A DNA stretch of 64,000 nucleotides from Promethearchaeota archaeon (GTDB taxonomy: Archaea > Asgardarchaeota > Lokiarchaeia > Sigyniarchaeales > SOKP01): positions 1,164,943 through 1,228,942 of the forward strand of contig JAHPZA010000006.1 in NCBI GenBank assembly GCA_019058445.1, given 5' to 3'. Positions 1 to 64,000 of this stretch are shown here, piece after piece. Under the pieces are notes generated by a model. The model was not told the origin of the DNA, made no database searches, and was given only the letters and a program-made list of their open reading frames with translations. Positions within the stretch are counted from its first letter, which is position 1. Each line of letters begins with the position of its first letter. Position numbers and translations under genes: made by a program.

Positions 1-1134
1 AGAGAATATGGGACAAGTGCGGCTGTAGTGCCATTTCATTCAATAGGCGATTTACCCATGAAATATTGGTCTCTAGGTGAATGGGATGATGTATTTAAGT
101 TAGCAGGTGAGAAGTTAAAGGAAGAATACTATATTAAGAATAAATCCTGCTATGGTTGCGGAATTGCATGCGGAAAATTGATAAAAATAAATAATAGGGA
201 GATACAAGTAGAAGAAACTGAAATGCCTGAATATGAAACTATTGCTGGATTCGGTTCATTGATATTAAATAGCAACTTGGAATCAATAGCCATAGCAAAT
301 CACTTGTGCAATGATTATGGAATGGACACTATTAGTTGCAGTAGTGTGATTGCTTTAATGTATGATTTATTTAATAAAGGTAAAATTGATAAGAAAGATG
401 TTGATGGATTTAAATTAAACTGGGGAAATTATGATTCAATGTTGAAATTAATTAAGAAAATAACGTTTCGGGAGGGGATCGGAGATCTGTTAGCTGAGGG
501 ATCTACTGCAGTTGGAGAAAAATTTAAAATTTCCTCAGACGAGATAGCAGCAGTAAATAAATTAGATGTACCTTATCATGATATTAGGTCCTGCTACGGG
601 TTGGCTCTTACTTACGCATTTGCACCGCGAGGTGCTTGCCATACCTCGGGAGATGTATTTAAAGTTTTAAGAGAAACAAATGAAGTTGATTTATCTTCTT
701 TAGATATTCATAAAATGGATTTGTTTTCAAGCAACAAAAAAATGGCAAAATCTAGCATGTTATTACATGATTATCGCGCATTATATTCCAGTTTGATTTC
801 ATGTTTCTTTTCCAATCCTCCCCCTACATACATGGCAGAACTTATTAAAACTTTGTTTGGGATTGAGTTCGACACAGACCAGATGAAAATCCTCGGAGAG
901 CGAATTTTTAATATGAAACGATTGTTCAACATAAAAATGGGTTTAACTTCTGAAAATGATGTGATTCCTAAAATGCTCTTAAATCCAATAAAAAAGGGAG
1001 CGGTGAAAGGAAAAACACCTGATTTCGAGAGATTAAAAGCATATTACTATCAAATTCGGGATTGGGATCCTATAACTGGTAAGCCTTCTTTAAAGAAATT
1101 ACGTGAGTTGGGATTAGATGATTTAAAAATATAA
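1..1134 (+). CDS. Aldehyde:ferredoxin oxidoreductase family protein (5' part outside window)
   Basis: Frame open from base 1 (REYGTS...); CxxCxxxC (CYGCGIAC), PEYET, CNDYGMDTIS, REGIGDLLAEG, RGACH motifs. Confidence 0.92.
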   Translation, partial: REYGTSAAVVPFHSIGDLPMKYWSLGEWDDVFKLAGEKLKEEYYIKNKSCYGCGIACGKLIKINNREIQVEETEMPEYETIAGFGSLILNSNLESIAIANHLCNDYGMDTISCSSVIALMYDLFNKGKIDKKDVDGFKLNWGNYDSMLKLIKKITFREGIGDLLAEGSTAVGEKFKISSDEIAAVNKLDVPYHDIRSCYGLALTYAFAPRGACHTSGDVFKVLRETNEVDLSSLDIHKMDLFSSNKKMAKSSMLLHDYRALYSSLISCFFSNPPPTYMAELIKTLFGIEFDTDQMKILGERIFNMKRLFNIKMGLTSENDVIPKMLLNPIKKGAVKGKTPDFERLKAYYYQIRDWDPITGKPSLKKLRELGLDDLKI

Positions 1135-1224
1135 ATTTAATTTTTATATAATTTAATAACATTATTTTTAATATAGAGATTGATTAAGAGTTATAAAAAT
1201 CAGTAACTATAGTGAAAATTAAAT

Positions 1225-1935
1225 ATGATGAGCTCAAGAGAGGAAGAACACATTGTTGGAGGGGGAAAGATACGTTCAATTATTCTTGGATTGAATGATG
1301 GACTGATCTCAACGTTTACGTTATTAGTCGGGGTCGCGGCTGCAACTCTTGCGACAGAAGGAAATGTTATAGTAATTTTAACGGGTATTGCTGCAATGGT
1401 GTCTGGTGCGATAAGCATGGGTCTTGGAGAATATATCTCATCAAAATCCGAATATAATTATATTAAGAGTGAAATAAAAAAAGAGGAAGCAGAAATAGAA
1501 CTATTTCCAGAAGAAGAAAAACAGGAAGTGTATGATATTATTGAAAAAATGGGGATAAAGGGAGATGTTGCAAATGCGTGTGTTAACTCGATTACTTCCA
1601 ACAAGGAAGTATGGTTAAATTTCTTAATAGGGAACGAATTGGGTTTGGATGAGCCTGAGAATCCTACTTTAGGAGCACTTTTAACTTTTATTGCGTTCGT
1701 GGTGGGATCATTTATACCCCTTTCACCATATTTTCTTAATTTGGGTTTTATATCTTTAATTATATCTACTGTTCTTTCTTTTTGCATGCTTGGTATTGTC
1801 GGTACTGCTAAGACAAAAATAACGGGAGAGCGAAAATTAAAAGGCGCTATAGAAATGTTAATTATTGGCGGTGTAGCTTTTGTATGTTCATATGGAATAG
1901 GACTATGGCTTGAACAATTTATTACGACTCTTTAA
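1225..1935 (+). CDS. VIT1/CCC1 family Fe/Mn transporter
   Basis: ILGLNDGLIS and GAISMGLGEYIS motifs; about 5 hydrophobic segments. Confidence 0.93.
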   Translation: MMSSREEEHIVGGGKIRSIILGLNDGLISTFTLLVGVAAATLATEGNVIVILTGIAAMVSGAISMGLGEYISSKSEYNYIKSEIKKEEAEIELFPEEEKQEVYDIIEKMGIKGDVANACVNSITSNKEVWLNFLIGNELGLDEPENPTLGALLTFIAFVVGSFIPLSPYFLNLGFISLIISTVLSFCMLGIVGTAKTKITGERKLKGAIEMLIIGGVAFVCSYGIGLWLEQFITTL

Positions 1936-1942
1936 CCGCATA

Positions 1943-2785
1943 TTATATAGGAATTACATCAATAATTCCTTCACTATGAATGACCCCGACCACAGCAGAA
2001 ACTTTTTTAGAATAGGATTGAGAAGAAAAAATACTGATTAATTTTTCATCAAAATAAGATTTATATCCATTTTTAAATTTTTCATGCGAGCGAATGATGC
2101 CTTTTATTTGATTTCTTTCAATAAAATCTTCAAATACTTCCCTACCAAACTGTTTAATTCCTGGACCTCTTGAACTTTGTTTAAATTTTTTAGAATTCTC
2201 TTTAGGATCATTCCAAACTAATTGTTTAGTGATAGGATCTGAGATTTCTTCTTGGTTTGTAGGCAATAAATTGATATCTCTAATTTCTTCTAAACCATCA
2301 GGAATACCCCCGTGAACACAAAAAATTCTATTCCACGTAATAGCAGCTAACGGAAGATGAGAAAAAGCGTGATTATAATCTCTGAACATTTCTCTGCTTT
2401 TTCTAAATTTCAATCTTACTTCATCATAAAAGCCATATTGTCTATTAATTATAGGATCTTCATGATTTCCTCTAATTAAAACAATTCTGTCAGGCATTAG
2501 TTTTTTGTAATAAAATAAAACATTTATTACTTCTACTTGTTTAGCACCTCTATCAACATAATCCCCCAGAAATATCAGAGTTTTAAACTCCTCTCTAAAG
2601 AATACATTTATTATTCTATGTAAGGTTTCTAGATCCCCGTGTAAATCTCCGACTACCATGGTTTTTCCTTTTGGAACAATTATTAGATTTTTTTCTGTTT
2701 CTAATATTTTTTCTACGTCTCTTATGAGAGTTTTGACGTTTTGTTCCGTGTAATTTTGAATAACGTTGAAAAACCGAGCTGGCAT
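1943..2785 (-). CDS. PPP-family Ser/Thr protein phosphatase
   Basis: GDLHG, GDYVDRG, RGNHE, HGG, WNDP, RSHE motifs. Confidence 0.93.
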   Translation of the reverse strand: MPARFFNVIQNYTEQNVKTLIRDVEKILETEKNLIIVPKGKTMVVGDLHGDLETLHRIINVFFREEFKTLIFLGDYVDRGAKQVEVINVLFYYKKLMPDRIVLIRGNHEDPIINRQYGFYDEVRLKFRKSREMFRDYNHAFSHLPLAAITWNRIFCVHGGIPDGLEEIRDINLLPTNQEEISDPITKQLVWNDPKENSKKFKQSSRGPGIKQFGREVFEDFIERNQIKGIIRSHEKFKNGYKSYFDEKLISIFSSQSYSKKVSAVVGVIHSEGIIDVIPI

Positions 2786-2887
2786 GTCAGATTTATTTTA
2801 ATAAAAGTAATGATTTTAAGTAAAGTAAAGGTAAATAATTATTTAAGATTATTTTTAAAAGTCTTGAATTATGGCAAATATAAGGAG

Positions 2888-3706
2888 ATGCTTGAAGAAA
2901 ATCTTGAAATTATGAGGAAAATTTTTAATTGGCTTGAGATTGAGGAGCATTCTGAATTAGAGATAAAACAAATGGCTGATAAGTTAGAAGTCCCCTTAGA
3001 GGATAAATTTTTAATGAATTGTTCGTGGAGCTACTTTAAAAAGTGTACCGTAGCGAATTTAGGTAATGAACCGTTGCTCTTTTTTAAATATGTACGGGAA
3101 CATTATATTGAGGAAATCTTAGGATTACATCTTACGAAGTATTTTTTTGATCCCGAGCTTTGCTTTCAGAATTTTTTAACAGGTATTCAATATAAAAAAA
3201 AGAAAAAGAAGAAAGGAATTCCATATATTACCACCACATATGAAAGAGGTGACAATATAGGACATAAAAAATACAAGATTTCTGATTTTAAATTTCAATT
3301 AGGGAGGCACTGCTATTTGCATGAAATTTTAAGTTTGTATGATGTTTTTGATCGCCACTTCATTGTAAGAGATGATGGTTCCCTTTGTCGAATCGATTTC
3401 GGGAGGTGCTTTGAAAATCTTGATAAAAAATATCTAGGATTCCATGATTATATGAAGAGTAAACGTTTAGATTTTTATGATGCGGAATTTCAAGAGGGCT
3501 ATAATTATGAAAAGGAAAAAATTAGGAATAATCTGGAAGATAAGAGAGAAAAATTGGTAGAAATCATTAGAAGTATTAGATCTTTAGAAAAAGATTATGA
3601 TTTAATCACGATAGATCTTAAGCGACTTTGCGATAAGCTACTGGGCTATTGGAAGAGAACTAATTTTTTAGAAGATATAAAAATTGCAGAGTTCGAATGG
3701 ATATAG
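2888..3706 (+). CDS. Atypical protein-kinase-like protein (HipA/PI3K-PI4K-like catalytic motifs); start uncertain
   Basis: YFKK (candidate beta3 Lys), EEILG (candidate alphaC Glu), LYDVFDRHFIV followed by RIDFGRCF; the ORF-track start at 2741 overlaps the phosphatase gene. Confidence 0.6.
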   Translation: MLEENLEIMRKIFNWLEIEEHSELEIKQMADKLEVPLEDKFLMNCSWSYFKKCTVANLGNEPLLFFKYVREHYIEEILGLHLTKYFFDPELCFQNFLTGIQYKKKKKKKGIPYITTTYERGDNIGHKKYKISDFKFQLGRHCYLHEILSLYDVFDRHFIVRDDGSLCRIDFGRCFENLDKKYLGFHDYMKSKRLDFYDAEFQEGYNYEKEKIRNNLEDKREKLVEIIRSIRSLEKDYDLITIDLKRLCDKLLGYWKRTNFLEDIKIAEFEWI

Positions 3707-3730
3707 GTTATCAAAAAAAATAGTAAGCGA

Positions 3731-4297
3731 TTAGACTTTTATAAAAAACTGTTTATCGTGTTCACAATTAGGGCATACATTCGGTGCTTCTCCTAATTCA
3801 ACGTTTCCACAAATCTTACACACAAAAATCTCAACAGGGTCGAAAGATTCATTATTATCTAGTTGTTTTAAATATTTTATGTATAATTTACTATGAACTT
3901 TTTCTGCTCTTCGTGCTAAATTAAATGTAAATTCGGCTAAATAAGTATGCTCTTTTTTGGCATTTTTAATAAAACCTTTATACATTTTTTTGAATTCAAA
4001 AGTCTCCCCTGCAATTGCTTGGATTAGGTTATTACGGGTATTCGAAACTTGTTGTTTGATTTCTTGTTCGTTTAGTTTAAAAATTTGATTTAAATCAACT
4101 TGGGAATTTGTAATTTTTGATAATGCTTTTATATGATTCTTAATATGAAATCCTTCAGCTAAAGCCACTGCTTTGAATAAATGCGCTATTTCAGGGTGAT
4201 TTTCCTCAGTGGCTTTTTCTGCAAATAACTCATATTTTTTTCTTGCAGTACTCTCTCCCACAATAGCCTCTTTTAAATTATCTTCTATTGTTATCAT
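3731..4297 (-). CDS. Rubrerythrin
   Basis: GES...Y, ExxH diiron pairs (EGFH, EKVH), C-terminal CxxC-CxxC rubredoxin site. Confidence 0.93.
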   Translation of the reverse strand: MITIEDNLKEAIVGESTARKKYELFAEKATEENHPEIAHLFKAVALAEGFHIKNHIKALSKITNSQVDLNQIFKLNEQEIKQQVSNTRNNLIQAIAGETFEFKKMYKGFIKNAKKEHTYLAEFTFNLARRAEKVHSKLYIKYLKQLDNNESFDPVEIFVCKICGNVELGEAPNVCPNCEHDKQFFIKV

Positions 4298-4368
4298 GAC
4301 TATTCACTTATAATATTAAAAAATAAATTGCATTTTTTATATTAAATTATCAAATTGAAAAAATCATA

Positions 4369-6510
4369 TTAATTTTTGCCTTTTAACAATTCATCTGCGG
4401 TTAGAAATTGAGAGGACCGATACCTTTTTCGCGTTTTTGTTATATTCTTATCAATATGGTTTTGATTTAATATTGTGGGATGGTTAGTTGTTAAATTATT
4501 GGAAAAATCTATGAGTTCATATAAAGAATTATCTAATTCGCTTACAAAACGAGAAGGTTTAAGAAAGTTCATTCTTTTATAGGACTGTGTTGATTTTGGA
4601 GATATTAAGAACAACTCATCTCTTGCTCTGGTGACTGCTACATAAAAAATTCTTCTTTCTTCTTCAATATCTTGTTCCTCTTTTGTAATATATGTTGTTG
4701 GAAAGAGTTTTTCTGATAATGAAATGATAAACACAATATCCCATTCTAGTCCTTTGGCCTTGTGAATAGTAGATAATACTATCCGATTATCATCATCTTC
4801 CTTATGAGTTGTTTCTTTTACACTGTTTGATAATTCCGAGATATTTAAGTTTAAATGGTCTATAAAGCCACTAATTGATTTAAATTCGAGGGATAATTCA
4901 AAAACAGCATCAATATCTGCTAATCTCTCTTTAAAATTTTCAAAATTTTTTTGGATATATGGCTTTATTGACAATCTTATTTTCTGAATCACTAAAGAGG
5001 GGGTAGATTCAGAATTAAAACTTTTAAAAGATTTCAAGTAATTAATTAGATTAGTAAAACCCCGTTTTGAGAGTTTTATTTTATTTAACTCAGATTCGTA
5101 TAAATCAGATTTATTTAATTCTCTGATCGGATCTCTTAATTTTATAATTGTTTTAAAAATTTCCCGAGAAGAAACCTTTCCTATATTTGGAATAATTTTA
5201 AAGATGCGATTCCAAGACAACTCATCATAGGGATTAAAAATGATTCTTAAGTGAGCAAGTAAATCCTTGATATGGGCTTGCTCGAAGAAAGAGACTCCTG
5301 AACGGACTACAAATGGTATAGCATTGGCCTGAAGTTCTTTCTGTAAAATAATCGAATGGAAATTTGATCTATATAACACAGCTATTTTTGATAAATCAAT
5401 CCCCTCGTTCATATAATTTAAAATTTTTTGAACGATAAAACGTGCTTGTTCCCTTTCGTCGAAAATTACAACATATTTTGGTTTAACACTACTTTCCCTC
5501 ACCGTTTTCATAGTTTTTTGAAATTGAATTCTATTGTTTTTTATTGAATTATTAGCTAAATCTAATATTTCAGGGGTAGAACGATAATTGTATGTAATTT
5601 TGTGTTTAGTTATGTTTTTTAATTTTTCTCCAAAATTGAGGAGGTTTTTAAAATCAGCACCGCGAAAACTATATATGCTTTGTGCATCATCGCCAACAAC
5701 CATAATATTTTGATTAATTTGAGCAATTTTGAGAATAATTTCAGCTTGCATGAAATTGGTATCTTGATATTCATCAACTAAAATATGTTTGATTTTTTCT
5801 GCGATATTTTGAGCGATTTCTTTTTCATCAAGTAATCTATTCCATAAAACAAGTAAATCATTGAAATCAACCAAGTTATTCCTGATTTTACGTTCATTAT
5901 AGTTATTAAAAATCACTTCAAAATGAGTTATTAAGCTTTCTTTTAATAAATATGGATATTTCCATTTTAAAACTTGTTTAATAGTTCTATTTGTATTAAT
6001 CTTATATGATAATATTTTAAAACAACGCTTAGCGTTAGGGAAGTTCATTAATTTATAATTAGGGAGCGATTCTTCAATAGACAATTTCATCAAGGAGTAG
6101 GAATCAGTCTGATCAATAATGGTATATCTAGGCTTTAATCCAGCTAAATGAGTATATTTTCTAATAAACCTATTAGCTAAAGAATGAAAAGTTCCCCCCC
6201 ATATACCGTTAGGTTCTTCACCTAATAACGTTTTAACTCTTTCGAGCATTTCTTTTGCTGCTTTATTAGTGAAGGTAACGAGCATTATTTCTGAGGGTTG
6301 TACTCCCCGTTCAATTAATTTAGCTACGCTATAGGTAATAGTTCTTGTTTTTCCGGAACCAGCTCCTGCTATTACTATCATTGAGCCGTTAATATTGTTA
6401 ACAATTTTAAGTTGTTCCGGATTTAAATTGTTTTTAAATGAAACTTTATGGATAGTATGAGAAATGCTTTTATGGGATTTACTTTTATTCTGATTAGTGA
6501 ATTTCTCCAT
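4369..6510 (-). CDS. uvrD: UvrD/PcrA-family SF1 DNA helicase
   Basis: AGAGSGKT, TFTNKAA, VDEYQD, GDDAQSIYSFRGA, NYRS, STIHKAKGLEW, EERRIFYVAVTRA; ATG at 6510 lies just after the mcm stop. Confidence 0.93.
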   Translation of the reverse strand: MEKFTNQNKSKSHKSISHTIHKVSFKNNLNPEQLKIVNNINGSMIVIAGAGSGKTRTITYSVAKLIERGVQPSEIMLVTFTNKAAKEMLERVKTLLGEEPNGIWGGTFHSLANRFIRKYTHLAGLKPRYTIIDQTDSYSLMKLSIEESLPNYKLMNFPNAKRCFKILSYKINTNRTIKQVLKWKYPYLLKESLITHFEVIFNNYNERKIRNNLVDFNDLLVLWNRLLDEKEIAQNIAEKIKHILVDEYQDTNFMQAEIILKIAQINQNIMVVGDDAQSIYSFRGADFKNLLNFGEKLKNITKHKITYNYRSTPEILDLANNSIKNNRIQFQKTMKTVRESSVKPKYVVIFDEREQARFIVQKILNYMNEGIDLSKIAVLYRSNFHSIILQKELQANAIPFVVRSGVSFFEQAHIKDLLAHLRIIFNPYDELSWNRIFKIIPNIGKVSSREIFKTIIKLRDPIRELNKSDLYESELNKIKLSKRGFTNLINYLKSFKSFNSESTPSLVIQKIRLSIKPYIQKNFENFKERLADIDAVFELSLEFKSISGFIDHLNLNISELSNSVKETTHKEDDDNRIVLSTIHKAKGLEWDIVFIISLSEKLFPTTYITKEEQDIEEERRIFYVAVTRARDELFLISPKSTQSYKRMNFLKPSRFVSELDNSLYELIDFSNNLTTNHPTILNQNHIDKNITKTRKRYRSSQFLTADELLKGKN

Positions 6511-6514
6511 CTTA

Positions 6515-8653
6515 TTATTGATCTTGTTTACTGGTAAATTTAATTTCATTAGGCTTAGGTTCGTATAAGGTTCCTTCTTTTATAGCTTCCTCAATGGCAT
6601 TTTTAACGAAACCTTTCTCAATATTTTCATCTAATTCTATGACTTGTATTACGTTTTTTTTCTCAAGAGCTTTCCATTGATTTTCTTCGAAAAGTTCTTT
6701 TAAGCGATCATACACCCGTGTGAGTTTATTGGTTTTACTCCTTGGTTGACCCATAAGAATCATATCTACATCGAATTTCCCTGTCTCCTTGTCATAACCA
6801 GTGTCTTTCAAGAATCTTTTAAAAAGTTTGATTATTTCATCCACATCTTCTTTTAAAACTTTATCTCTTAGTGCCATTTTCGCATATGCTTCACTCATGC
6901 GAACTAATGCTTCGAGATTTCTGGCTAATATTGAAACAATTGCGTCCTCTTTTTTATATTGCCCTCTTAAATCTAAGTAAAATTGCTTGATTCGTTCTTT
7001 AGCTTCTTCACTTAATTTTGGAAAATAATTTTTTCTGGCATATTTAATATACTTAGTTAAAAAATCTGTACTAATTGGGGCCACCATTTTGTTGGATTTT
7101 TCGGAATCCTCTAAAAATTCTTCAGGACCCATCATAGCGCTCTGTAAGATGAATTCGGCCATTTGAGCATCATTCGCGGGATCTGGACGATCCATTACTT
7201 TAAAAATTAAATCAAACCGACTCAAAAGAGATGGCGGCATACGCGTATTTTCTGTAAACGATTTGTATTCATTGAATCTTCCAGTATATGGATTTGCAGC
7301 AGCGATAATTGCTGTTTGAGCTTTTAATGTGGCGACAATTCCTGCTTTTGCAATACTCACGGTTTGCTGCGCCATCGCTTCATGTAGTGCAGATCTATCT
7401 GCAACATCCATTTTGTCAAACTCATCTATGGAAGCAATTCCTCCATTGGCTAATACTATTGCTCCCGCTTCAAGATTCATTTGTCCTGTTTCAGTATCTT
7501 TAATAACTGCAGCAGTCAATCCCACTCCACTTGAACCCTTACCTGAAGTATATAACCCTCTTGGAGAGATTTCTACAGCAGATTTCAATATTTCCGACTT
7601 TCCCGTTCCAGGATCACCTACAAATAGTACATGAATATCTCCTCGTTTAAAGCTTCCGCCTGGTCGTGGTCTTCTTGTTCCTCCGAACATACTTAATGCA
7701 CATGCCATTTTAAGGTCATCTCTTCCAAAAATTGTAGGTGAAATTGATCTGGCAATTTTTTTTTGAATCATTGGTTCCTTTGATAGTTTTTTGATTTTTT
7801 TGATATCCTCCTTCGAAATATCAATATATTCATCACTTTTATCTTCTGGATCTATAAAATTTACGTCTACATACGTTTTAAACAAAGTTGAATTCAAGCC
7901 TTTTATTGATTGAGCCAGAACTGATTTAAATACACCCATAACATTAATTCTATCTCCAGGCTTTATTGTATCAACTAAATCATAAGTTAATATAGCTTGA
8001 ACAGATCGAGGAATTCTTCCTGGTGGTAGATCCTCAGGTACTTCTTGTATTGTAATGCTTTGCCAGTCGATAAATTGTGAATTTTTAGAGATGAGCCTAA
8101 AATCAGAGTGCGCCTTCGCTTTGCATCGTTTATTAGTGCAAAATTTGGGCCATCTCACTTTTGAAGTTAATTGAGGTATATTAATAATCGCTCCGCAAAG
8201 AATACATTCGAAGACAGCGGTAGTTAATTTTGGTCTAACAGTAGAAATTCTTACTAAAATCCCCTTGAACCACACTAACCTATCTATATTTTTCGATCGT
8301 AATCCTCTAATAGGAATTCCTAATGGGCTTTTTTCATCTTTCGTAGCAATCCTTACAAAATATTTTTGATTTGTTAATGTTCCTGATTGTAGTTTTATAA
8401 CGTTCTTATAGGCATCTATGGCATCTTCTAATAAAGATTCAGGATCATTTTTGAGCATTTCAGCAATTTGGGGATCAAATGAGAGGAGGTCTTCATATAA
8501 AATAATTAGAGCATTTCCTCCCTCGTCAATAATTTTATTAATTTGATCTTGATATTTGAACTCTCCTGGTTTTTCTTGAAATAAGCGATAAAAATCCTCA
8601 AACCTCTGAACTTTATGAATTGGTTGAGTAGGACTAGGTATGGGTTGAGTCAT
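6515..8653 (-). CDS. mcm: MCM replicative helicase
   Basis: Zn finger, GDPGTGKS, IDEFDKM, SRFD arginine finger, C-terminal winged helix. Confidence 0.97.
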   Translation of the reverse strand: MTQPIPSPTQPIHKVQRFEDFYRLFQEKPGEFKYQDQINKIIDEGGNALIILYEDLLSFDPQIAEMLKNDPESLLEDAIDAYKNVIKLQSGTLTNQKYFVRIATKDEKSPLGIPIRGLRSKNIDRLVWFKGILVRISTVRPKLTTAVFECILCGAIINIPQLTSKVRWPKFCTNKRCKAKAHSDFRLISKNSQFIDWQSITIQEVPEDLPPGRIPRSVQAILTYDLVDTIKPGDRINVMGVFKSVLAQSIKGLNSTLFKTYVDVNFIDPEDKSDEYIDISKEDIKKIKKLSKEPMIQKKIARSISPTIFGRDDLKMACALSMFGGTRRPRPGGSFKRGDIHVLFVGDPGTGKSEILKSAVEISPRGLYTSGKGSSGVGLTAAVIKDTETGQMNLEAGAIVLANGGIASIDEFDKMDVADRSALHEAMAQQTVSIAKAGIVATLKAQTAIIAAANPYTGRFNEYKSFTENTRMPPSLLSRFDLIFKVMDRPDPANDAQMAEFILQSAMMGPEEFLEDSEKSNKMVAPISTDFLTKYIKYARKNYFPKLSEEAKERIKQFYLDLRGQYKKEDAIVSILARNLEALVRMSEAYAKMALRDKVLKEDVDEIIKLFKRFLKDTGYDKETGKFDVDMILMGQPRSKTNKLTRVYDRLKELFEENQWKALEKKNVIQVIELDENIEKGFVKNAIEEAIKEGTLYEPKPNEIKFTSKQDQ

Positions 8654-8816
8654 ATTTAATTACGTGAATTTTTTTATTATATCCAAAATATTCTTAAAAA
8701 TTTTTTAAATCTGCCTATTAACGGATAGGTTATTAAACAGTAAATATATTGTAATTAAAAAAGAGAAGAGAGCAATAATTTAGTCGTTTATTAATATTCG
8801 TTGCTAAGTAAAAAAC

Positions 8817-11800
8817 TTAACTCTCTCGTATTTTATGCAGATTTGCACAAATTATAGGATCTTGGCTCATTTCACATCTTATTTTCAATAAAGAAATGAC
8901 TCTTTTTTTGATTTTTTCCTCCTCATATCTTACGGTTCGTCCCAAAATTATTGCAATTGAACGTTGCAATTCTATAGAACCCTCATCGCTTAGATTTTTA
9001 AGGAGTTTAGAAAGAATTTGTGATATTCCTATGTTATTGATAATTTCCACCATTGAATTTATCATACTAGTTCTTACTTCTCCTGATTCATCTTCCAAAA
9101 GAGAGATGATGCTTTCAAAAATCGTATCAATATTTTGAAAACCATAAATTTTAAGCAATCTTGCTGAAGCTTCTCTGACTTTGGGATCGGTATTATTAAG
9201 ATTCTTAGAAACTTTTTCAAATGGAATAAATGATGCTTTTATACCTTTAATATTAGATAAGATATTCATCACTGATCTGCGAACCCATGTCTTATTATCA
9301 TCTAAAAGCGGGATGAGATTATTTATTATAAGCTCTTTATGTTCAATATGTTCAATTATTTCGCCCAGACTTGAAACTGCTGCTTCTCTAACTATCCAAT
9401 CCTTATCATTTAATCCTTTCTCAATTAGAATGTTTAAAGCCTCGTCTGGGGATTTATAGCCAATTAGCCCCAGTATTTTGACTGCAGACTCTCTAATGAA
9501 TGAATCTTGATCTGAGAGAATATTAATTATTAATTCTAATGGCATAATTTCAGGAGATTCTTTTGCTATTTCTAATAACGATTTAGAAATGGTAACCTTT
9601 ACTGTTGCTTCTTGAGTATTTAATGATTGTAAAATAATCGATATTTCGGGTTTTATAGCCTCAGGATTTTTCATAGCGATTTTTGAGAGAATTTTGGAGG
9701 CTTCTTTTCTAATTTGCTGATTTTTATCTTTTTGAAGAATTTTCAGTATGGGTTTAATAGTAATATTGTTATAATATTCATCTGCCAGACCCTCTAATGA
9801 GGAAATCGCGTTTAATCTAATCTCATCATTATCATCATCTAAAAATTTGACTAATTTCGGGATGATATAATTAGGATCCTTTTTAGCAATACTAATAATC
9901 GTCTTGGCAATGATTCCTTTTGATATAAACTTAGAGACATCAGGAATTTTAATGAGATTTTGAAAAATCAAATCCGGATTACTTGTATACTTATTACTGA
10001 GGATTTTTGAGATATTCTCTTTTAACTCTTGATTTTCAAATTTAATGAATATTAATAAGGTGGTAAGGATTTTTTCTGGATTTTGTTCCCAAAGTCTACC
10101 AAGTAGAGTTAAAACGCTAGTTAATATTTCATTATTATTAGGATCAATTTTATTTATAATCAAGTTTATATCCAAAGAATCAGGTTCTTCATTGAAATAT
10201 TTTTCCAGTGCTAAAACTGAGGAATTTCTAACTTCCTTGTTTACATCGATTAATCCATTTAGGAATGGCAGGAGCGGGATGTCAAATCGCTTAAAGTTAC
10301 CTATTTCAGCAAATATCTCAAAAACGGAAGCTCTAACTGAGCTTGTTGGATCTTTGATTAGAGATTTCAGTTTACTAATCATTTCAGAATCCAAATCCTT
10401 AGGTTCTATATTCTTTAGATTTTGAATTGCTGCAGCTCGAATTTCTTTATTGGAATGGTTTATTTTATCATGAATTAGCTCAAAAGGGATTTTTTCTGAA
10501 GAAATAGCTAAAATTTTTAAAACCTCAACCTGTACTTGGCTGTCAGGGTCGTTTATCAATTCATTTAGATTTAATTTTGAGGTTAATTTTATATTGTTTT
10601 GAATTAGCCTTGATAAAATTTTTAGTCCAACTAACTTTAATCTCCATTCTGAATCTTTAACTAAATCAAAAATAAGTTGTTCGGGTACTTTTTGAATTAA
10701 ATTAATGTTTGCAGTGATTAAAGACTGTGCAAATGGAAGACTCTTGTCGTAATTAGGAGAATTTAAAGATTCAATTATCCAAGGTAATAATATATCTGGA
10801 GCATCTCTTTCTAACTGGAGTAGTATTTTAAGACATATATATTTTGAATAGGGATTTGGATCACATATTCCATCAATTAACGGATTTTTATATTTCATAT
10901 CGTTAAGGTTTAGATCTGCCTTTAGAGGTAATCTTTCATACATTAATATTAAAGTCTCTTCAGCTAGATTTCTTACTTTAAGGTTTTCACTTTTAATAAA
11001 ATTAAAAAGGGGTATAGGATCAAATGTCTGTCCACATTCAGCTATAAGGGAGTATTTAAGATTGTTAGTAAATTCATTTTTTTTTGATAGAAAATAATAT
11101 GTTGTAATAGAGATCAGGATTATTTCTTCTATTGCTGCTGTCCAAGCAAATAATAAATAGTTCGGAACTATAGTGGTTGTATAATTTGATGCCGTAAAAA
11201 CGTTTGATACTTTTTCAACATTGACAATTAGAAAATTAACAAACACATTTATCCCGACTGCAGCCATTAGATAAGCTGCAAAATAGATATCAATTCCCCG
11301 ATATTTGATGATTCTATTCCAGAACCGCGAAAAGAAGCCAATTATTCCCATCGCTAGAGTCACAAAAACGAAACCTGCATATGAATAAGGGGAGATTAGT
11401 AAAGCACCAGAAAAGAAATATCCTATCGTCTGTATCATGGAAATCCATGCCCATACAAACACAAATAACATTAAACCCAGAAGAATTCTCGGTGCAGGAT
11501 CATTAAGAAATTCTTTCAATGTTCTTTTGCTATCTTCAAAACCAAGAAATAAGGATCTTCTCATATCAGGTATATGGTAATACACATTAGTTATCCCAGC
11601 GATATATCCTTTAGAGCCATAAAAAGTTAAAATTAGCAAGGGATAAATGAGCATCCAAGAAATCCAAATCATTATAAATGGCAACCCTATCAAAGAGAGA
11701 AAGAATGGTGGAAGAAAGAATACTCCTAAAAAAAATCCTACGGCATAAATTACTCGAATCAATTTATTAGTTGACTTATTTATGATTTTATCTCCAATAA

Positions 11801-12218
11801 ATTTATGAAAGGGGGTTAATCCTTCATCGGATTCATCGCTTAAGGCTATAAACAAAAAATCTATTAAGGGATACAAAGAAATATAGACTAAACATACCCC
11901 AAACGGTATTAGTAGAAAATAGGGATGAATCTCTGGGGGTTCAGCTTCACTAGTTTTCCAGAATTCTGGTGTTTTTATGGCAAAAATAAACGCCATAGCT
12001 ACAACAATCATTACTGCAAAACTAAAAATTGTCCCAAATACAATACATTGAAGTCTATCTCTAAATTTAAATTCCCCCTTTAAAACTAATGCTACTTGAA
12101 AATAAATCAATAGGGTACCTATAACTAAAGCAATAAGAAAGATAATAAGTAATGCTATTGAAGCTTCGTTTCCGAATAAAGCGTCTAATACATTATCTTG
12201 CAATATCAAGATTATCAC
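8817..12218 (-). CDS. Polytopic membrane protein (~9 TM) with long C-terminal HEAT-repeat solenoid
   Basis: About 9 hydrophobic segments in the first ~375 aa; repeated LxDxxxxVR-type HEAT units over ~750 aa. Confidence 0.85.
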   Translation of the reverse strand: MIILILQDNVLDALFGNEASIALLIIFLIALVIGTLLIYFQVALVLKGEFKFRDRLQCIVFGTIFSFAVMIVVAMAFIFAIKTPEFWKTSEAEPPEIHPYFLLIPFGVCLVYISLYPLIDFLFIALSDESDEGLTPFHKFIGDKIINKSTNKLIRVIYAVGFFLGVFFLPPFFLSLIGLPFIMIWISWMLIYPLLILTFYGSKGYIAGITNVYYHIPDMRRSLFLGFEDSKRTLKEFLNDPAPRILLGLMLFVFVWAWISMIQTIGYFFSGALLISPYSYAGFVFVTLAMGIIGFFSRFWNRIIKYRGIDIYFAAYLMAAVGINVFVNFLIVNVEKVSNVFTASNYTTTIVPNYLLFAWTAAIEEIILISITTYYFLSKKNEFTNNLKYSLIAECGQTFDPIPLFNFIKSENLKVRNLAEETLILMYERLPLKADLNLNDMKYKNPLIDGICDPNPYSKYICLKILLQLERDAPDILLPWIIESLNSPNYDKSLPFAQSLITANINLIQKVPEQLIFDLVKDSEWRLKLVGLKILSRLIQNNIKLTSKLNLNELINDPDSQVQVEVLKILAISSEKIPFELIHDKINHSNKEIRAAAIQNLKNIEPKDLDSEMISKLKSLIKDPTSSVRASVFEIFAEIGNFKRFDIPLLPFLNGLIDVNKEVRNSSVLALEKYFNEEPDSLDINLIINKIDPNNNEILTSVLTLLGRLWEQNPEKILTTLLIFIKFENQELKENISKILSNKYTSNPDLIFQNLIKIPDVSKFISKGIIAKTIISIAKKDPNYIIPKLVKFLDDDNDEIRLNAISSLEGLADEYYNNITIKPILKILQKDKNQQIRKEASKILSKIAMKNPEAIKPEISIILQSLNTQEATVKVTISKSLLEIAKESPEIMPLELIINILSDQDSFIRESAVKILGLIGYKSPDEALNILIEKGLNDKDWIVREAAVSSLGEIIEHIEHKELIINNLIPLLDDNKTWVRRSVMNILSNIKGIKASFIPFEKVSKNLNNTDPKVREASARLLKIYGFQNIDTIFESIISLLEDESGEVRTSMINSMVEIINNIGISQILSKLLKNLSDEGSIELQRSIAIILGRTVRYEEEKIKKRVISLLKIRCEMSQDPIICANLHKIRES

Positions 12219-12337
12219 AGAATAATAAGGATATGAATAATTTAATAATGATTTAATAGAAATTTTATTTCTCTTATTAAACTTAGTAATGTATATTAAA
12301 TTAAATTTTTTTAATCAATTCTCTCAAAAAGATTAAT

Positions 12338-12910
12338 ATGAATAAAATAGAAGATGACTTTCTTGATTCTTTAAAAAGAATTAATTTCATTTTTAGAAAT
12401 GAGGAAGTTTATACTGAATGTATTAAGAATCATAATGGCTTTTCGATGTTAGGAGATAAATTAGGTCCATTTGAAAAAGGTAAAAAATACAAATTAAAAC
12501 TCTTTTTAGCAGTTCCATTTATTAAAAATAACATATTAAAGGTTGCTCCTGAGAGTAAATGTGATAATGTGGATTTACAACGTTTTGCTATTGAGGAACG
12601 AGACGATCAAAAAATCATACAACGAGAAAATGATTATTTTTTAAATAAAATTAAGGAATTTAATTTATTTATGGAAAAAGAAGTTATGGAAAATAACATA
12701 CCACAAAAGTTTTTAGATGATTACAAATCCTACTTTACGAGTGTTTTAGATTCCCGAATATTAAAAATTATGAGGATCGCAAAGAGTGATACTTCTGTAG
12801 AAGTAGAGAAGAGGCTAGCAATATCAGAGCATCTTTTATATCACAATATTCATAAGATCATTAGTATCTGGAGAGAATTTTTTCTCAGTTTAGCGAGTCT
12901 TAAAGGATAA
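12338..12910 (+). CDS. gins23: GINS subunit, Gins23 type (B-domain then A-domain)
   Basis: N-terminal LGPFEKGKKYKLKLFLA B-domain pattern; helical A-domain with RILKI...SEHLLY...WR; near mcm. Confidence 0.75.
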   Translation: MNKIEDDFLDSLKRINFIFRNEEVYTECIKNHNGFSMLGDKLGPFEKGKKYKLKLFLAVPFIKNNILKVAPESKCDNVDLQRFAIEERDDQKIIQRENDYFLNKIKEFNLFMEKEVMENNIPQKFLDDYKSYFTSVLDSRILKIMRIAKSDTSVEVEKRLAISEHLLYHNIHKIISIWREFFLSLASLKG

Positions 12911-12923
12911 AATAATAATTTTT

Positions 12924-13613
12924 TTAAATCAATTTTATTTCATTATTTCCATATTTTTTAAAGTATTTTTCAATATTTTTAGCAATTTCTATACCTGGTT
13001 TAATTCTTTGATAAGCTAGGGGTAATAATTCTAAAGCATTACTCATCGCGTAGAATTGAACATTAGTTTCACTGATAGCCTGTTCGACACTTTTTCCATC
13101 ATCCCTCTTTTCATTTCTATCTGTTAATCCTATTACGGCAATAATATTAACTTTTAATGATTGCAAATTTTCAATTGCTTCAATTATAGAGCCTCCAGTA
13201 GTAAGCGTATCTTCAAGAACTATGATTTTGCCCTTCGGAAATCCCAAATAATATTTATCTTTGGGATCACCATGTTGCTTCGGTTTTGCTCTTCCCATTG
13301 ATAAATTATATACTCCTTTACCATAATCGGCTTGATTTTTAGCCCATTTGTACTGAGTGATTATACCCAATTTTGTTGCCCCCTCTGGTATGCCATAAAA
13401 ACAATCTGGGTTAAGGCCTAAACTTTCAACGAAAGATATAACATAATCGGTTAATTTATCGAGTAAAAATACATCTTCGGATATATTTCTCCAGTTCACA
13501 TACCAGGATGATAATCTACCAGATCTTAATTTCAATGGTTCTTTAAAAAAACCAATAATATCATTTTCGATGATTAAGTTATAAAATAACTCTTTTTTTT
13601 GTTCCCAACTCAT
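12924..13613 (-). CDS. pyrE: Orotate phosphoribosyltransferase
   Basis: LRSGRLSSWYVN; PRPP-binding loop VLEDTLTTGGS. Confidence 0.88.
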   Translation of the reverse strand: MSWEQKKELFYNLIIENDIIGFFKEPLKLRSGRLSSWYVNWRNISEDVFLLDKLTDYVISFVESLGLNPDCFYGIPEGATKLGIITQYKWAKNQADYGKGVYNLSMGRAKPKQHGDPKDKYYLGFPKGKIIVLEDTLTTGGSIIEAIENLQSLKVNIIAVIGLTDRNEKRDDGKSVEQAISETNVQFYAMSNALELLPLAYQRIKPGIEIAKNIEKYFKKYGNNEIKLI

Positions 13614-13748
13614 ATGAAATTTAATTTTCCTTTTAATCTAAAACTATTTTATTAAATAACTAATAGTATTGTAGCTTATTTGAAATGCCTATAAGCAAGG
13701 GTTTTATTCATAACCAAAATTAATATATAAAAAAGACCTAAAAAAGTT

Positions 13749-14267
13749 TTACTCCTTAAGTGTGAGATATTCTTTTCTTGCTTTTGCATATTCTTCGCCG
13801 CTAATTTTTCCCGCCAAAAATTGATTTTCTTTATCTCGCATTATACTTCTTTTTTTGGCAAGTTCCTTTCTTCTTTCAGCTTTTTGAAAATTATTTGAAA
13901 TAGATTGAGCAATATCTGTAATATTTTTATTTTTATTCTTAAGTAAATTTTCCAAATATGGTTTTATTGGTCTTGCCATTTCTATGTTCTTTTTAGAAAG
14001 TTCCTCAATACGTTTAAGGGCTAGTATGATTTCATCTTGATCATCACCCTCTAATACAGAGATTAATCGAGGTATAGCCACATCCTTCAGAATTTCATCA
14101 AGATATGCCGAAATTTCCTTTTCTACTTTATTGTCTCCATAGGTTCCAAGCTGTTTATCTCTAATATATTCAATAAACACAAGAGGTAATTCTACAGGCC
14201 AATCTTGCATTTTCTCCTTGCCAATTAGCTGGACGATTCCACCATCTTTTTTTTGAAATATTCTCAT
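13749..14267 (-). CDS. Hypothetical protein with HEAT-like helices and a C-terminal SHOCT-like motif
   Basis: SD GAGGTG before ATG 14267; IPRLISVL...LALKRI HEAT-like unit; GKISGEEYAKARKEYL. Confidence 0.6.
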   Translation of the reverse strand: MRIFQKKDGGIVQLIGKEKMQDWPVELPLVFIEYIRDKQLGTYGDNKVEKEISAYLDEILKDVAIPRLISVLEGDDQDEIILALKRIEELSKKNIEMARPIKPYLENLLKNKNKNITDIAQSISNNFQKAERRKELAKKRSIMRDKENQFLAGKISGEEYAKARKEYLTLKE

Positions 14268-14279
14268 CTTATACACCTC

Positions 14280-15467
14280 CTATATCCAATCCCCTGTTGA
14301 AAGTTTCTCTGGAAGGTATTTTTCCGTTAAAAATTCAAATCCATGGGTGGAGAATGCCTGAATTTCTGCTTTTATTTTTAATTTAAGAGCAAGATTTAGA
14401 TCATCACGCCATTCCTTATTTTGTTTTACAAAATCTTCATTAAGTATGTCTTTTGTTCTTTTGATATCTACTTTCGTCATGGGAAGTCTGACTTCATTTG
14501 GAATGTTATAAGCGTCTAAATCTCTTGTCAGTACTCCTAATAGCTTGATATTTGGCGTAGCAAGAAAAGGAGATTCATAACTCAGTCTCTTTGACCCGCG
14601 TAAATAAATCGAATGAATATAATGCCCATATGGGTCGCTATCAACTAAGCTAAAGACTGGGAGATTTAATTCTTTCGAAAGGCGTTTTAAGAACATCCGA
14701 ACTGCAACATTTCCCACACCCTGTGCAGTTAACAAGATACAAGGATATTTCCGCCAAAATCTTGCCTCTGCTAACCTCATCATAGCCGCATCCTTTTCAA
14801 TTACTAAAATAAACTCTGCATCTGATTCCAAGATTTCAATATTATCAAGCATAGGTGAAATTGTCCATCCGCCACTTCCCAAACCTTCAAGATCGATAAT
14901 ATCATTCCTATCTCTAATTCTAAGTCTTCCTACACAAGTGCCTTTTGGTGCAGCCACAATATGGGTTGAATTTCTTGTGGTATAGAGCATTGAAGCAACA
15001 TCTTCGATACTTTTATCGCTATTTTTCTGATCAGTAAATAATTTAACATCGGTATAGAAAATCTCACGCTTAGTAGCATGAATATCTTTAACTAACAACT
15101 CATCAACAATTTCAAGCACTCTCATAAGTCTAGTAATATCTGCAACACTCGTGAGAGAATGAAATTGTTTTTCCATAATTTGTCTGCCAAGTAATAACAA
15201 ATCATTATCTTCATCCCAAATAATGTTAGAACTTGATCGAGAGGGTAATTCAATTGTAGGTCTTCCAGATGACAAAATTTTGGCGATTACACCATCAACC
15301 ATCTTGTAAATCCTGTTTAAAGTTTCCTTTTTGTTTAAATCATCAATTTTTATTGTATCATCTGGAAGATTAATATCTTTTTTTTCAGTTCCTTTTGCTA
15401 AATACTCTTGAAGTAACGTCTTGGTTGCTTTAAAATCCCATTTTTGATCTGTTTTTTTTTTAGCCAT
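14280..15467 (-). CDS. top6A: DNA topoisomerase VI subunit A
   Basis: TKREIFY (catalytic Tyr), IEKDA, DSDPYG TOPRIM, KAEIQA; SD GAGGT before ATG 15467. Confidence 0.95.
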   Translation of the reverse strand: MAKKKTDQKWDFKATKTLLQEYLAKGTEKKDINLPDDTIKIDDLNKKETLNRIYKMVDGVIAKILSSGRPTIELPSRSSSNIIWDEDNDLLLLGRQIMEKQFHSLTSVADITRLMRVLEIVDELLVKDIHATKREIFYTDVKLFTDQKNSDKSIEDVASMLYTTRNSTHIVAAPKGTCVGRLRIRDRNDIIDLEGLGSGGWTISPMLDNIEILESDAEFILVIEKDAAMMRLAEARFWRKYPCILLTAQGVGNVAVRMFLKRLSKELNLPVFSLVDSDPYGHYIHSIYLRGSKRLSYESPFLATPNIKLLGVLTRDLDAYNIPNEVRLPMTKVDIKRTKDILNEDFVKQNKEWRDDLNLALKLKIKAEIQAFSTHGFEFLTEKYLPEKLSTGDWI

Positions 15468-15481
15468 AATTTTTACCTCTA

Positions 15482-18400
15482 TTATTTTAATTTCCAATGT
15501 TTTTTGCCCATTTTCACATCAACTACAACTTTTCCCTTACGTTCTAATTCTTTTAATTTGATCTGCAAGAACCTTGCATCCATCATATCTTTAATTCTCA
15601 ATTTGAAAATGAGATGTTTAATAGTTTGCCAATCATCTGTCAATGCTCCTATCAAACTATCAGTGGTAATCACCGGTAAATGGGTTTGTATTGGCTTAGG
15701 TGGTGTAAAAGAAGCTTTAGGTTTAGGTTTAGGAGGTGCTTTTTCTTTTATAGCTTGCATTCTTGCTTTTGCAGCTTTTAATTTTTTAGGCTCTAGTGCA
15801 ATAGGTTGTACTAATTCAACTTTTTCAGGTTTCTCTTCTTTAACAATTGGTTTTTCAACTCCTTTAAGATGATCTTGAATCTTCTTAATTATTTCAGTTT
15901 TTTTAATTTTCGATGGAATTTTTATATTATTTTCATCACAATATGCTCTTAATTTTTTTACAGTCCATTGAGTGAGAGTTTCAGTGTCGAGCATTTCCTT
16001 CTTGACGGGAATCTCTTTAGGTTTCTGAGTGATTTTTGTGGGTGTCTCTTTTTCTATGATACGTTCTTTCTCTTCTACTTTTTCCTCTTTTATTATTGGT
16101 CTCTCCTTAGGAGGTTCAAGAACTTGAACTTCAGGTTTTACTGGTAACGGTTCTTGGGGAATGGTAGGTATTTTTTTAACGCCTATCGCTTCCCTCATCA
16201 AAGTCTGGAGCTCTTTCTCATCAAGTTGACTTTTATAGATACTCTCTCCTTGATAAGCTATATTATACACACTTTTAACAAACTTTGGAATATATTTTTC
16301 AATTAAACTTGCTCTTTTTTCACTTTTACGTTGAGTTGCTTTTCGATTGATATATACTCTTAATCTACGTCCTATTGCTTCTAAACAAAATTTAATTTCC
16401 TTAATTAAACTTTCGTCATCGGCTAAAGCATTTTTAGACTGAGATTTAAACATTAAGTGAACAAATGGACCTGAAACGTTAACTAATAATTTTATTGGTC
16501 CTTTAGGTAAATTATTATCATAGGTATCTAATTTATAATTTTTCCAATTAACTGATTGAACTGCTTTGGTTATAGCACAATCAGCACTATCCCTTAATTT
16601 GGGAGTTCTATTTACAAATCGAGATAAAACATCCCTAGAACGTTTTGGGACTTCGATCCGATTTGAATATGCTAACACTGCTTCAACTACATAAGCCAAT
16701 CCTTTTCCACTTGTAGGATCTCTTGTTTCAGCTGAAATAAAATCATCATCTTTGGTATAATTTTCTACAAAGTATTCGAATACCATATTATAAGTCTCTT
16801 TTGTTTCAGCTTCTTCTTTTTCAATAAAATTAATTATTGATTGTGTTAATTGGTCTGATTCTATACTGGTGTCTTTAATATCAACGTTTTTCAAAATTTG
16901 AGAATTGACATCGATAACTTCTTCTACATCAACAGAAATCTCGTTTAAAATTTCTTCACTAGCATTTGAATCTTCTTGGATTATTACTTCTTTTTTTTCA
17001 CTAAGCAAAATATCAAATATTTTCTTGATATCATCAGTTGGTGTATCGTAGTCATCTAAATTTTCTGAAACTCGCAAACCTAAATCTTTTATTAAAGTAT
17101 TTTCTAATATGGTATCTCCAACTGGTATGGCAGTATCAGTAGGTGGTGCCATATACTTTATTGATTTGAAAGCAAGAAACAATGAATTAAATTGATCGTT
17201 AGTTAATTCTGCAGGCTTTACTTTGGAGAGTTGAACTTGATTAATTAAATCTTCGAATTCAGTTCTATTTTTCAGTTTTTTTAATTCATTCAACCCATCC
17301 TGATTATTTTTCAATAAAATTTCGATGTTTTGTTTTAATTTATCCTTATCTTTCCTATTTTTATCGATTTCACTTAATAATTTCCTTATTTCATTCTGAA
17401 TTGATTTTTCGTCTTTTTTTGTCTCAGCTTTATCAATCTGGTCGTTATGTTTTTTTATTTTTTTGTTTATTTTCTCTCTATTTTTTATTAATTGATTATA
17501 TTTTGAAATTAAATCCCAATATTGATTTTTTAAATCATCAGAGACTATTTCATAAATTATCAATTTATCTCTCGGCTTTTGAGATCTTCCATAAACTCTC
17601 TTTTCAAACTGAAGGAAATAAAATGTATCACTGTTTTTTCCTGGGATAGTAGCAAATCCCGTACTAAGAATAAGAAGTTTAAGTTTATCTTGTAAATCTC
17701 TTTCAGCTAAATCAATAATTTCTTTTGCTGTTTTAGAGCTTACTCTTACAAAGTTTTCTTTTAAAAATGAGCTTATTGTAAGATTATTGGTTTTAATTAA
17801 TAAATCTTGAAGATCACCAATATTAGTGGAAGATGGATGGGGTAATGCATATTTAGGTTCTAAAGGAAATGAAGAAACTTTTCTTGGATAAATATGTTCC
17901 TCGTTATAAGGATCTATAAAAATGATAGTGATATGGGGGTTCATTAAAGCCGTTTCCTTTATATATGTATCGACATATCCCCGAATATATTTCACATTCA
18001 AGTAATGTAGTTTTATATAAGTCCCGTGAAGAAACGGACAATCAACTTCAGTCGGAGTAATGAAATATTTTTTTTCATTTTTAGAAGTAGTGGAAAATTC
18101 TGAAACGGTGGCATATACATTTTCCACTGATTTTGAGACGGCAACAATTGGTTTTCCCGTAGTGTTTTGTGAATCACTAAAAGCACTAGGGGCCCCGAAA
18201 CCTTGAGAACCTCTGGTTTGTTTTAATTGCATGCTTTTACTGGAAGCTAGATATTTTCCAAATTTTCGTAAGTCTACTTTTGACATCCCAGTTCCATTAT
18301 CAAAAATTTCAAAAGTATAACTCATCACGTTCTTTTGACTTAATTCTGAAGTCAAAAATGAAGCTGCTTCGGTTTCGCCTATTCGCATAATTACAATAGG

Positions 18401-18928
18401 TTCGTCATCAATAATGGATTCTACAGGTTTAATAATTTCTTCCATATCAACAATAATTTTCTTAACTTCCTCTTCTACCTCAATTTCAGACTTATCAGTT
18501 ATCTCTCCAGACTTAGCTGGTTCTTCTTCTTTCTCTACCTCAAATTCTGTCACTTCAGTTTCGCTAGGTTCTGTTTTTTCAGTTTCACTAGGTTCTAAAC
18601 CAAATTCTTTCATTAAAGTCTGCTTTGCCTCATCATCTAAAGGTTTAAATGTGGTCTTGTCTTCGGATTCTTTTTGAAGAATAGAGAGATTTTCTAAGGA
18701 TAATTCTTGGTCTAATGTGAATCTAAGTTTTGAATTTGGGTTTTGAATCTCTTCCCATTGAAAGGTTTCAATAGCGTCAAGTGCATTGTCTAAAAATTCT
18801 GCCACGTACTGTTGGTGTTTCCAATAGCCAAATTCAAAACCAACTAATTGAGTACGCTTGCGCATAAATTCCGCTATAGTCCCTTGCTTAATCGTCGATT
18901 TTTCATCTCGAGAGGTAATGGTAAACAC
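15482..18928 (-). CDS. top6B: DNA topoisomerase VI subunit B, expanded (1148 aa)
   Basis: EFLDNALDA, DNGTGM, QTRGSQGFG, HGT GHKL motifs; PHP; RFVNRTP; FKSQSK transducer. Confidence 0.93.
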   Translation of the reverse strand: MFTITSRDEKSTIKQGTIAEFMRKRTQLVGFEFGYWKHQQYVAEFLDNALDAIETFQWEEIQNPNSKLRFTLDQELSLENLSILQKESEDKTTFKPLDDEAKQTLMKEFGLEPSETEKTEPSETEVTEFEVEKEEEPAKSGEITDKSEIEVEEEVKKIIVDMEEIIKPVESIIDDEPIVIMRIGETEAASFLTSELSQKNVMSYTFEIFDNGTGMSKVDLRKFGKYLASSKSMQLKQTRGSQGFGAPSAFSDSQNTTGKPIVAVSKSVENVYATVSEFSTTSKNEKKYFITPTEVDCPFLHGTYIKLHYLNVKYIRGYVDTYIKETALMNPHITIIFIDPYNEEHIYPRKVSSFPLEPKYALPHPSSTNIGDLQDLLIKTNNLTISSFLKENFVRVSSKTAKEIIDLAERDLQDKLKLLILSTGFATIPGKNSDTFYFLQFEKRVYGRSQKPRDKLIIYEIVSDDLKNQYWDLISKYNQLIKNREKINKKIKKHNDQIDKAETKKDEKSIQNEIRKLLSEIDKNRKDKDKLKQNIEILLKNNQDGLNELKKLKNRTEFEDLINQVQLSKVKPAELTNDQFNSLFLAFKSIKYMAPPTDTAIPVGDTILENTLIKDLGLRVSENLDDYDTPTDDIKKIFDILLSEKKEVIIQEDSNASEEILNEISVDVEEVIDVNSQILKNVDIKDTSIESDQLTQSIINFIEKEEAETKETYNMVFEYFVENYTKDDDFISAETRDPTSGKGLAYVVEAVLAYSNRIEVPKRSRDVLSRFVNRTPKLRDSADCAITKAVQSVNWKNYKLDTYDNNLPKGPIKLLVNVSGPFVHLMFKSQSKNALADDESLIKEIKFCLEAIGRRLRVYINRKATQRKSEKRASLIEKYIPKFVKSVYNIAYQGESIYKSQLDEKELQTLMREAIGVKKIPTIPQEPLPVKPEVQVLEPPKERPIIKEEKVEEKERIIEKETPTKITQKPKEIPVKKEMLDTETLTQWTVKKLRAYCDENNIKIPSKIKKTEIIKKIQDHLKGVEKPIVKEEKPEKVELVQPIALEPKKLKAAKARMQAIKEKAPPKPKPKASFTPPKPIQTHLPVITTDSLIGALTDDWQTIKHLIFKLRIKDMMDARFLQIKLKELERKGKVVVDVKMGKKHWKLK

Positions 18929-19179
18929 TCTTTTTTTTAATTTTCTTAATAATCAAAATCTTTATGCTAACTATAATATGTGCATTTTTATATATAAATA
19001 AGAAGATATTTACTAAGACCTATAATTGTAACATAATCTCTAATATGTCTAAGTTCAAATTCCTTCTTTTTACTTCAATTCTTAGAGAAACTGATTTATT
19101 ATTTAAAGTTTTTCACCTAAAGAAAAAGTTTAAAAGAATCTAAAATAAAAATGAATCTATAACTGATTTACACTTAAAT

Positions 19180-20460
19180 TTATAACTTTCCTTTTAATCT
19201 GTAATTTTCTAAAGCAATATCTAAAATTCTTGAAGCAACATATCGCTTTGAATGTAACTCTACATGAGTTATGTGTTTTTCTTTATCTATAATATACACT
19301 TCATTATCTTTACTCACAAAACCAATGTCTTCTCTACCTACATCATTGGCAACAATCAAATCTGCGTCGGAGCGTTTCAGACGGTCATACGCTCTATCAA
19401 TTAACTGACTTCGTGAGACATTTGTTTCCGCCTTAAAGGCCACAATAAATACCTTATGATTCTTTTTTCTCGCTTCATCAATTATTTTAGGGGTTAGTCT
19501 CATGTTAACTTGCAGGGTTTTCACATCATCAGAGGAAATTTTTCCCTCAATACAATCTGTTGGGGAATAATCGCTTATTGCCGCTGCACATATGAAAAAG
19601 TCATAATCATTGTAACCTAACTCATCTTTAATTTTTTTTATAAAATCATCTGTTGAAACCACATTAACTGTGTCTAAATAATCTGGAATCTTAACTAAAC
19701 AATTACCAGCGACTAATAAGACTTCTGCTCCTCTTGCTACTGCTTCTTTTGCAATTTCAATACCCATCCTCCCTGAGGAGTTATTTGAAACAAATCTTAT
19801 CTCATCAATATATTCTCTAGTGGGTCCTGCAGTGATAAGAATGCGCTTTCCTTCTAAATCTTTTTTCGAAATAAGTAAATCGATTACGCGATCAATAATA
19901 TCATCAATTTTGGCGATTTTTGCCTTTCCTTCTGAAATTCTAGGTCCTAAGATATCAACACCGTATTTTTTCAGTTTATTAATGTTTTCATGAAATATTT
20001 CGTGCTTCATCATACTTTCATGAGCTGCTGGTACCACAACAATTGGAATAGATGACCCAAAAGCTGTCGACACTATTGTAGTTACGGGAGTATCATCAAT
20101 ACCATTGGCAATTTTTGAAATTGTATTCGCGGTTGATGGACAGACGAGAATTAAATCTGCTTTTCCTATTTCTTTTGGACGTTCTCCCGCCAAATATACA
20201 TGTTCTACAGCACCTGTTAATTTAGTGATAACTGGATTCCCCGTAGCCCAGTGCATTAATGCGGGTGTTATTAATTCAGTTGCAGCTTTGGTCATTACCG
20301 CAATAACTTCGGCCCCAAGGCGCATTAGTTCGCGAGCTACTATTGGCGCAGAAATTACTGCAACAGAACCAGACAAGCACATACATATTGTTTTTCCTCT
20401 GAGAATTCTTCCCTTGCTCTCAATAATATCCTTGGATGGATGTTTATATGACATATTCAT
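19180..20460 (-). CDS. coaBC: Bifunctional phosphopantothenoylcysteine decarboxylase/ligase
   Basis: SGSVA, PSTANTISKIANGIDD, TAGPTREYIDEIRFVSNNSSGRMG, AAISDY. Confidence 0.95.
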   Translation of the reverse strand: MNMSYKHPSKDIIESKGRILRGKTICMCLSGSVAVISAPIVARELMRLGAEVIAVMTKAATELITPALMHWATGNPVITKLTGAVEHVYLAGERPKEIGKADLILVCPSTANTISKIANGIDDTPVTTIVSTAFGSSIPIVVVPAAHESMMKHEIFHENINKLKKYGVDILGPRISEGKAKIAKIDDIIDRVIDLLISKKDLEGKRILITAGPTREYIDEIRFVSNNSSGRMGIEIAKEAVARGAEVLLVAGNCLVKIPDYLDTVNVVSTDDFIKKIKDELGYNDYDFFICAAAISDYSPTDCIEGKISSDDVKTLQVNMRLTPKIIDEARKKNHKVFIVAFKAETNVSRSQLIDRAYDRLKRSDADLIVANDVGREDIGFVSKDNEVYIIDKEKHITHVELHSKRYVASRILDIALENYRLKGKL

Positions 20461-20667
20461 CTGCTATTTTGTGTAATTCATTTATTTGATATTCTATGTT
20501 AAAGTTAAATCTAACGTTATAAAAATTTTTGCTAAGGTTGTTTTAAAAGTTTAAAAAAAAGAGCTAAAAATTTTTTATCTTTAGGTTAAATCTATTTATA
20601 TTTTAGAAAAACCTTTAATAAATTATTATTCTTAAATTCATTATCTTTACAGATTTAAACCAAACAG

Positions 20668-21552
20668 TTGTTTAATTTGAAAATTGGAATAATTTTTAAT
20701 AGAATAACATGGGAAATTAAACAGTTAATTAGTGAGATGGAAAAAAATCAAGTTAGTTATAAATTAGTAAACAATCAAAAAATTTACTTTAAATTGACTA
20801 ATGAAAAAGATTTAGATGATAATTTTGATGTAATTTTAGAGAGATCTCTTTCCTATTTAAGAGGATTATATTCTTGCGCAATATTAGAGTCAAAAGGCTA
20901 TAAAGTAATTAATAATTTTGATTGTTTAAATTTAAGCGGCAATAAATTATTAACTAGCTTAAAGTTAATGGAACAAAATATACCTACCCCCCAAACGTGC
21001 ATTGCTTTTAAAAAAGAATCAGCATTAAACGCAATTGAGGCTACTATCAATTATCCGGCTGTTATAAAACCAATAGTTGGTTCTTGGGGGAGGCTTGTAG
21101 CAAGATTAGATGATCATAGCTCTGCAACTAGTAATTTAGAATCTCGGGAGGAGTTAGGGAATATTTTGCAAAAGATTTATTATCTTCAAAAATATATTCC
21201 TACAGAAGAGGAGAATGACCTAAAATCCCCAACAGATTTAAGAGTGTTTGTAGTTGGAGATAAATGTGTGGCCGCTATGGGTCGTTTTCATACGGATAAA
21301 GACTTTAGAAGTAATATCGCTATTGGAGGAAGAGCGGAATCAATTGAAATTACAAACGAATTGAAAGATTTAAGCCTAAAAGCTTCAAAAGCGGTTAAAG
21401 GAGAAATTGTAGGAGTAGATTTAATGGATGATGCGGGAACATTAAAAGTAATTGAAGTAAACGGAACACCTCAATTTAAAGGAGTCGCTACTGCTACAAA
21501 TATTAATGTCGCAGCAGAAATTATAGCTTATCTAATGGATAATTATATTTGA
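20668..21552 (+). CDS. lysX: LysX/ArgX-type ATP-grasp ligase (RimK family)
   Basis: KPIVGSWGRLV, FRSNIAIGG, IEVNGTPQFKG. Confidence 0.88.
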   Translation: MFNLKIGIIFNRITWEIKQLISEMEKNQVSYKLVNNQKIYFKLTNEKDLDDNFDVILERSLSYLRGLYSCAILESKGYKVINNFDCLNLSGNKLLTSLKLMEQNIPTPQTCIAFKKESALNAIEATINYPAVIKPIVGSWGRLVARLDDHSSATSNLESREELGNILQKIYYLQKYIPTEEENDLKSPTDLRVFVVGDKCVAAMGRFHTDKDFRSNIAIGGRAESIEITNELKDLSLKASKAVKGEIVGVDLMDDAGTLKVIEVNGTPQFKGVATATNINVAAEIIAYLMDNYI

Positions 21553-21570
21553 AAAAAAAATTATTTATAT

Positions 21571-22407
21571 ATGTTAGAAATGCTTGTAGTAATTAAAATT
21601 GGAGGAGCTTTAATCGCAAAAAATTTTGAAAATGTAATTCAAGATATTCGCAATATTTACTCGAATTACAGTGAGAAATATTCATTGGTTTTAATTCATG
21701 GTGGAGGACCTCAAATAAACGAGACCCTAAAAAAAATGAATAAAGAACCAAAATATTTTCAAACACCTTCTGGATTTACGACGAGATATACTGATCAAGA
21801 AGCGATAGAAGCAGCTATAATGTCTTTAGGAGGGATTAATAATAAGCGTTTAGTCGAAGCGCTCCAAAAATGTAATATAAATGCATTTGGATTTTCCGGA
21901 ATTGATGGCATTGTAATTGAAGCGGAGAGAAAGGATAAAATATTAGTCCTAATAAATGGAAAAAGAATTATGAAGAGAGGAGAATATTCCGGAAAGGTAA
22001 TCAAGGTTTCTACACCTATTATTGATTTTTTATTACAAAATAAGTATTTGCCAATAATCGGATCTCTAGCCAAAAGTAAAGAGGGAGAAATTGTAAATGT
22101 AGACGGAGATCGAGCGGCTAGCTTCATAGCTCAAGCGTTAAAAGCGGATATTCTAATTAGTTTAACGGATGTTAAGGGGATTTATAGAGATTTTAATGAT
22201 AAAAATACGATAATTAAAACCATCAATACTGTACAGTTAGAGGGGCTTTTAGATAATTTAGAGGGAGGTATGAAAAAGAAAGCATTTGCTGCATTAGAAG
22301 CTTTAAAACTGGGGGTAAAAAAGGTGATTATTTACTCCGGTTTAACAGAAACGCCGATATTTGATGCATTAGAAAATAATTTAGGAACTGTGATAACTAA
22401 TGAATAA
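21571..22407 (+). CDS. lysZ: [LysW]-aminoadipate/glutamate kinase
   Basis: VIKIGG, HGGG, SGFTTRYTD, NVDGDRAA, GGMKKK. Confidence 0.88.
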   Translation: MLEMLVVIKIGGALIAKNFENVIQDIRNIYSNYSEKYSLVLIHGGGPQINETLKKMNKEPKYFQTPSGFTTRYTDQEAIEAAIMSLGGINNKRLVEALQKCNINAFGFSGIDGIVIEAERKDKILVLINGKRIMKRGEYSGKVIKVSTPIIDFLLQNKYLPIIGSLAKSKEGEIVNVDGDRAASFIAQALKADILISLTDVKGIYRDFNDKNTIIKTINTVQLEGLLDNLEGGMKKKAFAALEALKLGVKKVIIYSGLTETPIFDALENNLGTVITNE

Positions 22408-23551
22408 TGAGGCAAAGAGTTTCTTAAGGAAATGTTTAGAAATCTATAGTCCCTCTGGACAAGAAAAGAAATATTCAGAATTTATTGCAAATTACTTAAA
22501 AGAACATGGTTTTAACGTTTCTTTTGATAATATTGGAAATATTATTGCGGAAAAAGGATCTGGAACCCCTACATTACTATTAGTATCACATTTAGATACA
22601 ATACCAGGTGAAGTGCCGGTTATTGAGAAAGAGGGAAAATTATTTGGGAGAGGTGCTGTAGATTGTAAACCTTCTTTAGCGGCCATGGTATATTCTATTT
22701 CCAATTATAATTTTAATCAAATACCTTCGGGAACGATTATTTTTGCGGGTATAGTGAGAGAGGAGGATAGTCTAGTAGGTATCGAAAATTTTATAAAATC
22801 TGATATTCACCCGGATTGTGCAATTTTTGGGGAACCAACCAAATTCAATCAGATTTGTATTGGATATAAAGGAAGGATATGCATTGGATTTAGGATATTA
22901 ACAGAACCAGGTCATGTTGCCAGTTCCTGGCAATATGCTAATGCCATTGAAATTGGCTTAGAAGTGTGGAATGTTATAAAGGGAGTGTGTTGGCAGTTAA
23001 ATGAGATGTACTGTCCAAGAAATTCAGCACTAAAATATTTTAATCAGATTATTCCAAACTTAACCATAATTTCTGGGGGAAACTTAACAAATTCCATTCC
23101 ATCAGAATGTATCATTCAAGTGGATATAAGATTTCCTCCCTCAATTAAAACAGATCTTATTTTAAAAAATCTAAGGCAAAAGATTTTAGCTTTTAAGAAT
23201 GTTTATGAACATCAAGTAGAAAAACAAATTCAAATCCAGGAGAACATTTCAAGCCTCATTGAAGGATTTGAAGAAAAAGGGGATGAAGTAATAATAGGGG
23301 CGCTTAGATGGGCAATTTATAGGACAACCGGTAAAAAACCGAAACTTATAAAAAAAACAGGAACAACTTTTATCAATTTGATTGGATTGTCTTATAACAT
23401 TCCCTCTATTACATATGGTCCCGGAGATCCTAAATTAGAACACACAGATGACGAGTTTATAGATTTATCTGAATTTTTAAAATGTATTGAAGTCTATTCA
23501 AAATTTTATTCTAAGTTTTTTGTAATGTACAAAAAAAAGCATAAGGTTTAA
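22400..23551 (+). CDS. lysK: [LysW]-lysine/ornithine hydrolase (M20 family)
   Basis: HLDTIPG, GRGAVDCK, EE, GEP, YGPGDPKLEHT; overlaps lysZ. Confidence 0.85.
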   Translation: MNNEAKSFLRKCLEIYSPSGQEKKYSEFIANYLKEHGFNVSFDNIGNIIAEKGSGTPTLLLVSHLDTIPGEVPVIEKEGKLFGRGAVDCKPSLAAMVYSISNYNFNQIPSGTIIFAGIVREEDSLVGIENFIKSDIHPDCAIFGEPTKFNQICIGYKGRICIGFRILTEPGHVASSWQYANAIEIGLEVWNVIKGVCWQLNEMYCPRNSALKYFNQIIPNLTIISGGNLTNSIPSECIIQVDIRFPPSIKTDLILKNLRQKILAFKNVYEHQVEKQIQIQENISSLIEGFEEKGDEVIIGALRWAIYRTTGKKPKLIKKTGTTFINLIGLSYNIPSITYGPGDPKLEHTDDEFIDLSEFLKCIEVYSKFYSKFFVMYKKKHKV

Positions 23552-23641
23552 GCATAGATAAAGAAAAAAAAATATAAATTCTATTTTATCCAAGATAAAA
23601 TAGGGGGGTAGGGAAAATTAAAATTCGAGAATGATAGAACA

Positions 23642-26005
23642 TTAAAGCTTTTCTACATCTTTAATCAATATTTTTAATTTTAATTTTGAGGCCAGTTCAG
23701 CAAATTTAGCGAATTTGTCTTGTTTTACATTTACTACATTTTCTAGCGTTAAAATGTTTGAAAATTTTGCGCCATAATAGGTTTTAATTATCTCAGAAAA
23801 GTCATATCTTACATCTTTATTATTCTTGGATCGCAAAATGTTAGTAGATTCAAATTCATCTTTTCGAATTAAAAGAATTTCATTAGAATATTTAAAGAAT
23901 TGGGTATTTCTTAGTTGTTTTAAATCAAATATGATTGTGCTTCCAATTTTTCTTTCATTAAGGATTTCTTTAATATGATTATGTAATTCAGTTAAAAATT
24001 TCGATTTAAATTCCTTTAAATTTATTTTTTGATCTAATAATTTTTCTAATATTTTCGCATATGGAAGTTCTAATCCAACGGTTTCATTTTTTATATTAAG
24101 CAAAGTTAAGATTTGGTTTATTTTATTTTTAGGCTCGGACTTTAATTCTTTAAAAATATAATTTCTCTCTTTTTTTATAAAATCAAAGAGAAATCCTCGA
24201 AATTTTTTGATAAATTGTGAATAATTTGGAATGAATGTTTTATTTGGATTATTTGTCGCAATTTCATTCGCTTTAAAAGGACTCATTTCCTTATTTAAAA
24301 CAGCTTTTACAAGGGATAAGGGATAGTATCCCTCAACAAAACTCATACCTTTTGACACACTATTAATGGCATCTTCAAAAGAGCATTTAGTAATCACATT
24401 TACAGTCTTTATTATATTTCCTTCAATTTTTACGGGAGATTTCTGGCAATAGCATAAATCAAATGGCTTTAAATCGTGAAATAACGGGTTATTTTGGTCT
24501 GGTATGGAAATTTGAGAACCATACGCATTCACAATGCTCCCTTGTCTTGGTTTATTTGCTAAATCCCATTCAATTATAATGACATCATTAATATTCGAGT
24601 AATATTGATCAATATCATAATTATAATCAATATTCTCTCTTAATAGAGAGAATCCATCTATGGGATTGATTTCATAATCTTCAAGGTCGCCCCAAAATTG
24701 TTTTTTGTAGTAAAAAATATCGGGATGAGGACTAAGGTCATCAGAGAATAATTTTTTAATAATAAAGTAATTAATACCGATATCAGTGGATTTTATAGTG
24801 GATTCATTTATTCCGTAAAATCCAATTGATTTAGTTATGTACGCATACACGGGATTATTAAGATTATCATCTTCATGTCTTACAATATATGTATTTCTTT
24901 TTTTCCTAAATTCTCCCCGGGAGGGTATAATATTATATTTTTCCATCAATAGTTTGAGAAAAGCAAACTTCTTTAAATAAACCTTTTTTTCTAATTCCTT
25001 AATTTCTTCCTTATATCTTTTGTACTTATTATAAAATTTATCTTTAGAGATATGTATGATCTCAAATTGCTTTTTCATCAGTTTTAATTTGTCAATTACT
25101 GCAAAATTTTCAATTTCATCAAGAAAATATTGCAAAAATTCATTTTTAGAAGATGTGAGATTTTCAGGAGTAATCAACTCTTTATAGAGGGGATTAATTT
25201 CAGTGAATTTTTCCTCATTCTTCTTAATAAAATAAATAGCAAAATACTTTTCATTAAGATTAGAACTATTTACTAATTTTTGAAATTTCTTAAAAAATTT
25301 GTTAACAAACGAGAAATCTATATATTGAGAAATGATATCTAAAGCCTCAATTACACTTAATATATTAAAAAAGGAATAATCTCGTAATGAATTTAGAAAA
25401 TTCTTAAATCCCTCTTCGATATAATTAATAAATTGTAAAATGTAATCGTTTAAATCATTTTCAAACCCAGACTTTAAAAATTCAAAAAATTCAAGATAGA
25501 GATTGTGTTTAATTGCCCTATTTAAGTAATTTTCAATAATATTTTGGCATTCATATTGATTTATGATAGCTTTATTAAGATAACTTAATCCCTCAACACA
25601 ATTATTCGTTTCGAAACAATTATCTGCTAACAATAAAAAGTTTTTACTTTTCTTTTTAGAACCGAAATCTTCCGAAGTGAGCGAGTACCTTTCAAAATCT
25701 TTAATTATTTCTAATGCTATATGATTTTTAATTAAGAGTAAGAGCTTAATGAAATGGATACATATTTTTTTTTCTCTTTCAAAATGGATTAAAAAATTGG
25801 GACAATCGTGGAAAATCTCGGCCTTTTTTTGGTCAATTACGATATGAAATTCACGATCATTGTCTAAAATAATGGCATTGATCTTTATTGGATTTTCTTT
25901 CAAACGTATAATATTTACCTTATTGTTTGGGAAATTTTTAGATTTTGAATAGAGTTTATCGCCAAATTTTTCTATAAGCACATCTGATAGAGAAATTTTT
26001 ATCAT
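23642..26005 (-). CDS. Large hypothetical protein with N-terminal SWIM-like zinc finger
   Basis: HDCPNF...ICIH pattern resembling SWIM CxC..CxH; 787-aa open frame. Confidence 0.6.
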   Translation of the reverse strand: MIKISLSDVLIEKFGDKLYSKSKNFPNNKVNIIRLKENPIKINAIILDNDREFHIVIDQKKAEIFHDCPNFLIHFEREKKICIHFIKLLLLIKNHIALEIIKDFERYSLTSEDFGSKKKSKNFLLLADNCFETNNCVEGLSYLNKAIINQYECQNIIENYLNRAIKHNLYLEFFEFLKSGFENDLNDYILQFINYIEEGFKNFLNSLRDYSFFNILSVIEALDIISQYIDFSFVNKFFKKFQKLVNSSNLNEKYFAIYFIKKNEEKFTEINPLYKELITPENLTSSKNEFLQYFLDEIENFAVIDKLKLMKKQFEIIHISKDKFYNKYKRYKEEIKELEKKVYLKKFAFLKLLMEKYNIIPSRGEFRKKRNTYIVRHEDDNLNNPVYAYITKSIGFYGINESTIKSTDIGINYFIIKKLFSDDLSPHPDIFYYKKQFWGDLEDYEINPIDGFSLLRENIDYNYDIDQYYSNINDVIIIEWDLANKPRQGSIVNAYGSQISIPDQNNPLFHDLKPFDLCYCQKSPVKIEGNIIKTVNVITKCSFEDAINSVSKGMSFVEGYYPLSLVKAVLNKEMSPFKANEIATNNPNKTFIPNYSQFIKKFRGFLFDFIKKERNYIFKELKSEPKNKINQILTLLNIKNETVGLELPYAKILEKLLDQKINLKEFKSKFLTELHNHIKEILNERKIGSTIIFDLKQLRNTQFFKYSNEILLIRKDEFESTNILRSKNNKDVRYDFSEIIKTYYGAKFSNILTLENVVNVKQDKFAKFAELASKLKLKILIKDVEKL

Positions 26006-26118
26006 ATTATTCTTAAAATCCTAAGTAAATTATATCTGAAATTTAATGAACAAATCAGTTAGAGTTTTATTCTGTTATTTTAGATAATTTTTAATAAAAT
26101 TAAATTTTTTTGTTAAAG
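25965..26118. repeat. ~153-bp direct repeat, copy 1 (upstream region and first codons of the SWIM gene)
   Basis: Aligns with 28091-28243 with only scattered substitutions. Confidence 0.9.
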
Positions 26119-26255
26119 ATCAAAAAGTTCGAGGATTCTTGGCTTTTAAAACTCCAAAAAAGTCGATAAAGTCTGCAAAACTATACTACTTGATAAGATT
26201 AACATTTCCAAATCCAGTATAGATTATGAGATTATCATATTTTAAATCATATCAT

Positions 26256-27737
26256 CTATTTGGTCCCATTAAAGTATTTTCTAATTAAATGTTTTATTTT
26301 TAAATATGAATTAACGGAATAAAGAAATCGAATCGGATTCAAAATGAAAAAAATACCGCGTGATTTTATAATTCGCGGGAAAAATATTTTCCAATTTTTA
26401 AGATATGTATGTTCTTTAAAAGAATAATATAAGAGTTCAAACAATTTTCTCGATTCTAACTCATGAGTTTTGATTACGGGATTAAGTAAAGTATATTTAG
26501 ACCAATCTCTAGTGACTATAAGATCTTTTTCTTCTAATTCTTTTAAAATCTCGGTTCCTGGAAATGGAGTTAAAATACTGGAAACTAGTATATCTACATC
26601 AACTTTCTTCATAAATCTTATTTCTTTTATTATATCATCTTCAGAAGCGTTTAAATCATACCCGATTATCATACTTCCAAGTACAATTATATTATTATCG
26701 TGTAATATTTTAAGTGCTTTTAAGACCTTATTAAATGTTAATCCCTTTCTCATATCTTTTAGCGTTTCTTCACGAACGCTCTCAATTCCTATTAAAACAA
26801 TCCAAAATCCCGCTTCAGCCATTTTTTTTACCATTTGAGGAGATTTTACCACAGAATCTACTCTAATCTGAGCAAAAAAACTCAGATTATTTATTTGCTT
26901 AGTTCTTTTGCATTCAATTATTCTTTCGCATAGTAATTCAATTCTTTTGGTATTAGCGGTTAAATTGTCGTCCACAAATAATATATCAGTAATTTTTTTA
27001 TTTTGAGAAATCATTTTTAATTCATTAATTATTTTTTCAATTGGTCGAGGCCTCCATAATCTTTTGTTAAAATTAGGAGTACAGCAAAATTTACAGTTAT
27101 GAGGGCAACCTCTTGATGTCTCTACCGTTTCTACTCTCACAGTAAAAATTTTATATTTATTATTTTTTGTAAGATGTCTTGCGGGATACCTTATATTTTC
27201 AAAATCTTTAATTAGCTCTCTATCAGGATTATGTATAATTCTTCCATCGGATTTAAAAGAAATTCCTTTTACATTTTCGGGAGTTCCTTTTAGAATCAAT
27301 TCTCTAAATGTTAACTCTCCTTCACCCCTAACAACAATATCAACCTCATCAACTTTTAACGTTTCAACAGCTCTATATGAAGGATGCCGACCTCCAAATA
27401 CGACTATACAATTTGGATTATTTCTTTTTACTATTTTTGCAATATCATAACATGTATTAATTACTGCTGACACAAAAACAGTAATTCCTACGAGATCTGG
27501 ATTAATTTCTTTTATTTTTTTCTTTATTTGCTTATAACTTAAATTATTTACTTTTGTATCGAGAATTTCCACCTCAATATTTAAATCATTTAAATAACTG
27601 GCAATATAGGTTAAATTTAATGGTGGTAAATCCATAGGAGCAAAAAAATAATCTGTATTACCAAAGTGATAATTTGGCTTAACTAATAGGATTTTTCTCC
27701 ATCTGAGGTTTATTTTAGAAGGAATTTCAATGCTCAT
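26256..27737 (-). CDS. B12-binding-domain radical SAM protein
   Basis: PPLNLTYIAS, GGRHPS, RGEGE, TSRGCPHNCKFC. Confidence 0.92.
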   Translation of the reverse strand: MSIEIPSKINLRWRKILLVKPNYHFGNTDYFFAPMDLPPLNLTYIASYLNDLNIEVEILDTKVNNLSYKQIKKKIKEINPDLVGITVFVSAVINTCYDIAKIVKRNNPNCIVVFGGRHPSYRAVETLKVDEVDIVVRGEGELTFRELILKGTPENVKGISFKSDGRIIHNPDRELIKDFENIRYPARHLTKNNKYKIFTVRVETVETSRGCPHNCKFCCTPNFNKRLWRPRPIEKIINELKMISQNKKITDILFVDDNLTANTKRIELLCERIIECKRTKQINNLSFFAQIRVDSVVKSPQMVKKMAEAGFWIVLIGIESVREETLKDMRKGLTFNKVLKALKILHDNNIIVLGSMIIGYDLNASEDDIIKEIRFMKKVDVDILVSSILTPFPGTEILKELEEKDLIVTRDWSKYTLLNPVIKTHELESRKLFELLYYSFKEHTYLKNWKIFFPRIIKSRGIFFILNPIRFLYSVNSYLKIKHLIRKYFNGTK

Positions 27738-28090
27738 TTTAATATCTCAATCCTATTTTTAAAATTATTAAAATTTTCCTTTCGTTAAAAAATCCAAATA
27801 CTTTAAGCGGATTATTATTATCCTTAAAATTTTTTCATCTATTCCGTTAATTGAAAAATGTTGTATAATATCTCATATTAATCTTCTTCTTTCCTTGCTC
27901 TTAATATTTTAACACATGACTTTTGATTCTAGCTATAATATGGAATAATTTTTGAATTTCTGGGGAGATTCCTCATTTTTTAGTATTTGAGGGTTAATAA
28001 ATGAAAAAATAATATATAAATATTTAAATTTTTACTTTTCCATAAGCGAAAATTATCCCCTTTTTTTGCTTATTGAGCAATTTTTCTCTG

Positions 28091-28243
28091 AATTTTTCTA
28101 TAAGCACATTTGATAGAGAAATTTTTATCATATTATTCTTAAAATGCTAAGTAAATTTTATCTGAAATTTAATGAACATATCAGTCAGAGTTTTATTCTG
28201 TTATTTTAGTAAGTTTTTAATAAATTAAATTTTTTTGTTAAAG
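28091..28243. repeat. ~153-bp direct repeat, copy 2 (dead-end copy of the SWIM gene start)
   Basis: Minus-strand reading MIKISLSNVLIEKFREKIAQ*; matches 25965-26118. Confidence 0.9.
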
Positions 28244-28382
28244 TTCTATAAGTCTAGGGATGAATTTTTATAAAGATTGCATAAGAGTTATGCAGAGAGC
28301 AATATGAAAATTTATACCTATAGCCAAGAAGCTTAAAATAGTAATTATATATTAAGCAAGAAATAGAATAATAACCTTGAGG

Positions 28383-30875
28383 TTAAAGTTTTGAATTAAT
28401 TATTTCAGAGATTAAATCAGGAAATTCTTCCCAATCTTTTAAAGTTAATAGCTGCCCACCTGCGATTTTCACAATTTTTTTGGCATCTTCAGTATTAAAG
28501 GAAGTTTCTGGTACTACTAGCACAAAATCAACGCCCATGGAGCGGAAAATTCTTAATTCTTCCATTGCCTGTTTAAGATCGTAGATTTCAGCATCAGTGA
28601 ATAACACATTTAATTTTTCACGAGCACTAGATTTTTCTTTAAATTGACGTCTTGCCCATTCAAGCGCTTTTTGAACCCTCGTACCTCCCCTTGCGGTGAT
28701 TGATAAGAGTTCATCAGCTAATTCTTCTAATTCTTTATCATCACCAAGTTCTTTTAGCACATGAGTGTCCGATTCAAAAAATGTGATACCAAGCTCATCT
28801 TTTTTTAGTCCATAGACTAGCATTGTTGTCGAGATGGCCATTGATGCTAATTTTTCTCCCGTCATACTCCCAGATATGTCTAATTCAAGGCATACGCTTC
28901 TTAATCCTTTTGCTGTTTCAAACACAAAAAAATCATCATAATTAATGTGTTCTAATTTCTTCCCTTTTTCGAGGATATTATTTATGGTCTCTTCAAGATC
29001 AACATTTTCAAAATCATCGCCGATTGCAAAAGGTCTTACAACATTTATAGGAATGGGGCCTGATACAGTGCTTCCAAGATGCGCCCGGGAGTAATAAATC
29101 CCAAGTTCAATAAGCATTTTCTTTGCCAATTCTTTAACTTTTTCCTTAGCTACAGGCGGTAAACTTTTTCTGTGGGTAAACCATTGTTTTAGTAAATTTT
29201 CACCACTTCCGGCCCCTAGACACTGGATTAATTTATTTTGACCCTCCTCCCCTCCGATAAACTGAGCACTTTTTAGGGCATCTTCCAAATTAAAATGACC
29301 GAGAGCACCCAAAGCATCCCTATTGTCAGAAGCCAAGGCACTAGAGATTAGTTCTTTCATCCGATCTTTATTAATTTGGTTTTTTATTTGATTCATTAAA
29401 TTACTTAACCGCTCAAAGTCGCCCATATTTTTATCAATCAATTTTTTTAATAATTGATAATCCGGCTCTATTAATTCAAAGATCTCTTCATCGCTCATTC
29501 CGATGTCTTTTCCAACTTGCTTTATATCTTCTGCATCCGGATTCAAGCCAATATTTCTTAAAAATTCAACAGTATTTTTCAATTCGTTTGCGTTTTCACA
29601 TGATTCTAGAGATTTTTTAATTATATCAGGAAGGTGTTGTTCTAGCTTCTGGCTACAATGCATATTGGCGCAAGAATTGGAGAGCTGTTGTAATTGATGA
29701 GCTAAAGATTTGAATTCTTCAAATTTTCTTTTTTTGCTCATCGCGTCTTGAATCGCGTTTTCAAGCGCCTGATTTAAAAGGTTATTCCATGATTTATTAG
29801 CGAGAGCATTTTTTGTTAAATTTTCAAGTGAAAGATTCATAGGAGAGTTTTGAGAGAGTTGATCGTATTTATCAAGTAATTGAGCTCTTAAATCGGTGCC
29901 AAAATATTGATCTAATGAATTTGTTAGATTATAATTATGGTCAAATGAAGATTGTTGAAGGGACTGATTTAGAACTTTTTCTGGATCGAATTTTGGAGTT
30001 TCTCCTAAATTTTTTGCGGCTTGGAATAATTGATCAAGGTTATTAATTTGATTTTGAAGTTGGTCTTTCATATGCTGCATTTGGTCTTTTGAAATAGCAT
30101 TGGTTTCGTTTAAATATTTTAATGTTTGGATTAAATCTTCAAAGTTATTTGAGTTCATTAAATTATTCAAGTCTTCAGTGATATCTTGATTATTAAGTGC
30201 TTTACTAGTGATTTGTTCCCAGGCCCGTTTTGACTGTTCTTGAATTAATTCATTTAGATCTAAAGCTTCAGCAGCTTTTAAGTCTTCAGGGTCAAGAGAA
30301 TTAATCTGTTGTTCTAATCTTTTTTTAGCTTCATTAAGCAGTTCCTCTAAAGACGATAATTTTTCTTTATATAATTCTGCGTCATCTGAAAAGAAATTTA
30401 AAGCGGATTTATATGGATCTTCTTCCCTATTCTGATTCAGTTCTTCCATGAATTGCTCCATTTTCTGAAGAAAATCCGTATCTATAGATTTAGACATTTC
30501 AATTTCATCTATTAATTCTTGGAATTCATCTAACGAAGATTTTTCTTCAGGAGTTAAAAAATCATCTTCCAAATTGTCGGCATTAAAATCTTCTTGAAAG
30601 AATGAGGTAACTAAATCTTTTTTATAATTAGGAAATAAAATTTCAAATGCAATTTTTTTAGCGATATCTTGATTTCCGGGATAAGAAGTCACAGTACTCA
30701 CTTCGATAAAATCATTAGGAGTAATCGCCCCCTTTCGATAATAGCGTGCCACGATTAACCTGGGAATTGACATAACTTGCCGTGATGAGGGAATTTGGAC
30801 AATATCTGGATGGTTTCTCATCCTTCTTATGAATTCTACACTATATTCACATGGATTTTCTGGAAATACCCCCAT
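28383..30875 (-). CDS. VWA-domain protein (CoxE/ViaA-like MoxR partner)
   Basis: C-terminal MIDAS DISGSM...GGT...FTD; long helical middle region. Confidence 0.88.
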   Translation of the reverse strand: MGVFPENPCEYSVEFIRRMRNHPDIVQIPSSRQVMSIPRLIVARYYRKGAITPNDFIEVSTVTSYPGNQDIAKKIAFEILFPNYKKDLVTSFFQEDFNADNLEDDFLTPEEKSSLDEFQELIDEIEMSKSIDTDFLQKMEQFMEELNQNREEDPYKSALNFFSDDAELYKEKLSSLEELLNEAKKRLEQQINSLDPEDLKAAEALDLNELIQEQSKRAWEQITSKALNNQDITEDLNNLMNSNNFEDLIQTLKYLNETNAISKDQMQHMKDQLQNQINNLDQLFQAAKNLGETPKFDPEKVLNQSLQQSSFDHNYNLTNSLDQYFGTDLRAQLLDKYDQLSQNSPMNLSLENLTKNALANKSWNNLLNQALENAIQDAMSKKRKFEEFKSLAHQLQQLSNSCANMHCSQKLEQHLPDIIKKSLESCENANELKNTVEFLRNIGLNPDAEDIKQVGKDIGMSDEEIFELIEPDYQLLKKLIDKNMGDFERLSNLMNQIKNQINKDRMKELISSALASDNRDALGALGHFNLEDALKSAQFIGGEEGQNKLIQCLGAGSGENLLKQWFTHRKSLPPVAKEKVKELAKKMLIELGIYYSRAHLGSTVSGPIPINVVRPFAIGDDFENVDLEETINNILEKGKKLEHINYDDFFVFETAKGLRSVCLELDISGSMTGEKLASMAISTTMLVYGLKKDELGITFFESDTHVLKELGDDKELEELADELLSITARGGTRVQKALEWARRQFKEKSSAREKLNVLFTDAEIYDLKQAMEELRIFRSMGVDFVLVVPETSFNTEDAKKIVKIAGGQLLTLKDWEEFPDLISEIINSKL

Positions 30876-30899
30876 GATAATATATTCCCTCCGAAACTA

Positions 30900-31862
30900 T
30901 TATCCTCCTAAAGTTTTATTGATAATATTGTCTAAAATATGCTCAACTTTTATTCCAGGTTTGGGTTTTATACTACCTAATAACACATGTCTTGATATGT
31001 CAGATAAATACTCATAAACAGATTTTTTTTCTTTAATCTCTCCTTTTTCTTCAAGAAATCTTTTCCTACCTAATAGTTTAGCAATGGCTATACCAGCTCT
31101 AATAGAAGCGGGTACTTCAATATCAATTTTATTTTTTCGTGTTTCATTAATAATTGAATATATTAATTCAAGTTCGGATTCTTCAATCATAAAGTGTTCA
31201 GGAAGATTAATACGGATTATATCCAATTCCGTAGATTTTTCTGGGTAAGTTAATTTAATCCATACCTTGATTCTATCTTTTAAAGCTTCAGATAATCTAT
31301 GTGTCCCCGATAATTCCTCTGGATTCATAGCGCAGATAAAAAAGAAATCTTGAGCAGCTTTTATCCTCCCTATGTGAGGAATACCGATGGATGCCTCTTC
31401 TAAAGGTTCTAGCAATGTATTTTGAGAATATTCCGTTGCTCTATTAATTTCGTTAGCTAGAAATGTGCCTCCCTCTAACATCGCTCTTAATAATGGTCCG
31501 GGGCTAAATGCTTCCAATATGAATCCATATTTTAGTGTGAGAGCAGGATCAAACGATCCCATGAAATTTGCCGGTCTAATGGATTCATCCATAGTCAACC
31601 AGTAAAAACTCGCATCTTTATTTTCTTTTGCTCTTAAACTAGCAAAATAACGGCAAAGTATTGTCTTCCCTACACCTGGTGGACCTACAAGAGCAGGAAA
31701 CAATCCAGTTGCTTCAGCATCTCTCAATAATTCTAAAGCTTTGCCATATTGCCCAGATAAAACAATTTTAATTTCCTCTTCTGTAGCGTCCTTAATCAAT
31801 TGTTTATTAAATAAATCTCGGAATTTTTGGTCACTAGAACTCTTACTTGTAATATTTTCCAT
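30900..31862 (-). CDS. MoxR-family AAA+ ATPase
   Basis: GPPGVGKT, ANEINRA, AMNP, LSEALKDR, ASIR lid. Confidence 0.92.
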   Translation of the reverse strand: MENITSKSSSDQKFRDLFNKQLIKDATEEEIKIVLSGQYGKALELLRDAEATGLFPALVGPPGVGKTILCRYFASLRAKENKDASFYWLTMDESIRPANFMGSFDPALTLKYGFILEAFSPGPLLRAMLEGGTFLANEINRATEYSQNTLLEPLEEASIGIPHIGRIKAAQDFFFICAMNPEELSGTHRLSEALKDRIKVWIKLTYPEKSTELDIIRINLPEHFMIEESELELIYSIINETRKNKIDIEVPASIRAGIAIAKLLGRKRFLEEKGEIKEKKSVYEYLSDISRHVLLGSIKPKPGIKVEHILDNIINKTLGG

Positions 31863-32008
31863 TTTTTGTATGAGAATTTAATATTTACTTTAAGATTTAA
31901 AATTAAATATTACTTAAATTTTTAAACTTAATATTTTAAAGGATATAATATAAAAAACACTCTTTATGGTTGATATTCTAACTAATAATGTAGAGGTTAT
32001 TTCTAGAA

Positions 32009-32914
32009 TTAAAATTTATAATTTTTAATTAATACTTCTCTTATTTCACCACGTTTTGAAGCATTACTATTAATAACACGTTTAGCACTCACTACATTAA
32101 TAATATAATCCTCGTATAATTCCATAATGTTTTTATGATAAGAATTGCTTAACATTACCTTACTTCCACAACTTGTCAAAGCATCAATCACTTCTTTTAA
32201 TTCAATTTGATCTTCATATGTAAAATTTTCTTGAGTATAGCTCGTGAAATTAGCTGTTTCTGAGATAGGAATATAGGGAGGATCAATATAAAAAAAAGTT
32301 TTTTCATTAGCATAGTCAATACATCTTTCATAGGAATCAAGTAATATTTCCACATTTTGTAAAACTTCATGAACAGCCCTTAAGTTTTTTTCATCGCAAA
32401 ATTTAGGATTTTTATATCTGCCAAAGGGCACATTAAATTGACCTTTACTATTCACTCTATATAAGCCGTTATAGCAGCACTTATTTAAATAAATAGTTCT
32501 AGAAGCTTTTTCAACATTAGACCAATTTTTAAATTCTTTAGTCCTATCCACATTTCTGATTTTATAATAATAATCTTCTTTATTCCTATGATGTCTAAGT
32601 AATTCTATTAATTCGTCCACATTCTCTTTAATTACTAGATAAGCGTTTATTAAAATAGGATTATTATCAATTAAGACTGCATTTTTAGGTAGAAGATAGA
32701 AAAATAATGCTCCTCCTCCCACAAATGGTTCAACATAAGATTCAAAATCTTTAGGAAGAAATTTATCAATTTGTCTAAGTAATTGACGTTTTCCTCCTGC
32801 CCATTTTAAAAAAGGATGTGGAACATCAACAATTTTTTTGTTTCTCCTATTAATTTCTCTTTTTAATTTCCACTTAGTTTTAGTATCGTAATATTTCAAT
32901 ATTGAATAGTCCAT
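32009..32914 (-). CDS. dam: Dam-family (D12 class) N6-adenine DNA methyltransferase
   Basis: KWAGGK, EPFVGGG, NGLYRVNSKG, DPPY. Confidence 0.93.
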   Translation of the reverse strand: MDYSILKYYDTKTKWKLKREINRRNKKIVDVPHPFLKWAGGKRQLLRQIDKFLPKDFESYVEPFVGGGALFFYLLPKNAVLIDNNPILINAYLVIKENVDELIELLRHHRNKEDYYYKIRNVDRTKEFKNWSNVEKASRTIYLNKCCYNGLYRVNSKGQFNVPFGRYKNPKFCDEKNLRAVHEVLQNVEILLDSYERCIDYANEKTFFYIDPPYIPISETANFTSYTQENFTYEDQIELKEVIDALTSCGSKVMLSNSYHKNIMELYEDYIINVVSAKRVINSNASKRGEIREVLIKNYKF

Positions 32915-33174
32915 CTTCTTATTAAATTACGTAATTCCTTTACTATATTAATATTAGTTTTTTATTTTATAATTATTTAGTTCTCACTGTAGATTTTCTT
33001 ATTTGCAAGAATTTTAACGACAAAAAAATATCTATTATCCTAATGGTTGAACGGCTATGTAAATTCTTAATAACCAATTAATAAAAACATAACATATTTA
33101 TAAAAATCTCGTAGTAAATATATTTAAAAGAAAAATTTCATGTTATTTTTGAGATTTATTTTTAAAAATTTAAT

Positions 33175-34089
33175 TTGAAGATGAATGACATAAATTCCAC
33201 AGAAGAAAATCTTGATGATTCTGAACAACCAATACGACGTGCTTTTATTTTTTTATTAAATCACTCAAGAACCTCTGAAGCTTTCTCAAAAGAAGAATTT
33301 AAAACGTTTGTTAATTATCAAAATCCAAAGACTTTTACCACTTATTTTTCAAAAAAGATTAAACATCTACTAGAAATAGCCCCAAATGAAAAAGATAAAT
33401 ATTTAGTAGCTGGTATATTCAAAAAATTTTCTAGATGGGATAAGTTTAGAAGATATTACTCACAAAGTTCTAAGCTCAAGGTAAAATATATCGAGGAATA
33501 CTATAAAAATCTAATGATTTTTGAATTTTTTATGCCTTTAACCAATGAAAATGATTTAAGATCATCCTTAGATGAACTTTTTTATAAAAACACTGTAAAA
33601 CTTATGTTAAATAGAGTTCTTAAAAGCGATTTAAATATTATATTTCCAAAGAAAAATATAGAAACTGAAGAACAATATATTGAGAGAATATGTGAGTGGA
33701 TATCAAAGAGATTTGGGGGATATTCAATTGGAACGGTTAGGGGCAGGTTTAAAATAGATGATCTAAAGACTTATGCAGAAGTGGCACTCCAAAAAACAAA
33801 AGGTTTTGATTATTTAATTGATGAAACAACTGCTATTGTGCGTTTTATTTTTCATGTTGGTTCTCCTATTAAAAATCAAGAATTATTTAATATTGAGCAA
33901 TTTCATGAAAAAATAGATGAATTTATTGATCAAAGGGAGATTAGATTAGAAGCTAATCAAATAAGATTTATTTTCAAAAATTTGTTTGTTAGAAATATAC
34001 TTGATTTAGTCAATGGTGAAGATGAGATTTGGATGCTTGAAAGTGGTATTAGAAATTGCTTATATATATGGAAAAATGAAAATTTTTAA
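33175..34089 (+). CDS. Hypothetical protein
   Basis: 304-aa open frame; no motif recognised. Confidence 0.65.
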   Translation: MKMNDINSTEENLDDSEQPIRRAFIFLLNHSRTSEAFSKEEFKTFVNYQNPKTFTTYFSKKIKHLLEIAPNEKDKYLVAGIFKKFSRWDKFRRYYSQSSKLKVKYIEEYYKNLMIFEFFMPLTNENDLRSSLDELFYKNTVKLMLNRVLKSDLNIIFPKKNIETEEQYIERICEWISKRFGGYSIGTVRGRFKIDDLKTYAEVALQKTKGFDYLIDETTAIVRFIFHVGSPIKNQELFNIEQFHEKIDEFIDQREIRLEANQIRFIFKNLFVRNILDLVNGEDEIWMLESGIRNCLYIWKNENF

Positions 34090-34115
34090 TATACCAATAC
34101 ATGATTTTGAAAATC

Positions 34116-34655
34116 TTAAAAGTAGTCATAAATAAAATCTTTTAGTTTCGAACGTCCACTAAAATTCCAGTATCTAATATCCTGTTCAATAAACATCCAT
34201 TTAATAATTTTTAATAAGACATCAATTTTTTCTCCTACTAAAAAAGTGATATTATTATTGTATAACCAATCTAAAATCCGTTCATCATCTTCGCATATAA
34301 AGATTTTGTCAATGCTTTTAAGTAGAAATCTAAAATTATGGTAATTCTCTTCTCTTTTTAAATTTAAATCTTGGATAATATCATTATGACTGGGCATTTT
34401 GTCTTTATTCCCTTGATTCCAATTTTCAATCCAGATTTGGAAATCAAATCCAAATTTATTCTGAGCAGGTCTAATTAAATATAATTTCCTTTTATCTGCA
34501 AATTCTTCAACAATGTATTTATATCTTGAAACAAATTTCCCACTTCCTTTTCCAGGATCCTCTTCCATGAATTTAAGTACAACAAATTTTCTTAATTCGT
34601 TTTTTGAATAAAGTTTAGGGAGCTTCCACCTAATTGTAACATAAGAATAAGGCAT
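34116..34655 (-). CDS. Hypothetical protein, possible restriction-modification-associated nuclease
   Basis: 179-aa ORF near dam; motifs RPA..FDF, PSH..DL, KWMFIEQDIRYWN.SGR; the function is inferred from context only. Confidence 0.55.
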   Translation of the reverse strand: MPYSYVTIRWKLPKLYSKNELRKFVVLKFMEEDPGKGSGKFVSRYKYIVEEFADKRKLYLIRPAQNKFGFDFQIWIENWNQGNKDKMPSHNDIIQDLNLKREENYHNFRFLLKSIDKIFICEDDERILDWLYNNNITFLVGEKIDVLLKIIKWMFIEQDIRYWNFSGRSKLKDFIYDYF

Positions 34656-34789
34656 TTGAATTTCGAGATTGATTACAAGTAAAAGTTCATTGATTTATAT
34701 TATTATCCTTTTATTATTAATAATTAGAAAATTCTATAAAGATCAAAAGAATTTATTATATTTTTTTAAGTTTAAATATTTTTTATTGA

Positions 34790-34923
34790 TTACATATTAG
34801 AAACCTTTTTGAGAAAATATTTTTAGAAATAATAATAGAGAAGTTATGATTACTGAAGATGAAATTTGGATGTTAGAAATTGGTATGAGATTAATATTAC
34901 ATATTTGAAAAACGAATAATTAA
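34790..34923 (+). pseudogene. Degenerate remnant of the 3' end of a paralog of the 33175..34089 gene
   Basis: EDEIWMLEIGMRLILHI*KTNN compared with EDEIWMLESGIRNCLYIWKNENF. Confidence 0.75.
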
Positions 34924-34947
34924 TCAAGTTTTATATACAGACACATT

Positions 34948-36204
34948 TTAATTAGAAAGAATTTGCCATTCATATTCTGAGGGTTGTTCAACATTAAATT
35001 TCATGCACTTTTGACATATCAGAGAATATGAAAAACAAAAAGAAAGTCCTAAATTCCAGACGAATTTTTTGAATTTTTCATATGAAACTTTGTTTTCGAT
35101 ATTTTCAACAATATGATCGTATGTTTTACTAAGCTCGGGACCTATAGCCTCTCTTTTATCTTTAAATGAATTTCTGTAATTAAATAACATTTCTGCCATT
35201 ATATCTCTTCCTAATGCTAAACGGAATATTTTTCCTATTGATCCATCTTTTTTCAAGTAAGTTTCATCATTTATCTCATTTGAAATTTGAAAATATTCTT
35301 TAATCTGTCTGATCAATATATAACTGCCTGAACTAATACGAGTTCTTCCCTTAGTTCCGTCACCATCATAATAACCTAATAGAAATCCTAGATATAACTC
35401 TTTCTCGGAGACAAATGGTGTACCTTTTAATATTGGTAATTCAATATCTAAAGATTTTTGCGGACCAACTATAAATCCCTTATTAATTAGATGTATAGCA
35501 AACCTATCATTCATGAAAACTGCAGAATAATTAATCTTTTTAGTTTTTTTATCAATATTTTCAGATAAATATTCAATATTAAAGCCAATGGTTTTACAAA
35601 AATCGTAAATTATGTTTTTATTATCTATAGATTGCCTCAATCCGACAATTAAATTAAATTTATCATTACTATTCATATATTTTTTTTTAGATATCCATCC
35701 ATCTGCCCATAATATTCCTAACCAATAAGCTTTTTCAATAGTATCAATATCTTGAAAATAGTTTTCATTTAAATAAGGATGAAAATTTGAACTTTTATAT
35801 CGATGAGAACTAGGAGGATTATGTAAAGATATGTATGTATTTATAGTCCTATTAATTAAAATATCAATTATATCTTTAGGAATATAGAGATTTGCTAAAT
35901 TCTCTCTCAAATTTTCTTCATAGCTGGAAAGAAACTCCATTGAAATAATATATGAGGGATCTTTACGAGCATCCCGCGTCTTTTCTTTTATATGATATTT
36001 ACTTTGTCCCAAAATTAAGCTTAAATCTTCTTTTGTAATTAATTTAAATACATTTGAATTCCAATTAAATTCAAATTGTCCCAATAGATTTGAAGGAAGG
36101 AGGAATGAAATGGCTATTTTTAAAGACTCTAAAAAATTAATTGTTGTAGATACATCACAATTAAAATTAATCCAAATTTTGAAATTGTTGATTCTATTAA
36201 TCAT
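34948..36204 (-). CDS. Free-standing double-motif LAGLIDADG endonuclease-like protein
   Basis: AYWLGILWADGWI and FLLGYYDGDG motifs. Confidence 0.85.
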   Translation of the reverse strand: MINRINNFKIWINFNCDVSTTINFLESLKIAISFLLPSNLLGQFEFNWNSNVFKLITKEDLSLILGQSKYHIKEKTRDARKDPSYIISMEFLSSYEENLRENLANLYIPKDIIDILINRTINTYISLHNPPSSHRYKSSNFHPYLNENYFQDIDTIEKAYWLGILWADGWISKKKYMNSNDKFNLIVGLRQSIDNKNIIYDFCKTIGFNIEYLSENIDKKTKKINYSAVFMNDRFAIHLINKGFIVGPQKSLDIELPILKGTPFVSEKELYLGFLLGYYDGDGTKGRTRISSGSYILIRQIKEYFQISNEINDETYLKKDGSIGKIFRLALGRDIMAEMLFNYRNSFKDKREAIGPELSKTYDHIVENIENKVSYEKFKKFVWNLGLSFCFSYSLICQKCMKFNVEQPSEYEWQILSN

Positions 36205-36300
36205 TTTATCATTTTAAAATATATTTTTCTTACTAACTCATAAAACTGATTATATTTTTAAAATATTCTTATAATTAGTTTATATTAATATTTATAAACT

Positions 36301-36705
36301 CGTAGATATAAAAACCCTAATTTTTGTGATGAAGAAAATCTTGAAGCTGTTAATATCGTTTTAAAAAATGTTGATATTTTGCATGGATCTTTTGAATTAT
36401 GTTTAAAATTCGCAAAAGAAGGTGATTTTATTTATTTTGATCCTCCTTATCATCCATTGTCTGAAACTTCCTCTTTTACAAGCTATACAAAAGAAGATTT
36501 TGGAAAGAAATCTCAAAAAAAGTTATTTAACGTGTTTAAACGTTTAGATGAGAAAGGTTGTAAATTGATGCTAAGTAACTCGTATAATAATTTTATTTTA
36601 GATTTGTATAATGAGTACCAAATTATTTTGTTGAATGCGAAAAGAGCTATAAATAGTGATGCAAGTAAGAGAGGTGCTATTATAGAAGTTTTGGTAGTGA
36701 ATTAA
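36301..36705 (+). pseudogene. dam: 5'-truncated Dam methyltransferase copy
   Basis: In-frame RYKNPNFCDEENL...DPPY...KRAINSDASKRG, collinear with the C-terminal half of 32009..32914; N-terminal SAM-binding half absent. Confidence 0.88.
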
Positions 36706-36880
36706 TTACTTGAAAATTCTACTAAAAGCATTTAAATGGACATAAGCAGTGATTTTATAATTCAATAAAAGTTGATTTATATAATATAAAAATTATTGAA
36801 TATTTATACAGAATTAGTTGAATTTAATTAAAGTTCCAAACTATATTTCAATAGGAATTAAAATTTTAAAAGGGTTTTAT

Positions 36881-39259
36881 ATGCAATTAGAACAGATCTC
36901 GTACTCGAACTATAAAGAACGTATTTTAAAGATGAGGGAAAAAGTGATTACTCAACCACACGAAATATGCATCGAAAGAGCGAAGTTATTTACTGAATCC
37001 TATAAAAAGTCCAAAGGAGAGTCTCCTATTATTCGATTTGCTAAGGCGATGGAACATTTTTTAACAAACATGACCATAAAGATTTGGGATGATGAAGTAA
37101 TAGTGGGCAATCGAACAACGAAATTAGTTGGGACACCCTTATATCCTGAAGTTCGCATAGATACAATCGAGCAAGATTATAATACATATGATAGTCGCTT
37201 AGTCCAACGACTTTTACTTTCTAATGAAGATAAAAGATACATTGGAGAAGAACTTATTCCATACTGGAAACTTGAAGAAGATACAGTTCAGGAGAGGTTT
37301 CAGAAAAAGTTAAATTCAGATTTAAGAGAACTTATGGAAAAAGTAGTTTTTCTCGTAGATACTCAACTTACAAATGGGATTGGCCATTTTCTTCCTGGAC
37401 ATGGGCCCCTTTTGAAGTATGGAATAAATGGTTTAATCAAAAAAGCAGAAAAGAAAATTGGCGAATTTAGTGATGATGCTTCAAAAATTACATTTTTACA
37501 ATCAGTGCTTATTATTTGTAATGCAGTTAAAAAATTTATTCAAAGATTTTCAGATTTAGCGAAGAATAAAGCAGAATCCGAATCAAATCCTAAACGAAAA
37601 TTAGAGCTTTATGAAATAGCTGAGATTTGCTATAACATATCTAAATATCCGCCAAATTCCTTTAAAGAAGCACTACAATTGATCTATTTTAATCAGTTGA
37701 TATGCGGGCTGGAAGATGGAGGATTCGCAGTAAGCGTTGGACGTTCTGATCAAGATTTATATCCATTTTATTTAAAGGATAAAGGTGAGGGAAGAATTTC
37801 GGATGAAGAAACCCAATTTCTTATTGAGTGTTTATATCTAAAACTGACCACGTTATGGAATTATGTTCTCAGTAAAGGAATTGTTGCTGCTGAAGGACCT
37901 CCTATTACAGAAAATTTAACAATAGGAGGTGTGGATCGTAATGGAAAGGATGCAACAAATGAGTTGTCCTATATTATGTTGGATGCATATACTCACTTGA
38001 AGACAGTTCAACCGACCTTTTCTATTCGAATACATAGCATGACTCCAGAAGATTTTTTATATAAAGTGGGTCAATCTGTTAAATCAGGAGCCAGCGTAGC
38101 ATTATTCAATGATGATGTGATGATAAATAGCTTGGTAAAGCTTGGTTTTACCCTTGAAGATGCTCGAGAATACGCTCCGATTGGATGTGTTGAGCCTCAA
38201 CATCCGTATAAATCTTTCGGATCAACGAATGCCAATCAAATCAATATCGTAAAATGTTTAGAATTGGCATTAACAAACGGAATTGATATGATTACCAAGG
38301 TTGATTATGGTGTTAAAAATAATAAACAAATTACTTCTTATGAGGACCTTTGGAACGCTTTTAAAAATCAAATAAAGTTTTTTATAAAAAAGATGGTTAT
38401 GACTATGGATGCACTTGATGCAGCCATTTCTGAACTTAATCCCCAACCATTCTTGTCTGCAACCACTGAGAATTGTTTAGAGAGAGGACTTGATGTAACT
38501 CAGGGTGGAGCGATTTATAATTTCACAGGGGCGCAATTAATTGGTTTAGCCACAGTGGCAGATAGTCTTGCTGTTATAAAAAAATTCGTCTTTGAAGACA
38601 AACTCCTCTCATTAGAAGAATTAGTCGCAATACTTATGAAAAATTACAGGGGCACTTATCAAGGAAGAAAGGGAAGCGAATGGAGAGAGATTTTTATAAA
38701 TAGAGTTCCAAAATATGGAAATGATGATGATTATGTTGACCAAATAGCTGTTGATGTGGTAAACCTTTATTGTGAGGAAATTTTAAAACAGACAAATTAT
38801 AGAGGAGGAAAATTTAATCCGGGAATCTTATCTACGGCATTTCATTTAGCATTCGGTATATTTACAGGAGCATCCGCCGATGGAAGAAAATCTAAAATCC
38901 AATTATCTAATGGGGTGGGTCCTACAAATGGTATGGATAAAAATGGTCCAACAGCCATTCTTAATTCAGTAAAAAAACTTGATCATGGATTAGTATCTAA
39001 TGGAGATTCACTAATTTTGGCTTTCCATCCAAATACATTAAAATTAGATATATTCCCGTCTTTAATTCGAACTTATTTCGAGTCAGATGGTGGTTTTCAC
39101 ATCCAATTTAATGTCGTTGGGAAGGATACGTTATATGATGCACAAAGAAATCCAGATGAATATCGAGGATTAGTGGTTCGAATAGCAGGATATACGGTTC
39201 TTTTTACTGAGCTCTCTAAGACTGCTCAAGATGAAATAATTGCTAGAACTTGTTATTAA
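36881..39259 (+). CDS. Glycyl radical enzyme (PFL2/dehydratase-like)
   Basis: GCVEP single-Cys loop; C-terminal VVRIAGY glycyl-radical motif; ASADGR. Confidence 0.92.
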   Translation: MQLEQISYSNYKERILKMREKVITQPHEICIERAKLFTESYKKSKGESPIIRFAKAMEHFLTNMTIKIWDDEVIVGNRTTKLVGTPLYPEVRIDTIEQDYNTYDSRLVQRLLLSNEDKRYIGEELIPYWKLEEDTVQERFQKKLNSDLRELMEKVVFLVDTQLTNGIGHFLPGHGPLLKYGINGLIKKAEKKIGEFSDDASKITFLQSVLIICNAVKKFIQRFSDLAKNKAESESNPKRKLELYEIAEICYNISKYPPNSFKEALQLIYFNQLICGLEDGGFAVSVGRSDQDLYPFYLKDKGEGRISDEETQFLIECLYLKLTTLWNYVLSKGIVAAEGPPITENLTIGGVDRNGKDATNELSYIMLDAYTHLKTVQPTFSIRIHSMTPEDFLYKVGQSVKSGASVALFNDDVMINSLVKLGFTLEDAREYAPIGCVEPQHPYKSFGSTNANQINIVKCLELALTNGIDMITKVDYGVKNNKQITSYEDLWNAFKNQIKFFIKKMVMTMDALDAAISELNPQPFLSATTENCLERGLDVTQGGAIYNFTGAQLIGLATVADSLAVIKKFVFEDKLLSLEELVAILMKNYRGTYQGRKGSEWREIFINRVPKYGNDDDYVDQIAVDVVNLYCEEILKQTNYRGGKFNPGILSTAFHLAFGIFTGASADGRKSKIQLSNGVGPTNGMDKNGPTAILNSVKKLDHGLVSNGDSLILAFHPNTLKLDIFPSLIRTYFESDGGFHIQFNVVGKDTLYDAQRNPDEYRGLVVRIAGYTVLFTELSKTAQDEIIARTCY

Positions 39260-39378
39260 TTATTTCTAATTTTTTTAAATTAATTTAATAAAGTTTAATT
39301 TCTGATTTTACTTCACTTAGTTAAAAAATCGAAAAAAATTTTAGAGAGAATACCTTTTATAACACACCCTTAAAAAAT

Positions 39379-39480
39379 GGGCCTGTAGATCAGTGGAAGA
39401 TCATTGATTTCTGCCTCATAAATCAATCTTACGCTTGACTCGCATTCAAGAGGCCGCGGGTTCAATTCCCGCCAGGTCCA
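39379..39480 (+). tRNA. tRNA-Ala(CGC) with a 30-nt intron (39403-39432) at position 25/26
   Basis: Acceptor GGGCCTG/CAGGTCC with G3:U70; D stem GATC/GATC; anticodon stem CTTGA/TCAAG with CGC at 39441-39443; T arm GCGGG-TTCAATT-CCCGC; BHB motif at the intron ends. Confidence 0.92.
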
Positions 39481-39583
39481 TATTTTTACCGCATATATGA
39501 TAAACATTGTGTAGGAATGATTTAGAACAAGAACATAATATCTTATTTAATAAAATCTAAAAAATATGTTTCATTGACTATGA

Positions 39584-42340
39584 TTGAGTATGATTGACTT
39601 CAAGAATTTACCACAGATACATGATCCACAAAAAATTGAGAAAGATATATATGAATGGTGGGAATCACAAGGATATTTCCGACCTGAAAAACAACGAGAA
39701 TTAGGGCTAGTAAATGAAAGCAGTCCTCGTTTTTGTATTACACTTCCTCCTCCAAATGTAACAGGAGTGCTACATCTAGGTCACGCAATTGTATTAACAA
39801 TTGAAGATCTGATGACTCGTTATGAGCGTATGAACCAAAGAGAAACTCTCTTTCTTCCAGGAACGGATCATGCAGGGATAGCTACGCAAAATGTAGTCGA
39901 GAGGGAATTAGATAAGAAAGGAATAAATCGGAAAAAGCTAGGAAGAACAAAATTTGTTGAGGAAGTATGGAAATGGAAAGATCGTTGTCAGGTAACCATT
40001 AGAGAGCAATCAAAAGGCATGGGATCTTCTTGCGATTGGACACGTGAAAGATTTACAATGGATGAGGAGTACAGTTTAGCAGTAAGAACTGCGTTTGTAC
40101 GACTATATCAAAAGCAGTTGATATATAGAGGAAAATATATGGTAAATTGGTGTCCGGGAAGGTGCGAATCGGCTATCTCTAACCTCGAAGCCGAACCTGA
40201 AGAGCATGAAAGTAATCTATGGTATTTAAAATATCCTATAAAAAATAAAAATTGGAAAGGACCAAGAGCAGAATGGGCTTCTGGAAAATGGGCTGAAGGA
40301 GCAAATGAATTCATAGAATTGGCAACTACCAGACCAGAGACATTATTAGGTGATACAGGAGTAGCAATCGCGCTAAACCACCCAGAATATTCAAAACTTG
40401 AAGGAAAAATGGCAATTCTACCGGTTTTAGGGCGGGAAATTCCTGTTTTTGAAGATTCCTATGTCGATCCTGAATTTGGTACAGGTGCACTAAAAATTAC
40501 TCCTGCTCATGATCCGAATGATTATGAAATAGGAATTAAAAAGGGTTTGGATTTTATTACAGTCATAGATAAAACAGGTCAGATGGTACCGAAATATTCA
40601 GGGAAATATGCGAATATGGATAGGTTTGAATGTAGAGAGGAAATTGTTAAAGATTTAAAAAAAGAGGGGCTGCTTTCCAAGATCGAACCATATTCTCATG
40701 CTATAGCCCATTGTCAAAGATGTAAAACAATAGTTGAACCTCGGATATCCACTCAATGGTTTGTAAGAACGAGAAATTTAGCGAGAGAAGCTATGGATGC
40801 TGTAAAAAGTGGATTAACACAGATGATCCCCGAACGTGAGGAAAGAAGATTCTATCAGTGGATGGAAAACATACGAGATTGGTGCATTAGTCGTCAATTA
40901 TGGTGGGGGCATCAAATTCCGGTATGGTACTGTACAAATGGGCATGAAATTTGTGAATTAGAAGCCCCAACAAAATGTCCTACTTGTGGAGACAAAAAAT
41001 TAAAGCAAGATGAGGATGTGTTGGATACTTGGTTTTCTTCAGGATTATGGCCGTTTGCAACCCTCGGTTGGCCAAATCTAGAAAGTAAAGACTTCTTAAG
41101 ATACTATCCGAATAATATGCGGGAAACTGCTTATGATATTCTATTCTTTTGGGTTGCTCGAGAAATGATGCTTGGAATTGAATTAACCAAAAGAACACCG
41201 TATAATAAAGTGTTTTTTCATGGGATTATAAGAGATGAGCATGGTCAAAAAATAAGCAAATCCATGGAAAATATTGATCAATATGACCCTTTAAATATAA
41301 TTGCACAATATGGGGCCGATCCGCTGAGGTTCACGTTTATATCCAATATTATTCCAAGTAAAGATTTAAATCTTAGTTCTGGAGCCCTTAAAGCATCTAA
41401 AAACTTCTGTAATAAGATTTGGCAGTCTACCAATTTTATTTTAGGTAATCTTGACAAAATCAAAAAATTAATTCCTTTTTCAATTGATTATCCAAGAGAA
41501 AAATTAGAGATTTCAGATAAATGGATTCTTTCTAATTTTACTAAAGTATTAAAGGACGTAAATAAGTTCTATGAAGAATATGATTATCTTAATGCTGCGA
41601 GATCACTACGTTCTTTTCTTTGGGATGAGTTTTGTGATTGGTATATTGAGACTTCAAAGATTAGAATATATGATGAAAATAAAAATGATAGAAATACCCC
41701 AATTGCTATTCTATTATATATTTTAGAAAATTGCTTACGTCTTTTACATCCAATAATACCTTTTATTACAGAAGCGTTGTGGCAGAATTTACCAGATTCA
41801 GTGAGAGAGGGTCCAGCGTTAATAGTAGCTAAATGGCCCGAACTGAATGAAACTTTAATTGATGAAACAATCGAGCAGGATTTTGAATTAATTAAAAATA
41901 TAATCCATGATATTAGACGGGTGAGAAGGGATTTTAATATCAAACCTGGTTTAAAAATCCCATTAATTATTCAGCCCGGGGATAAAAAAGATTTAATTAA
42001 TAGCGCATCTTCGGAGATTGCATTATTATCTCACATAGATCCAAATAAAATCACAATTGATGCATCTCAGATACCACAAAATTCAGCGAAAATTATTCAT
42101 GAGAATGTTGTAGTATATCTTCCCTTAGAAGACATAATTAATATAAAAGTTGAAAGAGAGCGTATATCGAAACAACTTTTAAAACTTGAGGAGCAAATTC
42201 AAAAAGTTGAAAAGAAATTAGAGAGCCCTTTTTCAAAAAAAGCACCTCCAGAGCTGGTGGAATTAGAAAAGGATAATTTAACTGAATTGAAAAACAAGAA
42301 AAATTCAATTAAAGAGCAATTAGAAGTCCTTAAACAATAA
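39584..42340 (+). CDS. valS: Valyl-tRNA synthetase
   Basis: PPPNVTGVLHLGH, ATTRPET, DWCISRQLWWGH, KISKS, C-terminal coiled-coil arm. Confidence 0.96.
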   Translation: MSMIDFKNLPQIHDPQKIEKDIYEWWESQGYFRPEKQRELGLVNESSPRFCITLPPPNVTGVLHLGHAIVLTIEDLMTRYERMNQRETLFLPGTDHAGIATQNVVERELDKKGINRKKLGRTKFVEEVWKWKDRCQVTIREQSKGMGSSCDWTRERFTMDEEYSLAVRTAFVRLYQKQLIYRGKYMVNWCPGRCESAISNLEAEPEEHESNLWYLKYPIKNKNWKGPRAEWASGKWAEGANEFIELATTRPETLLGDTGVAIALNHPEYSKLEGKMAILPVLGREIPVFEDSYVDPEFGTGALKITPAHDPNDYEIGIKKGLDFITVIDKTGQMVPKYSGKYANMDRFECREEIVKDLKKEGLLSKIEPYSHAIAHCQRCKTIVEPRISTQWFVRTRNLAREAMDAVKSGLTQMIPEREERRFYQWMENIRDWCISRQLWWGHQIPVWYCTNGHEICELEAPTKCPTCGDKKLKQDEDVLDTWFSSGLWPFATLGWPNLESKDFLRYYPNNMRETAYDILFFWVAREMMLGIELTKRTPYNKVFFHGIIRDEHGQKISKSMENIDQYDPLNIIAQYGADPLRFTFISNIIPSKDLNLSSGALKASKNFCNKIWQSTNFILGNLDKIKKLIPFSIDYPREKLEISDKWILSNFTKVLKDVNKFYEEYDYLNAARSLRSFLWDEFCDWYIETSKIRIYDENKNDRNTPIAILLYILENCLRLLHPIIPFITEALWQNLPDSVREGPALIVAKWPELNETLIDETIEQDFELIKNIIHDIRRVRRDFNIKPGLKIPLIIQPGDKKDLINSASSEIALLSHIDPNKITIDASQIPQNSAKIIHENVVVYLPLEDIINIKVERERISKQLLKLEEQIQKVEKKLESPFSKKAPPELVELEKDNLTELKNKKNSIKEQLEVLKQ

Positions 42341-42353
42341 AAATCTTTCAGTA

Positions 42354-43109
42354 TTAATCGCTATTAATATCATTATCTTTATTATCGTCGGAAGCAATAT
42401 TATCAAGGCCAAGTTGGGAAACCATGATTCTCTTCATTTCTTCTTTATTTTTAGGTAATCCAAACATTTCAGCATATTTATCTGTAGTAGTTAATTCATG
42501 AGATCTTCCTTTTTTAATAGCAAAAATTAAGTCATTATCAAGAAGATATTTAACATGTTCATAAGCTCCGCTCCCTCTTAGTTTAATAACTAAAGATTTA
42601 AGAATTGGCTGTTTTAATGCGATTACTGTTAAGGTTCTTAAGTATCTCTCGGCAATTGCCCCTCCTTTCGCAAATTTTGAAACTTTTTCAATAAATTCTG
42701 TTCTAAGAGCCATTTGGAAATCCTCACCAACCTTATTTATTACGAGAGCAGTGGATCGTTCTAGATACTCGAAAGCAAGTTCATTTATCAACTCTTCAAC
42801 TTCTTTTTTTGGAATCTCCAACCTTGTGTTTAATTCTTCAATACTTAAAGATCTACCCGAAACATAAAGAGAAGCTTCAATAAGATTTTTATGATAGTCT
42901 TTCACTTGTCTTGCAATCAGCTCTTTATCTGTTTCAACTGAATCCGATATAAGGCTTGTATTTTTATCATCGCTAATTTCGGTTTCATTAATTTCTTCAA
43001 TAGTTTCATCAGTTGTTTCCATACTTAGTTCATTAACCTCATCTTCTGGAGGTATTTCATTATCTTTCTTTTCAGAATCATCTTTTATTTCCTCATTAAA
43101 CTCATCCAT
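42354..43109 (-). CDS. scpB: SMC-Scp complex subunit ScpB (kite)
   Basis: IEASLYVSGRSL, TLTVIALKQPI, RGSGAYEHVK, TTDKYAEMFGL; acidic N-terminal tail. Confidence 0.92.
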   Translation of the reverse strand: MDEFNEEIKDDSEKKDNEIPPEDEVNELSMETTDETIEEINETEISDDKNTSLISDSVETDKELIARQVKDYHKNLIEASLYVSGRSLSIEELNTRLEIPKKEVEELINELAFEYLERSTALVINKVGEDFQMALRTEFIEKVSKFAKGGAIAERYLRTLTVIALKQPILKSLVIKLRGSGAYEHVKYLLDNDLIFAIKKGRSHELTTTDKYAEMFGLPKNKEEMKRIMVSQLGLDNIASDDNKDNDINSD

Positions 43110-43137
43110 ACACAATCATCCTCTCTTTTGAATTTTT

Positions 43138-44136
43138 TTATTTCATACTAATTGAGATATCTTTGAACTCATCTGCTTGAAAAAGAGTTAATTTATTTCC
43201 AGTACTTAAAAACATTAATGCTAAAAACATTCTTACAAATGCAAATTTCCTCCCGATAGTACTTTCTTCTTCATTTTTTATTATATGTAATAGATCAAAA
43301 AAACTAGAATCTTTATTATTTAAATTAATCGTAGCTTTTATTCGATTATACCAACTTTCATGTAATTCCTCAACAGTTTGTTCTTTTCCGCTTATATGTT
43401 TTAAGAGTTCTTTGGGTAATTTCGCTTGAGATAACCTTCTCAGACGTTTTTGCTTTTGTTCTTCTTGTCTTAAGCGTCTCCTCCTTAATTTTTCTTTCTT
43501 TTGCATGGTTTCAATAATTGCAGCTCTCATAGCCTCAAATAATTCATCTTTAGTTGCTATTTGCATTTTAGGGCTAATTGGTTGAGGTAATGACTTAGGA
43601 ATTGTTCTTGAATGACGTTGTCTCAATTTTTCGAGTTCTTCCATCTTTTGAATTTGTTCCTCCTCTCGAATTATGCTAGAGATTTTAAAATGGTGCAAAT
43701 TTGCTGCCGTTCTTAATGCTATTCCAGAAATCTTGTAATTTATGAGCTCTTCTTCAAGCATATGATCAAAAAATTTATCTACTAATGCTGAGAGATCATA
43801 AAATGCGACTTGAGAATCTTTAGCTAAGTCAAGATCCAGTAATACCCTATATTTTGGTTTTTGCCAAAACTTTGGTTCAGCCTTGTCCCTTTGTATAAGA
43901 GGGGATTCTTCATCCTCTTCTTCAAAACCAGCAATTAATTCCTCTTCTAATTCTTCTTCTTGGGTTCGATCTACGAAATCGGGACTAGTTACTACGCCTT
44001 TTACTAACTCAACTATATCCTTCTTTTTCGCTTTTGATGGAATTTTAATATTGTTTTTATTACAAAATTCTCTTAACTGCTTAACTGTCCATTTATTAAA
44101 ATCAGTTTTTTCATTGATTTTTTCTTGATCTGAAAT
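43138..44136 (-). CDS. scpA: Kleisin ScpA with N-terminal HeH/SAP-like module; inferred ATT start
   Basis: Frame is open for 125 codons upstream of the ATG at 43761, up to ATT at 44136 behind SD AAGGTGA; in-frame TGA three codons earlier; kleisin motifs DLSALVDKFF...ISGIALRTAA and FLALMFL...Q.DEF.DI; lies between smc and scpB. Confidence 0.85.
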   Translation of the reverse strand: MSDQEKINEKTDFNKWTVKQLREFCNKNNIKIPSKAKKKDIVELVKGVVTSPDFVDRTQEEELEEELIAGFEEEDEESPLIQRDKAEPKFWQKPKYRVLLDLDLAKDSQVAFYDLSALVDKFFDHMLEEELINYKISGIALRTAANLHHFKISSIIREEEQIQKMEELEKLRQRHSRTIPKSLPQPISPKMQIATKDELFEAMRAAIIETMQKKEKLRRRRLRQEEQKQKRLRRLSQAKLPKELLKHISGKEQTVEELHESWYNRIKATINLNNKDSSFFDLLHIIKNEEESTIGRKFAFVRMFLALMFLSTGNKLTLFQADEFKDISISMK

Positions 44137-44167
44137 AGTATCTCACCTTTTGCTTAAAATTTTTAGA

Positions 44168-47100
44168 TTAATTTTCCACTTTAGGAGGGACATCTTCTAA
44201 TTCCAACAATCTTTTCGCTTCTTCTTCTAAATCGACACTGAAAATATCTGTAATGCCCGATTGTTGCATAGAAACTCCGTAAATACGGTCTGCATTCACT
44301 ATATTTTCTTCTCTATGACTAATTACAAGGAATTGTGCCTGATCAGAGAATTCTTGTATTACAGTGCTAACGCGGTGAACATTCGGTCCATCAAGTGCCG
44401 CATCGATCTCATCCATTATATAAAATGGTGCGGGGTAAAATTCTTGGACGGCAAAGATAAAAGATAAAGCTACTAAGGTTTTCTCACCTCCGCTAAGAAT
44501 CTCCAATGAGGAGATCTTTTTTCCTCGAGGACGAGCTTCGATAGATATACCCCCTTCAAATGGTTTATCCGGTCTGTCAAGTATCATTTTAGCTGAGCCC
44601 CCAGGGGAGAGTTTCTGGAACACAGCACTAAACACTCTATTGATCTCATGATAAGCTGTCATAAATGTCCTTGTCTTTTCCAATTCTATCTTGTCTATCG
44701 CATCCAAAATAGACTTTCTTTCGCGCTGTATAGTCTGTCTGCGCATATCAATTTCATCGAATCTCTCCTTAACGGTATCATATTGTTCGATTGCTTTTAA
44801 ATTAACGGGCTCTAAGGCTCTTTTCTTTTTATTCGCAAGTGACATATCAGATTGTAATCCTTCCTCCGATAAATCCTCGGTTAAGGGGGGTAAGGTTCCA
44901 TAATCTTTAGATCTCTCGTATAGTGTTTCTATTTGATCTGCACAAATAATTTTTTTTGATTCATAATTATTCTTTTTAGAATTTTCCATAGAACGATCCG
45001 ATTTTAAATCAGTAATAACTTTTTGGTAATTTTTTTGTTTTTTCCATGATTCATCCTTTTCATTTATTAATTTATCAATTTCCTGTTGTTTCTCATCCTT
45101 TTTCTTAGTTTCTTCAATTAACTGATAATCAATTTTTTCTATTTCTTTTACTGTTAATTCTACTTGATTTTCAGTGTTTTTGATATCTTCATTATATATA
45201 ATGATTTGTTCTTCTCTTTCTTTATTTTTATGAATTTCATTTAGTTTTCCTTGGGTTTTTTGCAAGTTTTTATTAAATTTGTTTAAATTTTGTTGCGCTG
45301 TTTTTTGAGCCTCCAATTCTTTTTCTTTTTCTCCTCGAAAGGTATCAATAATTTTTTGGATTTCATCTATGTTTTTTTGAATTTCTTCAACTTCAGAATT
45401 AAAGGTTTGTATATTTTTATGACTCTCTTCAATATTTTTATTGGCATCCATGTTTTCCTTAGTTATTTCTTCGATGGAATTAATAATTCTCATAACATTA
45501 TCTAGTGCTCTTAGTTTATCCCTTATCTCTTCTAATTTTTTGTTTTCTTCATCAATTTCTTTTTGTATGTTTTCAATAATTTCCCAGAATTTTTCTTTAT
45601 TTCCCGCAAGATTTTGAATTTCTTTATCTAAGGAGGTTAAATCTAATTCTACTTTATTTATACTCCCTTCTGTGAGAAGGATTTGAGCTTTTTTCTCCTC
45701 ATTATTTTTATTTAAATTATTTATGCTATTGTCTAATTCATTAATATTTTCATATAAATTTTGAATCCCCTGAAGCTCCTGAAGTTTTTCTTGAATATTA
45801 TCATACTCCTTTTGAGCTTTATCAATCTCATCTTGAATCTCAGATATCTCTTTCCAATAATTATCTTTAATATTTTTTAATTCATTTATATCATTATTAA
45901 TTTGTTCGAGATCACTTCCTTTTTCATTTATGCTGGCATTTCTCTCATTAATTTCGAGGGTATATTTTTCAATCCTCTCATTGATCTCCTTAATTCTTTT
46001 ATCAACCTCCTCCAGTCTTTTGTTTGAGATGGTAAGATTCTCGGTATCATGTGTTTTTTTAAGATTAATTTCCGTTAAATTTTTCTCAACCTCAGTTAAA
46101 TCATCCTCTTGAGTTTTAATGCTACTAGAAATTTCTTCCATTTGTTTGTAAAGTTCTTGAGATTTTGACATGGTTAGTTTTCTTAGGGAGATATGGACAT
46201 TTTCTAATATTTCCATTAAATCCATAACAAAAGCATCAAAATTGGAGGTCGATTCATGTACTGCCACATCAGCAGATTCTTTAACTTTACTAATAAGGTG
46301 TGTTATTGTGGAGTCCGCATTATCTGTAAATAAAGTTAACGTTTGTAATATCGAGTCAAGCATGTTTGACATTTCAGCCATTTCTTCACTCTCACTACTA
46401 ACGCTCTCCATAGTTTTCATTATATCAATAATATCTAACACGAATTTTTTAAAATCTTCGGCAGAAGTTTCAATAGCTTCAGCATTAGACTGTTGTATAT
46501 TGGCCTTAATAGATTCTACTGATACGTTTATATTTTGAGTGAGCATGTTTAAAATTTGAAGTATTCCGGTTACATCGTCTTTACTTTTATCATACTCTTC
46601 CTCTGAATTTTCTATCTTTTTTAAAAGAGCTTCTTTTTCTTTTGTAAGCTCATCTAAACGTCTTTGGATATTCTCTTTTTTAATGATAAATGTCTCTGAA
46701 TCTTTCTCAGATTTTGAAATATTAGTATTTAAGCTACTTACACTTAAATCTAAATTACGTTTCTCGCGCTCTAAATTAGTTAATTCTTTCTTAAATATTT
46801 TTAATTCAGTATTCATATTAGAAATCTTGCCTTGATTATCAATAATCTCGGCATCAATAGCCTCTTTTTTTAAATTTAGTAACTCTAAATTTTGTTCATT
46901 CTTTCGATAAGCAGAATCTTCATCTTTGGATTTCTTTTTTAAATCGCTTAAGTTTTTAAGGATATTTTCCTTTTCATGTAGGAGAGCCTTTACAATTTCC
47001 TCTATTTCTTTACCCTTGCTCAATTCCTCGATCTTTTGGATAGTTCTTTCTTTTTTTTGGTTTGCCTTTTTAATACTTTCATTATTCATCTTAATTTCAG

Positions 47101-48622
47101 TAGTTAATGAAGATAATGTCGATTTTAAATCAGTTAACTTAGAGTTTAAAGCAGTTTTTTTGGTTTGAACCAAATTAATATCATTTTCCAGATTTCTCTG
47201 TTTCAGATTTTCATCTGAGATTTTAACTTTAAGCTGCTCAATTTTTGTTTTAATTTCATTTTCAATATTTATAGTAGCTTTTCTTGCTTCTTCTATACTT
47301 TCATGATCTCCTTTTAATGATTCTAATTCAACCTCTAATTTTTCTTTTTTAATTTCATTCTTTTTTATATTATCTTTAAGCACCTTAATTTTTGATTCAT
47401 TAGATGAAATATTTTGTTTCACTTTTGATATCTCTGAGTTGAACTTAGATTTTTCATCTTCATTACTTTTAATTTTATTATCTAGTTCTGCTTGATTTTG
47501 TTGTCGTTTTTCAATTTCCTTTTTTGCCTCTTCAATTCTATTTTCTATTTCAGCGATATCTTTCGTTACATCTTCTATTAGGGAGTCAAATGTCTGACCC
47601 TCTTCGAGTTTCATTAAAAGTTTTTCTAATTGTTCTTTATCAATAGTTAATTTCTCAATTGACTTTTTTGCAATGCTCAAGGTTGTCTGGTTTGATGATA
47701 ATTCAGTTTTTGTTTGGGTGATAGCTTCATTTAACTCTTCTCTTTCTTTTTCTTTAACATTTATGTTACTTTGTATATTATCCATAACCAGGGATTCTTG
47801 TTTTAATAGTTCTTCTTGTCTCGTAATTTTTTCTTCAAATTCTTCCAATACTTTATTAACATCTTCAATTTTCCTATCTAATTCTTCTTCTTCTTTCTGA
47901 TATTGTGCAATTTTTAAAGCAAGTAACTGAGCATTATAAAAATTAATTTTATCATCAAGTTCTTTCCATGCTAAGGCGTCATTTTTCTCTTTTTCAACTT
48001 TTTTTAGTTGAGTAGATACCTCCTTAAAGATTGCTTCGAATTGTCCCAAATCTCGTTCAGCTTTTTCTAACTCTTTCAAGGTAGAATCTTTCATTTCGTC
48101 ATATTTTTGGAGGCCAATTAATTCTTCGATAAATTTACGTCTATCCTCTGAATTCATATGAGTTAATTCAACTATCTTCCCTTGTAATACAAATTGATTG
48201 CTACCATCAGGATCAACATTTGCAGTTGCCAACGCATTAAGAATTTGTTGTCTTGTTGCCTTTTTTTCATTCATTTTATATCCCCCACCTCCGCCCCTTT
48301 TAATGATTCTGGTAATTGTAAAATCCCCATCACTACCACCTGGAAAAATTCCATCTGAATTGTCAAAATGTATAGTAACCGAAGCGCGATTAGAAGGGTT
48401 CTTTCCTCTTGAACCTGCAAATATTAAATCTTCTAAACTTTTTGCACGCATTGTTTTTTTACTTAATCTCCCTAATGCAAAACATAAGGCATCAATAATG
48501 TTGGATTTTCCAGCACCATTCGGTCCTACTATGCAGGTAAACCCACTTGAAAGTTTAATTGTAACCGTCCGATCTCCAAAGCTTTTAAACCCACTCATGG
48601 ACACTTTTTTAATATAGGTCAG
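44168..48622 (-). CDS. smc: SMC ATPase with non-canonical hinge region; inferred CTG start
   Basis: (M)TYIKKVSMSGFKSF behind SD GAGGAG; GPNGAGKSN, QG Q-loop, PVNLKAI, LSGGEK, DEIDAALD, ISH. Confidence 0.93.
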   Translation of the reverse strand: MTYIKKVSMSGFKSFGDRTVTIKLSSGFTCIVGPNGAGKSNIIDALCFALGRLSKKTMRAKSLEDLIFAGSRGKNPSNRASVTIHFDNSDGIFPGGSDGDFTITRIIKRGGGGGYKMNEKKATRQQILNALATANVDPDGSNQFVLQGKIVELTHMNSEDRRKFIEELIGLQKYDEMKDSTLKELEKAERDLGQFEAIFKEVSTQLKKVEKEKNDALAWKELDDKINFYNAQLLALKIAQYQKEEEELDRKIEDVNKVLEEFEEKITRQEELLKQESLVMDNIQSNINVKEKEREELNEAITQTKTELSSNQTTLSIAKKSIEKLTIDKEQLEKLLMKLEEGQTFDSLIEDVTKDIAEIENRIEEAKKEIEKRQQNQAELDNKIKSNEDEKSKFNSEISKVKQNISSNESKIKVLKDNIKKNEIKKEKLEVELESLKGDHESIEEARKATINIENEIKTKIEQLKVKISDENLKQRNLENDINLVQTKKTALNSKLTDLKSTLSSLTTEIKMNNESIKKANQKKERTIQKIEELSKGKEIEEIVKALLHEKENILKNLSDLKKKSKDEDSAYRKNEQNLELLNLKKEAIDAEIIDNQGKISNMNTELKIFKKELTNLEREKRNLDLSVSSLNTNISKSEKDSETFIIKKENIQRRLDELTKEKEALLKKIENSEEEYDKSKDDVTGILQILNMLTQNINVSVESIKANIQQSNAEAIETSAEDFKKFVLDIIDIMKTMESVSSESEEMAEMSNMLDSILQTLTLFTDNADSTITHLISKVKESADVAVHESTSNFDAFVMDLMEILENVHISLRKLTMSKSQELYKQMEEISSSIKTQEDDLTEVEKNLTEINLKKTHDTENLTISNKRLEEVDKRIKEINERIEKYTLEINERNASINEKGSDLEQINNDINELKNIKDNYWKEISEIQDEIDKAQKEYDNIQEKLQELQGIQNLYENINELDNSINNLNKNNEEKKAQILLTEGSINKVELDLTSLDKEIQNLAGNKEKFWEIIENIQKEIDEENKKLEEIRDKLRALDNVMRIINSIEEITKENMDANKNIEESHKNIQTFNSEVEEIQKNIDEIQKIIDTFRGEKEKELEAQKTAQQNLNKFNKNLQKTQGKLNEIHKNKEREEQIIIYNEDIKNTENQVELTVKEIEKIDYQLIEETKKKDEKQQEIDKLINEKDESWKKQKNYQKVITDLKSDRSMENSKKNNYESKKIICADQIETLYERSKDYGTLPPLTEDLSEEGLQSDMSLANKKKRALEPVNLKAIEQYDTVKERFDEIDMRRQTIQRERKSILDAIDKIELEKTRTFMTAYHEINRVFSAVFQKLSPGGSAKMILDRPDKPFEGGISIEARPRGKKISSLEILSGGEKTLVALSFIFAVQEFYPAPFYIMDEIDAALDGPNVHRVSTVIQEFSDQAQFLVISHREENIVNADRIYGVSMQQSGITDIFSVDLEEEAKRLLELEDVPPKVEN

Positions 48623-48784
48623 AATTAGATCTCCTCTTATTCCATAGTTATTAAAAATATAGAAAAATGCAAGTTTAAATCTTTTTTTTTTAATTCGAAA
48701 ATAAGTTAATTTTCAGTTACTTAATTTTTTTAATAATAAAAACCTTTAATCTCATCAAAAAAAAAAATAATTGGAATTTTTTAG

Positions 48785-49978
48785 TTATATTTGCCCAAAA
48801 ACGGCATCAACCATTGCTTTCAGCTGAAATGGGTTTATTGTCATAAAGAAACAATCATATGTTAAAGGGTTTTTAGATAAAAATTTTATATTCGTAGTAA
48901 GTCCTTTTCTTGAGGGGCTTAATATCCCAACTCTTAAGGCTTTTTGAATGATATTTTTAAATTCATTTGAATCTTTTTCATAGTCTAAAGATTCACATGA
49001 TATATCATATAGCTCTTGTAAATTATTTAAATCAATATAAAAGTGCGATTTTGTTGCAAATGTATTTGAGAGATTATCTAAAAAAATAATAGTTAAAAGA
49101 TCTTCCTCAGAAATATAATTAAGCATATTAAATTCATCAGATATTTGAAAAGAATCAAATTGGTTCTGAAATATTTCTAGCATTTTAAAATGTTCTATGG
49201 AGTCTTGATTTTTTAAAAAGGGATAAATTTCTCTGAGCATATCAATTCCTTTTCCAGGAACAGGTACATAATGCTCAAAAATAAGATCTGTAATATATTG
49301 AATCAATTCCTTATCAACTTCATGTGAAAATGTCAAAGACGCTCTTGTTTGTAATATTAAGTTCAATTCCTTGTAGGTAAAATAATTGAGCTTTCTTTTT
49401 ATATCAAATTCAGATAAATAATCCAAAGTCGATGATCTTAAAATCTTATTTACCGTCGAAATTACGGTAATATTCATTTCTTTTCCTAAATATAACATCT
49501 TCTTAAAAAAATCAGGTTTTATATTCTCTATGTTATTAAATATAAGGAAGAGATTTTGATCTATTTTTTTGCTTGCTAATTTAAAAATATTCCATAACTG
49601 AGAAATATTTGAGTTCAGAAATGAATTAAGATTGAAATTGAGGTTAGGCAATTTATTTAACTCAGTTAATAAAGAAAAGATTAATTCTTCAAGATTCTTC
49701 TCCTTACAGTCTATAATAATTTTCTGAAAAGGTAATGAATTGCCGTTATTTGTAATTAAATCTTTTACAACTTTATTGATAATTACTTTTTTACCGATCC
49801 CTTCAATCCCTTGATATAAGATATTAAGAGGAAACTCATCTGTTATTGAATCATTTAAAAGGGAATATAACGATTTTTCTTCTTTCTTTCTAAATAGAAG
49901 ATTAGGGGGTATATAATTTGGATCAAATATTGCTTTTGGCCCTATATAGTCATTATTTATCTTCGATTTACTAATCAT
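48785..49978 (-). CDS. Divergent Orc1/Cdc6-family protein with degenerate ATPase motifs
   Basis: FDPNYIPPNLLFRKKE N-terminal signature; Walker A GIEGIGKK; Walker B FNNIE; FT.KEL..IL..RA; C-terminal winged-helix-sized region. Confidence 0.78.
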   Translation of the reverse strand: MISKSKINNDYIGPKAIFDPNYIPPNLLFRKKEEKSLYSLLNDSITDEFPLNILYQGIEGIGKKVIINKVVKDLITNNGNSLPFQKIIIDCKEKNLEELIFSLLTELNKLPNLNFNLNSFLNSNISQLWNIFKLASKKIDQNLFLIFNNIENIKPDFFKKMLYLGKEMNITVISTVNKILRSSTLDYLSEFDIKRKLNYFTYKELNLILQTRASLTFSHEVDKELIQYITDLIFEHYVPVPGKGIDMLREIYPFLKNQDSIEHFKMLEIFQNQFDSFQISDEFNMLNYISEEDLLTIIFLDNLSNTFATKSHFYIDLNNLQELYDISCESLDYEKDSNEFKNIIQKALRVGILSPSRKGLTTNIKFLSKNPLTYDCFFMTINPFQLKAMVDAVFGQI

Positions 49979-50257
49979 TTTTCTTTTAAGTTTTTATTTT
50001 TATATTTTTTTTTTATCAACCTATTTAAACCAAACGGAGAGAGAGGGGTCACTAAAAGTAAAAATAAGAAAAAAAAATGGTATTTTCCAATAATCTTAAT
50101 TCGAGATTTTGAATGTGAAAGAAGATTAAAAGATTGCTGAATAAATTCTTAAATATATCTGAATGAATAAATAAAATTTAAACAATAATTAGGAAAGAGT
50201 TGTTATTCTTTAAATAGCTATATAAATAATAGGGTAATTTCTGATCTTTTTCAGGTT

Positions 50258-51073
50258 CTAGTTATTTATTCTCTTTACTCCAATTTTGCTTTTATCAACT
50301 TTTTCACTTAATCGAATTTTGCGTAATTTTTTAGGAAATTTTAAATCAACATCATCAAACACAAAACCACTCTCACCTAAAGGACCTTCAACTATTTTCA
50401 ATTTGGAAGGTGAGATATATCCATTGATAAATGACAAAATTTTACTATTTCCAAGAAACTTTCTATCTAGTACATTTCCAACCGAATTACATGCTGTAAT
50501 AGGGATTCTATTCTCTAGAGCTCGGGCTTGCAAATAAATTTTCCAATTATCCATCCCATCTTCTCTGATTAATGTGGGAGTGAATAAAATATCAGCACCA
50601 TTTTCAATGGCTAAACGAGGAGTCTCAAAAAAAGCAACATCAAAACAAATAAGAATTGCAAAATTCGATTTTCCTAATTTAAAAATACATAACTCCCGTC
50701 CTGGCTCGAAGTTTCCCTGTTCGTAAGAGTAGAGATGGATTTTATCTTGCCTTCCGATTTCTTCGCCTTTTTCATTGAAATAATAGCATGTAACAGATGG
50801 TTTATTAAGGTTTTTCCGTTTTTCCCATATCGCTCCAGATAGGAGTTTTATATGGTATTTCTTAGCTAACTCTTTTACAAAATTGTAGTGTTCTCCTCTC
50901 TCTTTTTGAATATTTTGAGACATATCTTGCAGGAATGGAACCCATCTTTCAGGTAAACATGCAATTTGACAATCTTCAAACTTTTTTAAAAGCTTCTTTA
51001 GTATATCTTCTATATGAGAATAGCTCTTATTTACATCTTTACAAATCTCTGGTTGAATACACGCAACTTTCAT
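50258..51073 (-). CDS. Carbon-nitrogen hydrolase (nitrilase superfamily)
   Basis: E-K-C triad: LPE, DKIHL, ICFD; ARALEN. Confidence 0.92.
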   Translation of the reverse strand: MKVACIQPEICKDVNKSYSHIEDILKKLLKKFEDCQIACLPERWVPFLQDMSQNIQKERGEHYNFVKELAKKYHIKLLSGAIWEKRKNLNKPSVTCYYFNEKGEEIGRQDKIHLYSYEQGNFEPGRELCIFKLGKSNFAILICFDVAFFETPRLAIENGADILFTPTLIREDGMDNWKIYLQARALENRIPITACNSVGNVLDRKFLGNSKILSFINGYISPSKLKIVEGPLGESGFVFDDVDLKFPKKLRKIRLSEKVDKSKIGVKRINN

Positions 51074-51091
51074 TGTGATAATACTAATGAC

Positions 51092-51844
51092 TTAATTTTG
51101 TTCTTTTTGATTTATTTCTGATATGATGTCAAAAATTTCATTTAAATTAGAGATTTCAAAATCTGGTTTGGTTCCCTCAGGAATCTTTATACCTTTTTTA
51201 TAAGGATCATGCTTTCCTCCTCTTCTAATTAAGACCGAATGGATATTACATAATTTTGCAGGGATGATATCCTTATCTATACGATCGCCCACATATATGG
51301 TTTCGGGGCCTAAAACCCCAAATCTTTTTAAGCAATGATCAAATAATTTAGGATTAGGTTTTCTTATACCAATCTCATCAGAAACCACAGTGAGATCTAT
51401 TAAATCATCTATTCCCAATCTTAATATTTTCTCATATTGCTTGATTGGAAGTCCATCAGTGATAATAGCAGTTTTTATTGATAATTTTTTTAAGGTATTT
51501 ATACAAGGTAAAACATCATCATAGAGCTTTATGGAATCAATTTTCTCCTTATGATATGCCATAACTGCTGCTGAGATATATTTAAATTGGAGTGAATAGG
51601 GGATGGTTTCTTCTATTCGTTCTAATCGATTATATCTCCTAATGAAGTAATTATAGTGTTTTGAAGAGTTTGATCCGTATTCTTTTACAATTTCTTGGAT
51701 CATTTTAATTGCCATCTCGCGATTAATATCTAAACCTAACTTAATCATTGCTTCAATTCCTTTAATTCTTGCCCTATCAGACAAACCTGTCGAATCGAAA
51801 AGGCAATCATCAAGATCAAATCCCACGAGCTTTATAGGACACAT
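51092..51844 (-). CDS. HAD-superfamily hydrolase
   Basis: FDLDDCL, ITDG, KPNP, VGDRIDKDI. Confidence 0.92.
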   Translation of the reverse strand: MCPIKLVGFDLDDCLFDSTGLSDRARIKGIEAMIKLGLDINREMAIKMIQEIVKEYGSNSSKHYNYFIRRYNRLERIEETIPYSLQFKYISAAVMAYHKEKIDSIKLYDDVLPCINTLKKLSIKTAIITDGLPIKQYEKILRLGIDDLIDLTVVSDEIGIRKPNPKLFDHCLKRFGVLGPETIYVGDRIDKDIIPAKLCNIHSVLIRRGGKHDPYKKGIKIPEGTKPDFEISNLNEIFDIISEINQKEQN

Positions 51845-52133
51845 GGTTATATTTAGAAATTTTAATTCATTCGTTCACGATAATTCAATGATAATAAATA
51901 ATTTCATACCTTAGAAAGCTTTTGATATTAGAAGTTTTTATAAGATAAATTTATTTATTCTTGAAAACATATAATCTTTAATATTAATCTATGATAAGCA
52001 TATACAAATTAAAAGGAATTTTATTATTTTATCCATACAAGTATTTGAAAAAAATATTATTTACTACAAGATTTTATTTGTTTTTCAAACGTATAAATGA
52101 ATACAATTATTATTAAATAAGTTATAATAATCA

Positions 52134-53444
52134 TTGCCGGAGAAGCAGTTTTTGAAGACAATCGTAACTTTGTCATGGTTTCACAGGAAGATTGGCCCAA
52201 TAGTGTTTTATTCTTATCCAGAAAAGATGTTGGAAGATGACTTGTCTGTAAGAATAGCTAATATTATGGATCAAACGTTTAATGAAGGTTTTTTTACTCA
52301 TTCCTTTGAAAATGTGAATTCAATGAATTATTATTTTGAAATTCATTCTGATTGGGCAAGAGGAAATAAAGAAATGCTTATGGTATCTGTAATTTTTGAG
52401 CAACAAACTTCTCTGGACATGGAACAAGACGTTTTGATGCTGTTTAATGAATTTTCTGAAAGACTACAATCAAATGAGGAAATTTTTACAGCTTTTTATG
52501 CAAATGATTTAAGCAGCTTTGATGATGAAAATGATAAAGAGAATATAACAAAAAACAATGCCTTGATTAAATTATGGGTAAAAGAATTATATTGGGCTAC
52601 AGTTGAGAAGACCAGAGAAAAAACGGAGGAAGAAAAAATCGCACTTCTTTTAAAAGAAAAACATATTTTTTTTACTTTAAAAAAGTTATCAAAAGGACCA
52701 ATTACATTAGAAGGGTTGGCCGAATGGTTTAATTCTAAATTTACCGATAAGATTTATAATAAAGTGATTGAGACTTTAGTGGATAAACAATTTATTTTTA
52801 TAAATCAGATAGGTAGGGTTGAGAAATATGTACTTTTATTAAAAGAGGTAAATGCGGAGAGGATTCCACCAGATAGTGTAATTGAATATATAGATGAAAC
52901 TCCAGATCTAATTGATTTGCTGCTTCCAAAAGTGCAACAATATTTTAGTCAGTATGAAACGATGAAAAATGAGGAATTGGAAGAAGATTCATTTACACTA
53001 TTTCAGATTATATCAGATCCAAAAAAGTATAATATTCTTTCAGAATTAAGAGATGGAATAATACGTAGAGATCAATTGCATAAATTAGTATCAAAGAGAA
53101 CATTAGATAATCTAATTGAAACAATTGATTTTTTAGAAAAGTATAATGTTATTGAAGAGTTAAAATTTAATAATGAAAGGTACATTGTATTAAAAACTAA
53201 TTTGCAAATAACCACCGCCTTTCCTGAATATCTAAGAAAATTGTTGCCTAAAGAATCGAAACCAGTTGTTGCCAATAAATATAGTCCAAGATTAATAAAA
53301 CAACAAGAAGAAATGGCTGAAATTTTTAAAGAAGTAAGGGATGTTCGTAATAAAGAAGATGGCCATAAAACTAAAGAGGAAAAAATAAACAAATTTTTAG
53401 AAGATCTATCTTCTGGTGTCAAAAAAGACACTTCCAAAAAATAA
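52134..53444 (+). CDS. uDENN/longin-domain protein with probable C-terminal winged helices
   Basis: SWFHRKIGPIVFYSYP and YFEIHSDWARGNKE patterns typical of uDENN/folliculin-like longin domains. Confidence 0.7.
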   Translation: MPEKQFLKTIVTLSWFHRKIGPIVFYSYPEKMLEDDLSVRIANIMDQTFNEGFFTHSFENVNSMNYYFEIHSDWARGNKEMLMVSVIFEQQTSLDMEQDVLMLFNEFSERLQSNEEIFTAFYANDLSSFDDENDKENITKNNALIKLWVKELYWATVEKTREKTEEEKIALLLKEKHIFFTLKKLSKGPITLEGLAEWFNSKFTDKIYNKVIETLVDKQFIFINQIGRVEKYVLLLKEVNAERIPPDSVIEYIDETPDLIDLLLPKVQQYFSQYETMKNEELEEDSFTLFQIISDPKKYNILSELRDGIIRRDQLHKLVSKRTLDNLIETIDFLEKYNVIEELKFNNERYIVLKTNLQITTAFPEYLRKLLPKESKPVVANKYSPRLIKQQEEMAEIFKEVRDVRNKEDGHKTKEEKINKFLEDLSSGVKKDTSKK

Positions 53445-53520
53445 AATTGAGGAATTTTAAAAAGTTTTTTTTTGTTAGAAGACTTTATTCTATTAATCAA
53501 ATTAAGAAGAAAGTTATAGA

Positions 53521-54387
53521 TTGAGTGTTCAAGCTGTTTTTATCGTAGATAAAGTGAATAATACTCTAATTTTTTTGGAATATTTAGAAGAGAATATTAA
53601 AATAAATCAAAAAGAATTATCAAACGTTTTAGGAAGAATAGTGAATAATAGTAAAGAATTAGAACTAAATTCATTTTCTAATTTCGAATTAAATGAAAAG
53701 TGCTATTTCTTTGGAGTGTTTAATAAACTTCTCTTAGTCGTGCAGCATCAGAAAGGGAAAACTCCGCCAGATGATTTTTTAAATGAACTATATAACATTT
53801 TTGTTAACGTCTTTAAAAATATCTTAGAAAATTATACAAACAATGATCTCTCAAAATTTAGATCTTTTGCTAAAGATGTGAGGGACATATTACCCAAATA
53901 CTTTCATCACTCAAATAAACAAAAAAATAATATTGGCAATAGACCCTTAATTGATCCAATAAAAAGAGATTTTTATCCAGAAAGGCCCTCGGTGTACAAA
54001 CGTGATGAAATACTCTATAATGAAGCCAAGCTCATTAAGCAGAAATATGCCACTAAATTTGTTGATGGTTTCATTTTTAAACTTCATATCTATATAAATA
54101 TATCACCAACTCAATCGTATAAAATTTTCATTGACTTTTCAGATTACCCACTAAAACCAACTATATTTATCGATGATGTTTTAATTAAGGAATTAGGAAA
54201 GAATTTGGATGAAATATTATATTTTTATACTAAATGGGATAAAAAAAGACCGCCTCATATAATTGAGCTTGTAAATGAATTAGAAACTATTCTTGTACAA
54301 TTTAACTCAGAAGGAAGACTATCAAAAGTTCCATTAATCCCAAAAAATGCAATACCAGAAGTTAAGCCCTTGCCAAATATAGAATAA
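53521..54387 (+). CDS. Longin-like N-terminal domain fused to a UBC/RWD-like domain
   Basis: N-terminal VFIVD...LLLVV...FLNELYNIF longin-like pattern; C-terminal IDFSDYPLKP...W...PPHIIELVNELE. Confidence 0.55.
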   Translation: MSVQAVFIVDKVNNTLIFLEYLEENIKINQKELSNVLGRIVNNSKELELNSFSNFELNEKCYFFGVFNKLLLVVQHQKGKTPPDDFLNELYNIFVNVFKNILENYTNNDLSKFRSFAKDVRDILPKYFHHSNKQKNNIGNRPLIDPIKRDFYPERPSVYKRDEILYNEAKLIKQKYATKFVDGFIFKLHIYINISPTQSYKIFIDFSDYPLKPTIFIDDVLIKELGKNLDEILYFYTKWDKKRPPHIIELVNELETILVQFNSEGRLSKVPLIPKNAIPEVKPLPNIE

Positions 54388-54423
54388 AACATAGCAAACA
54401 TAAAAAGAAAAAGAAGTAGTTAG

Positions 54424-54693
54424 ATGGAAAAAGAAGAAGAATCCCTGGATGATTTGAAATATCTTTTAGGTAATATGGGAATTGAGATATTATTAGCAAT
54501 TGACCGTGGAGCTAAGGACTTTGAAACAATAAAATTATTTTCAGGTGTACCCCTCTCCTGTATTAAGGGTAGAATTCCTGTGTTGATAGATTTGAATTTA
54601 ATTCAGAAAAAAAATAATGAGTATTCATTAAAAGAAAAGGGTCGAAATTTTAAAAAAAAATTAGAAAGAAAAAAAGATTTCAAAATGGAATAA
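54424..54693 (+). CDS. Small winged-helix protein
   Basis: ILLAI...FETIK...RIPVLIDLNLI...YSLKEKG. Confidence 0.7.
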   Translation: MEKEEESLDDLKYLLGNMGIEILLAIDRGAKDFETIKLFSGVPLSCIKGRIPVLIDLNLIQKKNNEYSLKEKGRNFKKKLERKKDFKME

Positions 54694-54701
54694 GGTTAAG
54701 C

Positions 54702-54778
54702 TTATATTTCAGATTGGGGCGACATTATCATAGTTATGAGCTGTAACTCAATTTGTCACAATTTCATCATCAATATAA
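54702..54778 (-). ncRNA. C/D-box methylation guide sRNA (D guide predicted for 23S rRNA Gm2251)
   Basis: Minus strand: TTATATT-G-ATGATGA(C)-12 nt-TTGA(D')-hairpin-ATGATAA(C')-TGTCGCCCCAAT-CTGA(D)-AATATAA, with a 7-bp terminal stem. Confidence 0.85.
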
Positions 54779-54780
54779 AT

Positions 54781-55269
54781 TTAAACTTTCTTATTTTTAG
54801 GTTTTTTAGTATTTAATTCTTTTTTATAATACTTTTCCACATAATAACCGGGTTTTTTAAAACCTCCACTTTCTTCAATAAGGTTTTTTAAACCATCCTT
54901 TTGAGATATTTTGTTCTTGAAATCTTCATATTCATTAACTTTTAACTCTTTTTTTTTTAATAAATAATCTAAAATCTCAAAAGCTTCTTCATTTGTGGTA
55001 CATCTACGAATAAAATCAATTGCCCCGGGATCACTCAATTCATTTAAGTTGCATATTTTGGATTGTATATCCCGCTTTTTGGTTGTATTTTCAATATCTA
55101 ATGCAACAGAATCAATTTTTAGGGCTTTTTTCCCATTAGTAATTTCAGAAATCAAGTGAGGTATAAATTTTTCTAATTCTTTCTTGTCATAGGACACGTT
55201 CAATCCGTTTTTTTCTTTTATTTTTGCTTTTTTAAAAGACTTCGTGTCTTTATTCTTTTTATCACTCAA
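54781..55269 (-). CDS. DUF2095-like conserved archaeal protein
   Basis: PHLISEI; PGAIDFIRRCTTNEEAFEILDYL; KKPGYY. Confidence 0.75.
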   Translation of the reverse strand: MSDKKNKDTKSFKKAKIKEKNGLNVSYDKKELEKFIPHLISEITNGKKALKIDSVALDIENTTKKRDIQSKICNLNELSDPGAIDFIRRCTTNEEAFEILDYLLKKKELKVNEYEDFKNKISQKDGLKNLIEESGGFKKPGYYVEKYYKKELNTKKPKNKKV

Positions 55270-55359
55270 GAACTTGACATCCGTTAATAAGTAAACCTTT
55301 AAGTATTTATTAAATTAGAAATAATAATTCAAAGTAATAAAATTATGTGTTTAGAATTT

Positions 55360-56280
55360 ATGAGTATATTAATTTCTGATAAACTTAAAGAAGAAGCTAT
55401 TGAAATCCTACAGAATAACGGTTTCAATGTTGTGAAAAAATATTCAATAACTAATGATGAATTAAAGCATGAAATCAAAAAATATGAAGCAATCATCATT
55501 CGTTCTAGAACAAAGCTAACCGCAGAGATTTTAGAAAATGCGAATAATCTTAAAGTTATTGGAAGAGCTGGAGTTGGATTAGACAATATAGATTTGAGAA
55601 AAGCAGAAGAATTACAGATTAAAGTACTAAATACTCCTGAAGCACCTTCAATTTCTGTAGCAGAATTAACAATAGGATTAATATTAAATTTAGTAAGGCA
55701 TATTTCGAAAGCAGATCAAACAATGCATTGCGGTGAATGGTGTAAAAGTGATTATATGGGTTACATTTTACAAGGGAAAAAAATAGGATTAATCGGATTC
55801 GGTAATATTGGTCAAGCTGTAGCAAAAGTATGCAATGCGTTGAGTATGGATATCGGTATATACGATGTTGACGAAATTGTTAAAGTTAAGGCAAAAAAGT
55901 TAGGATATAGAGTATATCCTTCTGTAGATGATTTAATAAAAAATTCCCAGATTATCTCATTACATATCCCTTCTACGGTGCAAACTGAAAATACGATGGA
56001 TGAGAGAAGAATAGGATTAATGAGTGAAAAAGCAATTCTTATTAACACAGCTAGAGGTAATCTTGTTGATGAAGTGGCTTTAATAAAGGCTCTTAAAAAT
56101 AAAAAAATTGGCGGTGCAGCTCTTGATGTATACAGGGAAGAACCATTGAAAGATATGGATTTATGCAGTTGCGAAGAAAATTTAGTGCTTACTCCGCATA
56201 TAGGGAGTCAAACAGAGGAGACCCAGACCCAAGCAAGCATTATGATTGCCGAGAAAATCTCAGAGTATTTAAAAAAATAA
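55360..56280 (+). CDS. serA: D-3-phosphoglycerate dehydrogenase-like 2-hydroxyacid dehydrogenase (short form, no ACT domain)
   Basis: GRAGVGLDNID, GFGNIG, INTARG, TPHIG. Confidence 0.82.
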   Translation: MSILISDKLKEEAIEILQNNGFNVVKKYSITNDELKHEIKKYEAIIIRSRTKLTAEILENANNLKVIGRAGVGLDNIDLRKAEELQIKVLNTPEAPSISVAELTIGLILNLVRHISKADQTMHCGEWCKSDYMGYILQGKKIGLIGFGNIGQAVAKVCNALSMDIGIYDVDEIVKVKAKKLGYRVYPSVDDLIKNSQIISLHIPSTVQTENTMDERRIGLMSEKAILINTARGNLVDEVALIKALKNKKIGGAALDVYREEPLKDMDLCSCEENLVLTPHIGSQTEETQTQASIMIAEKISEYLKK

Positions 56281-56340
56281 TAAAATTATTTAGTATTAGT
56301 GAATTTTAATAGGTATAACAAATTATAAGTGCTTTTAAAT

Positions 56341-56925
56341 TTGAAGTCAGGATATAAATTTGTAAAGGAAACGTTTGAAACTCACGAAAAAGGACATAAT
56401 ACCCCACATTGGTATCGTGGTATTGAATATAGAAAAGGTCATTCTATTGAACGAATTGAACGACCAACGAAAATTCATCGGGCCAGATCTTTAGGCTACA
56501 AAGCAAAGCAAGGTTACACCTTAGTACGAGCAAGAATAAGAAAAGGCGGAATGCACAAAATCAGACCAAAGCGGGGGAGAAAACCCAGGGCTATGGGCGT
56601 TAAGAAATATACAACGGGAAAAAATCTTCAATGGATAGCAGAAGAGCGTGTTCAGAGGAAATTTCCAAACATGCAGGTTTTAAATTCTTACAAAGTGTAT
56701 TCTGATGGAAGAAACTGGTATTATGAAGTTATTTTAGTTGATCCAAACCACCCTGTAATAAAATCTGATCCAAATATACATTGGATTACTGAATCTGCCC
56801 ATAAAAAGCGAGTTACAAGGGGTCTGACTTCAGCTGGGAAAAAAGCCCGAGGCCTTTATAAGAAAGGGTGGGGTTCTGAAAAAAATCGGCCCTCCATTAG
56901 AGCGAACAAGGGTCGTGGAAAATAA
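56341..56925 (+). CDS. rpl15e: 50S ribosomal protein L15e
   Basis: RPTKIHRARSLGYKAKQG, IAEERV, VLNSY, RGLTSAGKKARGL; TTG start inferred. Confidence 0.96.
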   Translation: MKSGYKFVKETFETHEKGHNTPHWYRGIEYRKGHSIERIERPTKIHRARSLGYKAKQGYTLVRARIRKGGMHKIRPKRGRKPRAMGVKKYTTGKNLQWIAEERVQRKFPNMQVLNSYKVYSDGRNWYYEVILVDPNHPVIKSDPNIHWITESAHKKRVTRGLTSAGKKARGLYKKGWGSEKNRPSIRANKGRGK

Positions 56926-56993
56926 TTTCTTTTATAGACACTTCTTCTTTTAAAAAAAAAAAATGCGAAATTATTTCACAATTTTATTTAGAT

Positions 56994-57797
56994 TTATAAC
57001 TTATTAATTGAAATTGTCATCCCACCATCTAAAATGAGATTTTGCCCCGTGATGTAATTTGCTGTGGGAGAGGCTAGAAATAAAGCAATATCTGCGACCC
57101 ATTTTGCTTCTCCAATCTTATCTATAGGAAGTTTGACACCCCTTGCTTCTAAAAGTAACCTAATAACTTTAGGATCGTTTTTATATAGAGGAGTCAAAAA
57201 TACTCCTGGTGATATTGCATTTACAGTAATATCACTTGGTCCTAGCTCTAAAGCCCATAGTTTAGTAAATGCAATTAGAGTTGCTTTGCTTGCGCTATAC
57301 ACTCCGAAGAAAGGATTAATCCCATTTTCAGTTCCTGCACATGATGCAATATTTATTATTTTGCCTCTAATTGGTTCAAATTGTCTTTGTCTTTTCATCT
57401 GTCTGAAAAAGGCTTTTGTAACATTCCAGGCTCCTTTGACATTTACTGCCATGACTTTGTCATAACTATCCTCTTTTGATTTCAAGGAGGCATATAATCC
57501 TGAATCTATTCCCGCATTATTTACTAATAGAAATACATTATCAAATTTCTCAGAAACCTTTTTAGCCATATTGTTTACTTCTTCTGAATTAGATATATCT
57601 GCTTTTGCTAAGAAAATTTCAACTTTATGATCCTTGAGAATAATATCACGGGTTTCCTCTAGGCCTTCCATATTAATATCATTAATTACCAAATCTGCTC
57701 CTTTACTTGCAAAGCATTTTGCCATTTCCCTTCCAAAGCCGCTACCGGCTCCTGTGATTAAGGCAACTTTTCCTTTTAAAAATTTTTCATCATTCAT
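56994..57797 (-). CDS. SDR-family oxidoreductase
   Basis: TGAGSGFG, NNAG, YSASK. Confidence 0.93.
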   Translation of the reverse strand: MNDEKFLKGKVALITGAGSGFGREMAKCFASKGADLVINDINMEGLEETRDIILKDHKVEIFLAKADISNSEEVNNMAKKVSEKFDNVFLLVNNAGIDSGLYASLKSKEDSYDKVMAVNVKGAWNVTKAFFRQMKRQRQFEPIRGKIINIASCAGTENGINPFFGVYSASKATLIAFTKLWALELGPSDITVNAISPGVFLTPLYKNDPKVIRLLLEARGVKLPIDKIGEAKWVADIALFLASPTANYITGQNLILDGGMTISINKL

Positions 57798-57834
57798 TTG
57801 TTTTTAACACCTAAAAAAATAATATATTAAAAAG

Positions 57835-59580
57835 TTATTTTCCAAATAATCCTTTTTGCTTCTTATACAATCCAAGGAATTTTCCAGCAGAAGGTGATTC
57901 AAAAGCAATACTAACATCTATTACAGCAGGTTTCTTTGATTCTATTGCTCGCGCTATAGCAGCTTCAATCTCCTCTGGTTTATCAATTTTTTCGCCATAA
58001 CACCCAAATCCTTTTGCTATTTCCGCATAATTAATTTCAGGTAAGTCAACATCACAGTACCTTTTCTGATAATTATTTTTTTGATTCGTTTTAAGCATTC
58101 CCCATGCACAATTATTCGCAATTAATACGATGATAGGTAAATTAAGTCTTACTGCAGTGTCTAATTCATGGACATTAAAGAGAAAGCTTCCATCTCCTGA
58201 AATACACACCGCAAGTTTGTCGAGTTTTGCTAATTTCGCAGCAATAGCATAACACACTCCAACGCCTAAATGCCCCATTCCTATTGAAGTGAATGTACTC
58301 CTTGGATATCTAAGAAAATTGGAAATTAGACCATATGTAAAAACGGCGATATCACCTCCATCAACAACTAATTGTGAATCTGCTGGTATGGCCCTTAGAA
58401 CTTCTATGACAAATCTTTCTGGTTTCATTGGAGTTTTGTCAGATGCTAAAAGCTTCTCAATAGTTGCTTTATCGTTTTTGCGAACATCTTGTAAATAATC
58501 ATTCCACGTGGACCATTCAGTCACTTTTTCTTTAGGAAGTTTTTCTTCCATTACTGCTAATAATTGGTTAATTACTGCTTTAACATCAGCAACTATACCA
58601 ATTTCTACAGGTCTATTTTTTCCAATTTCATTTGGATCAATGTCTACTTGAATTATTTTTTGATTTTGATTCCAGAGAGGAGCTGTCCCATATAAGGTAG
58701 TATAATCCCATCTGCATCCTAAAGATAATACAACATCAGCCTCAGAAGCTGCTCTGCGAAATGTGTTTGCTAAAGGATATGATCCCGCATAAGTTTTTTG
58801 ATTAAGACTAATTGCTCCAATGCCCATGATTGTAGTTAACCCAGGGATTTTATATGTCTCTGACAATTTAATTAAGTCTTCAGAAGCTTCAGAGCTATTA
58901 GTACCTCCTCCCGCAATTATTATTGGTTTATTAGCTACTTTTAGAAGCTCTAATGCTGCATCAATTAAGTTAGGGTCTCCACTCGATTTTTTCAGAGCCC
59001 TATATTTTTCAGGATCAATAATATTTTGCACATCCTCATCACTAGCTTTTCTTACTAAGGCAGTTTCTCTCAATTCTAGAAAAACAGGACCTCTTCTACC
59101 TGACATAGCGGTTTTTATACATCTTTGAACTGCTTTTGGGATTTCATATGGATCCTCTACGGATATTTGTAATTTAGTTATTGGTTCCATCAATTTCATT
59201 TGATCTAAACCACCTTGCAATATTCCTGTATTATCAAACATTCTTGCTATTTGTGCACCAATAATCAACACAGGAATTGAATCTGCGTAAGCAGCAGCGA
59301 CAGCAGGAATTAAGTGTGACACTCCTGGGCCAGCCGTACCAAGACATACTCCTAATTCTCCTGTTGCTCTAGCCCAAGCATCTGCCATGTGTCCACCTGC
59401 TTGTTCGTGTCGTACCATCACGGTGTCAATTCCTTCTTCGCGCCCCCATCGTTCAATAGCATCATAAATTCGAGTTAGTTCCCCACCTATAAGGCCAAAG
59501 ATTTTGGTAACTCCTTCTTTTAAGAGGCACTTGACAAGTAAATCTCCACCATCTAAATCTTGTTTAGCCATATTAAACAA
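57835..59580 (-). CDS. Thiamine-pyrophosphate-dependent enzyme (acetolactate synthase-like family)
   Basis: RHEQAGGHMADAWAR, GPG, GDGSF...NN TPP motif. Confidence 0.9.
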   Translation of the reverse strand: MFNMAKQDLDGGDLLVKCLLKEGVTKIFGLIGGELTRIYDAIERWGREEGIDTVMVRHEQAGGHMADAWARATGELGVCLGTAGPGVSHLIPAVAAAYADSIPVLIIGAQIARMFDNTGILQGGLDQMKLMEPITKLQISVEDPYEIPKAVQRCIKTAMSGRRGPVFLELRETALVRKASDEDVQNIIDPEKYRALKKSSGDPNLIDAALELLKVANKPIIIAGGGTNSSEASEDLIKLSETYKIPGLTTIMGIGAISLNQKTYAGSYPLANTFRRAASEADVVLSLGCRWDYTTLYGTAPLWNQNQKIIQVDIDPNEIGKNRPVEIGIVADVKAVINQLLAVMEEKLPKEKVTEWSTWNDYLQDVRKNDKATIEKLLASDKTPMKPERFVIEVLRAIPADSQLVVDGGDIAVFTYGLISNFLRYPRSTFTSIGMGHLGVGVCYAIAAKLAKLDKLAVCISGDGSFLFNVHELDTAVRLNLPIIVLIANNCAWGMLKTNQKNNYQKRYCDVDLPEINYAEIAKGFGCYGEKIDKPEEIEAAIARAIESKKPAVIDVSIAFESPSAGKFLGLYKKQKGLFGK

Positions 59581-59651
59581 TTATTCTATATTAAAAATAA
59601 ACTTTTTTAACGGTAGATTTTCCAGAAATAGGAAATAAAATTGGATTGCTG

Positions 59652-60095
59652 TTAAAAGGCAATTAATTCGAGATAAAATCCAAGTACCTCTTTAGTATCC
59701 AAATAAAAAAAGTGAACCTTCCCGGCTTTTCCAGTTTGAGCGACATCTATATCGTAATTGTTCTTAAAATATTGTATTAATTTTGGAGCCTCTTTGGTAT
59801 ATATCCCCAAGTGGTGGAGTCCGACTCGACCTTCATCTATAAATTCTTTGTATAAATGATTTCCTGTTGATTCGATTACTTCAACGATTTCAAATTGCTT
59901 GCCGCCAAAATTTTGCATGATTTTTTTCATTTTAAAAGTTACTTCGTTTCCCTCATATAAAACTGTTGAGCTCTGTTCTACAATGTTTGGTTTTGATTTA
60001 AAATCTAGGAGGCCGCCATAGAATTTCGCAGCATTCTCAATATCTCTTACCACAATGCCAATTTGGTCGAACTTTTCAATCTTTAATGAACTAAT
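59652..60095 (-). CDS. VOC/glyoxalase-family protein (methylmalonyl-CoA epimerase-like); inferred ATT start
   Basis: The FDQIGIVVRDIE motif extends upstream of the ORF-track GTG; GLHHLG; YLELI; SD AAGGTGAT 5 nt before ATT 60095. Confidence 0.82.
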   Translation of the reverse strand: MSSLKIEKFDQIGIVVRDIENAAKFYGGLLDFKSKPNIVEQSSTVLYEGNEVTFKMKKIMQNFGGKQFEIVEVIESTGNHLYKEFIDEGRVGLHHLGIYTKEAPKLIQYFKNNYDIDVAQTGKAGKVHFFYLDTKEVLGFYLELIAF

Positions 60096-60120
60096 TTCAT
60101 ATCACCTTTCTAATCTCTTA

Positions 60121-61410
60121 TTAAAAAACCTGAGGATAAAATTCAAGTTTATCAGTTGGTTCTTTTATGATGAATTCACCATCAAGGATCATATGTTTAA
60201 GTTGAGTTGCTAAATTAATAGCACCAAATCTATCTGATTGTCTTAATACAACTGGAATATTCTTATCATCATAACGGATAGTTTTCAAATCTCCCTTAAA
60301 GGCATTCTTAGGACAAACCACTACACAACTGCCACAATTAAAACATCTTGTTCTATCTATACCAGTTTTTAAATTAAATGCATTAGTTGGACACATAGCA
60401 TCTACTGGGCAATCATCACAATCAATACACTTTTTAGGATCAAATGTTATAAGAAAATTGTTATCCCAGACATCTTGATAGGTACCTTCAGCTAACTTAT
60501 TCCTTCCGACAACATTTAAAATAACTAAGGGAACTTGATGATCAGATTTTATAATATTATTCCACACATTTTCGTTTAAAATTGGGATAGGTGCTGCGAT
60601 ACTACAGATGTTTTCTAAACCATAAGATGTACGAAAGGCACCCATATATTCTGGTTTCATCCCTTTAAAATCTGCGATTGTTTGCATATTTGGTTTTAAA
60701 CGGTCATTTCGAGTGCCTGGGCCAAAAATATAACCAATAGTACCATTGACTAAAATTTTCGTACCGACTCCAAACACATCTGCATTAGGATCATTCTGAA
60801 AAGGATTCATTGCACCGCATCCAGAAAAAGTTGCGTGGTTGCAATTTCCTTCTAATGGAAGTACTGAAAATATAGTATTAACACTTTCTGTACTAGGATT
60901 TATCATAGCGAAATAATTTTTTATTGCTTGACGTGTACCCATCATACGTGCAAATTGCATATCATCTAAAGTCATCTCTTTTTCTATTAAATCACCTTCC
61001 TCACTTTTACCAGAAACATTTATCGTTTTGCCTTCCACAAGGTCTCTAAATAAGATGCCACCAGAATAATTTTCTTTTGTTTTACTATGAGCAGTTCCAT
61101 AAAGTATAATATCAACGATTCCTAAAAACTCATTAGGACAAGGTCCCGGAAATGCTGCAATTCCGTTGAGAGAGACTTCTGTAAATTTCCGAACCGTTTT
61201 TGGAGGAGATAATCTAAAGGAGAATAATCCAGCAATTCCACTCATTAAAGCCTTGGTAGCCGTAGTTACCACGTCAACATCTTCAAACTGGATTTTTTCT
61301 CCATCAGCTATTTTATCTATAAGCTCTTGGACAGTATAAATTTTTGCTGAGCCTTTTTGAATTTTTGAGTTTATTTCCGCGAGAGTTCTTTTCTTAGCCA
61401 CAAGAGACAC
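60121..61410 (-). CDS. DUF39/homocysteine-biosynthesis-like protein with C-terminal ferredoxin (methanogenesis marker 16-like)
   Basis: RTLAEINSKI, VDVVTTAT, GPCPNE, TFSGCG..NPFQNDP, two Cys clusters. Confidence 0.8.
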   Translation of the reverse strand: MSLVAKKRTLAEINSKIQKGSAKIYTVQELIDKIADGEKIQFEDVDVVTTATKALMSGIAGLFSFRLSPPKTVRKFTEVSLNGIAAFPGPCPNEFLGIVDIILYGTAHSKTKENYSGGILFRDLVEGKTINVSGKSEEGDLIEKEMTLDDMQFARMMGTRQAIKNYFAMINPSTESVNTIFSVLPLEGNCNHATFSGCGAMNPFQNDPNADVFGVGTKILVNGTIGYIFGPGTRNDRLKPNMQTIADFKGMKPEYMGAFRTSYGLENICSIAAPIPILNENVWNNIIKSDHQVPLVILNVVGRNKLAEGTYQDVWDNNFLITFDPKKCIDCDDCPVDAMCPTNAFNLKTGIDRTRCFNCGSCVVVCPKNAFKGDLKTIRYDDKNIPVVLRQSDRFGAINLATQLKHMILDGEFIIKEPTDKLEFYPQVF

Positions 61411-61511
61411 TTAAAATTTCCAAAATTATATCCAATTTAATATTTAATTATAATAAAACTTTTTTATTATATTCTTAATTAGAAATCTTAGAGTTACTGA
61501 TTAATATATAT

Positions 61512-62261
61512 ATGAATCCTAATTGGTTTTTTTCATTGTCATATTTCGAATCAAGGTTAAGAGTAAATTTTAATGATTTTAATGAAATTAAAGAAAAATT
61601 AGAGTTTTATGAGAAACTTGGTATAAAGAATCTCATTTTAGAACCTAAAGACAAAGTTCAAACTATTTCTATAGAGCTAAAAGAGTTTATCAAGAGCTTT
61701 ACAAAAATGGATATATATTATAGATTCACCTTAAGACCAGAGAATTTACAAGATTTTAAAAAAAAAATTAAAAAATTTTATAATCGTCCAGGAATATTAT
61801 CAGTCGAAACTTCAAATAAAGAGATACAAATTCATGCGGCGAGAGATTCTCGAATAGACCTTATTTCATTTTCTTCTCCCGAAATAATTAAAACTCTTAC
61901 TAATGGAGTAATTTCTTTAATTAAACAAAAGAATTCTTTTATAGAATTTTCTCTATCCTCCATCATGGTAAAAAATAGGGCAATACAATCAAAAAACTTT
62001 AGAAACTTATATCGATTTATACATAAAGTTAGAAAATTTAAAGCAAATTACATTCTCACTGGAGATTTTAATGAATTATTTGATATTAGACCCCCAAGAG
62101 CATTAATAAGTATATGTAATACCCTATTAGATATTCCTATAGCAGAATTAAAACGTGTTTTTAAAGAAAATCCTATAATTTTATTAATACGATCTGAAAA
62201 AAAACAAGATAAAACAATTTTAGGAAATGGAGTTAGATTAATTGGAAATGGTGATTTGTAA
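61512..62261 (+). CDS. rnp3: Ribonuclease P protein component 3 (Rpp30)
   Basis: AARDSRIDLI, IEFSL, DIRPPRAL, ENP; coupled to the Pop5 gene. Confidence 0.85.
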   Translation: MNPNWFFSLSYFESRLRVNFNDFNEIKEKLEFYEKLGIKNLILEPKDKVQTISIELKEFIKSFTKMDIYYRFTLRPENLQDFKKKIKKFYNRPGILSVETSNKEIQIHAARDSRIDLISFSSPEIIKTLTNGVISLIKQKNSFIEFSLSSIMVKNRAIQSKNFRNLYRFIHKVRKFKANYILTGDFNELFDIRPPRALISICNTLLDIPIAELKRVFKENPIILLIRSEKKQDKTILGNGVRLIGNGDL

Positions 62262-62590
62262 TGGTTAAACTAGAAAGACAGAGGTATATACTTTTCCAAA
62301 TATTGAAAGAGGAGGATTTTCAAATTAGTCAACAAGAAATATTAAAGTCGATTTGGCAATCGATTTGGAGGTATTTTGGCATGAAAGAAGCTAATAAAAC
62401 GGGATTATGGTTATTAGAATTAAGTAAAGAATATGGAATAATTCGATGTTCAAATAGTACAAAGGAAATAGTTTTAACGGCGTTAGTACTAATAAAGGAA
62501 TTAAAAGGTAAAAAAATAATTTTCTCACCAGTAAAGACTTCTGGCACCATAAAAGCGATTATAAAAATGAAAAAGATAATAGATAAATAG
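62261..62590 (+). CDS. rnp2: Ribonuclease P protein component 2 (Pop5/Rpp14)
   Basis: RQRYILF, YFG, GIIRC, TSGTIK. Confidence 0.9.
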   Translation: MVKLERQRYILFQILKEEDFQISQQEILKSIWQSIWRYFGMKEANKTGLWLLELSKEYGIIRCSNSTKEIVLTALVLIKELKGKKIIFSPVKTSGTIKAIIKMKKIIDK

Positions 62591-62603
62591 CATTTATATT
62601 GGA

Positions 62604-63038
62604 ATGAAAAATCAACATAAAACTAAGGCATTTATTCAGCGTAGAGTAGATATTAATGGCTCAGTTAAAGATCTAAATATATCTCTCCCTGCTACTATTG
62701 GATTAAGAGAAAATCCATTTTTATTAATAATCCAGTCCACGAGTAAAGAGTGCACAAGGTTGACAATATACCCCATCTCAAGGCAAAAGATAATAAGACT
62801 AAGTTTATACGGGTCGAATATTTCTGAAGAGGTGATTAATAGGCTCTCCAAAATTTTAAAAAAATATGAGATTATACATAACAGTGGGTTTTTAGTAAAA
62901 CAAAAGCAGTTTTACTATGAATGCTATTTTAATCTAAGCTTATCCGATGTGAAATCTAAAGATTTAAAAACCTCTTTAGATAAAATTAAAAATATATTCA
63001 AAGAAATTAAAATTGAAGAAGTTAGTCTTAATAATTAG
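62604..63038 (+). CDS. Hypothetical protein (possible C-terminal ACT-like domain)
   Basis: 144-aa ORF co-oriented with rnp2; IIHNSG..YECY pattern. Confidence 0.55.
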   Translation: MKNQHKTKAFIQRRVDINGSVKDLNISLPATIGLRENPFLLIIQSTSKECTRLTIYPISRQKIIRLSLYGSNISEEVINRLSKILKKYEIIHNSGFLVKQKQFYYECYFNLSLSDVKSKDLKTSLDKIKNIFKEIKIEEVSLNN

Positions 63039-63053
63039 TAAAAAAGAGAAAAT

Positions 63054-63503
63054 ATGAATCCCTGGAAGGTATTCTTAAAATTTGACAATTTAGATTCCGA
63101 AAAAGAATTGAAATTATTTGATGCGAAATCCTATTTCGGTGGATATCTAAAAATCAAAAGGAGTTATTTTAATAAGTTGACAAAAGTTATTAATATGACT
63201 AAGAGATATTCTACAAAAAATGCAATCGAGAAAGTAATCGGTCCGGATGAGAGTGATTGGACATTAAATCCATGGATGCTCATTCTTATAAAAGATAATG
63301 AAAAAGGAAAAAAATTTTGGTTATTTATCAAAAGAGAAAAAGATTTATCGGGGCACCTTATTGCGATTGGACCAAAACCATTCGTGGATTATAATGAAGT
63401 CAATACAGAAGCTAAACGAGAAATAAAACAATTAATAACCTATATTATTGCTTATTTAAATAAGTTTCAAGTAATCATTTTGCTTCCTAACTTTCTTTCA
63501 TAG
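63054..63503 (+). CDS. Hypothetical protein
   Basis: 149-aa ORF with operon-like spacing. Confidence 0.6.
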   Translation: MNPWKVFLKFDNLDSEKELKLFDAKSYFGGYLKIKRSYFNKLTKVINMTKRYSTKNAIEKVIGPDESDWTLNPWMLILIKDNEKGKKFWLFIKREKDLSGHLIAIGPKPFVDYNEVNTEAKREIKQLITYIIAYLNKFQVIILLPNFLS

Positions 63504-63817
63504 GAGTTTTTTTGAAAAAATCCTCTCCTTTTAGATATTAAATTAAATCAAAAGAAGATTTAATATTTACTTTATAAATAATTTAAAAATATCTAATATT
63601 TGAAATAACAAAACTCGAATAAGTTTAAGGAGCGCTAGCAAAATAAACATAGTTTTAATAACGAAGTTAGCACTCTCAAGTATAATTTTAGATTCCTTTA
63701 AATCCCTATATTATCCAGTTATACATTGGGAAACTTAATAAAAAAAATAAAATTATCATTTCTAAAGTGAAGTATATTGTCAAATAGAAATTTGTAAAAT
63801 AATATGGTTTTATAATC

Positions 63818-64000
63818 GTGAAAAAGTGTACCTTTAATCTTTTGATAGTTATGTACATCGCTTATATTTTATTATCTAGCAGTTTTCTAATTATAAATGG
63901 AACTGCCGCAGTTGAAGATTTTGAACCTAAATTCGGATATGCGCCTGATATTGATGGCGATATTGAAAGATCAAATAAAGAATGGGAAAATGCTTCAAAA
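63818..64000 (+). CDS. Secreted protein, N-terminal part (possible CBM9/DOMON-like domain); runs off the window
   Basis: GTG start, MKK plus hydrophobic signal peptide, then APDIDGDI...EWENA. Confidence 0.65.
   Translation, partial: MKKCTFNLLIVMYIAYILLSSSFLIINGTAAVEDFEPKFGYAPDIDGDIERSNKEWENASK

Follow-up and report, generated by a model that had tools for sequence, protein, structure and literature searches.

A nine-helix membrane protein with a long HEAT-repeat arm, encoded beside gins23 in an order of Asgard archaea

The window, a 64,000-nucleotide stretch of Asgard archaeal DNA, carries a gene whose product joins a nine-helix membrane domain to a cytoplasmic solenoid made up of some 20 HEAT repeats. 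Among the core genes of its order, it stands nearly always head-to-head with gins23, the gene for a Psf2/Psf3-type GINS subunit. The best reading, which is a tentative one, is that the protein serves as a scaffold in the membrane on which proteins of replication or of the chromosome dock, the clients being proposed purely from genomic context.

The family is catalogued yet uncharacterised. In the asCOG table, cog.002852 (arCOG02967) stands as a catalogue entry only, placed under trafficking (category U), and the entry gives no function, fold, topology or gene context. Its description there is exactly the architecture of the window protein, the two being matched by label and not by profile. Orthogroups with the cog.002852 label are given in that table for both cultured Lokiarchaeia compared there, and the text of the asCOG paper that deals with trafficking-associated families lists an 'adaptin N heat repeats domain' among them. 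Neither cog.002852 nor arCOG02967 occurs in the text of the literature searched, and the literature on a replication link yielded no description of the membrane-HEAT protein or its gene context. For example, the main text of a paper on Asgard replisomes (PMC12680538) has 0 occurrences of 'HEAT' and 'transmembrane'.

Gene and Protein Architecture

The gene occupies 8817..12218 on the reverse strand as a single ORF of 1133 aa, with a GTG start and its stop codon at 8817-8819. That the ORF is real, and not a chance one, is confirmed by homologues, of which 264 were found; among the 120 matches listed, the proteins are 1061-1147 aa long, 56-91% identical to the query over 93-100% of its length, and of the same architecture. 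About nine transmembrane helices fused to some 750 aa of HEAT repeats had been described in a sequence-only reading of this DNA, a description borne out by hydropathy, AlphaFold2 models and Pfam. Topology and structure prediction give nine helices arranged N-out/C-in (residues 18-377; 11088..12167, reverse strand), followed by about 20 cytoplasmic HEAT repeats (residues 382-1132; 8823..11075, reverse strand). The full-length AlphaFold2 model has a pLDDT of 85 and a pTM of 0.52.

Distribution and Gene Neighbourhood

In a sample of the phylum, the family was found in 143 of 154 genomes of the window's own order and in 0 of 246 outside it. By family within the order, it is present in f1 (123/134), f2 (1/1), f3 (14/14) and f4 (4/4), and the 11 f1 genomes where a match was not found are 61-94% complete.

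Both neighbours of the gene in the window are replication genes. Upstream, gins23 (12338..12910, forward strand) is divergent from it across a 119-bp head-to-head spacer (12219..12337), presumably a shared promoter region. Downstream and co-oriented is mcm (6515..8653, reverse strand), with Pfam matches to MCM, MCM_OB, MCM_lid and MCM_N; its start is separated from the stop of the membrane-HEAT gene by 163 bp (8654..8816) of AT-rich DNA with T-runs and TATA-like words. This is the arrangement first noticed from the sequence. Each neighbour has only one strong match in the genome of the window, G000 (for gins23, E 2.8e-81, the next being 2.3e-4 over 45 residues). Genes for SMC, ScpA and ScpB lie about 30 kb from the membrane-HEAT gene in the same window.

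Taken alone, the window's gins23 sequence falls short of the NCBIfam Gins23 cut-off (38.9 bits, where 120 are required), and its identity as a Psf2/Psf3-type GINS subunit is established by profile. A profile of 38 gins23 orthologues matched solved chains at E 1.2e-7 to 5.9e-4. These include the archaeal-type GINS chain 9moj_C (1.2e-7), the archaeal chain 3anw_B (5.9e-4) and Psf2 chains (6.7e-7 to 4.1e-4; human 2q9q_A, 1.3e-5). Pfam Sld5 is reached by 11 of the 38 orthologues and PSF2_N by 2.

The sequence-only reading had staked its proposal on the gene staying linked to mcm and gins23 in relatives, and it does. Among close loci, gins23 is head-to-head in 65/66 of those with enough upstream flank, and mcm is directly downstream in 75/75 of those with enough downstream flank. 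The head-to-head pairing with gins23 recurs at 13 of 15 loci of the three divergent families (f2 and f3 together 11/11, f4 2/4), where the proteins share just 21-35% identity with the query and have other genes around them (a NAT10-like acetyltransferase, a molybdopterin oxidoreductase, a HAD hydrolase, TIM and a glycan phosphorylase). The two f4 GINS genes were confirmed by a profile that excludes them (E about 2e-8). At one f4 locus (L125) the order has become gene, gins23, mcm, with the trio still together. Loci where gins23 does not adjoin the gene are two of f4, from one genus (L123 and L126), and one close locus (L034), at which a large ORF upstream of the membrane-HEAT gene is unrelated to that gene. 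In 11/11 f2 and f3 loci mcm falls outside the examined stretch; with the mcm linkage missing there, the constant partner is gins23 and not mcm.

Part of this linkage can be explained by history. The f1 block Top6B-Top6A-orf175-PRTase-gins23-gene-mcm, which includes a phosphoribosyltransferase, is frozen in 52/52 cases, so that synteny inside f1 says little alone. In outgroups that lack the gene, gins23 is directly followed by co-oriented mcm in 3/5 genomes, and this order suggests that the gene was inserted into an ancestral gins23-mcm pair.

Paralogues

A second deep clade is split off by a branch with SH-aLRT 100 in a quick, midpoint-rooted tree of 23 rows. When 28 distant representatives (all those of at least 900 aa except P0020) were placed by tblastn, at 32-100% identity over most of their length to family loci, 13 fell with f2/f3 and 7 with f4, in the gins23-linked clade, and 8 with the paralogue clade.

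At 5/5 loci, from 4 genomes, the paralogue is directly preceded by a co-oriented gene for a product of about 260 aa, with a gap of 0-3 bp. This small protein has matches of the DUF4332 and helix-hairpin-helix types, from which it would be expected to bind DNA; it has no match among PDB sequences, and the literature searched held nothing relevant on DUF4332. Downstream of the paralogue, 4/5 loci have a gene of the SMC family at a distance of 3-6 kb, and glycoside hydrolases and a proteasome subunit are also among the neighbours. BLASTP finds no similarity between orf397, upstream of the window's SMC gene, and orf421, upstream of the SMC gene at paralogue locus L130. Taking the gins23-linked clade and the paralogues together, two clades adjoin DNA-related genes.

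A somewhat unlikely alternative is that the protein has nothing to do with DNA and provides a general scaffold at the membrane, serving for instance the envelope, protrusions or the organisation of membrane proteins. Its adjacency to gins23 would then be a frozen insertion accident, kept through promoter DNA coming to be shared. The seemingly ancestral gins23-mcm pair of the outgroups agrees with such an accident, as do the presence in the f1 block of genes with no replication role, the three loci where gins23 does not adjoin, and the glycoside hydrolases and proteasome subunit beside the paralogues. An accident accounts less well for a pairing that survives in families whose remaining neighbours have all changed, and in the L125 order, or for an independent clade that adjoins a helix-hairpin-helix gene and lies near SMC.

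The Membrane Domain

Hydropathy, AlphaFold2 models, loop charges and conservation all bear on the membrane domain. Nine hydrophobic segments lie inside residues 18-377, and two AlphaFold2 models place the helices at 18-46, 52-82, 100-126, 152-176, 181-214, 242-270, 277-302, 308-332 and 354-377. A model of the membrane domain only has a pLDDT of 86 and a pTM of 0.84. Lysine and arginine number 12 across the four predicted cytoplasmic loops versus 2 across the four outer loops, which fits an N-out/C-in topology with the HEAT part in the cytoplasm.

Mean column conservation is 0.53 in the membrane domain versus 0.48 in the HEAT part. Over 49 sequences from all clades, several polar positions inside helices are kept: D/E120 in helix 3 (49/49), N324 (48/49) and N328 (47/49) in helix 8, and E/Q364 in helix 9 (49/49). 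The helix-breaking P117 and P193 are likewise kept in 49/49, and a basic loop (R/K298, W300, R/K302, K305) is conserved. With polar residues conserved within the membrane, the module probably has a task beyond anchoring, and it could sense or conduct something.

The domain is without a Pfam family, a sequence relative among solved structures or a clear fold match. With a Pfam release that lacks PF26715, a family found among the precomputed Pfam matches of many homologues, four divergent members were searched by their membrane domains and matched no family, NTT/TLC included, at E up to 10; nor did the whole protein match NTT/TLC at E up to 0.01. In a Foldseek search of the PDB, the domain had no match at E up to 0.001 (best E 0.2, TM-score under 0.2). 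VIA, which compared it with 48,161 chains, reached Z 7.7 at best, with 126 of the 400 residues aligned; its rows, which include TRAP as well as Hrd1, TatC and SERINC3 (the last three at Z 5.4-7.5), all have Z <8, below the level that the tool states to be meaningful for helical bundles. With phmmer against PDB sequences there was a single match (E 1.5), and an ESM Atlas sequence search with residues 1-400 gave no usable match. The halves of the domain, aligned by hhalign at two cuts, gave no sign of an internal duplication (probability under 1%).

Proteins of similar architecture occur in bacteria. In the passages of PMC5381601 that deal with them, NTT-HEAT fusions are described as widespread, monophyletic and uncharacterised in bacteria. 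As described there, NTT-HEAT and NTT-HEAT-cNBD proteins likewise have a polytopic membrane domain with C-terminal HEAT repeats and are widely conserved, but the HEAT arm of the archaeal protein is much longer (about 20 repeats) and its gene context is one of replication genes, not cNBD genes. Whether the membrane domain matches a known transporter-HEAT fusion had been asked at the outset, and Pfam gives no match and Foldseek and VIA no clear one. The absence of a Pfam match of any kind rules out an NTT/TLC carrier.

A transporter or channel is unlikely, but it is a serious rival to the docking scaffold. The nine-helix domain would move a solute or ion, and the HEAT arm would regulate it or couple it to partners, making the protein an archaeal parallel, in architecture, to the NTT-HEAT proteins of bacteria. 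Its location next to gins23 might then have to do with supplying the synthesis of DNA or signalling to it, or have no meaning at all. The retention across all clades of D/E120, N324, N328, E/Q364, P117 and P193 argues for such an activity, as does conservation in the membrane domain that equals or exceeds that of the HEAT arm, and a membrane transporter with C-terminal HEAT repeats is, from those passages of PMC5381601, a widespread bacterial architecture. Against it, the domain matched no Pfam family at E up to 10, its best Foldseek E-value and VIA score lie at 0.2 and inside the stated noise range for helical bundles, its halves show no repeat, and some 750 residues is very long for a mere regulatory arm. 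Even if the link to replication is false, the family presents a nine-helix module that is found order-wide and strongly conserved, with polar residues in the membrane and no known fold relative.

The HEAT Solenoid

The second part of the protein belongs with the HEAT-repeat proteins, as it scores above the curated cut-offs of Pfam HEAT (PF02985; 122.2 bits, cut-off 23.5) and HEAT_2 (PF13646; 125.2 bits, cut-off 27.7) and has tandem helices in the model. The full-length model has 45 helices across residues 382-1132, equal to about 20 repeats. A C-terminal block (about 1072-1124) contains 20 columns that are invariant within the window's own family. Strong conservation of the HEAT part, together with this invariant block, is as expected for a specific binding surface.

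Foldseek matches the HEAT part to CAND1, SF3B1 and karyopherin-beta2 at E 3e-12 to 1e-9 and TM-scores of 0.2-0.4. These are likewise alpha-solenoids with about 20 HEAT repeats, but have no membrane domain, and with TM-scores of merely 0.2-0.4 no long HEAT solenoid stands out as a specific relative. Similarity to condensin is of the same general sort: the scores for Cnd1 (PF12717), 60.6 bits over a cut-off of 26.4, and for SCD, 32.1 bits over one of 27.5, reflect generic cross-matching among HEAT families. The HEAT subunits of condensin and cohesin (HAWK) are solenoids that bind the kleisin of an SMC complex; besides the Cnd1 score, the observations on this point are the SMC, ScpA and ScpB genes about 30 kb away and the SMC gene near 4 of 5 paralogue loci.

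A role in trafficking, which the asCOG label and its category U imply, is very unlikely. The protein would then resemble an adaptin, being related to the solenoids of coat adaptors but bound to the membrane, and would collect cargo or give membranes their shape. Adaptin_N (PF01602) does score 67.2 bits against a cut-off of 37, but its best stretch covers profile positions 67-180 of 524, and Cnd1, GCN1, TOG, SCD and other HEAT families exceed their cut-offs on the same region, so that the similarity is generic. In structure, CAND1, SF3B1 and karyopherins match best, with adaptins absent among the best 49 Foldseek matches of the HEAT part, and the conserved neighbours of the gene include no adaptor-subunit or other trafficking gene.

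A Possible Membrane Docking Scaffold

As a docking scaffold, the nine-helix module of its own fold would form an integral membrane platform, from which a HEAT solenoid of about 750 residues extends into the cytoplasm. Proteins that take part in replicating DNA or organising the chromosome would dock on this solenoid and so be held at the cell membrane. Docking of cytoplasmic proteins is proposed from the general behaviour of HEAT solenoids. The gene would be expressed together with gins23 from the short, divergent promoter region that the two probably share, and the clients proposed are GINS/CMG or else an adaptor that binds DNA, for which the helix-hairpin-helix protein encoded in front of the paralogues is a candidate.

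The suggestion that the protein tethers or scaffolds the machinery of replication or of the chromosome stands in part. The linkage has been kept and a clear transporter match is lacking, but the proposal draws solely on gene neighbourhood, part of which history may explain. In its favour, the gins23 pairing is kept in distant families, and both neighbours are the sole strong copies in the genome. Against it, the conservation of the membrane domain is more what one would expect of an active transporter or channel than of a passive anchor, and the published catalogue places the family under trafficking, not replication. Co-folding of HEAT residues 380-1133 (49-row alignment) with Gins23 (38-row) scored 0.00 in two runs made without controls, and carries no weight either way.

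A more specific version of the scaffold is doubtful. Archaea of this order would tether the replisome or chromosome to the membrane through a dedicated family, whose HEAT arm would bind CMG through GINS in the gins23-linked clade and a helix-hairpin-helix adaptor near SMC in the paralogues. If so, this would be a case of prokaryotic membrane-chromatin attachment in close relatives of eukaryotes, with a logic comparable to that of inner-nuclear-membrane tethers, and a molecular basis for peripheral archaeal replication. LEM/HeH proteins (Heh1/Heh2, MAN1) are the inner-nuclear-membrane chromatin tethers of eukaryotes. The archaeal protein would be like them in its possible working only, as a membrane protein that holds DNA or DNA-bound proteins, the tether being hypothetical here. 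The paralogues have a helix-hairpin-helix partner, and no relation in sequence or fold to the LEM/HeH proteins is claimed.

If GINS/CMG or DNA-binding partners do dock on the solenoid, the protein would be the first named membrane anchor in archaeal replication or chromosome organisation. Such a result would bear on DNA-membrane links that predate the nucleus, and would alter the present catalogue label, under which the family is one of the eukaryotic signature proteins of trafficking type. The order contains cultured Asgard archaea, so docking is testable by localisation and pull-downs.

Intergenic Spacers

The spacers that flank the gene were compared among relatives. Between gins23 and the gene, the distance is 63-173 bp in six of the seven relatives with listed ORFs; L115, the remaining one, has overlapping ORF calls. 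Between the gene and mcm, 74 of 75 relatives have 142-263 bp and one has 2807 bp. In word counts over the two spacers, the only common words are AT-rich, TATA-like ones and, in 26-28 of 69 spacers, AATCTGGT with its neighbours, a word that may fall within coding sequence.

The Membrane-HEAT Gene and Its Neighbors

The membrane-HEAT gene (window 8817-12218, minus strand) is an open reading frame of 1133 residues. Hydropathy places nine hydrophobic segments in residues 18-377, and nine long helices with a few short amphipathic ones appear in both AlphaFold2 models, one of the membrane domain only (56-row alignment; pLDDT 86, pTM 0.84) and one of the full-length protein (49-row alignment; pLDDT 85, pTM 0.52). 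Residues 382-1132 are modeled as 45 helices. On the predicted cytoplasmic side the loops contain 12 K/R, versus 2 on the outer side, which points to an N-out/C-in topology with a cytoplasmic HEAT solenoid.

Downstream, after a 163 bp gap, lies mcm (6515-8653, minus strand), which is intein-free and encodes 712 aa. It is followed by a gene for a UvrD-type helicase (4369-6549, minus strand) whose frame shares 35 bp (6515-6549) with the end of mcm; in related loci UvrD is only sometimes found after mcm (e.g., in L002, L003, and L063-L074), and at varying distance. Upstream and divergent, 119 bp away, is a 190-aa gene (12338-12910, plus strand) assigned as gins23 on profile evidence. Alone it is weakly Gins23-like (38.9 bits against a cut-off of 120); a profile of 38 gins23 orthologues gave E-values of 1.2e-7 to 5.9e-4 against solved GINS chains, and 11 of the 38 reached Pfam Sld5. 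This gins23 and the adjoining mcm are the sole strong copies in the window genome. Beyond gins23 are a phosphoribosyltransferase gene, a frame of 175 aa, Top6A and Top6B, the last of them long. Genes for SMC, ScpA and ScpB are also in the window, some 30 kb from the membrane-HEAT gene.

The 175-aa frame, orf175 (13749-14276, minus strand), sits between the phosphoribosyltransferase and Top6A, matches no Pfam or NCBIfam family, and ends 3 bp ahead of the Top6A frame; this position is kept in 52/52 related loci with enough flank. The Top6B frame (15482-18928, minus strand; 1148 aa) is about twice as long as the NCBIfam models, which have 539 and 488 positions and match two or three discontinuous parts of it, so large extra segments are present.

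Gene Order in Close and Distant Relatives

Two peptide patterns recovered 157 relatives, from which 80 close loci were kept. A divergent gins23 lies within 600 bp in 65 of the 66 with more than 800 bp upstream, and a co-oriented mcm is found in all 75 with more than 1500 bp downstream, across a gap of 2807 bp in one locus and 142-263 bp in the other 74. Top6B, Top6A, orf175 and gins23 are all present wherever more than 7 kb of upstream sequence exists (52/52). The block is frozen in f1, a family of the window's own order (Sigyniarchaeales), so synteny there says little by itself about function. Locus L034 is the only close one without gins23 upstream; an unrelated frame, truncated by the contig edge but still at least 1113 aa long (L034:1-3339, plus strand), replaces it. 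The complete block, Top6B-Top6A-orf175-PRTase-gins23-gene-mcm-UvrD, also occurs in L069 (DATKTW010000133.1), labeled 'Candidatus Nanopelagicaceae bacterium' and probably a mis-binned contig.

Fifteen loci come from the divergent families f2 (1), f3 (10) and f4 (4), whose membrane-HEAT proteins share 21-35% identity with the query. In all 11 f2 and f3 loci gins23 is head-to-head with the membrane-HEAT gene (spacers of about 60-130 bp in the f3 loci with listed frames), mcm is not within the examined stretch, and the other neighbors are unrelated to those in f1. Since gins23 is kept here and mcm is not, the order-wide constant partner is gins23, not mcm. The f4 loci vary. L125 has the membrane-HEAT gene (minus), gins23 (plus) and an intein-containing mcm (minus), L124 has a head-to-head gins23 with a partial MCM-like stretch, and gins23 and mcm are both missing at L123 and L126, which belong to one genus. 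Both f4 GINS genes were confirmed at E about 2e-8 by a profile built without them. Inteins interrupt mcm in some relatives and outgroups (L125:7501-10818, minus strand; L134:3719-8761, minus strand; G123:C29:7209-10829), giving frames of 1105, 1680 and 1230 aa; that of L125 has Intein_splicing and LAGLIDADG matches.

A word-indexed search gave 264 homologues. Among the 120 listed, lengths are 1061-1147 aa, with 56-91% identity over 93-100% of the query, and the named sources are Asgard (Promethearchaeota) MAGs. When the membrane domain alone was searched against 1.84 billion representatives, only 61 proteins were found at E up to 0.001. Of these, 29 reach 900 residues, with lengths confined to 938-1289 aa, which makes the two-part architecture a fixed one; the remaining 32 are shorter and may be fragments. 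Apart from the long representative P0020, the other 28 long ones are all close to one of three groups in the window's order. With a single-sequence query, the domain was detected in 143 of 400 genomes sampled across the phylum, all in that order: the window genome, 123/134 in f1, 1/1 in f2, 14/14 in f3 and 4/4 in f4. Completeness is 61-94% in the 11 f1 genomes that gave no match. The same query matched none of 7 genomes in three other families of the class and none of 239 in the rest of the phylum.

A Paralogue Clade Beside a Putative DNA Binder

The five f2/f3 genomes examined have 2-4 membrane-HEAT copies each. Five copies, spread over three genera and four genomes, form a clade split from all gins23-linked copies (SH-aLRT 100 in a quick 23-row maximum-likelihood tree, midpoint-rooted only, the careful search being unfinished). 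They are found at L127:7665-12079, L128:7724-12089, L129:7755-12065, L130:7743-12059 and L131:3509-7935. In all five loci a co-oriented gene for a 260-263-aa protein directly precedes the paralogue, with a gap of 0-3 bp. Each of these proteins matches Pfam DUF4332 (60.9-98.9 bits; cut-off 23.2) and, more weakly, one or more of TfoX_C, HHH_5 and Cdd1, families that we take to be helix-hairpin-helix DNA binders; a search of PDB sequences gave no solved relative. The two translationally coupled genes are a candidate membrane/DNA-adaptor pair. Four of the five loci also have an SMC-family gene 3-6 kb downstream, a divergent proteasome beta subunit gene upstream and a following GH77 glucanotransferase gene. 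The window genome has no paralogue-clade copy. Its DUF4332 protein (L132:1480-2724, contig G000:C9; 414 aa) carries a fused transglutaminase-like region and is encoded away from the membrane-HEAT gene.

Possible Roles

The best-supported explanation, still a tentative one, is that the protein would be co-expressed with gins23 and serve as a platform at which replication or chromosome proteins dock to the membrane; the sequence-only reading had proposed a similar tether. This is suggested because the gins23 pairing survives in families where all else is reshuffled, because the genes stay linked in L125 despite its different order, and because the paralogue clade is independently associated with a helix-hairpin-helix gene and SMC.

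Three loci are exceptions, which weakens the docking-platform explanation, as does the probable origin of the position. In three of five outgroup genomes without the family (G002, G128 and G123), gins23 is followed directly by a co-oriented mcm. The two are divergent and 3 kb apart in G126, with no related gene between them, and 7 kb apart in G129. The simplest history would be that the membrane-HEAT gene entered an ancestral gins23-mcm pair and that gins23 was inverted, and this partly weakens guilt by association. Such an insertion could account for the position. A membrane scaffold unrelated to DNA, left beside gins23 as a frozen accident, is a somewhat unlikely alternative.

The membrane domain itself also weakens the docking-platform explanation, because it is conserved much as a functional transporter or channel would be. 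The domain is more than a weakly conserved anchor: averaged over columns, conservation reaches 0.53 there and 0.48 in the HEAT part, in an alignment of 49 sequences drawn from every clade. Kept throughout or nearly so are G34, F65, P117, P193, an acidic residue at position 120, the loop R/K298-W300-R/K302-K305, and N324, N328 and E/Q364; several are polar positions within helices 3, 8 and 9. A transporter with a regulatory HEAT arm is nevertheless somewhat unlikely as well. Pfam has no family in residues 1-400 of the window's protein, nor, at E up to 10, for the domain in four divergent members. No relative was found among PDB sequences and no usable match in the ESM Atlas; Foldseek gave at best E 0.2 with TM-score under 0.2. 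An all-against-all structural search reached Z 7.7 over 126 of 400 residues, under the level that tool deems meaningful for helical bundles. No internal repeat was detected.

The HEAT part scores 122 bits with Pfam HEAT and 125 with HEAT_2, and the HEAT-based families Adaptin_N, Cnd1, HEAT_EZ, TOG, GCN1 and SCD also exceed their cut-offs. CAND1, SF3B1 and karyopherin-beta2 match it at E 3e-12 to 1e-9 with TM-scores of 0.2-0.4. It resembles long solenoids generically, and none stands out as a specific relative. The C-terminal block, about residues 1072-1124, has 20 invariant positions in the window's family. PF26715.1 is among the precomputed Pfam hits of many, not all, homologues.

The family is catalogued under trafficking but uncharacterised. 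The asCOG source counts 'adaptin N heat repeats domain' among trafficking-associated signature proteins, and the family's own catalogue label occurs in orthogroups of both cultured Lokiarchaeia compared; an adaptin-like trafficking part is, with so generic a solenoid, quite improbable. Neither catalogue identifier (cog.002852, arCOG02967) was found in the text of papers in the literature searched, and work there on Asgard HEAT, transmembrane, MCM and Gins23 proteins yielded no account of this gene context. 'HEAT' and 'transmembrane' are absent from the main text of a 2025 survey of Asgard replisomes (PMC12680538). The closest described architecture is that of the bacterial NTT-HEAT fusions (PMC5381601), likewise uncharacterised; unlike theirs, the membrane domain of the window's protein is not an NTT.

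Follow-up and report, generated by a model that had tools for sequence, protein, structure and literature searches.

Two chromosome proteins encoded in the window (the whole stretch of 64,000 nt of a Promethearchaeota archaeon that was analyzed), the kleisin ScpA and the B subunit of topoisomerase VI (Top6B), carry copies of one short helix-extension-helix module, which belongs to a subfamily of SAP/HeH/Rho_N domains confined to one Lokiarchaeial family of the Promethearchaeia (family f1). We consider it likely that this module is an interchangeable tether to nucleic acids (polyanions), without sequence specificity, which replaces the basic tails found in sister lineages; its binding to DNA is predicted.

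The window holds two minus-strand operons, top6B-top6A and smc-scpA-scpB (Table 1). In the topoisomerase operon, top6B overlaps the start of top6A, and its product was identified as Topo VI-B by a GHKL ATPase domain, a transducer domain and the adjoining top6A; the score of the GHKL domain lies just below the Pfam cut-off (HATPase_c_3, 24.4 bits versus 25). The terminal domain of Top6B (∼64 amino acid residues) is kept in orthologs with and without the HeH module, and it matched no family in the Pfam scan. In the SMC operon, no hinge domain was detectable in the Smc protein. ScpA was identified as a kleisin by its N-terminal helical domain, its C-terminal winged helix and the gene order smc-scpA-scpB, and the Pfam family SMC_ScpA matched the C-terminal half of the protein (residues 214–333; E 2e-4, 21.9 bits with a cut-off of 24.6). 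In the AF2 model of ScpA, the HeH module is joined by a disordered linker to the kleisin helices, behind which lies a winged-helix-like domain at the C-terminus; the model contains a long helix at residues 131–171 and a C-terminal helix-strand domain. The acidic linker behind the module was modeled with a pLDDT below 50, and an acidic stretch is kept there in the orthologs.

Table 1. Features of the topoisomerase VI and SMC operons in the window.
Feature	Coordinates	Strand	Description
top6A	14280..15497	-	Pfam TOP6A-Spo11_Toprim 1.1e-57, TP6A_N 8.3e-18
top6B	15482..18928	-	ORF of 1148 aa, roughly double the normal length; Pfam Topo-VIb_trans 1.1e-28
Top6B terminal domain (∼64 aa)	15485..15676	-	Conserved; winged-helix-like by eye
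HeH/SAP-like module, Top6B C-terminal tail	15863..15976	-	aa 985–1022
scpB	42354..43115	-	Acidic N-terminal extension; Pfam SMC_ScpB 5.7e-31
scpA (kleisin)	43138..44136	-	332 aa if the start is the ATT at 44134–44136
First in-frame scpA ATG	43759..43761	-	Inside the conserved kleisin N-domain
ScpA acidic linker (Glu/Asp-rich), from module to kleisin N-domain	43903..43962	-	From the sequence
HeH/SAP-like module, ScpA N-terminus	43987..44100	-	aa 15–52 of the frame
Proposed scpA start codon ATT	44134..44136	-	From the ortholog pattern after the Shine-Dalgarno motif
GGTGA Shine-Dalgarno-like motif	44143..44147	-	6 nt before the scpA ATT
smc	44168..48604	-	1478 aa; Pfam SMC_N 4.6e-37

The resemblance between the tail of Top6B and the N-terminus of ScpA had been noticed in the initial annotation, and it was confirmed at both places. 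When the two modules (∼38 amino acid residues) were compared by pairwise BLASTP, 14/22 identities were obtained with an E of 5e-10. The two copies were made into an HMM, with which all six-frame stop-to-stop ORFs of the 4.6-Mb genome were searched, and four ORFs were found at E ≤ 1.6e-8. Given that the next-best ORF appeared only at E 0.056 (0.008 with a four-copy HMM), the likeness of the modules is far beyond chance.

The assignment of the module to the SAP/HeH/Rho_N-like domains, which had also been suggested, was supported by Pfam, by structure prediction and by a reverse profile search. On all four copies, matches to Ish1, HeH, SAP and Rho_N were obtained, mostly just under the curated cut-offs. 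The ScpA copy was above the cut-off of Ish1 (30.5 versus 26.6 bits) and under those of HeH, SAP and Rho_N; the Top6B copy was under every Pfam cut-off. The copy of the gelsolin-like protein was over the Rho_N cut-off in the genome and protein scans, and the RadA copy passed it in the genome scan (26.1 bits) and was under it in the protein scan (21.5 bits). The SAP scores of the copies were 12.9–19.1 bits (cut-off 23.9), and Rho_N was the best-matching family for several copies. Based on a 28-copy alignment, AF2 gave helices at residues 15–24 and 35–47 joined by an extended linker (pLDDT about 80–89, in the core 86–89), that is, a helix-extension-helix fold of ∼35 residues, and the same fold is present in the model of the full ScpA. 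When the 55-residue model of the module was searched with Foldseek, the top rows were SAP domains (2rno, 1zrj and 2do1), the C-domain of CDNF/MANF and the N-domain of Rho (TM 0.5–0.68); all of them had E ≥ 1 and nothing was found at E ≤ 0.001, as expected for a domain of 40 residues. Profile searches of the PDB sequences with the module and with full ScpA likewise returned nothing significant, the best matches being the SAP domain of Tho1 (E 0.88) and the C-terminal winged helix of Scc1 (E 0.48). The 28-copy profile was also run against 1.84 billion representative proteins, and 3363 proteins with one to six copies each were found at E ≤ 1e-3, among the top carriers phage Mu-F proteins, kinases, SNF2 proteins and many others. 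Among 99 top carriers of these 3363, Pfam identified Rho_N in 83, SAP in 63 and HeH in 50. The dominance of these families places the module, as a subfamily, within a superfamily that is well known and promiscuous.

The strong carriers in the genome are Top6B, ScpA, RadA and a gelsolin-like protein, and three of these four act on DNA. RadA (Pfam Rad51, 3.9e-93) has the module at its N-terminus, followed by an acidic linker and an HhH domain, and the gelsolin-like protein (396 amino acid residues) combines a gelsolin-like N-domain with a module near the C-terminus. One additional, more distant carrier, a protein of 330 amino acid residues, was found by the Pfam Rho_N scan of the genome. In the relatives, the module was also found on a protein with a GIFT/ABC_transp_aux domain, on a protein of 746–780 amino acid residues and on others, and their Top6B carries between one and three of them in tandem at the same place. 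The subfamily was detected in 97 of the 102 sampled genomes of family f1 and in a single one of 18 genomes from other families of the class; within f1, it was found in none of the four genomes of genus g8. Five further f1 genomes, representing three other genera, all had the module on ScpA, Top6B and the gelsolin-like protein, and their RadA did not carry it; the RadA copies occur in the genus of this archaeon (G000, G002 and G008).

These results do not support the view of the initial annotation that the module is a tag dedicated to SMC and Topo VI. Since it is also found on RadA, the gelsolin-like protein, the GIFT-domain protein and others, it is not exclusive to SMC and Topo VI, which argues against a specific coupling of the two, and in sister lineages basic tails are found in its place. 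It had further been stated that a scattering of the module over many unrelated proteins, with no enrichment for chromosome functions, would speak against a chromosomal system. The scattering over unrelated proteins was indeed observed; the lack of enrichment was not, as the module is enriched on DNA enzymes.

The relation between the copies was analyzed with a tree of 35 modules, which is weakly resolved. In this tree the copies tend to sort by host, those from the Top6B of this genus forming a cluster apart from the ScpA copies. The Trp and Cys positions that Top6B and ScpA share are common to several copies, on other hosts as well, and they are lost in the RadA and gelsolin-like copies and in the Top6B of the congeners G006 and G009. 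According to the tree and this pattern, the resemblance of Top6B and ScpA reflects shared subfamily ancestry and not a private link. A recent copying or gene conversion between top6B and scpA was considered and rejected, given the many synonymous differences between the module DNAs and the separate position of the Top6B copies of the genus in the tree.

The sequences that occupy the same positions in lineages without the module were read directly in the orthologs of two single-contig f2 genomes (G026 and G113), two g8 genomes (G016 and G055) and one f7 genome (G038). The N-terminus of ScpA has a Lys/Thr/Ser-rich basic tail of 80–90 amino acid residues in f2 and a zinc-ribbon-like element (CPYCG...H..C) in g8. 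In f7, a short basic stretch is found there, and in all three lineages an acidic linker like that behind the module comes next. The Top6B tail of f2 and g8 consists of a long Lys/Pro/Ser/Thr-rich tract and the same terminal domain, the HeH being absent, and the tail of f7 differs from these. RadA has a basic tail and an acidic linker in the module-less genomes, and one of the two g8 paralogs of RadA contains an extra HhH. In the gelsolin-like protein, the C-terminal motif ...LPKIPK... is preceded by a basic Thr/Lys/Arg/Pro tract in g8 and by a shorter Lys-rich stretch in G026 (f2), and the f7 homolog has neither a basic tract nor this motif. Thus, basic low-complexity tails stand at the module position in most of the ScpA, Top6B, RadA and gelsolin-like orthologs that were read. 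The same exchange of basic tail and HeH on four unrelated hosts suggests that the two are functionally equivalent, charge-based appendages that bind a polyanion, in the simplest case DNA, and a tag for one specific partner is hard to reconcile with it.

In the mechanism that we propose, one Lokiarchaeial family would have fused the module to proteins that already acted on DNA, and to the gelsolin-like protein. The fusion sites would be the N-terminus of ScpA, the C-terminal tail of Top6B (with one to three copies) and, in this genus, the N-terminus of RadA, and the module would stand in for the Lys/Thr/Ser-rich basic tails of the sister lineages. Held on a flexible linker, it would probably increase the local affinity for DNA, or the residence time on it, of each enzyme independently, in the way of the SAP domain of Ku70 (PMC11936186 and references therein), and the adjacent acidic linkers may mask the module until the enzyme engages DNA.

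Among the closest known systems are the SAP domains (PF02037) of the Ku70 C-terminus, PIAS/Siz1, SAF-A/hnRNP-U and Tho1, which are also helix-extended-helix domains of ∼35 amino acid residues on flexible linkers, attached to DNA-repair and chromosome proteins. Their basic loop and second helix are similar to those of the module, and SAP domains are thought to provide a non-specific, AT-preferring affinity for DNA. However, kleisin, Top6B, RadA and gelsolin-like proteins are not known as SAP hosts, the module is found in an archaeon, and its Pfam SAP scores are below the cut-off. The best relatives by sequence profile are the HeH/LEM-like and Rho_N domains (PF12949 and PF07498; Heh1/Heh2/Man1, the LEM-like domain of LAP2 and the N-terminus of bacterial Rho), which are promiscuous and often in tandem, as are the Top6B copies of the relatives, although the module has neither a membrane anchor nor the context of a Rho ATPase and belongs to one archaeal family. 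The basic tails, with Lys/Ser/Thr/Pro repeats like those of the C-terminal tail of histone H1, are at the same positions of orthologous ScpA, Top6B, RadA and gelsolin-like proteins and so suggest an equivalent role; unlike the module, which is a folded domain, they are disordered, and they have no homology to it. The couplings MukB-Topo IV and condensin-Topo II resemble the present case in that one cell has an SMC complex and a type II topoisomerase, here with like modules on both; the known couplings, however, are direct contacts between proteins (the MukB hinge with ParC), whereas here the module is also on unrelated proteins.

Searches of the literature on SAP/HeH domains in Asgard archaea, Asgard kleisins and Topo VI evolution turned up no account of such fusions, and none of the kleisin, Top6B, RadA and gelsolin-like fusions was found in two papers on the evolution of Topo VI (PMC9665070 and PMC11302465), a preprint on that of SMC proteins (10.1101/2024.01.07.573240) or a paper on Asgard gelsolins (PMC7444086). 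For the Asgard TopoVIB, only the presence of a CTD was recorded (Brinkmeier et al. 2022), and PMC7444086 defines a ‘1DGelX’ architecture whose C-terminal domain is unknown. The domain type is therefore known, and its fusions to these hosts appear to be undescribed. The attachment of SAP-type modules to chromosome and repair proteins is usually seen as a eukaryotic habit. An Asgard family would share this habit, with the module on a kleisin, Topo VI-B, RadA and an actin regulator and with H1-like basic tails in its sister lineages, and it offers a natural experiment on how DNA enzymes gain and exchange DNA tethers near the root of the eukaryotes.

Neither the gelsolin-like nor the GIFT-domain carrier is an obvious DNA protein, so that the ligand might be a polyanion other than DNA, or else a protein. 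The module might then be a general binder of polyanions, such as RNA, acidic lipids or acidic protein surfaces (F-actin), and serve solubility or condensates more than DNA targeting. These two carriers would fit such a role, as would the high rank of Rho_N among the matching families, Rho being an RNA-binding protein, and the basic and acidic tracts that adjoin in each protein. We nevertheless regard this role as unlikely, in view of the three DNA enzymes among the four strong carriers and of the SAP domains of Ku70, PIAS and SAF-A, which are documented DNA binders (Aravind and Koonin 2000, as cited in PMC11936186).

A module that recognizes a protein is also conceivable. LEM domains bind BAF, and the CDNF/MANF C-domain, which has a SAP-like fold and binds a protein (BiP in the case of CDNF), is among the Foldseek matches. 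On this basis, the module could be a tag for a common partner, that is, one protein or chromosomal landmark that would co-localize SMC-ScpAB and Topo VI with each other and with the rest of the carriers. In this genome and in the five further f1 genomes, the module is indeed present jointly on ScpA, Top6B and the gelsolin-like protein, these three lack it together in the g8, f2 and f7 genomes that were read, and the Trp and Cys positions recur in several copies. However, the co-occurrence amounts to one evolutionary event, the copies have diverged along with their hosts, the Trp and Cys positions are not kept on RadA, the gelsolin-like protein and the Top6B of two congeners, and the featureless basic tails of the sister lineages favor a charge-based binding; we consider a common partner still less probable than a general polyanion binder. 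The most far-reaching form of this idea, in which the modules of ScpA, Top6B and the gelsolin-like protein were gained together in one Lokiarchaeial family and recognize one common chromosomal partner or DNA feature, seems to us very improbable. If it were true, the module would define a hub that unites the loop-extruding SMC, the decatenating Topo VI and an actin regulator, that is, a primitive, actin-linked organization and segregation of the chromosome in Asgard archaea. With the nucleic-acid tether that we favor, too, a few of the carriers may connect cytoskeleton and nucleoid.

The N-terminus of ScpA, described as hidden in the initial annotation, indeed escapes the usual start codons: no in-frame ATG, GTG or TTG lies between the upstream stop (44143–44145) and the ATG at 43761, and the frame is open from 44142 to 43138 on the minus strand. 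In 40 orthologs this frame is open and conserved, with 58–90% identity. When the 122 codons upstream of the ATG at 43761 were compared with those of two orthologs, a dN/dS of about 0.12 was obtained; the value was 0.15 for the module alone (with the closer ortholog, dS being saturated for the other) and 0.06–0.09 for scpA downstream of this ATG. As positions of the kleisin N-domain that are invariant in the alignment of 32 orthologs precede the ATG at 43761, this ATG is not the true start. To judge from the purifying selection seen in these comparisons and from the invariant upstream residues, the extension is real coding sequence and must be translated.

A canonical start (ATG, GTG or TTG) in frame upstream of the module is absent from 17 of the 40 distinct scpA orthologs. 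In 16 of these 17, an ATT or ATA lies in frame 6–7 nt after GGTGA or AGGTG, and a Ser codon comes next. An ATG takes the position of the ATT/ATA in L043 and L082, with the same Shine-Dalgarno spacing, and, by inspection, in L028, L093 and others, so that the N-terminus reads M-S-D/E there versus I-S-D/E. Throughout the genome, the spacer between GGTG and ATG peaks at 5–9 nt, although GGTG precedes the first ATG in only ∼5% of the long ORFs. Based on the conserved Shine-Dalgarno motif with ATT/ATA, and on the ATG at the same codon in some orthologs, the start is placed at the ATT at 44134–44136, 31 nt past the smc stop, and ScpA would most likely be made from this codon, with the module included. 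Initiation at AUU or AUA is rare, and that of ScpA is a candidate case. The spacing behind GGTG is similar to that of the aEF1A mRNA of P. abyssi, GGAGGUGA-N5-AUG (PMC6237735).

In a rival view, the extension would be DNA that is not translated or is decaying, or the result of a frameshift artifact, and translation would begin at the ATG at 43761 or at another ATG (44112–44114), out of frame and beside an A6 run. In its favor are the lack of a canonical in-frame start upstream of the module and the position of the second ATG, which is followed by six A and lies one base out of frame, so that one extra A would restore the frame. This view can nevertheless be dismissed with near certainty, since the frame is conserved in 40 orthologs, its dN/dS is low, and a start at 43761 would remove invariant residues of the kleisin N-domain. 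A frameshift or sequencing error at the A6 run was rejected, as the closest ortholog (L016) lacks the ATG of 44112–44114 and keeps GGTGA-N6-ATT-TCN.

If scpA were read from its first ATG in this genome, 125 N-terminal residues would be lost, and with them the module and a portion of the kleisin N-domain; in the 17 orthologs without ATG, GTG or TTG upstream of the module, gene calling restricted to those codons will truncate scpA. The apparently conserved ATT/ATA start behind a Shine-Dalgarno motif offers an opportunity to test non-canonical initiation in archaea, and, being weak and placed after the smc stop, it may keep ScpA sub-stoichiometric to Smc and so set a low ScpA:Smc ratio.

The smc gene adjoining scpA and scpB was analyzed for the domains of its product. 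The SMC_hinge domain was not detected in the central 450 residues of the window SMC, whereas a canonical hinge was found in a second SMC-like ORF located outside the window. It may follow that the ScpA carrying the N-terminal helix-extension-helix (HeH) module is part of a second, divergent SMC complex.

In a single genus (g8) of the host's Lokiarchaeial family the HeH module was not found, and ScpA started instead with a zinc-ribbon-like motif (CPYCG...H..C) at the position that the module occupies elsewhere in the family, followed by an acidic linker of the same kind. The window ScpB carried a strongly acidic N-terminal extension of ∼75 aa, upstream of the Pfam ScpB domain (aa 78–225), and these extensions were longer still in the orthologues from other families.

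The window Top6B was about twice the usual length: an acidic insert follows its N-terminal GHKL motif, a second acidic insert precedes the transducer, and a Lys-rich, coiled-coil-like insert is present as well. Orthologue frames in other Lokiarchaeial families (∼1013–1668 aa) were equally long. In the window and in four other genomes of the family (G072:C7, G120:C5, G088:C222, and G062:C40), 16–28 kb of a single contig separate the top6 and smc-scpAB loci; this proximity looks more like general collinearity than like an operon link.

Coordinates of the features (L, loci; C, contigs of this genome)
Feature	Location	Strand	Remark
top6B	window 15482-18928	-	
scpB	window 42354-43115	-	
smc	window 44168-48604	-	1478 aa
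Second SMC-like ORF	C6:623336-623677		1151-aa frame; hinge 39.3 bits
g8 ScpA	L109:1501-2550	-	zinc-ribbon-like
g8 ScpA	L110:1501-2520	-	zinc-ribbon-like
HeH carrier	L020:1-2340	-	Glu-rich tract
HeH carrier	L036:374-2611	+	Glu-rich tract
Gelsolin-like protein	L004:484-1674 (genome C9:152932-154164)	+	

In two congeners, a protein of 746–780 aa has a Glu-rich tract of extreme length, with the HeH module behind it and then a large C-terminal part that no Pfam family matches. The gelsolin-like protein (orthologues at L027, L029, L042, L119, and L120) gave weak Pfam Gelsolin/DUF7904 matches. It has a middle domain of no recognised family, next either the HeH module or a tract of basic residues, and lastly a conserved C-terminal ...R(K/N)LP(E/K)IPK... 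motif; in this layout it is similar to the Thorarchaeota gelsolins of '1DGelX' architecture (PMC7444086).

Follow-up and report, generated by a model that had tools for sequence, protein, structure and literature searches.

A long Lokiarchaeial Smc-ScpAB paralogue with a duplicated helical tip in place of the hinge, proposed to pair as a four-helix bundle

The hinge is regarded as both defining for SMC motors and important to their mechanism: through it the protein dimerises and contacts DNA, and it may serve as a gate. Asgard archaea are the closest known prokaryotic relatives of eukaryotes. A Bacillus subtilis Smc whose hinge was swapped for the zinc hook of Pyrococcus furiosus Rad50, Smc(Zh), is functional (PMC5344682), so the hinge fold is not essential. 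Hinge-less B. subtilis Smc can still dimerise through arm contacts (PMC5526789), so a dedicated tip dimeriser is not strictly required. A report on marine Actinobacteria describes an SMC clade that has heads and a coiled coil, without hinge or zinc hook (PMC12153180). According to a preprint on SMC evolution, some Asgard archaea possess a third kite and have probably undergone an extra duplication of the whole complex; hinge loss is not mentioned there. We found no description of a Lokiarchaeial hinge-less Smc in the literature. Here we analyse such a gene in a window of 64,000 nucleotides (the whole stretch of DNA studied) on contig JAHPZA010000006.1 of a Promethearchaeota archaeon.

The gene, its heads and its two partner genes lie in the window as follows:

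44168 to 48622, minus strand: long hinge-less smc, stop codon included (SMC_N 128 bits)
48095 to 48622, minus strand: N-terminal half-head with Walker A GPNGAGKS and the Q-loop region (SMC_N aa 3-178; conservation 0.92)
44171 to 44737, minus strand: C-terminal half-head with LSGGEKT, Walker B MDEIDAALD and the H-loop (second SMC_N stretch; conservation 0.94)
43138 to 44142, minus strand: scpA (kleisin), open frame of 334 codons (Pfam Ish1, HeH and SMC_ScpA)
42354 to 43115, minus strand: scpB (kite) with an acidic N-terminal extension (SMC_ScpB 107.7 bits; TIGR00281 93.5 bits)

Translation of the open frame gives a product, P0001, of 1478 aa from the GTG at 48604, or of about 1484 aa from a CTG at 48622-48620. 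The frame is still open upstream of the first GTG, and the start region has a GGAG Shine-Dalgarno-like motif followed by ATT-CTG-ACC-TAT-ATT-AAA. Because M-T-Y-I-K, the N-terminus of the homologues, aligns at the CTG position (the homologues use ATG there) and 1484 aa is the modal length of the long Smc family, the true start is probably the CTG at 48622. By its coordinates, an arm strand comprises about 550 residues, some 1.6 times the usual, and would span about 80 nm if the coiled coil is continuous; the B. subtilis Smc arm has 344 residues and measures about 47 nm (PMC5344682).

The set of ABC head motifs in P0001 is complete: Walker A, Q-loop, signature LSGG, Walker B and H-loop, found in the translation and covered by SMC_N at 128 bits. 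An earlier note, made from the sequence alone, had called the heads canonical and had placed scpA and scpB after smc. Both claims hold: GPNGAGKS, LSGGEKT, MDEIDAALD and the H-loop motif ISHR are all present, and the partner genes are matched by SMC_ScpB at 107.7 bits and by SMC_ScpA at 21.9-23.7 bits, slightly below its cut-off of 24.6. The best-scoring family for P0001 is the Smc of Smc-ScpAB (TIGR02168, 586 bits with a cut-off of 567; TIGR02169, 618 bits with a cut-off of 729; both in four separate stretches), and Rad50 and RecN score far lower for the heads. The two partner genes lie directly downstream of smc, and relatives are arranged alike. The first ATG of scpA is at 43761, yet the sequence upstream of it is conserved; the N-terminus of the product carries a HeH/Ish1/SAP-like motif (Ish1 30.5 bits, cut-off 26.6; HeH 23.8 bits). 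In the sister family, f2, the N-terminus of the dedicated kleisin is Lys-rich. The conserved company of smc also includes an Orc1/Cdc6-like gene upstream, and otherwise no extra conserved gene. We take the gene to encode a real Smc-ScpAB-type ATPase with its own kleisin and kite.

We found that the middle of P0001 is occupied by a module of another kind, whose parts are:

46100 to 46612, minus strand: apex module, a predicted two-repeat helical hairpin at the place of the hinge (P0001 aa 665-835; alignments and AlphaFold2)
46418 to 46564, minus strand: repeat 1 core, predicted ascending tip helix (aa 681-729)
46382 to 46399, minus strand: predicted hairpin turn (aa 736-741; DSSP loop at model residues 137-142)
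46205 to 46351, minus strand: repeat 2 core, predicted descending tip helix (aa 752-800)

Searching Pfam, we obtained no SMC_hinge (PF06470) match at E<=1, either in the whole of P0001 or in aa 600-900. A zinc-hook CxxC is absent, and no Cys occurs at all across aa 42-1220. The stretch aa 593-895 holds one Gly, zero Pro and zero Cys; aa 660-830 carry a net charge of -17. The missing hinge, the missing zinc hook and the acidic rather than basic apex had each been put forward from reading the translation, and the Pfam scan, the Cys count and the charge bear them out. Other searches named no relative of the module. Pfam and NCBIfam gave chance coiled-coil matches and nothing else on the centre of P0001; a search of PDB sequences with the module profile found no relative, with a designed helical protein as top match (E 4e-4); and the ESM Atlas feature search returned just unnamed clusters at 0.89-0.90, the range of chance matches.

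The apex is internally duplicated. The earlier note had reported two tandem repeats of about 70 aa in a region (window 46150-46590) that corresponds to aa 672-818; its repeat motifs begin at aa 681 (window 46564) and aa 752 (window 46351), and the repeat ends FKKFV.. and FDAFV.. occupy aa 718-729 and aa 789-800. The spacing is indeed 71 aa and the duplication is significant; the alignable core is shorter, at 50-60 aa. By BLASTP the two repeats align without gaps over 50 residues, at 28% identity and with 60% positives (E 4e-8), and their family profiles align with an hhalign probability of 98.5% (E 1.9e-15). A polar, Ser/Asn/Gln-rich middle is strictly conserved in each repeat. The linker between them (aa 730-751) is acidic and variable, and is the sole indel-rich, poorly conserved stretch of the module.

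We modelled aa 600-900 with AlphaFold2 from an alignment of 46 sequences. The model consists of two uninterrupted helices (residues 2-136 and 143-300) with a single six-residue loop between them, at a mean pLDDT of 87; the tip, with pLDDT 64-85, lies below the arms. It is all-helical and has no beta structure. In this model repeat 1 runs up and repeat 2 runs down a single antiparallel hairpin, which replaces the idea of two separate tandem domains. No canonical or MukB-like hinge fold, the outcome that the earlier note had named as fatal to its reading, was recovered; the prediction is a long helical hairpin. Foldseek matched the tip model to long hairpins only: chemoreceptor cytoplasmic domains, the MukB elbow, the dynein stalk and SMC arms. 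The top match, 2ch7, had an E of 1.4e-5, a TM of 0.36 and about 14% identity, and Pfam found no MCPsignal match in P0001. The sole MukB match was the coiled-coil elbow (6h2x), a fold search being unable to exclude a family.

We next compared column conservation and composition by region in 99 full-length family members, with these values:

Repeats: conservation 0.86-0.88, hydrophobic 0.34, charged 0.26-0.30
Arms: conservation 0.72-0.75, hydrophobic 0.27, charged 0.40-0.42
Heads: conservation 0.92-0.94, hydrophobic 0.29-0.35, charged 0.25-0.28

The apex module is thus conserved nearly at head level. In more than 170 proteins with lengths of about 1475-1487 aa the module is 66-87% identical, and PF06470 matches none of them. 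For the heptad analysis, the best register was assigned in sliding windows. The tip has 4.8 hydrophobic residues at non-a/d positions per 28 residues, versus 2.1-2.6 in the arms, and 2.4 at e/g positions, versus 0.7-1.3. A two-helix hairpin alone would expose this second hydrophobic seam to solvent, and the heptad pattern therefore implies that the tip may pack against further helices.

Where does this protein occur? The earlier note had proposed looking at its distribution across Asgard lineages and for a second, canonical smc in the same genome. We scanned 301 genomes of the phylum with the module profile. The module is present in 60 of the 68 genomes of the window's family (f1), in all 7 genomes of f2, which belongs to the same order, and in 2 genomes elsewhere. 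Both stray genomes look mis-binned: in one the module lies on an 8.6-kb contig whose protein has a head identical to that of a sister-family sequence, and in the other it lies on short contigs of a bin that is 72% complete. The long hinge-less Smc is a distinct paralogue almost confined to one Lokiarchaeial order.

The same 301 genomes were scanned with PF06470. Thirteen genomes of the order, including three of the window's genus and an f2 genome in a single 4.36-Mb contig (G210), carry in addition a canonical, roughly 1200-aa Smc whose hinge is matched strongly, at E about 1e-30 to 1e-35. In the four of these that we checked, each Smc has its own ScpB beside it. The long Smc is followed there by a ScpA of 338-370 aa and a ScpB of 297-339 aa; the canonical Smc is directly followed by a ScpB-like gene of 190-204 aa, with no ScpA between. 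On TIGR02169 the canonical copy of G210 scores 828 bits in one stretch and the long copy 633 bits in four. In the two largest genera, of 22 and 28 genomes, hinge matches are only weak, as in the genome studied here; because no match rises above the weak SMC5/6-like one, the long Smc appears to serve alone in these genera.

In the present genome, PF06470 matches weakly and only in P0004, a divergent SMC-like gene (1146 aa) at another place on the contig. A tblastn search of the 4.6-Mb assembly (92.6% complete) with the canonical Smc of the same genus, its ScpB and its neighbours found no canonical Smc; the Smc matches were the long Smc and P0004 only. Contig 9 is gap-free beside the orthologues of the upstream flanking genes and carries other genes there. 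The hinge-less Smc is the only condensin-type Smc found in this genome. The search for a second canonical copy thus came back empty, P0004 being divergent and hinge-bearing, and the survey of Asgard lineages narrowed to almost only one order.

A head-domain tree of 41 Asgard sequences and 369 columns was computed with IQ-TREE (LG+C20+F+G4), its root being placed on the divergent class. The tree unites every long Smc in a single clade (support 100/100), whose stem measures 0.6 substitutions per site. This clade is placed within the canonical Asgard Smc radiation, with a support of 58-66% for its neighbours. P0001 falls on the canonical-Smc side and P0004 groups with the divergent archaeal SMC class, presumably the SMC5/6-related class of PMC8665677. 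Constraining the long clade and the order's canonical copies to group together costs 2.7 log-likelihood units (p-AU 0.14), and the long Smc may stem from a duplication in this order or close to it, with rapid divergence afterwards.

The module is not restricted to Smc proteins. Across 1.8 billion representatives, an exhaustive HMMER search located it in only 34 clusters, which include divergent Smc proteins and a non-SMC family. The latter includes DSAG12_01461 of Promethearchaeum syntrophicum (921 aa) and WKT22_04228 of Lokiarchaeum ossiferum; in the 301-genome scan the family is seen in f2 only and is absent from the genome studied here. A profile built from Smc proteins only matches the N-terminal 290 residues of the DSAG12_01461 family (hhalign 99%, E 6.7e-18), and a second copy lies at about aa 320-470 (hhalign 96%, E 1e-9). 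The remainder of the protein consists of a beta-rich region and a Lys-rich tail. The neighbourhood of the DSAG12_01461-like gene gave no functional clue. That one module is common to Smc and to a Lys-tailed family hints at a wider, undescribed use of the helical unit.

The tandem modules offer a proxy for how two hairpins may pack. AlphaFold2 predicted residues 1-520 with pLDDT 88 and pTM 0.60, with turns at about 130, 257, 383 and 456; the first three helices have about 120-130 residues each, and the last two together are about equal to one of these. Foldseek gave no useful match to this model. An exhaustive VIA search found single-chain four-helix bundles as best matches, aligned over residues ~62-458. 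The top match was 6egc (Z 15.0, rmsd 2.8 A, 146 residues), Z 15 being in the range common for helical bundles and speaking of geometry only, not of ancestry. Further matches were ABLE designs, the McpS sensor, and FAT, vinculin and catenin bundles. The matched ranges suggest that the tandem hairpins would lie side by side in a four-helix bundle with both turns at the same end.

We propose that the tip arose by duplication of a helix of 50-60 aa, whose copies would now be the up and down strands of one hairpin, and that this all-helical tip of about 170 residues replaces the globular hinge. Two hairpins, one from each Smc, may zip side by side into a parallel four-helix bundle. The bundle would supply the constitutive dimerisation that the hinge normally bears, with both arms leaving it in parallel as in the Smc rod, and a closed Smc-kleisin ring or rod could still form. 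Hinge-type DNA binding is unlikely because the tip is acidic; such contacts are probably missing, and one may speculate that the HeH-like or Lys-rich N-terminus of the kleisin supplies them instead. As a whole, the proposal of a paralogous Smc-ScpAB whose hinge is replaced by a duplicated-helix tip pairing into a parallel four-helix bundle is the one we favour, with reasonable though far from complete confidence. The earlier note had left the choice between a different dimerisation module and open-ended arms. The former is better supported, indirectly, because the tip is conserved nearly like the heads, has about twice as many hydrophobic residues outside a/d positions as the arms and, in the tandem copies of the non-SMC family, is predicted to form a bundle. 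Homodimerisation of the Smc tips themselves is suggested by the tandem-module bundle of the DSAG12_01461 family by analogy only.

The second seam and the high conservation would suit any four-helix bundle, and the direct-repeat symmetry of the hairpin permits either orientation. The tips could instead meet tip to tip in an antiparallel dimer, as RecN and the open hook of Rad50 do, giving extended dimers of about 160 nm or DNA-bridging links between separate complexes in place of a closed rod. We consider this unlikely, though a serious contender: in the tandem family the turns at about 130 and 383 lie at the same end, the helices are of equal length and the structural matches span both modules, which together indicate a parallel bundle, and the presence of a dedicated kleisin and kite suggests a ring or rod of the ordinary kind. 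Might the tip instead be a monomeric cap, with open-ended arms, so that heads, kleisin and contacts between the arms are all that holds the Smc pair? The hairpin modelled by AlphaFold2 is self-sufficient as a monomer, and B. subtilis Smc without its hinge still dimerises via its arms (PMC5526789). However, such a cap would leave the near-head conservation of the tip and its twofold excess of non-core hydrophobic residues unexplained, and we regard it as improbable.

A further reading takes the conserved seam as a docking site for another protein rather than for a second Smc. The strictly conserved polar middles of the repeats would fit it, and hetero-pairing between modules is conceivable, the module being also in the non-SMC Lys-tailed family. 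Yet that family is confined to f2 and absent here, where the Smc tip is equally conserved, and besides the upstream Orc1/Cdc6-like gene no conserved extra gene accompanies smc; we give docking little credence. That the apex is an artefact, whether a hinge that has degenerated, an assembly error or a wrongly called gene, is barely credible. Nothing speaks for it except the general caution due to metagenome-assembled genomes, whereas the same architecture recurs in more than 170 independent homologues, the apex region of smc is covered without indels by independent metagenome contigs from another study, and the predicted fold is all-helical with no similarity to a hinge. Beyond the parallel pairing of two Smc tips that we favour, the hairpin might be a portable zipper that joins Lokiarchaeial chromosome proteins, linking the tips of separate Smc complexes or, in f2, Smc to DSAG12_01461-type proteins. 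We hold this extension to be doubtful; if it were true, it would mean a higher-order, tip-tethered SMC network instead of isolated rings, a mode not known elsewhere.

Taken together, our analysis newly shows a coexisting canonical paralogue, a second family that carries the module, a tandem-module proxy for the bundle and a second hydrophobic seam in the heptad pattern. A large Asgard group with a hinge-free Smc-kleisin-kite system offers a natural experiment on the need of SMC motors for a hinge, and the hinge-less Smc appears to be the only condensin-type complex in most of the sampled genomes. The lineage also holds a natural comparison: some of its members keep canonical and hinge-less systems together and others the hinge-less system alone. 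The cultured P. syntrophicum is close to a genome with the hinge-less system, which makes the hinge requirement testable.

How does the long Smc compare with described systems? The genes that adjoin it are ScpA and ScpB. The zinc hook of Rad50/SbcC and the tip of RecN are precedents, in the SMC superfamily, for hinge-free dimerisation at the end of a coiled coil; unlike Rad50/SbcC, the long Smc has no CxxC and no Mre11/SbcD partner, and has ScpA and ScpB instead. In chemoreceptors, a highly conserved hairpin tip pairs in parallel with a second hairpin to give a four-helix bundle. Their cytoplasmic hairpin (2ch7) is a long antiparallel helical hairpin like the tip described here; there is no sequence relationship, and the analogy is architectural. 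The marine Actinobacteria clade differs in being bacterial and known from ocean metagenomes, and the passages of its report consulted here note no duplicated tip module, arm lengthening or dedicated ScpAB (PMC12153180). Nothing in that description suggests a common origin of the tips.

The closest likenesses are with Smc itself. Canonical Smc-ScpAB, as in B. subtilis and Pyrococcus, shares with the long Smc the ABC heads, a long antiparallel intramolecular coiled coil, and ScpA and ScpB beside the gene. The long Smc differs in having no SMC_hinge, in arms about 1.6 times as long, in its acidic hairpin tip and in forming a separate clade. With Smc(Zh) it has in common that a small, unrelated dimerisation element ends a continuous coiled coil, dimerisation being proposed in our case. 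Smc(Zh) is engineered and uses a zinc hook, whereas the long Smc is natural, has no CxxC or zinc site and would pair through a predicted helical-bundle interface.

The long smc has a divergent Orc1/Cdc6-family gene as its upstream neighbor:

Window 48785-49978, reverse strand: divergent Orc1/Cdc6-family gene directly upstream of the long smc (TIGR02928, 41.8 bits, far under the cut-off).

Its place upstream of smc is conserved: in another genus, a counterpart with 56% identity occupies it, even where scpAB does not adjoin smc. Long smc genes with no scpAB after them were found in two other genera of the family (loci L046 and L047); in one of the two, an ScpA-like match lies ∼35 kb off on the same contig.

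Both smc (window 48620-48625) and scpA (window 44134-44142) lack an ATG, GTG, or TTG where the conserved N-terminal sequence starts. The smc start is probably CTG at 48622 (or ATT at 48625), preceded by GGAG. For scpA, 125 conserved codons precede the first ATG, and a TGA within a GGTGA motif stands immediately before the open frame begins. The N-terminal part of ScpA carries a motif:

Window 43762-44142, reverse strand: ScpA N-terminal HeH/Ish1/SAP-like helix-extension-helix motif (Pfam Ish1 30.5 bits, HeH 23.8 bits).

The motif is also present in a homologue of the same genus, and a Lys-rich N-terminus takes its place in the sister-family kleisin.

We also found the tip module outside the long Smc, in a non-SMC family that was seen only in the sister family:

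Locus L048, 4997-8122, reverse strand: non-SMC family gene with tip modules (family proteins P0156, P0148, and P0172).

Members of this family, which include DSAG12_01461 of P. syntrophicum and WKT22_04228 of L. ossiferum, combine two tandem Smc tip modules with a central part rich in beta structure and a Lys-rich tail; their gene neighbors gave no clue to function. Only two module matches were found outside the order, both on short contigs (contig 70 of genome G193, locus L032, and contigs of G205). The head of one of these proteins is identical to a sister-family sequence. The two matches are probably due to a binning error and not to a wider distribution. An antisense frame, which in DNA this rich in AT has most likely arisen by chance, overlaps the tip-coding region itself:

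Window 46170-46538, forward strand: 122-codon ORF antisense to the tip-coding region.

Where relatives keep a canonical hinge-bearing smc (loci L016-L020), a short ScpB-like gene lies directly downstream of it with no ScpA between. The kleisin of the canonical Smc must be encoded elsewhere or shared. The window's own genome has a second, divergent SMC-like gene:

Contig 6 of G000, 621771-625211 (locus L010, 4771-8211), reverse strand: SMC-like gene, 1146 aa (SMC_hinge match, 34.6 bits).

The hinge match is weak but real. The kleisin and kite that work with this protein may be encoded by the three genes that flank it (421, 215, and 172 aa), none of which has a Pfam match. The 1146-aa protein presumably belongs to the SMC5/6-related archaeal class.

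Follow-up and report, generated by a model that had tools for sequence, protein, structure and literature searches.

Between two convergent genes of a low-GC, Loki-type Asgard archaeon (Promethearchaeota) known only from metagenomes, 77 nt of the minus strand carry the sequence elements of a box C/D guide RNA. The locus lies in a 64,000-nt stretch of DNA that was analysed as a whole (the window) and raises two questions, namely whether a guide RNA is really encoded there and to which nucleotides its two antisense elements would direct 2'-O-methylation. The flanking genes and the parts of the RNA are given below in window coordinates, following the RNA from 5' to 3'.

54781..55269, minus strand: DUF2095 gene, 162 aa (Pfam PF09868, E 6.5e-09), with 2 nt between the end of its stop codon and the sRNA stem
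54702..54778, minus strand: the whole box C/D sRNA, 77 nt, read directly from the sequence and scored at 97.2 bits by covariance model R1
54772..54778, minus strand: 5' arm of the terminal stem, UUAUAUU, C-stem of the terminal K-turn, pairing with 54702-54708 (7 of 7 pairs with compensatory changes among 15 relatives)
54764..54770, minus strand: C box AUGAUGA, with the core AUGAUG invariant in a 15-sequence alignment
54752..54763, minus strand: 12-nt D' guide AAUUGUGACAAA, complementary to the 5' strand of 23S helix 89 in 9 contiguous bp (guide and target covary in families f1, f2 and f3)
54748..54751, minus strand: degenerate D' box UUGA, NNGA in nearly all relatives with the GA conserved, directly abutting the internal stem
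54733..54747, minus strand: internal hairpin GUUA(C)-AGCUC-(A)UAAC with compensatory changes, C-stem of a full C'/D' K-turn
54725..54731, minus strand: degenerate C' box AUGAUAA, GA conserved in relatives; with the one nucleotide before it, U-A-U makes a 3-nt bulge
54713..54724, minus strand: 12-nt D guide UGUCGCCCCAAU, complementary to the 23S P-loop, positions 3-11 pairing with the organism's own P-loop
54709..54712, minus strand: D box CUGA, invariant in the 15-sequence alignment
54702..54708, minus strand: 3' arm of the terminal stem, AAUAUAA, covarying with the 5' arm
54424..54693, plus strand: convergent winged-helix gene (HTH_45-like), 89 aa, Pfam match just below cut-off

Architecture and genomic setting

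The RNA has a C box of the form RUGAUGA near its 5' end, a D box CUGA near its 3' end, and between them D' and C' boxes that would provide a second L7Ae site, together with two spacers of the usual length of about 12 nt (both exactly 12 nt in the source genome). An earlier note on this DNA had listed these boxes, a GTTA/TAAC hairpin, two 12-nt guides and a 7-bp terminal stem, and all of these parts were located in the RNA. Its description of the C and D boxes as perfect stands, whereas the D' (UUGA) and C' (AUGAUAA) boxes proved to be degenerate.

The terminal motif has the layout expected of a canonical K-turn, from which tandem sheared G.A pairs are inferred. The 7-bp stem abuts CUGA on its 3' side, and the other strand consists of the stem, then G-A-U, and then GA; direct reading of the sequence places a single spacer G between the 5' stem arm and the C box. 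The internal motif repeats this arrangement, with the GA of the D' box followed by a stem of 4-5 bp and a return strand in which one nucleotide plus A-U (the 3-nt bulge) precedes a GA, so that the C'/D' pair is predicted from sequence to be a complete K-turn and not a K-loop. The arms of the internal hairpin are GUUA (54747-54744) and UAAC (54736-54733); the source genome forms 4 pairs only, and among the relatives compensatory changes occur in 4 of the 5 aligned pairs with 94.7% of cells paired.

Two further pairings within the RNA were considered and set aside. The D' guide core, GUGACA, and the 5' portion of the D guide, UGUCGC, are complementary to each other, and the segments concerned (54752-54759 with 54719-54724) are paired in the minimum free energy fold. 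Although 91% of cells are pairable across 15 homologs, the columns are invariant and the helix is uninformative; the complementarity might account for the conservation of D-guide positions 10-13, or might be coincidence. Intramolecular hairpins of the D' spacer (AAUU/AAUU, CUCUAU/AUAGAG and the like) fall in registers that differ among lineages, and pairing with GAGU, AGG or GGG of helix 89 explains the same nucleotides better.

The sRNA fills the 87-bp gap (54694-54780) between the two convergent genes and lies 8 nt from the end of the winged-helix gene. It was earlier described as starting right after the DUF2095 stop on the same strand, which agrees with the 2-nt gap found. The winged-helix gene flanks the sRNA in 24 of the 25 loci examined, and a DUF2095 gene could be recognised in the f3 locus and all 14 loci of family f1, but in none of the f2 loci, which span roughly 2 kb. 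Orientation is less constant than place: the sRNA follows the DUF2095 gene on its strand in the window and in 13 of 14 f1 loci, and follows the winged-helix gene in one relative of the same family (G016), in the f3 locus and in nine of ten f2 loci. The occurrence of both strands with the place kept implies at least one in-place inversion.

Across loci the distance from the upstream stop to the C box ranges from 10 to 128 nt and is 10 nt in the source genome. Most archaeal C/D sRNA genes have no promoters of their own and lie within 25 nt of, or overlap, open reading frames, and, given intact box motifs, the sRNAs mature from longer transcripts (Tripp et al. 2017, as summarised in PMC7994747). 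By analogy with this known biology, and fitting the tight spacing, the sRNA is probably processed from a read-through transcript of the upstream gene; an own promoter is possible where the upstream gap is long.

Conservation and relation to known guide RNAs

A strict C/D finder accepted a sequence only if it had both a C and a D box, 4 bp or more of terminal stem, and GA motifs like those of the D' and C' boxes at 10-13 nt. Across the 4.6 Mb of the genome it picked out three sites, namely the present locus and a weaker match that occurs in two identical copies and resembles repeated coding sequence; on the reversed genome it picked out nothing. For the remaining C..D box pairs of the genome, guide-match distributions were alike for real and control sequences, most of the pairs thus being coding sequence.

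BLAST recovered homologs of the RNA in most genomes of the genus and family. An alignment of 15 sequences shows no variation in the C-box core AUGAUG, in the D box or in the core of either spacer, and both helices covary, with 93.9% of cells paired and changes on both sides in 11 of 12 pairs. None of 500 shuffles equalled this, and slid controls were 33-45% paired. Covariance model R1 found exactly one copy in 126 of the 151 genomes of the order (112 of 131 in f1, 12 of 14 in f2, 1 of 1 in f3 and 0 of 4 in f4) and a single marginal match among 123 genomes from other families of the phylum. Measured from stem end to stem end, the RNA is about 64-82 nt long in relatives. The proteins of a C/D RNP are encoded in the same genome: fibrillarin (PF01269, 258.8 bits) and Nop5 (PF01798, 203.1 bits), whose genes adjoin each other, and two proteins of the L7Ae family (PF01248, 82.4 and 49.2 bits). 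The covariation, the order-wide conservation in single copy and the presence of the protein machinery genes, all drawn from genome sequence, strongly support a box C/D identity, as the earlier note had proposed, and the stretch is almost certainly a real, unannotated 77-nt guide RNA.

Most public records that contain the RNA bear titles of Promethearchaeota or Promethearchaeia MAGs, and the public sequencing runs listed as containing the locus are all of DNA, from sediment, soil and wetland metagenomes. Contig DATKTW010000128.1, in a MAG titled 'Candidatus Nanopelagicaceae bacterium', carries the sRNA at 4975-5062 with 87.9 bits and is probably a mis-binned Asgard contig. Several matches titled Thor-, Hermod-, Odin- or Hodarchaeota score like those of f1; GTDB-based sampling places the RNA in one order only.

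No Rfam family passes in gathering mode at this locus. The best sub-threshold match is snoR31_Z110_Z27 (30.3 bits against a threshold of 45), and the weak matches are to C/D snoRNA families only. One of them, at the D-guide segment, is yeast snR67 (RF01177), a eukaryotic C/D snoRNA guiding the P-loop Gm; it scores 11.9 bits against a gathering threshold of 55 and arises because the antisense sequence is shared. Elsewhere in the window, the only gathering-level Rfam match is a tRNA on the plus strand (39379-39480), whose length of 102 nt suggests that it contains an intron. Two more candidates with a compact archaeal C/D layout were noticed in the genome, on the minus strand of contig C1 (reverse-complement offset 176696) and on the minus strand of contig C7 (offset 29874). 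The D guide of one matches 23S CUCGAUGUCGGC (10 bp) and that of the other CUGUUUAAUAAA (10 bp), and both loci are, by their sequences, likely further C/D sRNAs.

Compared with the sR families of Pyrococcus, Sulfolobus and Pyrobaculum, the RNA has the same order of C, D', C' and D boxes, two 12-nt spacers, the N+5 geometry, guides antisense to rRNA with two close targets in one rRNA domain, a place next to an open reading frame, and a host encoding L7Ae, Nop5 and fibrillarin. It differs in its length of 77 nt against about 60, its 7-bp terminal stem, a D' spacer that varies from 12 to 20 nt among relatives, and above all in its C'/D' motif, a full K-turn on a covarying hairpin of 4-5 bp where theirs is a K-loop, the form typical of archaeal sRNAs (PMC7994747; PMC7229835). 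Guides for the equivalent of E. coli G2251 have been predicted in three archaeal species (alignment position G2520; Dennis et al. 2015, PMC4644070). These are of the same guide class and address the same P-loop nucleotide of helix 80 but belong to thermophilic model archaea, and the likeness, drawn here by target, may reflect homology or convergence.

In eukaryotes the corresponding nucleotide is also a target of RNA-guided methylation, Arabidopsis 25S-Gm2620 being listed as snoRNP-guided (PMC11542601). The eukaryotic P-loop snoRNAs resemble the Asgard RNA in directing modification (predicted here) of the same universally conserved G and in their greater length, terminal stem and degenerate C'/D' boxes; their P-loop flanks differ, and there is no evidence of common descent. 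Bacteria modify the same nucleotide with a protein-only enzyme that uses no guide RNA, the stand-alone Gm2251 methyltransferase RlmB of E. coli (PMC11542601). A table in the same 2024 review equates Gm1950 of H. marismortui with E. coli Gm2251, but its own source gives E. coli 1909 (PMC2584109), and this entry was set aside. Full-text searches of the literature found no description of Asgard C/D sRNAs. The class of RNA is known; what is new is the Asgard family, its order-wide conservation, the helix 89 target and the strand flip.

Antisense elements and the 23S rRNA

Within the source assembly the rRNA is partial. The 23S is present from about 1 to 1000 at the start of contig C7 and from about 2017 to its end at the end of contig C1, the latter piece being recognised as archaeal LSU rRNA by Rfam (813 bits), and of the 16S only the termini are present. 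A profile search of this genome with RF02540 and RF01959 gave no match, although the partial 23S is there. The rRNA genes stand at the ends of contigs C1, C6 and C7, where the assembly breaks. Full rRNA scans were made in G016, which carries the sRNA and complete 16S and 23S genes (4.6 kb), and the 16S and 23S positions 1000-2017 were scanned in this relative only because the source copy is unassembled. In G016 the two genes (contig C27, 176242-177736 and 248908-252060) lie about 71 kb apart and are unlinked. Both targets were numbered by alignment to the annotated E. coli 23S.

The organism's own P-loop reads GCUGGGGCGGCU (end of contig C1), and D-guide positions 3-11 pair with it in 9 contiguous bp, of which position 10 is a G.U. 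Outside this core, position 1 forms a G.U, position 2 sets A against C and position 12 is mismatched. At N+5 lies the second G of UGGGGCG, the equivalent of E. coli G2251 in the numbering of the literature, and it is Watson-Crick paired. The earlier note had named this nucleotide as the target and assumed a perfect 12-nt complement; the target and its N+5 position are borne out by the 9-bp pairing, while 4 of the 12 positions differ from the assumed complement. It had also set at least 9 bp with the organism's own P-loop as a test, a threshold that the 9 bp, one G.U included, just reach. The perfect complement of the guide, AUUGGGGCGACA, was found in the genome only at the sRNA locus itself and is absent from the rRNA; matches to it with one mismatch lie inside open reading frames at chance frequency and were not retained as targets. 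In archaeal RNPs at most about 10 nt are recognised and substrates of 9-10 bp are modified efficiently, with selection acting on guide positions 3-11 as the core; pairing beyond them is under no selection or is even disfavoured (PMC7229835).

In the 16S and 23S of G016 no site other than the P-loop has a 9-bp run that covers N+5, and no other is paired throughout positions 3-11. When the D guide was shuffled, 29% of sequences reached a 9-bp run anywhere in rRNA and about 8-10% reached the exact 3-11 register, and D-guide complementarity alone is accordingly weak evidence (p of about 0.1). Conservation adds to this. Among 49 homologs, selected by covariance model or BLAST and not by guide sequence, positions 3-11 are nearly invariant and position 1 is free (U in 31, A in 12, G in 6); near-invariance across the order implies a very conserved target.

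Family f2 provides a natural change in the target, its helix 80 stem having covaried to GGUGGGGCGCCA. In 12 f2 orthologs, those that share the standard D-box register, guide position 2 is a C that faces the new G; the exception is G046, which has one extra nucleotide before the D box. Ten orthologs with an intact C-tract form 8 contiguous Watson-Crick pairs at positions 2-9. Two divergent members have GGCG instead of GUCG, matching the CGCC of f2 when judged on the f2 consensus P-loop, which was assumed for them; the C-tract is mismatched in both and the boxes are degenerate in one. Other details fit the P-loop less well: U10 is conserved in f2 though mismatched, A2 is conserved in f1 though facing C, and the D guides of two f1 genomes (G017 and G023) are weakened or shifted. 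Taken as complementarity and conservation together, the D guide is probably directed at G2251 of the P-loop.

Searches for another target of the D guide were made in several ways. A conserved UGGGGCGAC target was discarded, as about five matches per genome were found in five near-complete genomes, in unrelated contexts. No tRNA target exceeded 7-8 bp among 23 parsed tRNAs, an incomplete set. In another Asgard family a candidate P-loop guide (G202) pairs at 13 of 13 positions with its own P-loop, but its period-3 conservation is that of coding sequence and eight relatives fail to conserve its boxes, and it was attributed to chance.

For the D' guide, positions 2-10 in the source genome pair with its own 23S GUUGUCACGAGU in 9 contiguous bp, one of them G.U. 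The site, in the 5' strand of helix 89, closely follows the GUAACAG segment of the peptidyl-transferase ring on its 3' side, and N+5 aligns with about E. coli U2460. In both guides, then, the N+5 nucleotide of a stable RNA is paired. An AT-rich insertion of about 125 nt interrupts the source 23S at about E. coli 2442 (contig C1, minus strand, about 640-775 nt from the end) and ends about 15 nt upstream of the D' target. It is absent in all 15 relatives with a recovered 23S, folds stably (z = -2.5), and could be an rRNA intron or a mini-expansion.

The D' target is invariant in 10 of the 11 f1 genomes in which it was recovered, G016 having one A-to-G change; it reads GUUGUCGCAGGC in f2 (GUUGUCACGGGC in G038) and GUCGUCGCGGGC in f3. 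The guide tracks these differences, with ACUC or ACUU against GAGU in f1, UCCU against AGG in f2 (UCCC against GGG in G038) and CGACGAC against GUCGUCG in f3. Ten contiguous pairs are formed in each of G020 and G023, and in G011, where the organism's own 23S was not recovered, 12 of 12 pairs are possible with the f1 site. Duplex energies mostly favour the guide's own family (means of -12.9 against -9.5 kcal/mol across families), and for the f3 guide the value is -20.3 kcal/mol with the f3 site but -10.9 with the f1 site. On this covariation of sequences the D' guide very likely targets helix 89, a target newly assigned here and a new aspect of the family.

The D' spacer is 12-13 nt long in 19 of 37 parsed homologs, which place the same U at N+5, and 14-20 nt long in about half, so that N+5 no longer falls on U2460 in the latter; the D spacer stays at about 12 nt. 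In genus g2 and a few others, whose D' spacers measure 15-20 nt, an insertion of 3-8 nt separates the antisense block from the D' box with helix 89 complementarity retained. Going by their spacer lengths, these lineages would methylate either a different nucleotide or none.

Competing readings and significance

On the anatomy, the covarying helices, the conservation, the protein genes, the complementarity to the organism's own 23S and the covariation of the D' guide with its target, the locus is likely to encode a dual-guide C/D sRNA with two K-turns that methylates one site in the P-loop and one in helix 89 and is cut from a read-through transcript. One K-turn would consist of the terminal stem and boxes C and D, the second of the D' box, short hairpin and C' box; L7Ae would bind both, and Nop5 and fibrillarin would complete the RNP. 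Pairing of D-guide positions 3-11 with the P-loop in helix 80 would set the second G of UGGGGCG (G2251) at N+5 for 2'-O-methylation, and the D' guide, by pairing with helix 89 on its 5' strand, which in E. coli numbering follows the P-loop by about 210 nt, would do the same for the equivalent of U2460, the U five nucleotides into GUUGUCAC. Both predicted sites belong to domain V and to its peptidyl-transferase region. The RNA itself would be released from a transcript that reads through from the upstream gene, and assembly of the RNP would protect it. From these data we infer the methylation, the nucleotide modified and the route of biogenesis.

One alternative keeps the C/D sRNA and its D' guide on helix 89 as functional but takes the D guide to be an orphan or to be aimed at another RNA. 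A 9-bp match with p of about 0.1, the conserved A2 and U10 for which the P-loop does not account, and the absence of the perfect complement AUUGGGGCGACA from rRNA all speak for it, as does the report that about 28% of Pyrobaculum guides are orphans (PMC7994747). Yet near-invariant positions 3-11 call for a very conserved target, of which no other was found in five near-complete genomes or in the tRNAs, the position-2 change of f2 matches the change in its P-loop, and the register is that of the known core pairing region, which leaves this reading unlikely. It appears less probable still that the RNA serves mainly as a chaperone or tether that pairs with helix 80 and the 5' strand of helix 89 simultaneously and so keeps two parts of domain V open or together while the ribosome is assembled, with methylation secondary or absent on the D' side. 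Such a role has been published as an idea for dual guides with nearby targets (PMC7994747), and the displaced D' antisense block of g2 and others, with helix 89 complementarity kept, suggests selection on pairing and not on a fixed N+5; the 12-nt D spacer and an exact N+5 on a nucleotide methylated in bacteria and eukaryotes favour catalysis on the D side, and a 12-13-nt D' spacer is kept in 19 of the 37 parsed homologs.

The position of the sRNA, 2 nt past one stop codon and 8 nt from the end of the convergent gene, also admits a cis element of the flanking mRNAs, that is, a K-turn in a 3' UTR that binds L7Ae and regulates the DUF2095 or winged-helix gene, or else a chance motif. Binding of L7Ae to mRNA K-turns has reportedly been observed. 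However, an element in the UTR of a single gene would not switch strand between lineages and still keep its internal organisation and both antisense blocks, as this one does. The conservation of the guides, their covariation with rRNA and the lack of any such motif in the reversed genome also speak against it, and this explanation is very improbable.

The favoured reading of a dual-guide methylating sRNA leaves the known working of C/D RNPs unchanged and adds no new mechanism. A bolder and rather doubtful proposal is that the RNA is mainly a two-handed tether of the peptidyl-transferase region, with P-loop and helix 89 bound together and selection acting on pairing. If true, it would account for the helix 89 complementarity in lineages with a displaced D' antisense block, and the long terminal stem, full internal K-turn and variable spacer would make the RNA an intermediate between compact archaeal sRNAs and eukaryotic snoRNAs with accessory pairing; the in-place strand flip between convergent genes would then show, in a natural case, that a host transcript is all that such RNAs require.

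For the methylating sRNA as proposed, the family provides an example that spans an order and whose two targets are both placed in the ribosomal catalytic core, in a group whose guide RNAs are barely catalogued. Covariance model R1 can annotate the RNA in about 85% of the genomes of the order, and the two complete K-turns, the variable D' spacer and the in-place strand flip are natural variants for studies of sRNP assembly and promoter-less biogenesis. The P-loop G is modified by a dedicated enzyme in bacteria and by a snoRNP in eukaryotes, and with this family it becomes testable whether RNA-guided methylation at this nucleotide predates eukaryotes in their closest archaeal relatives.
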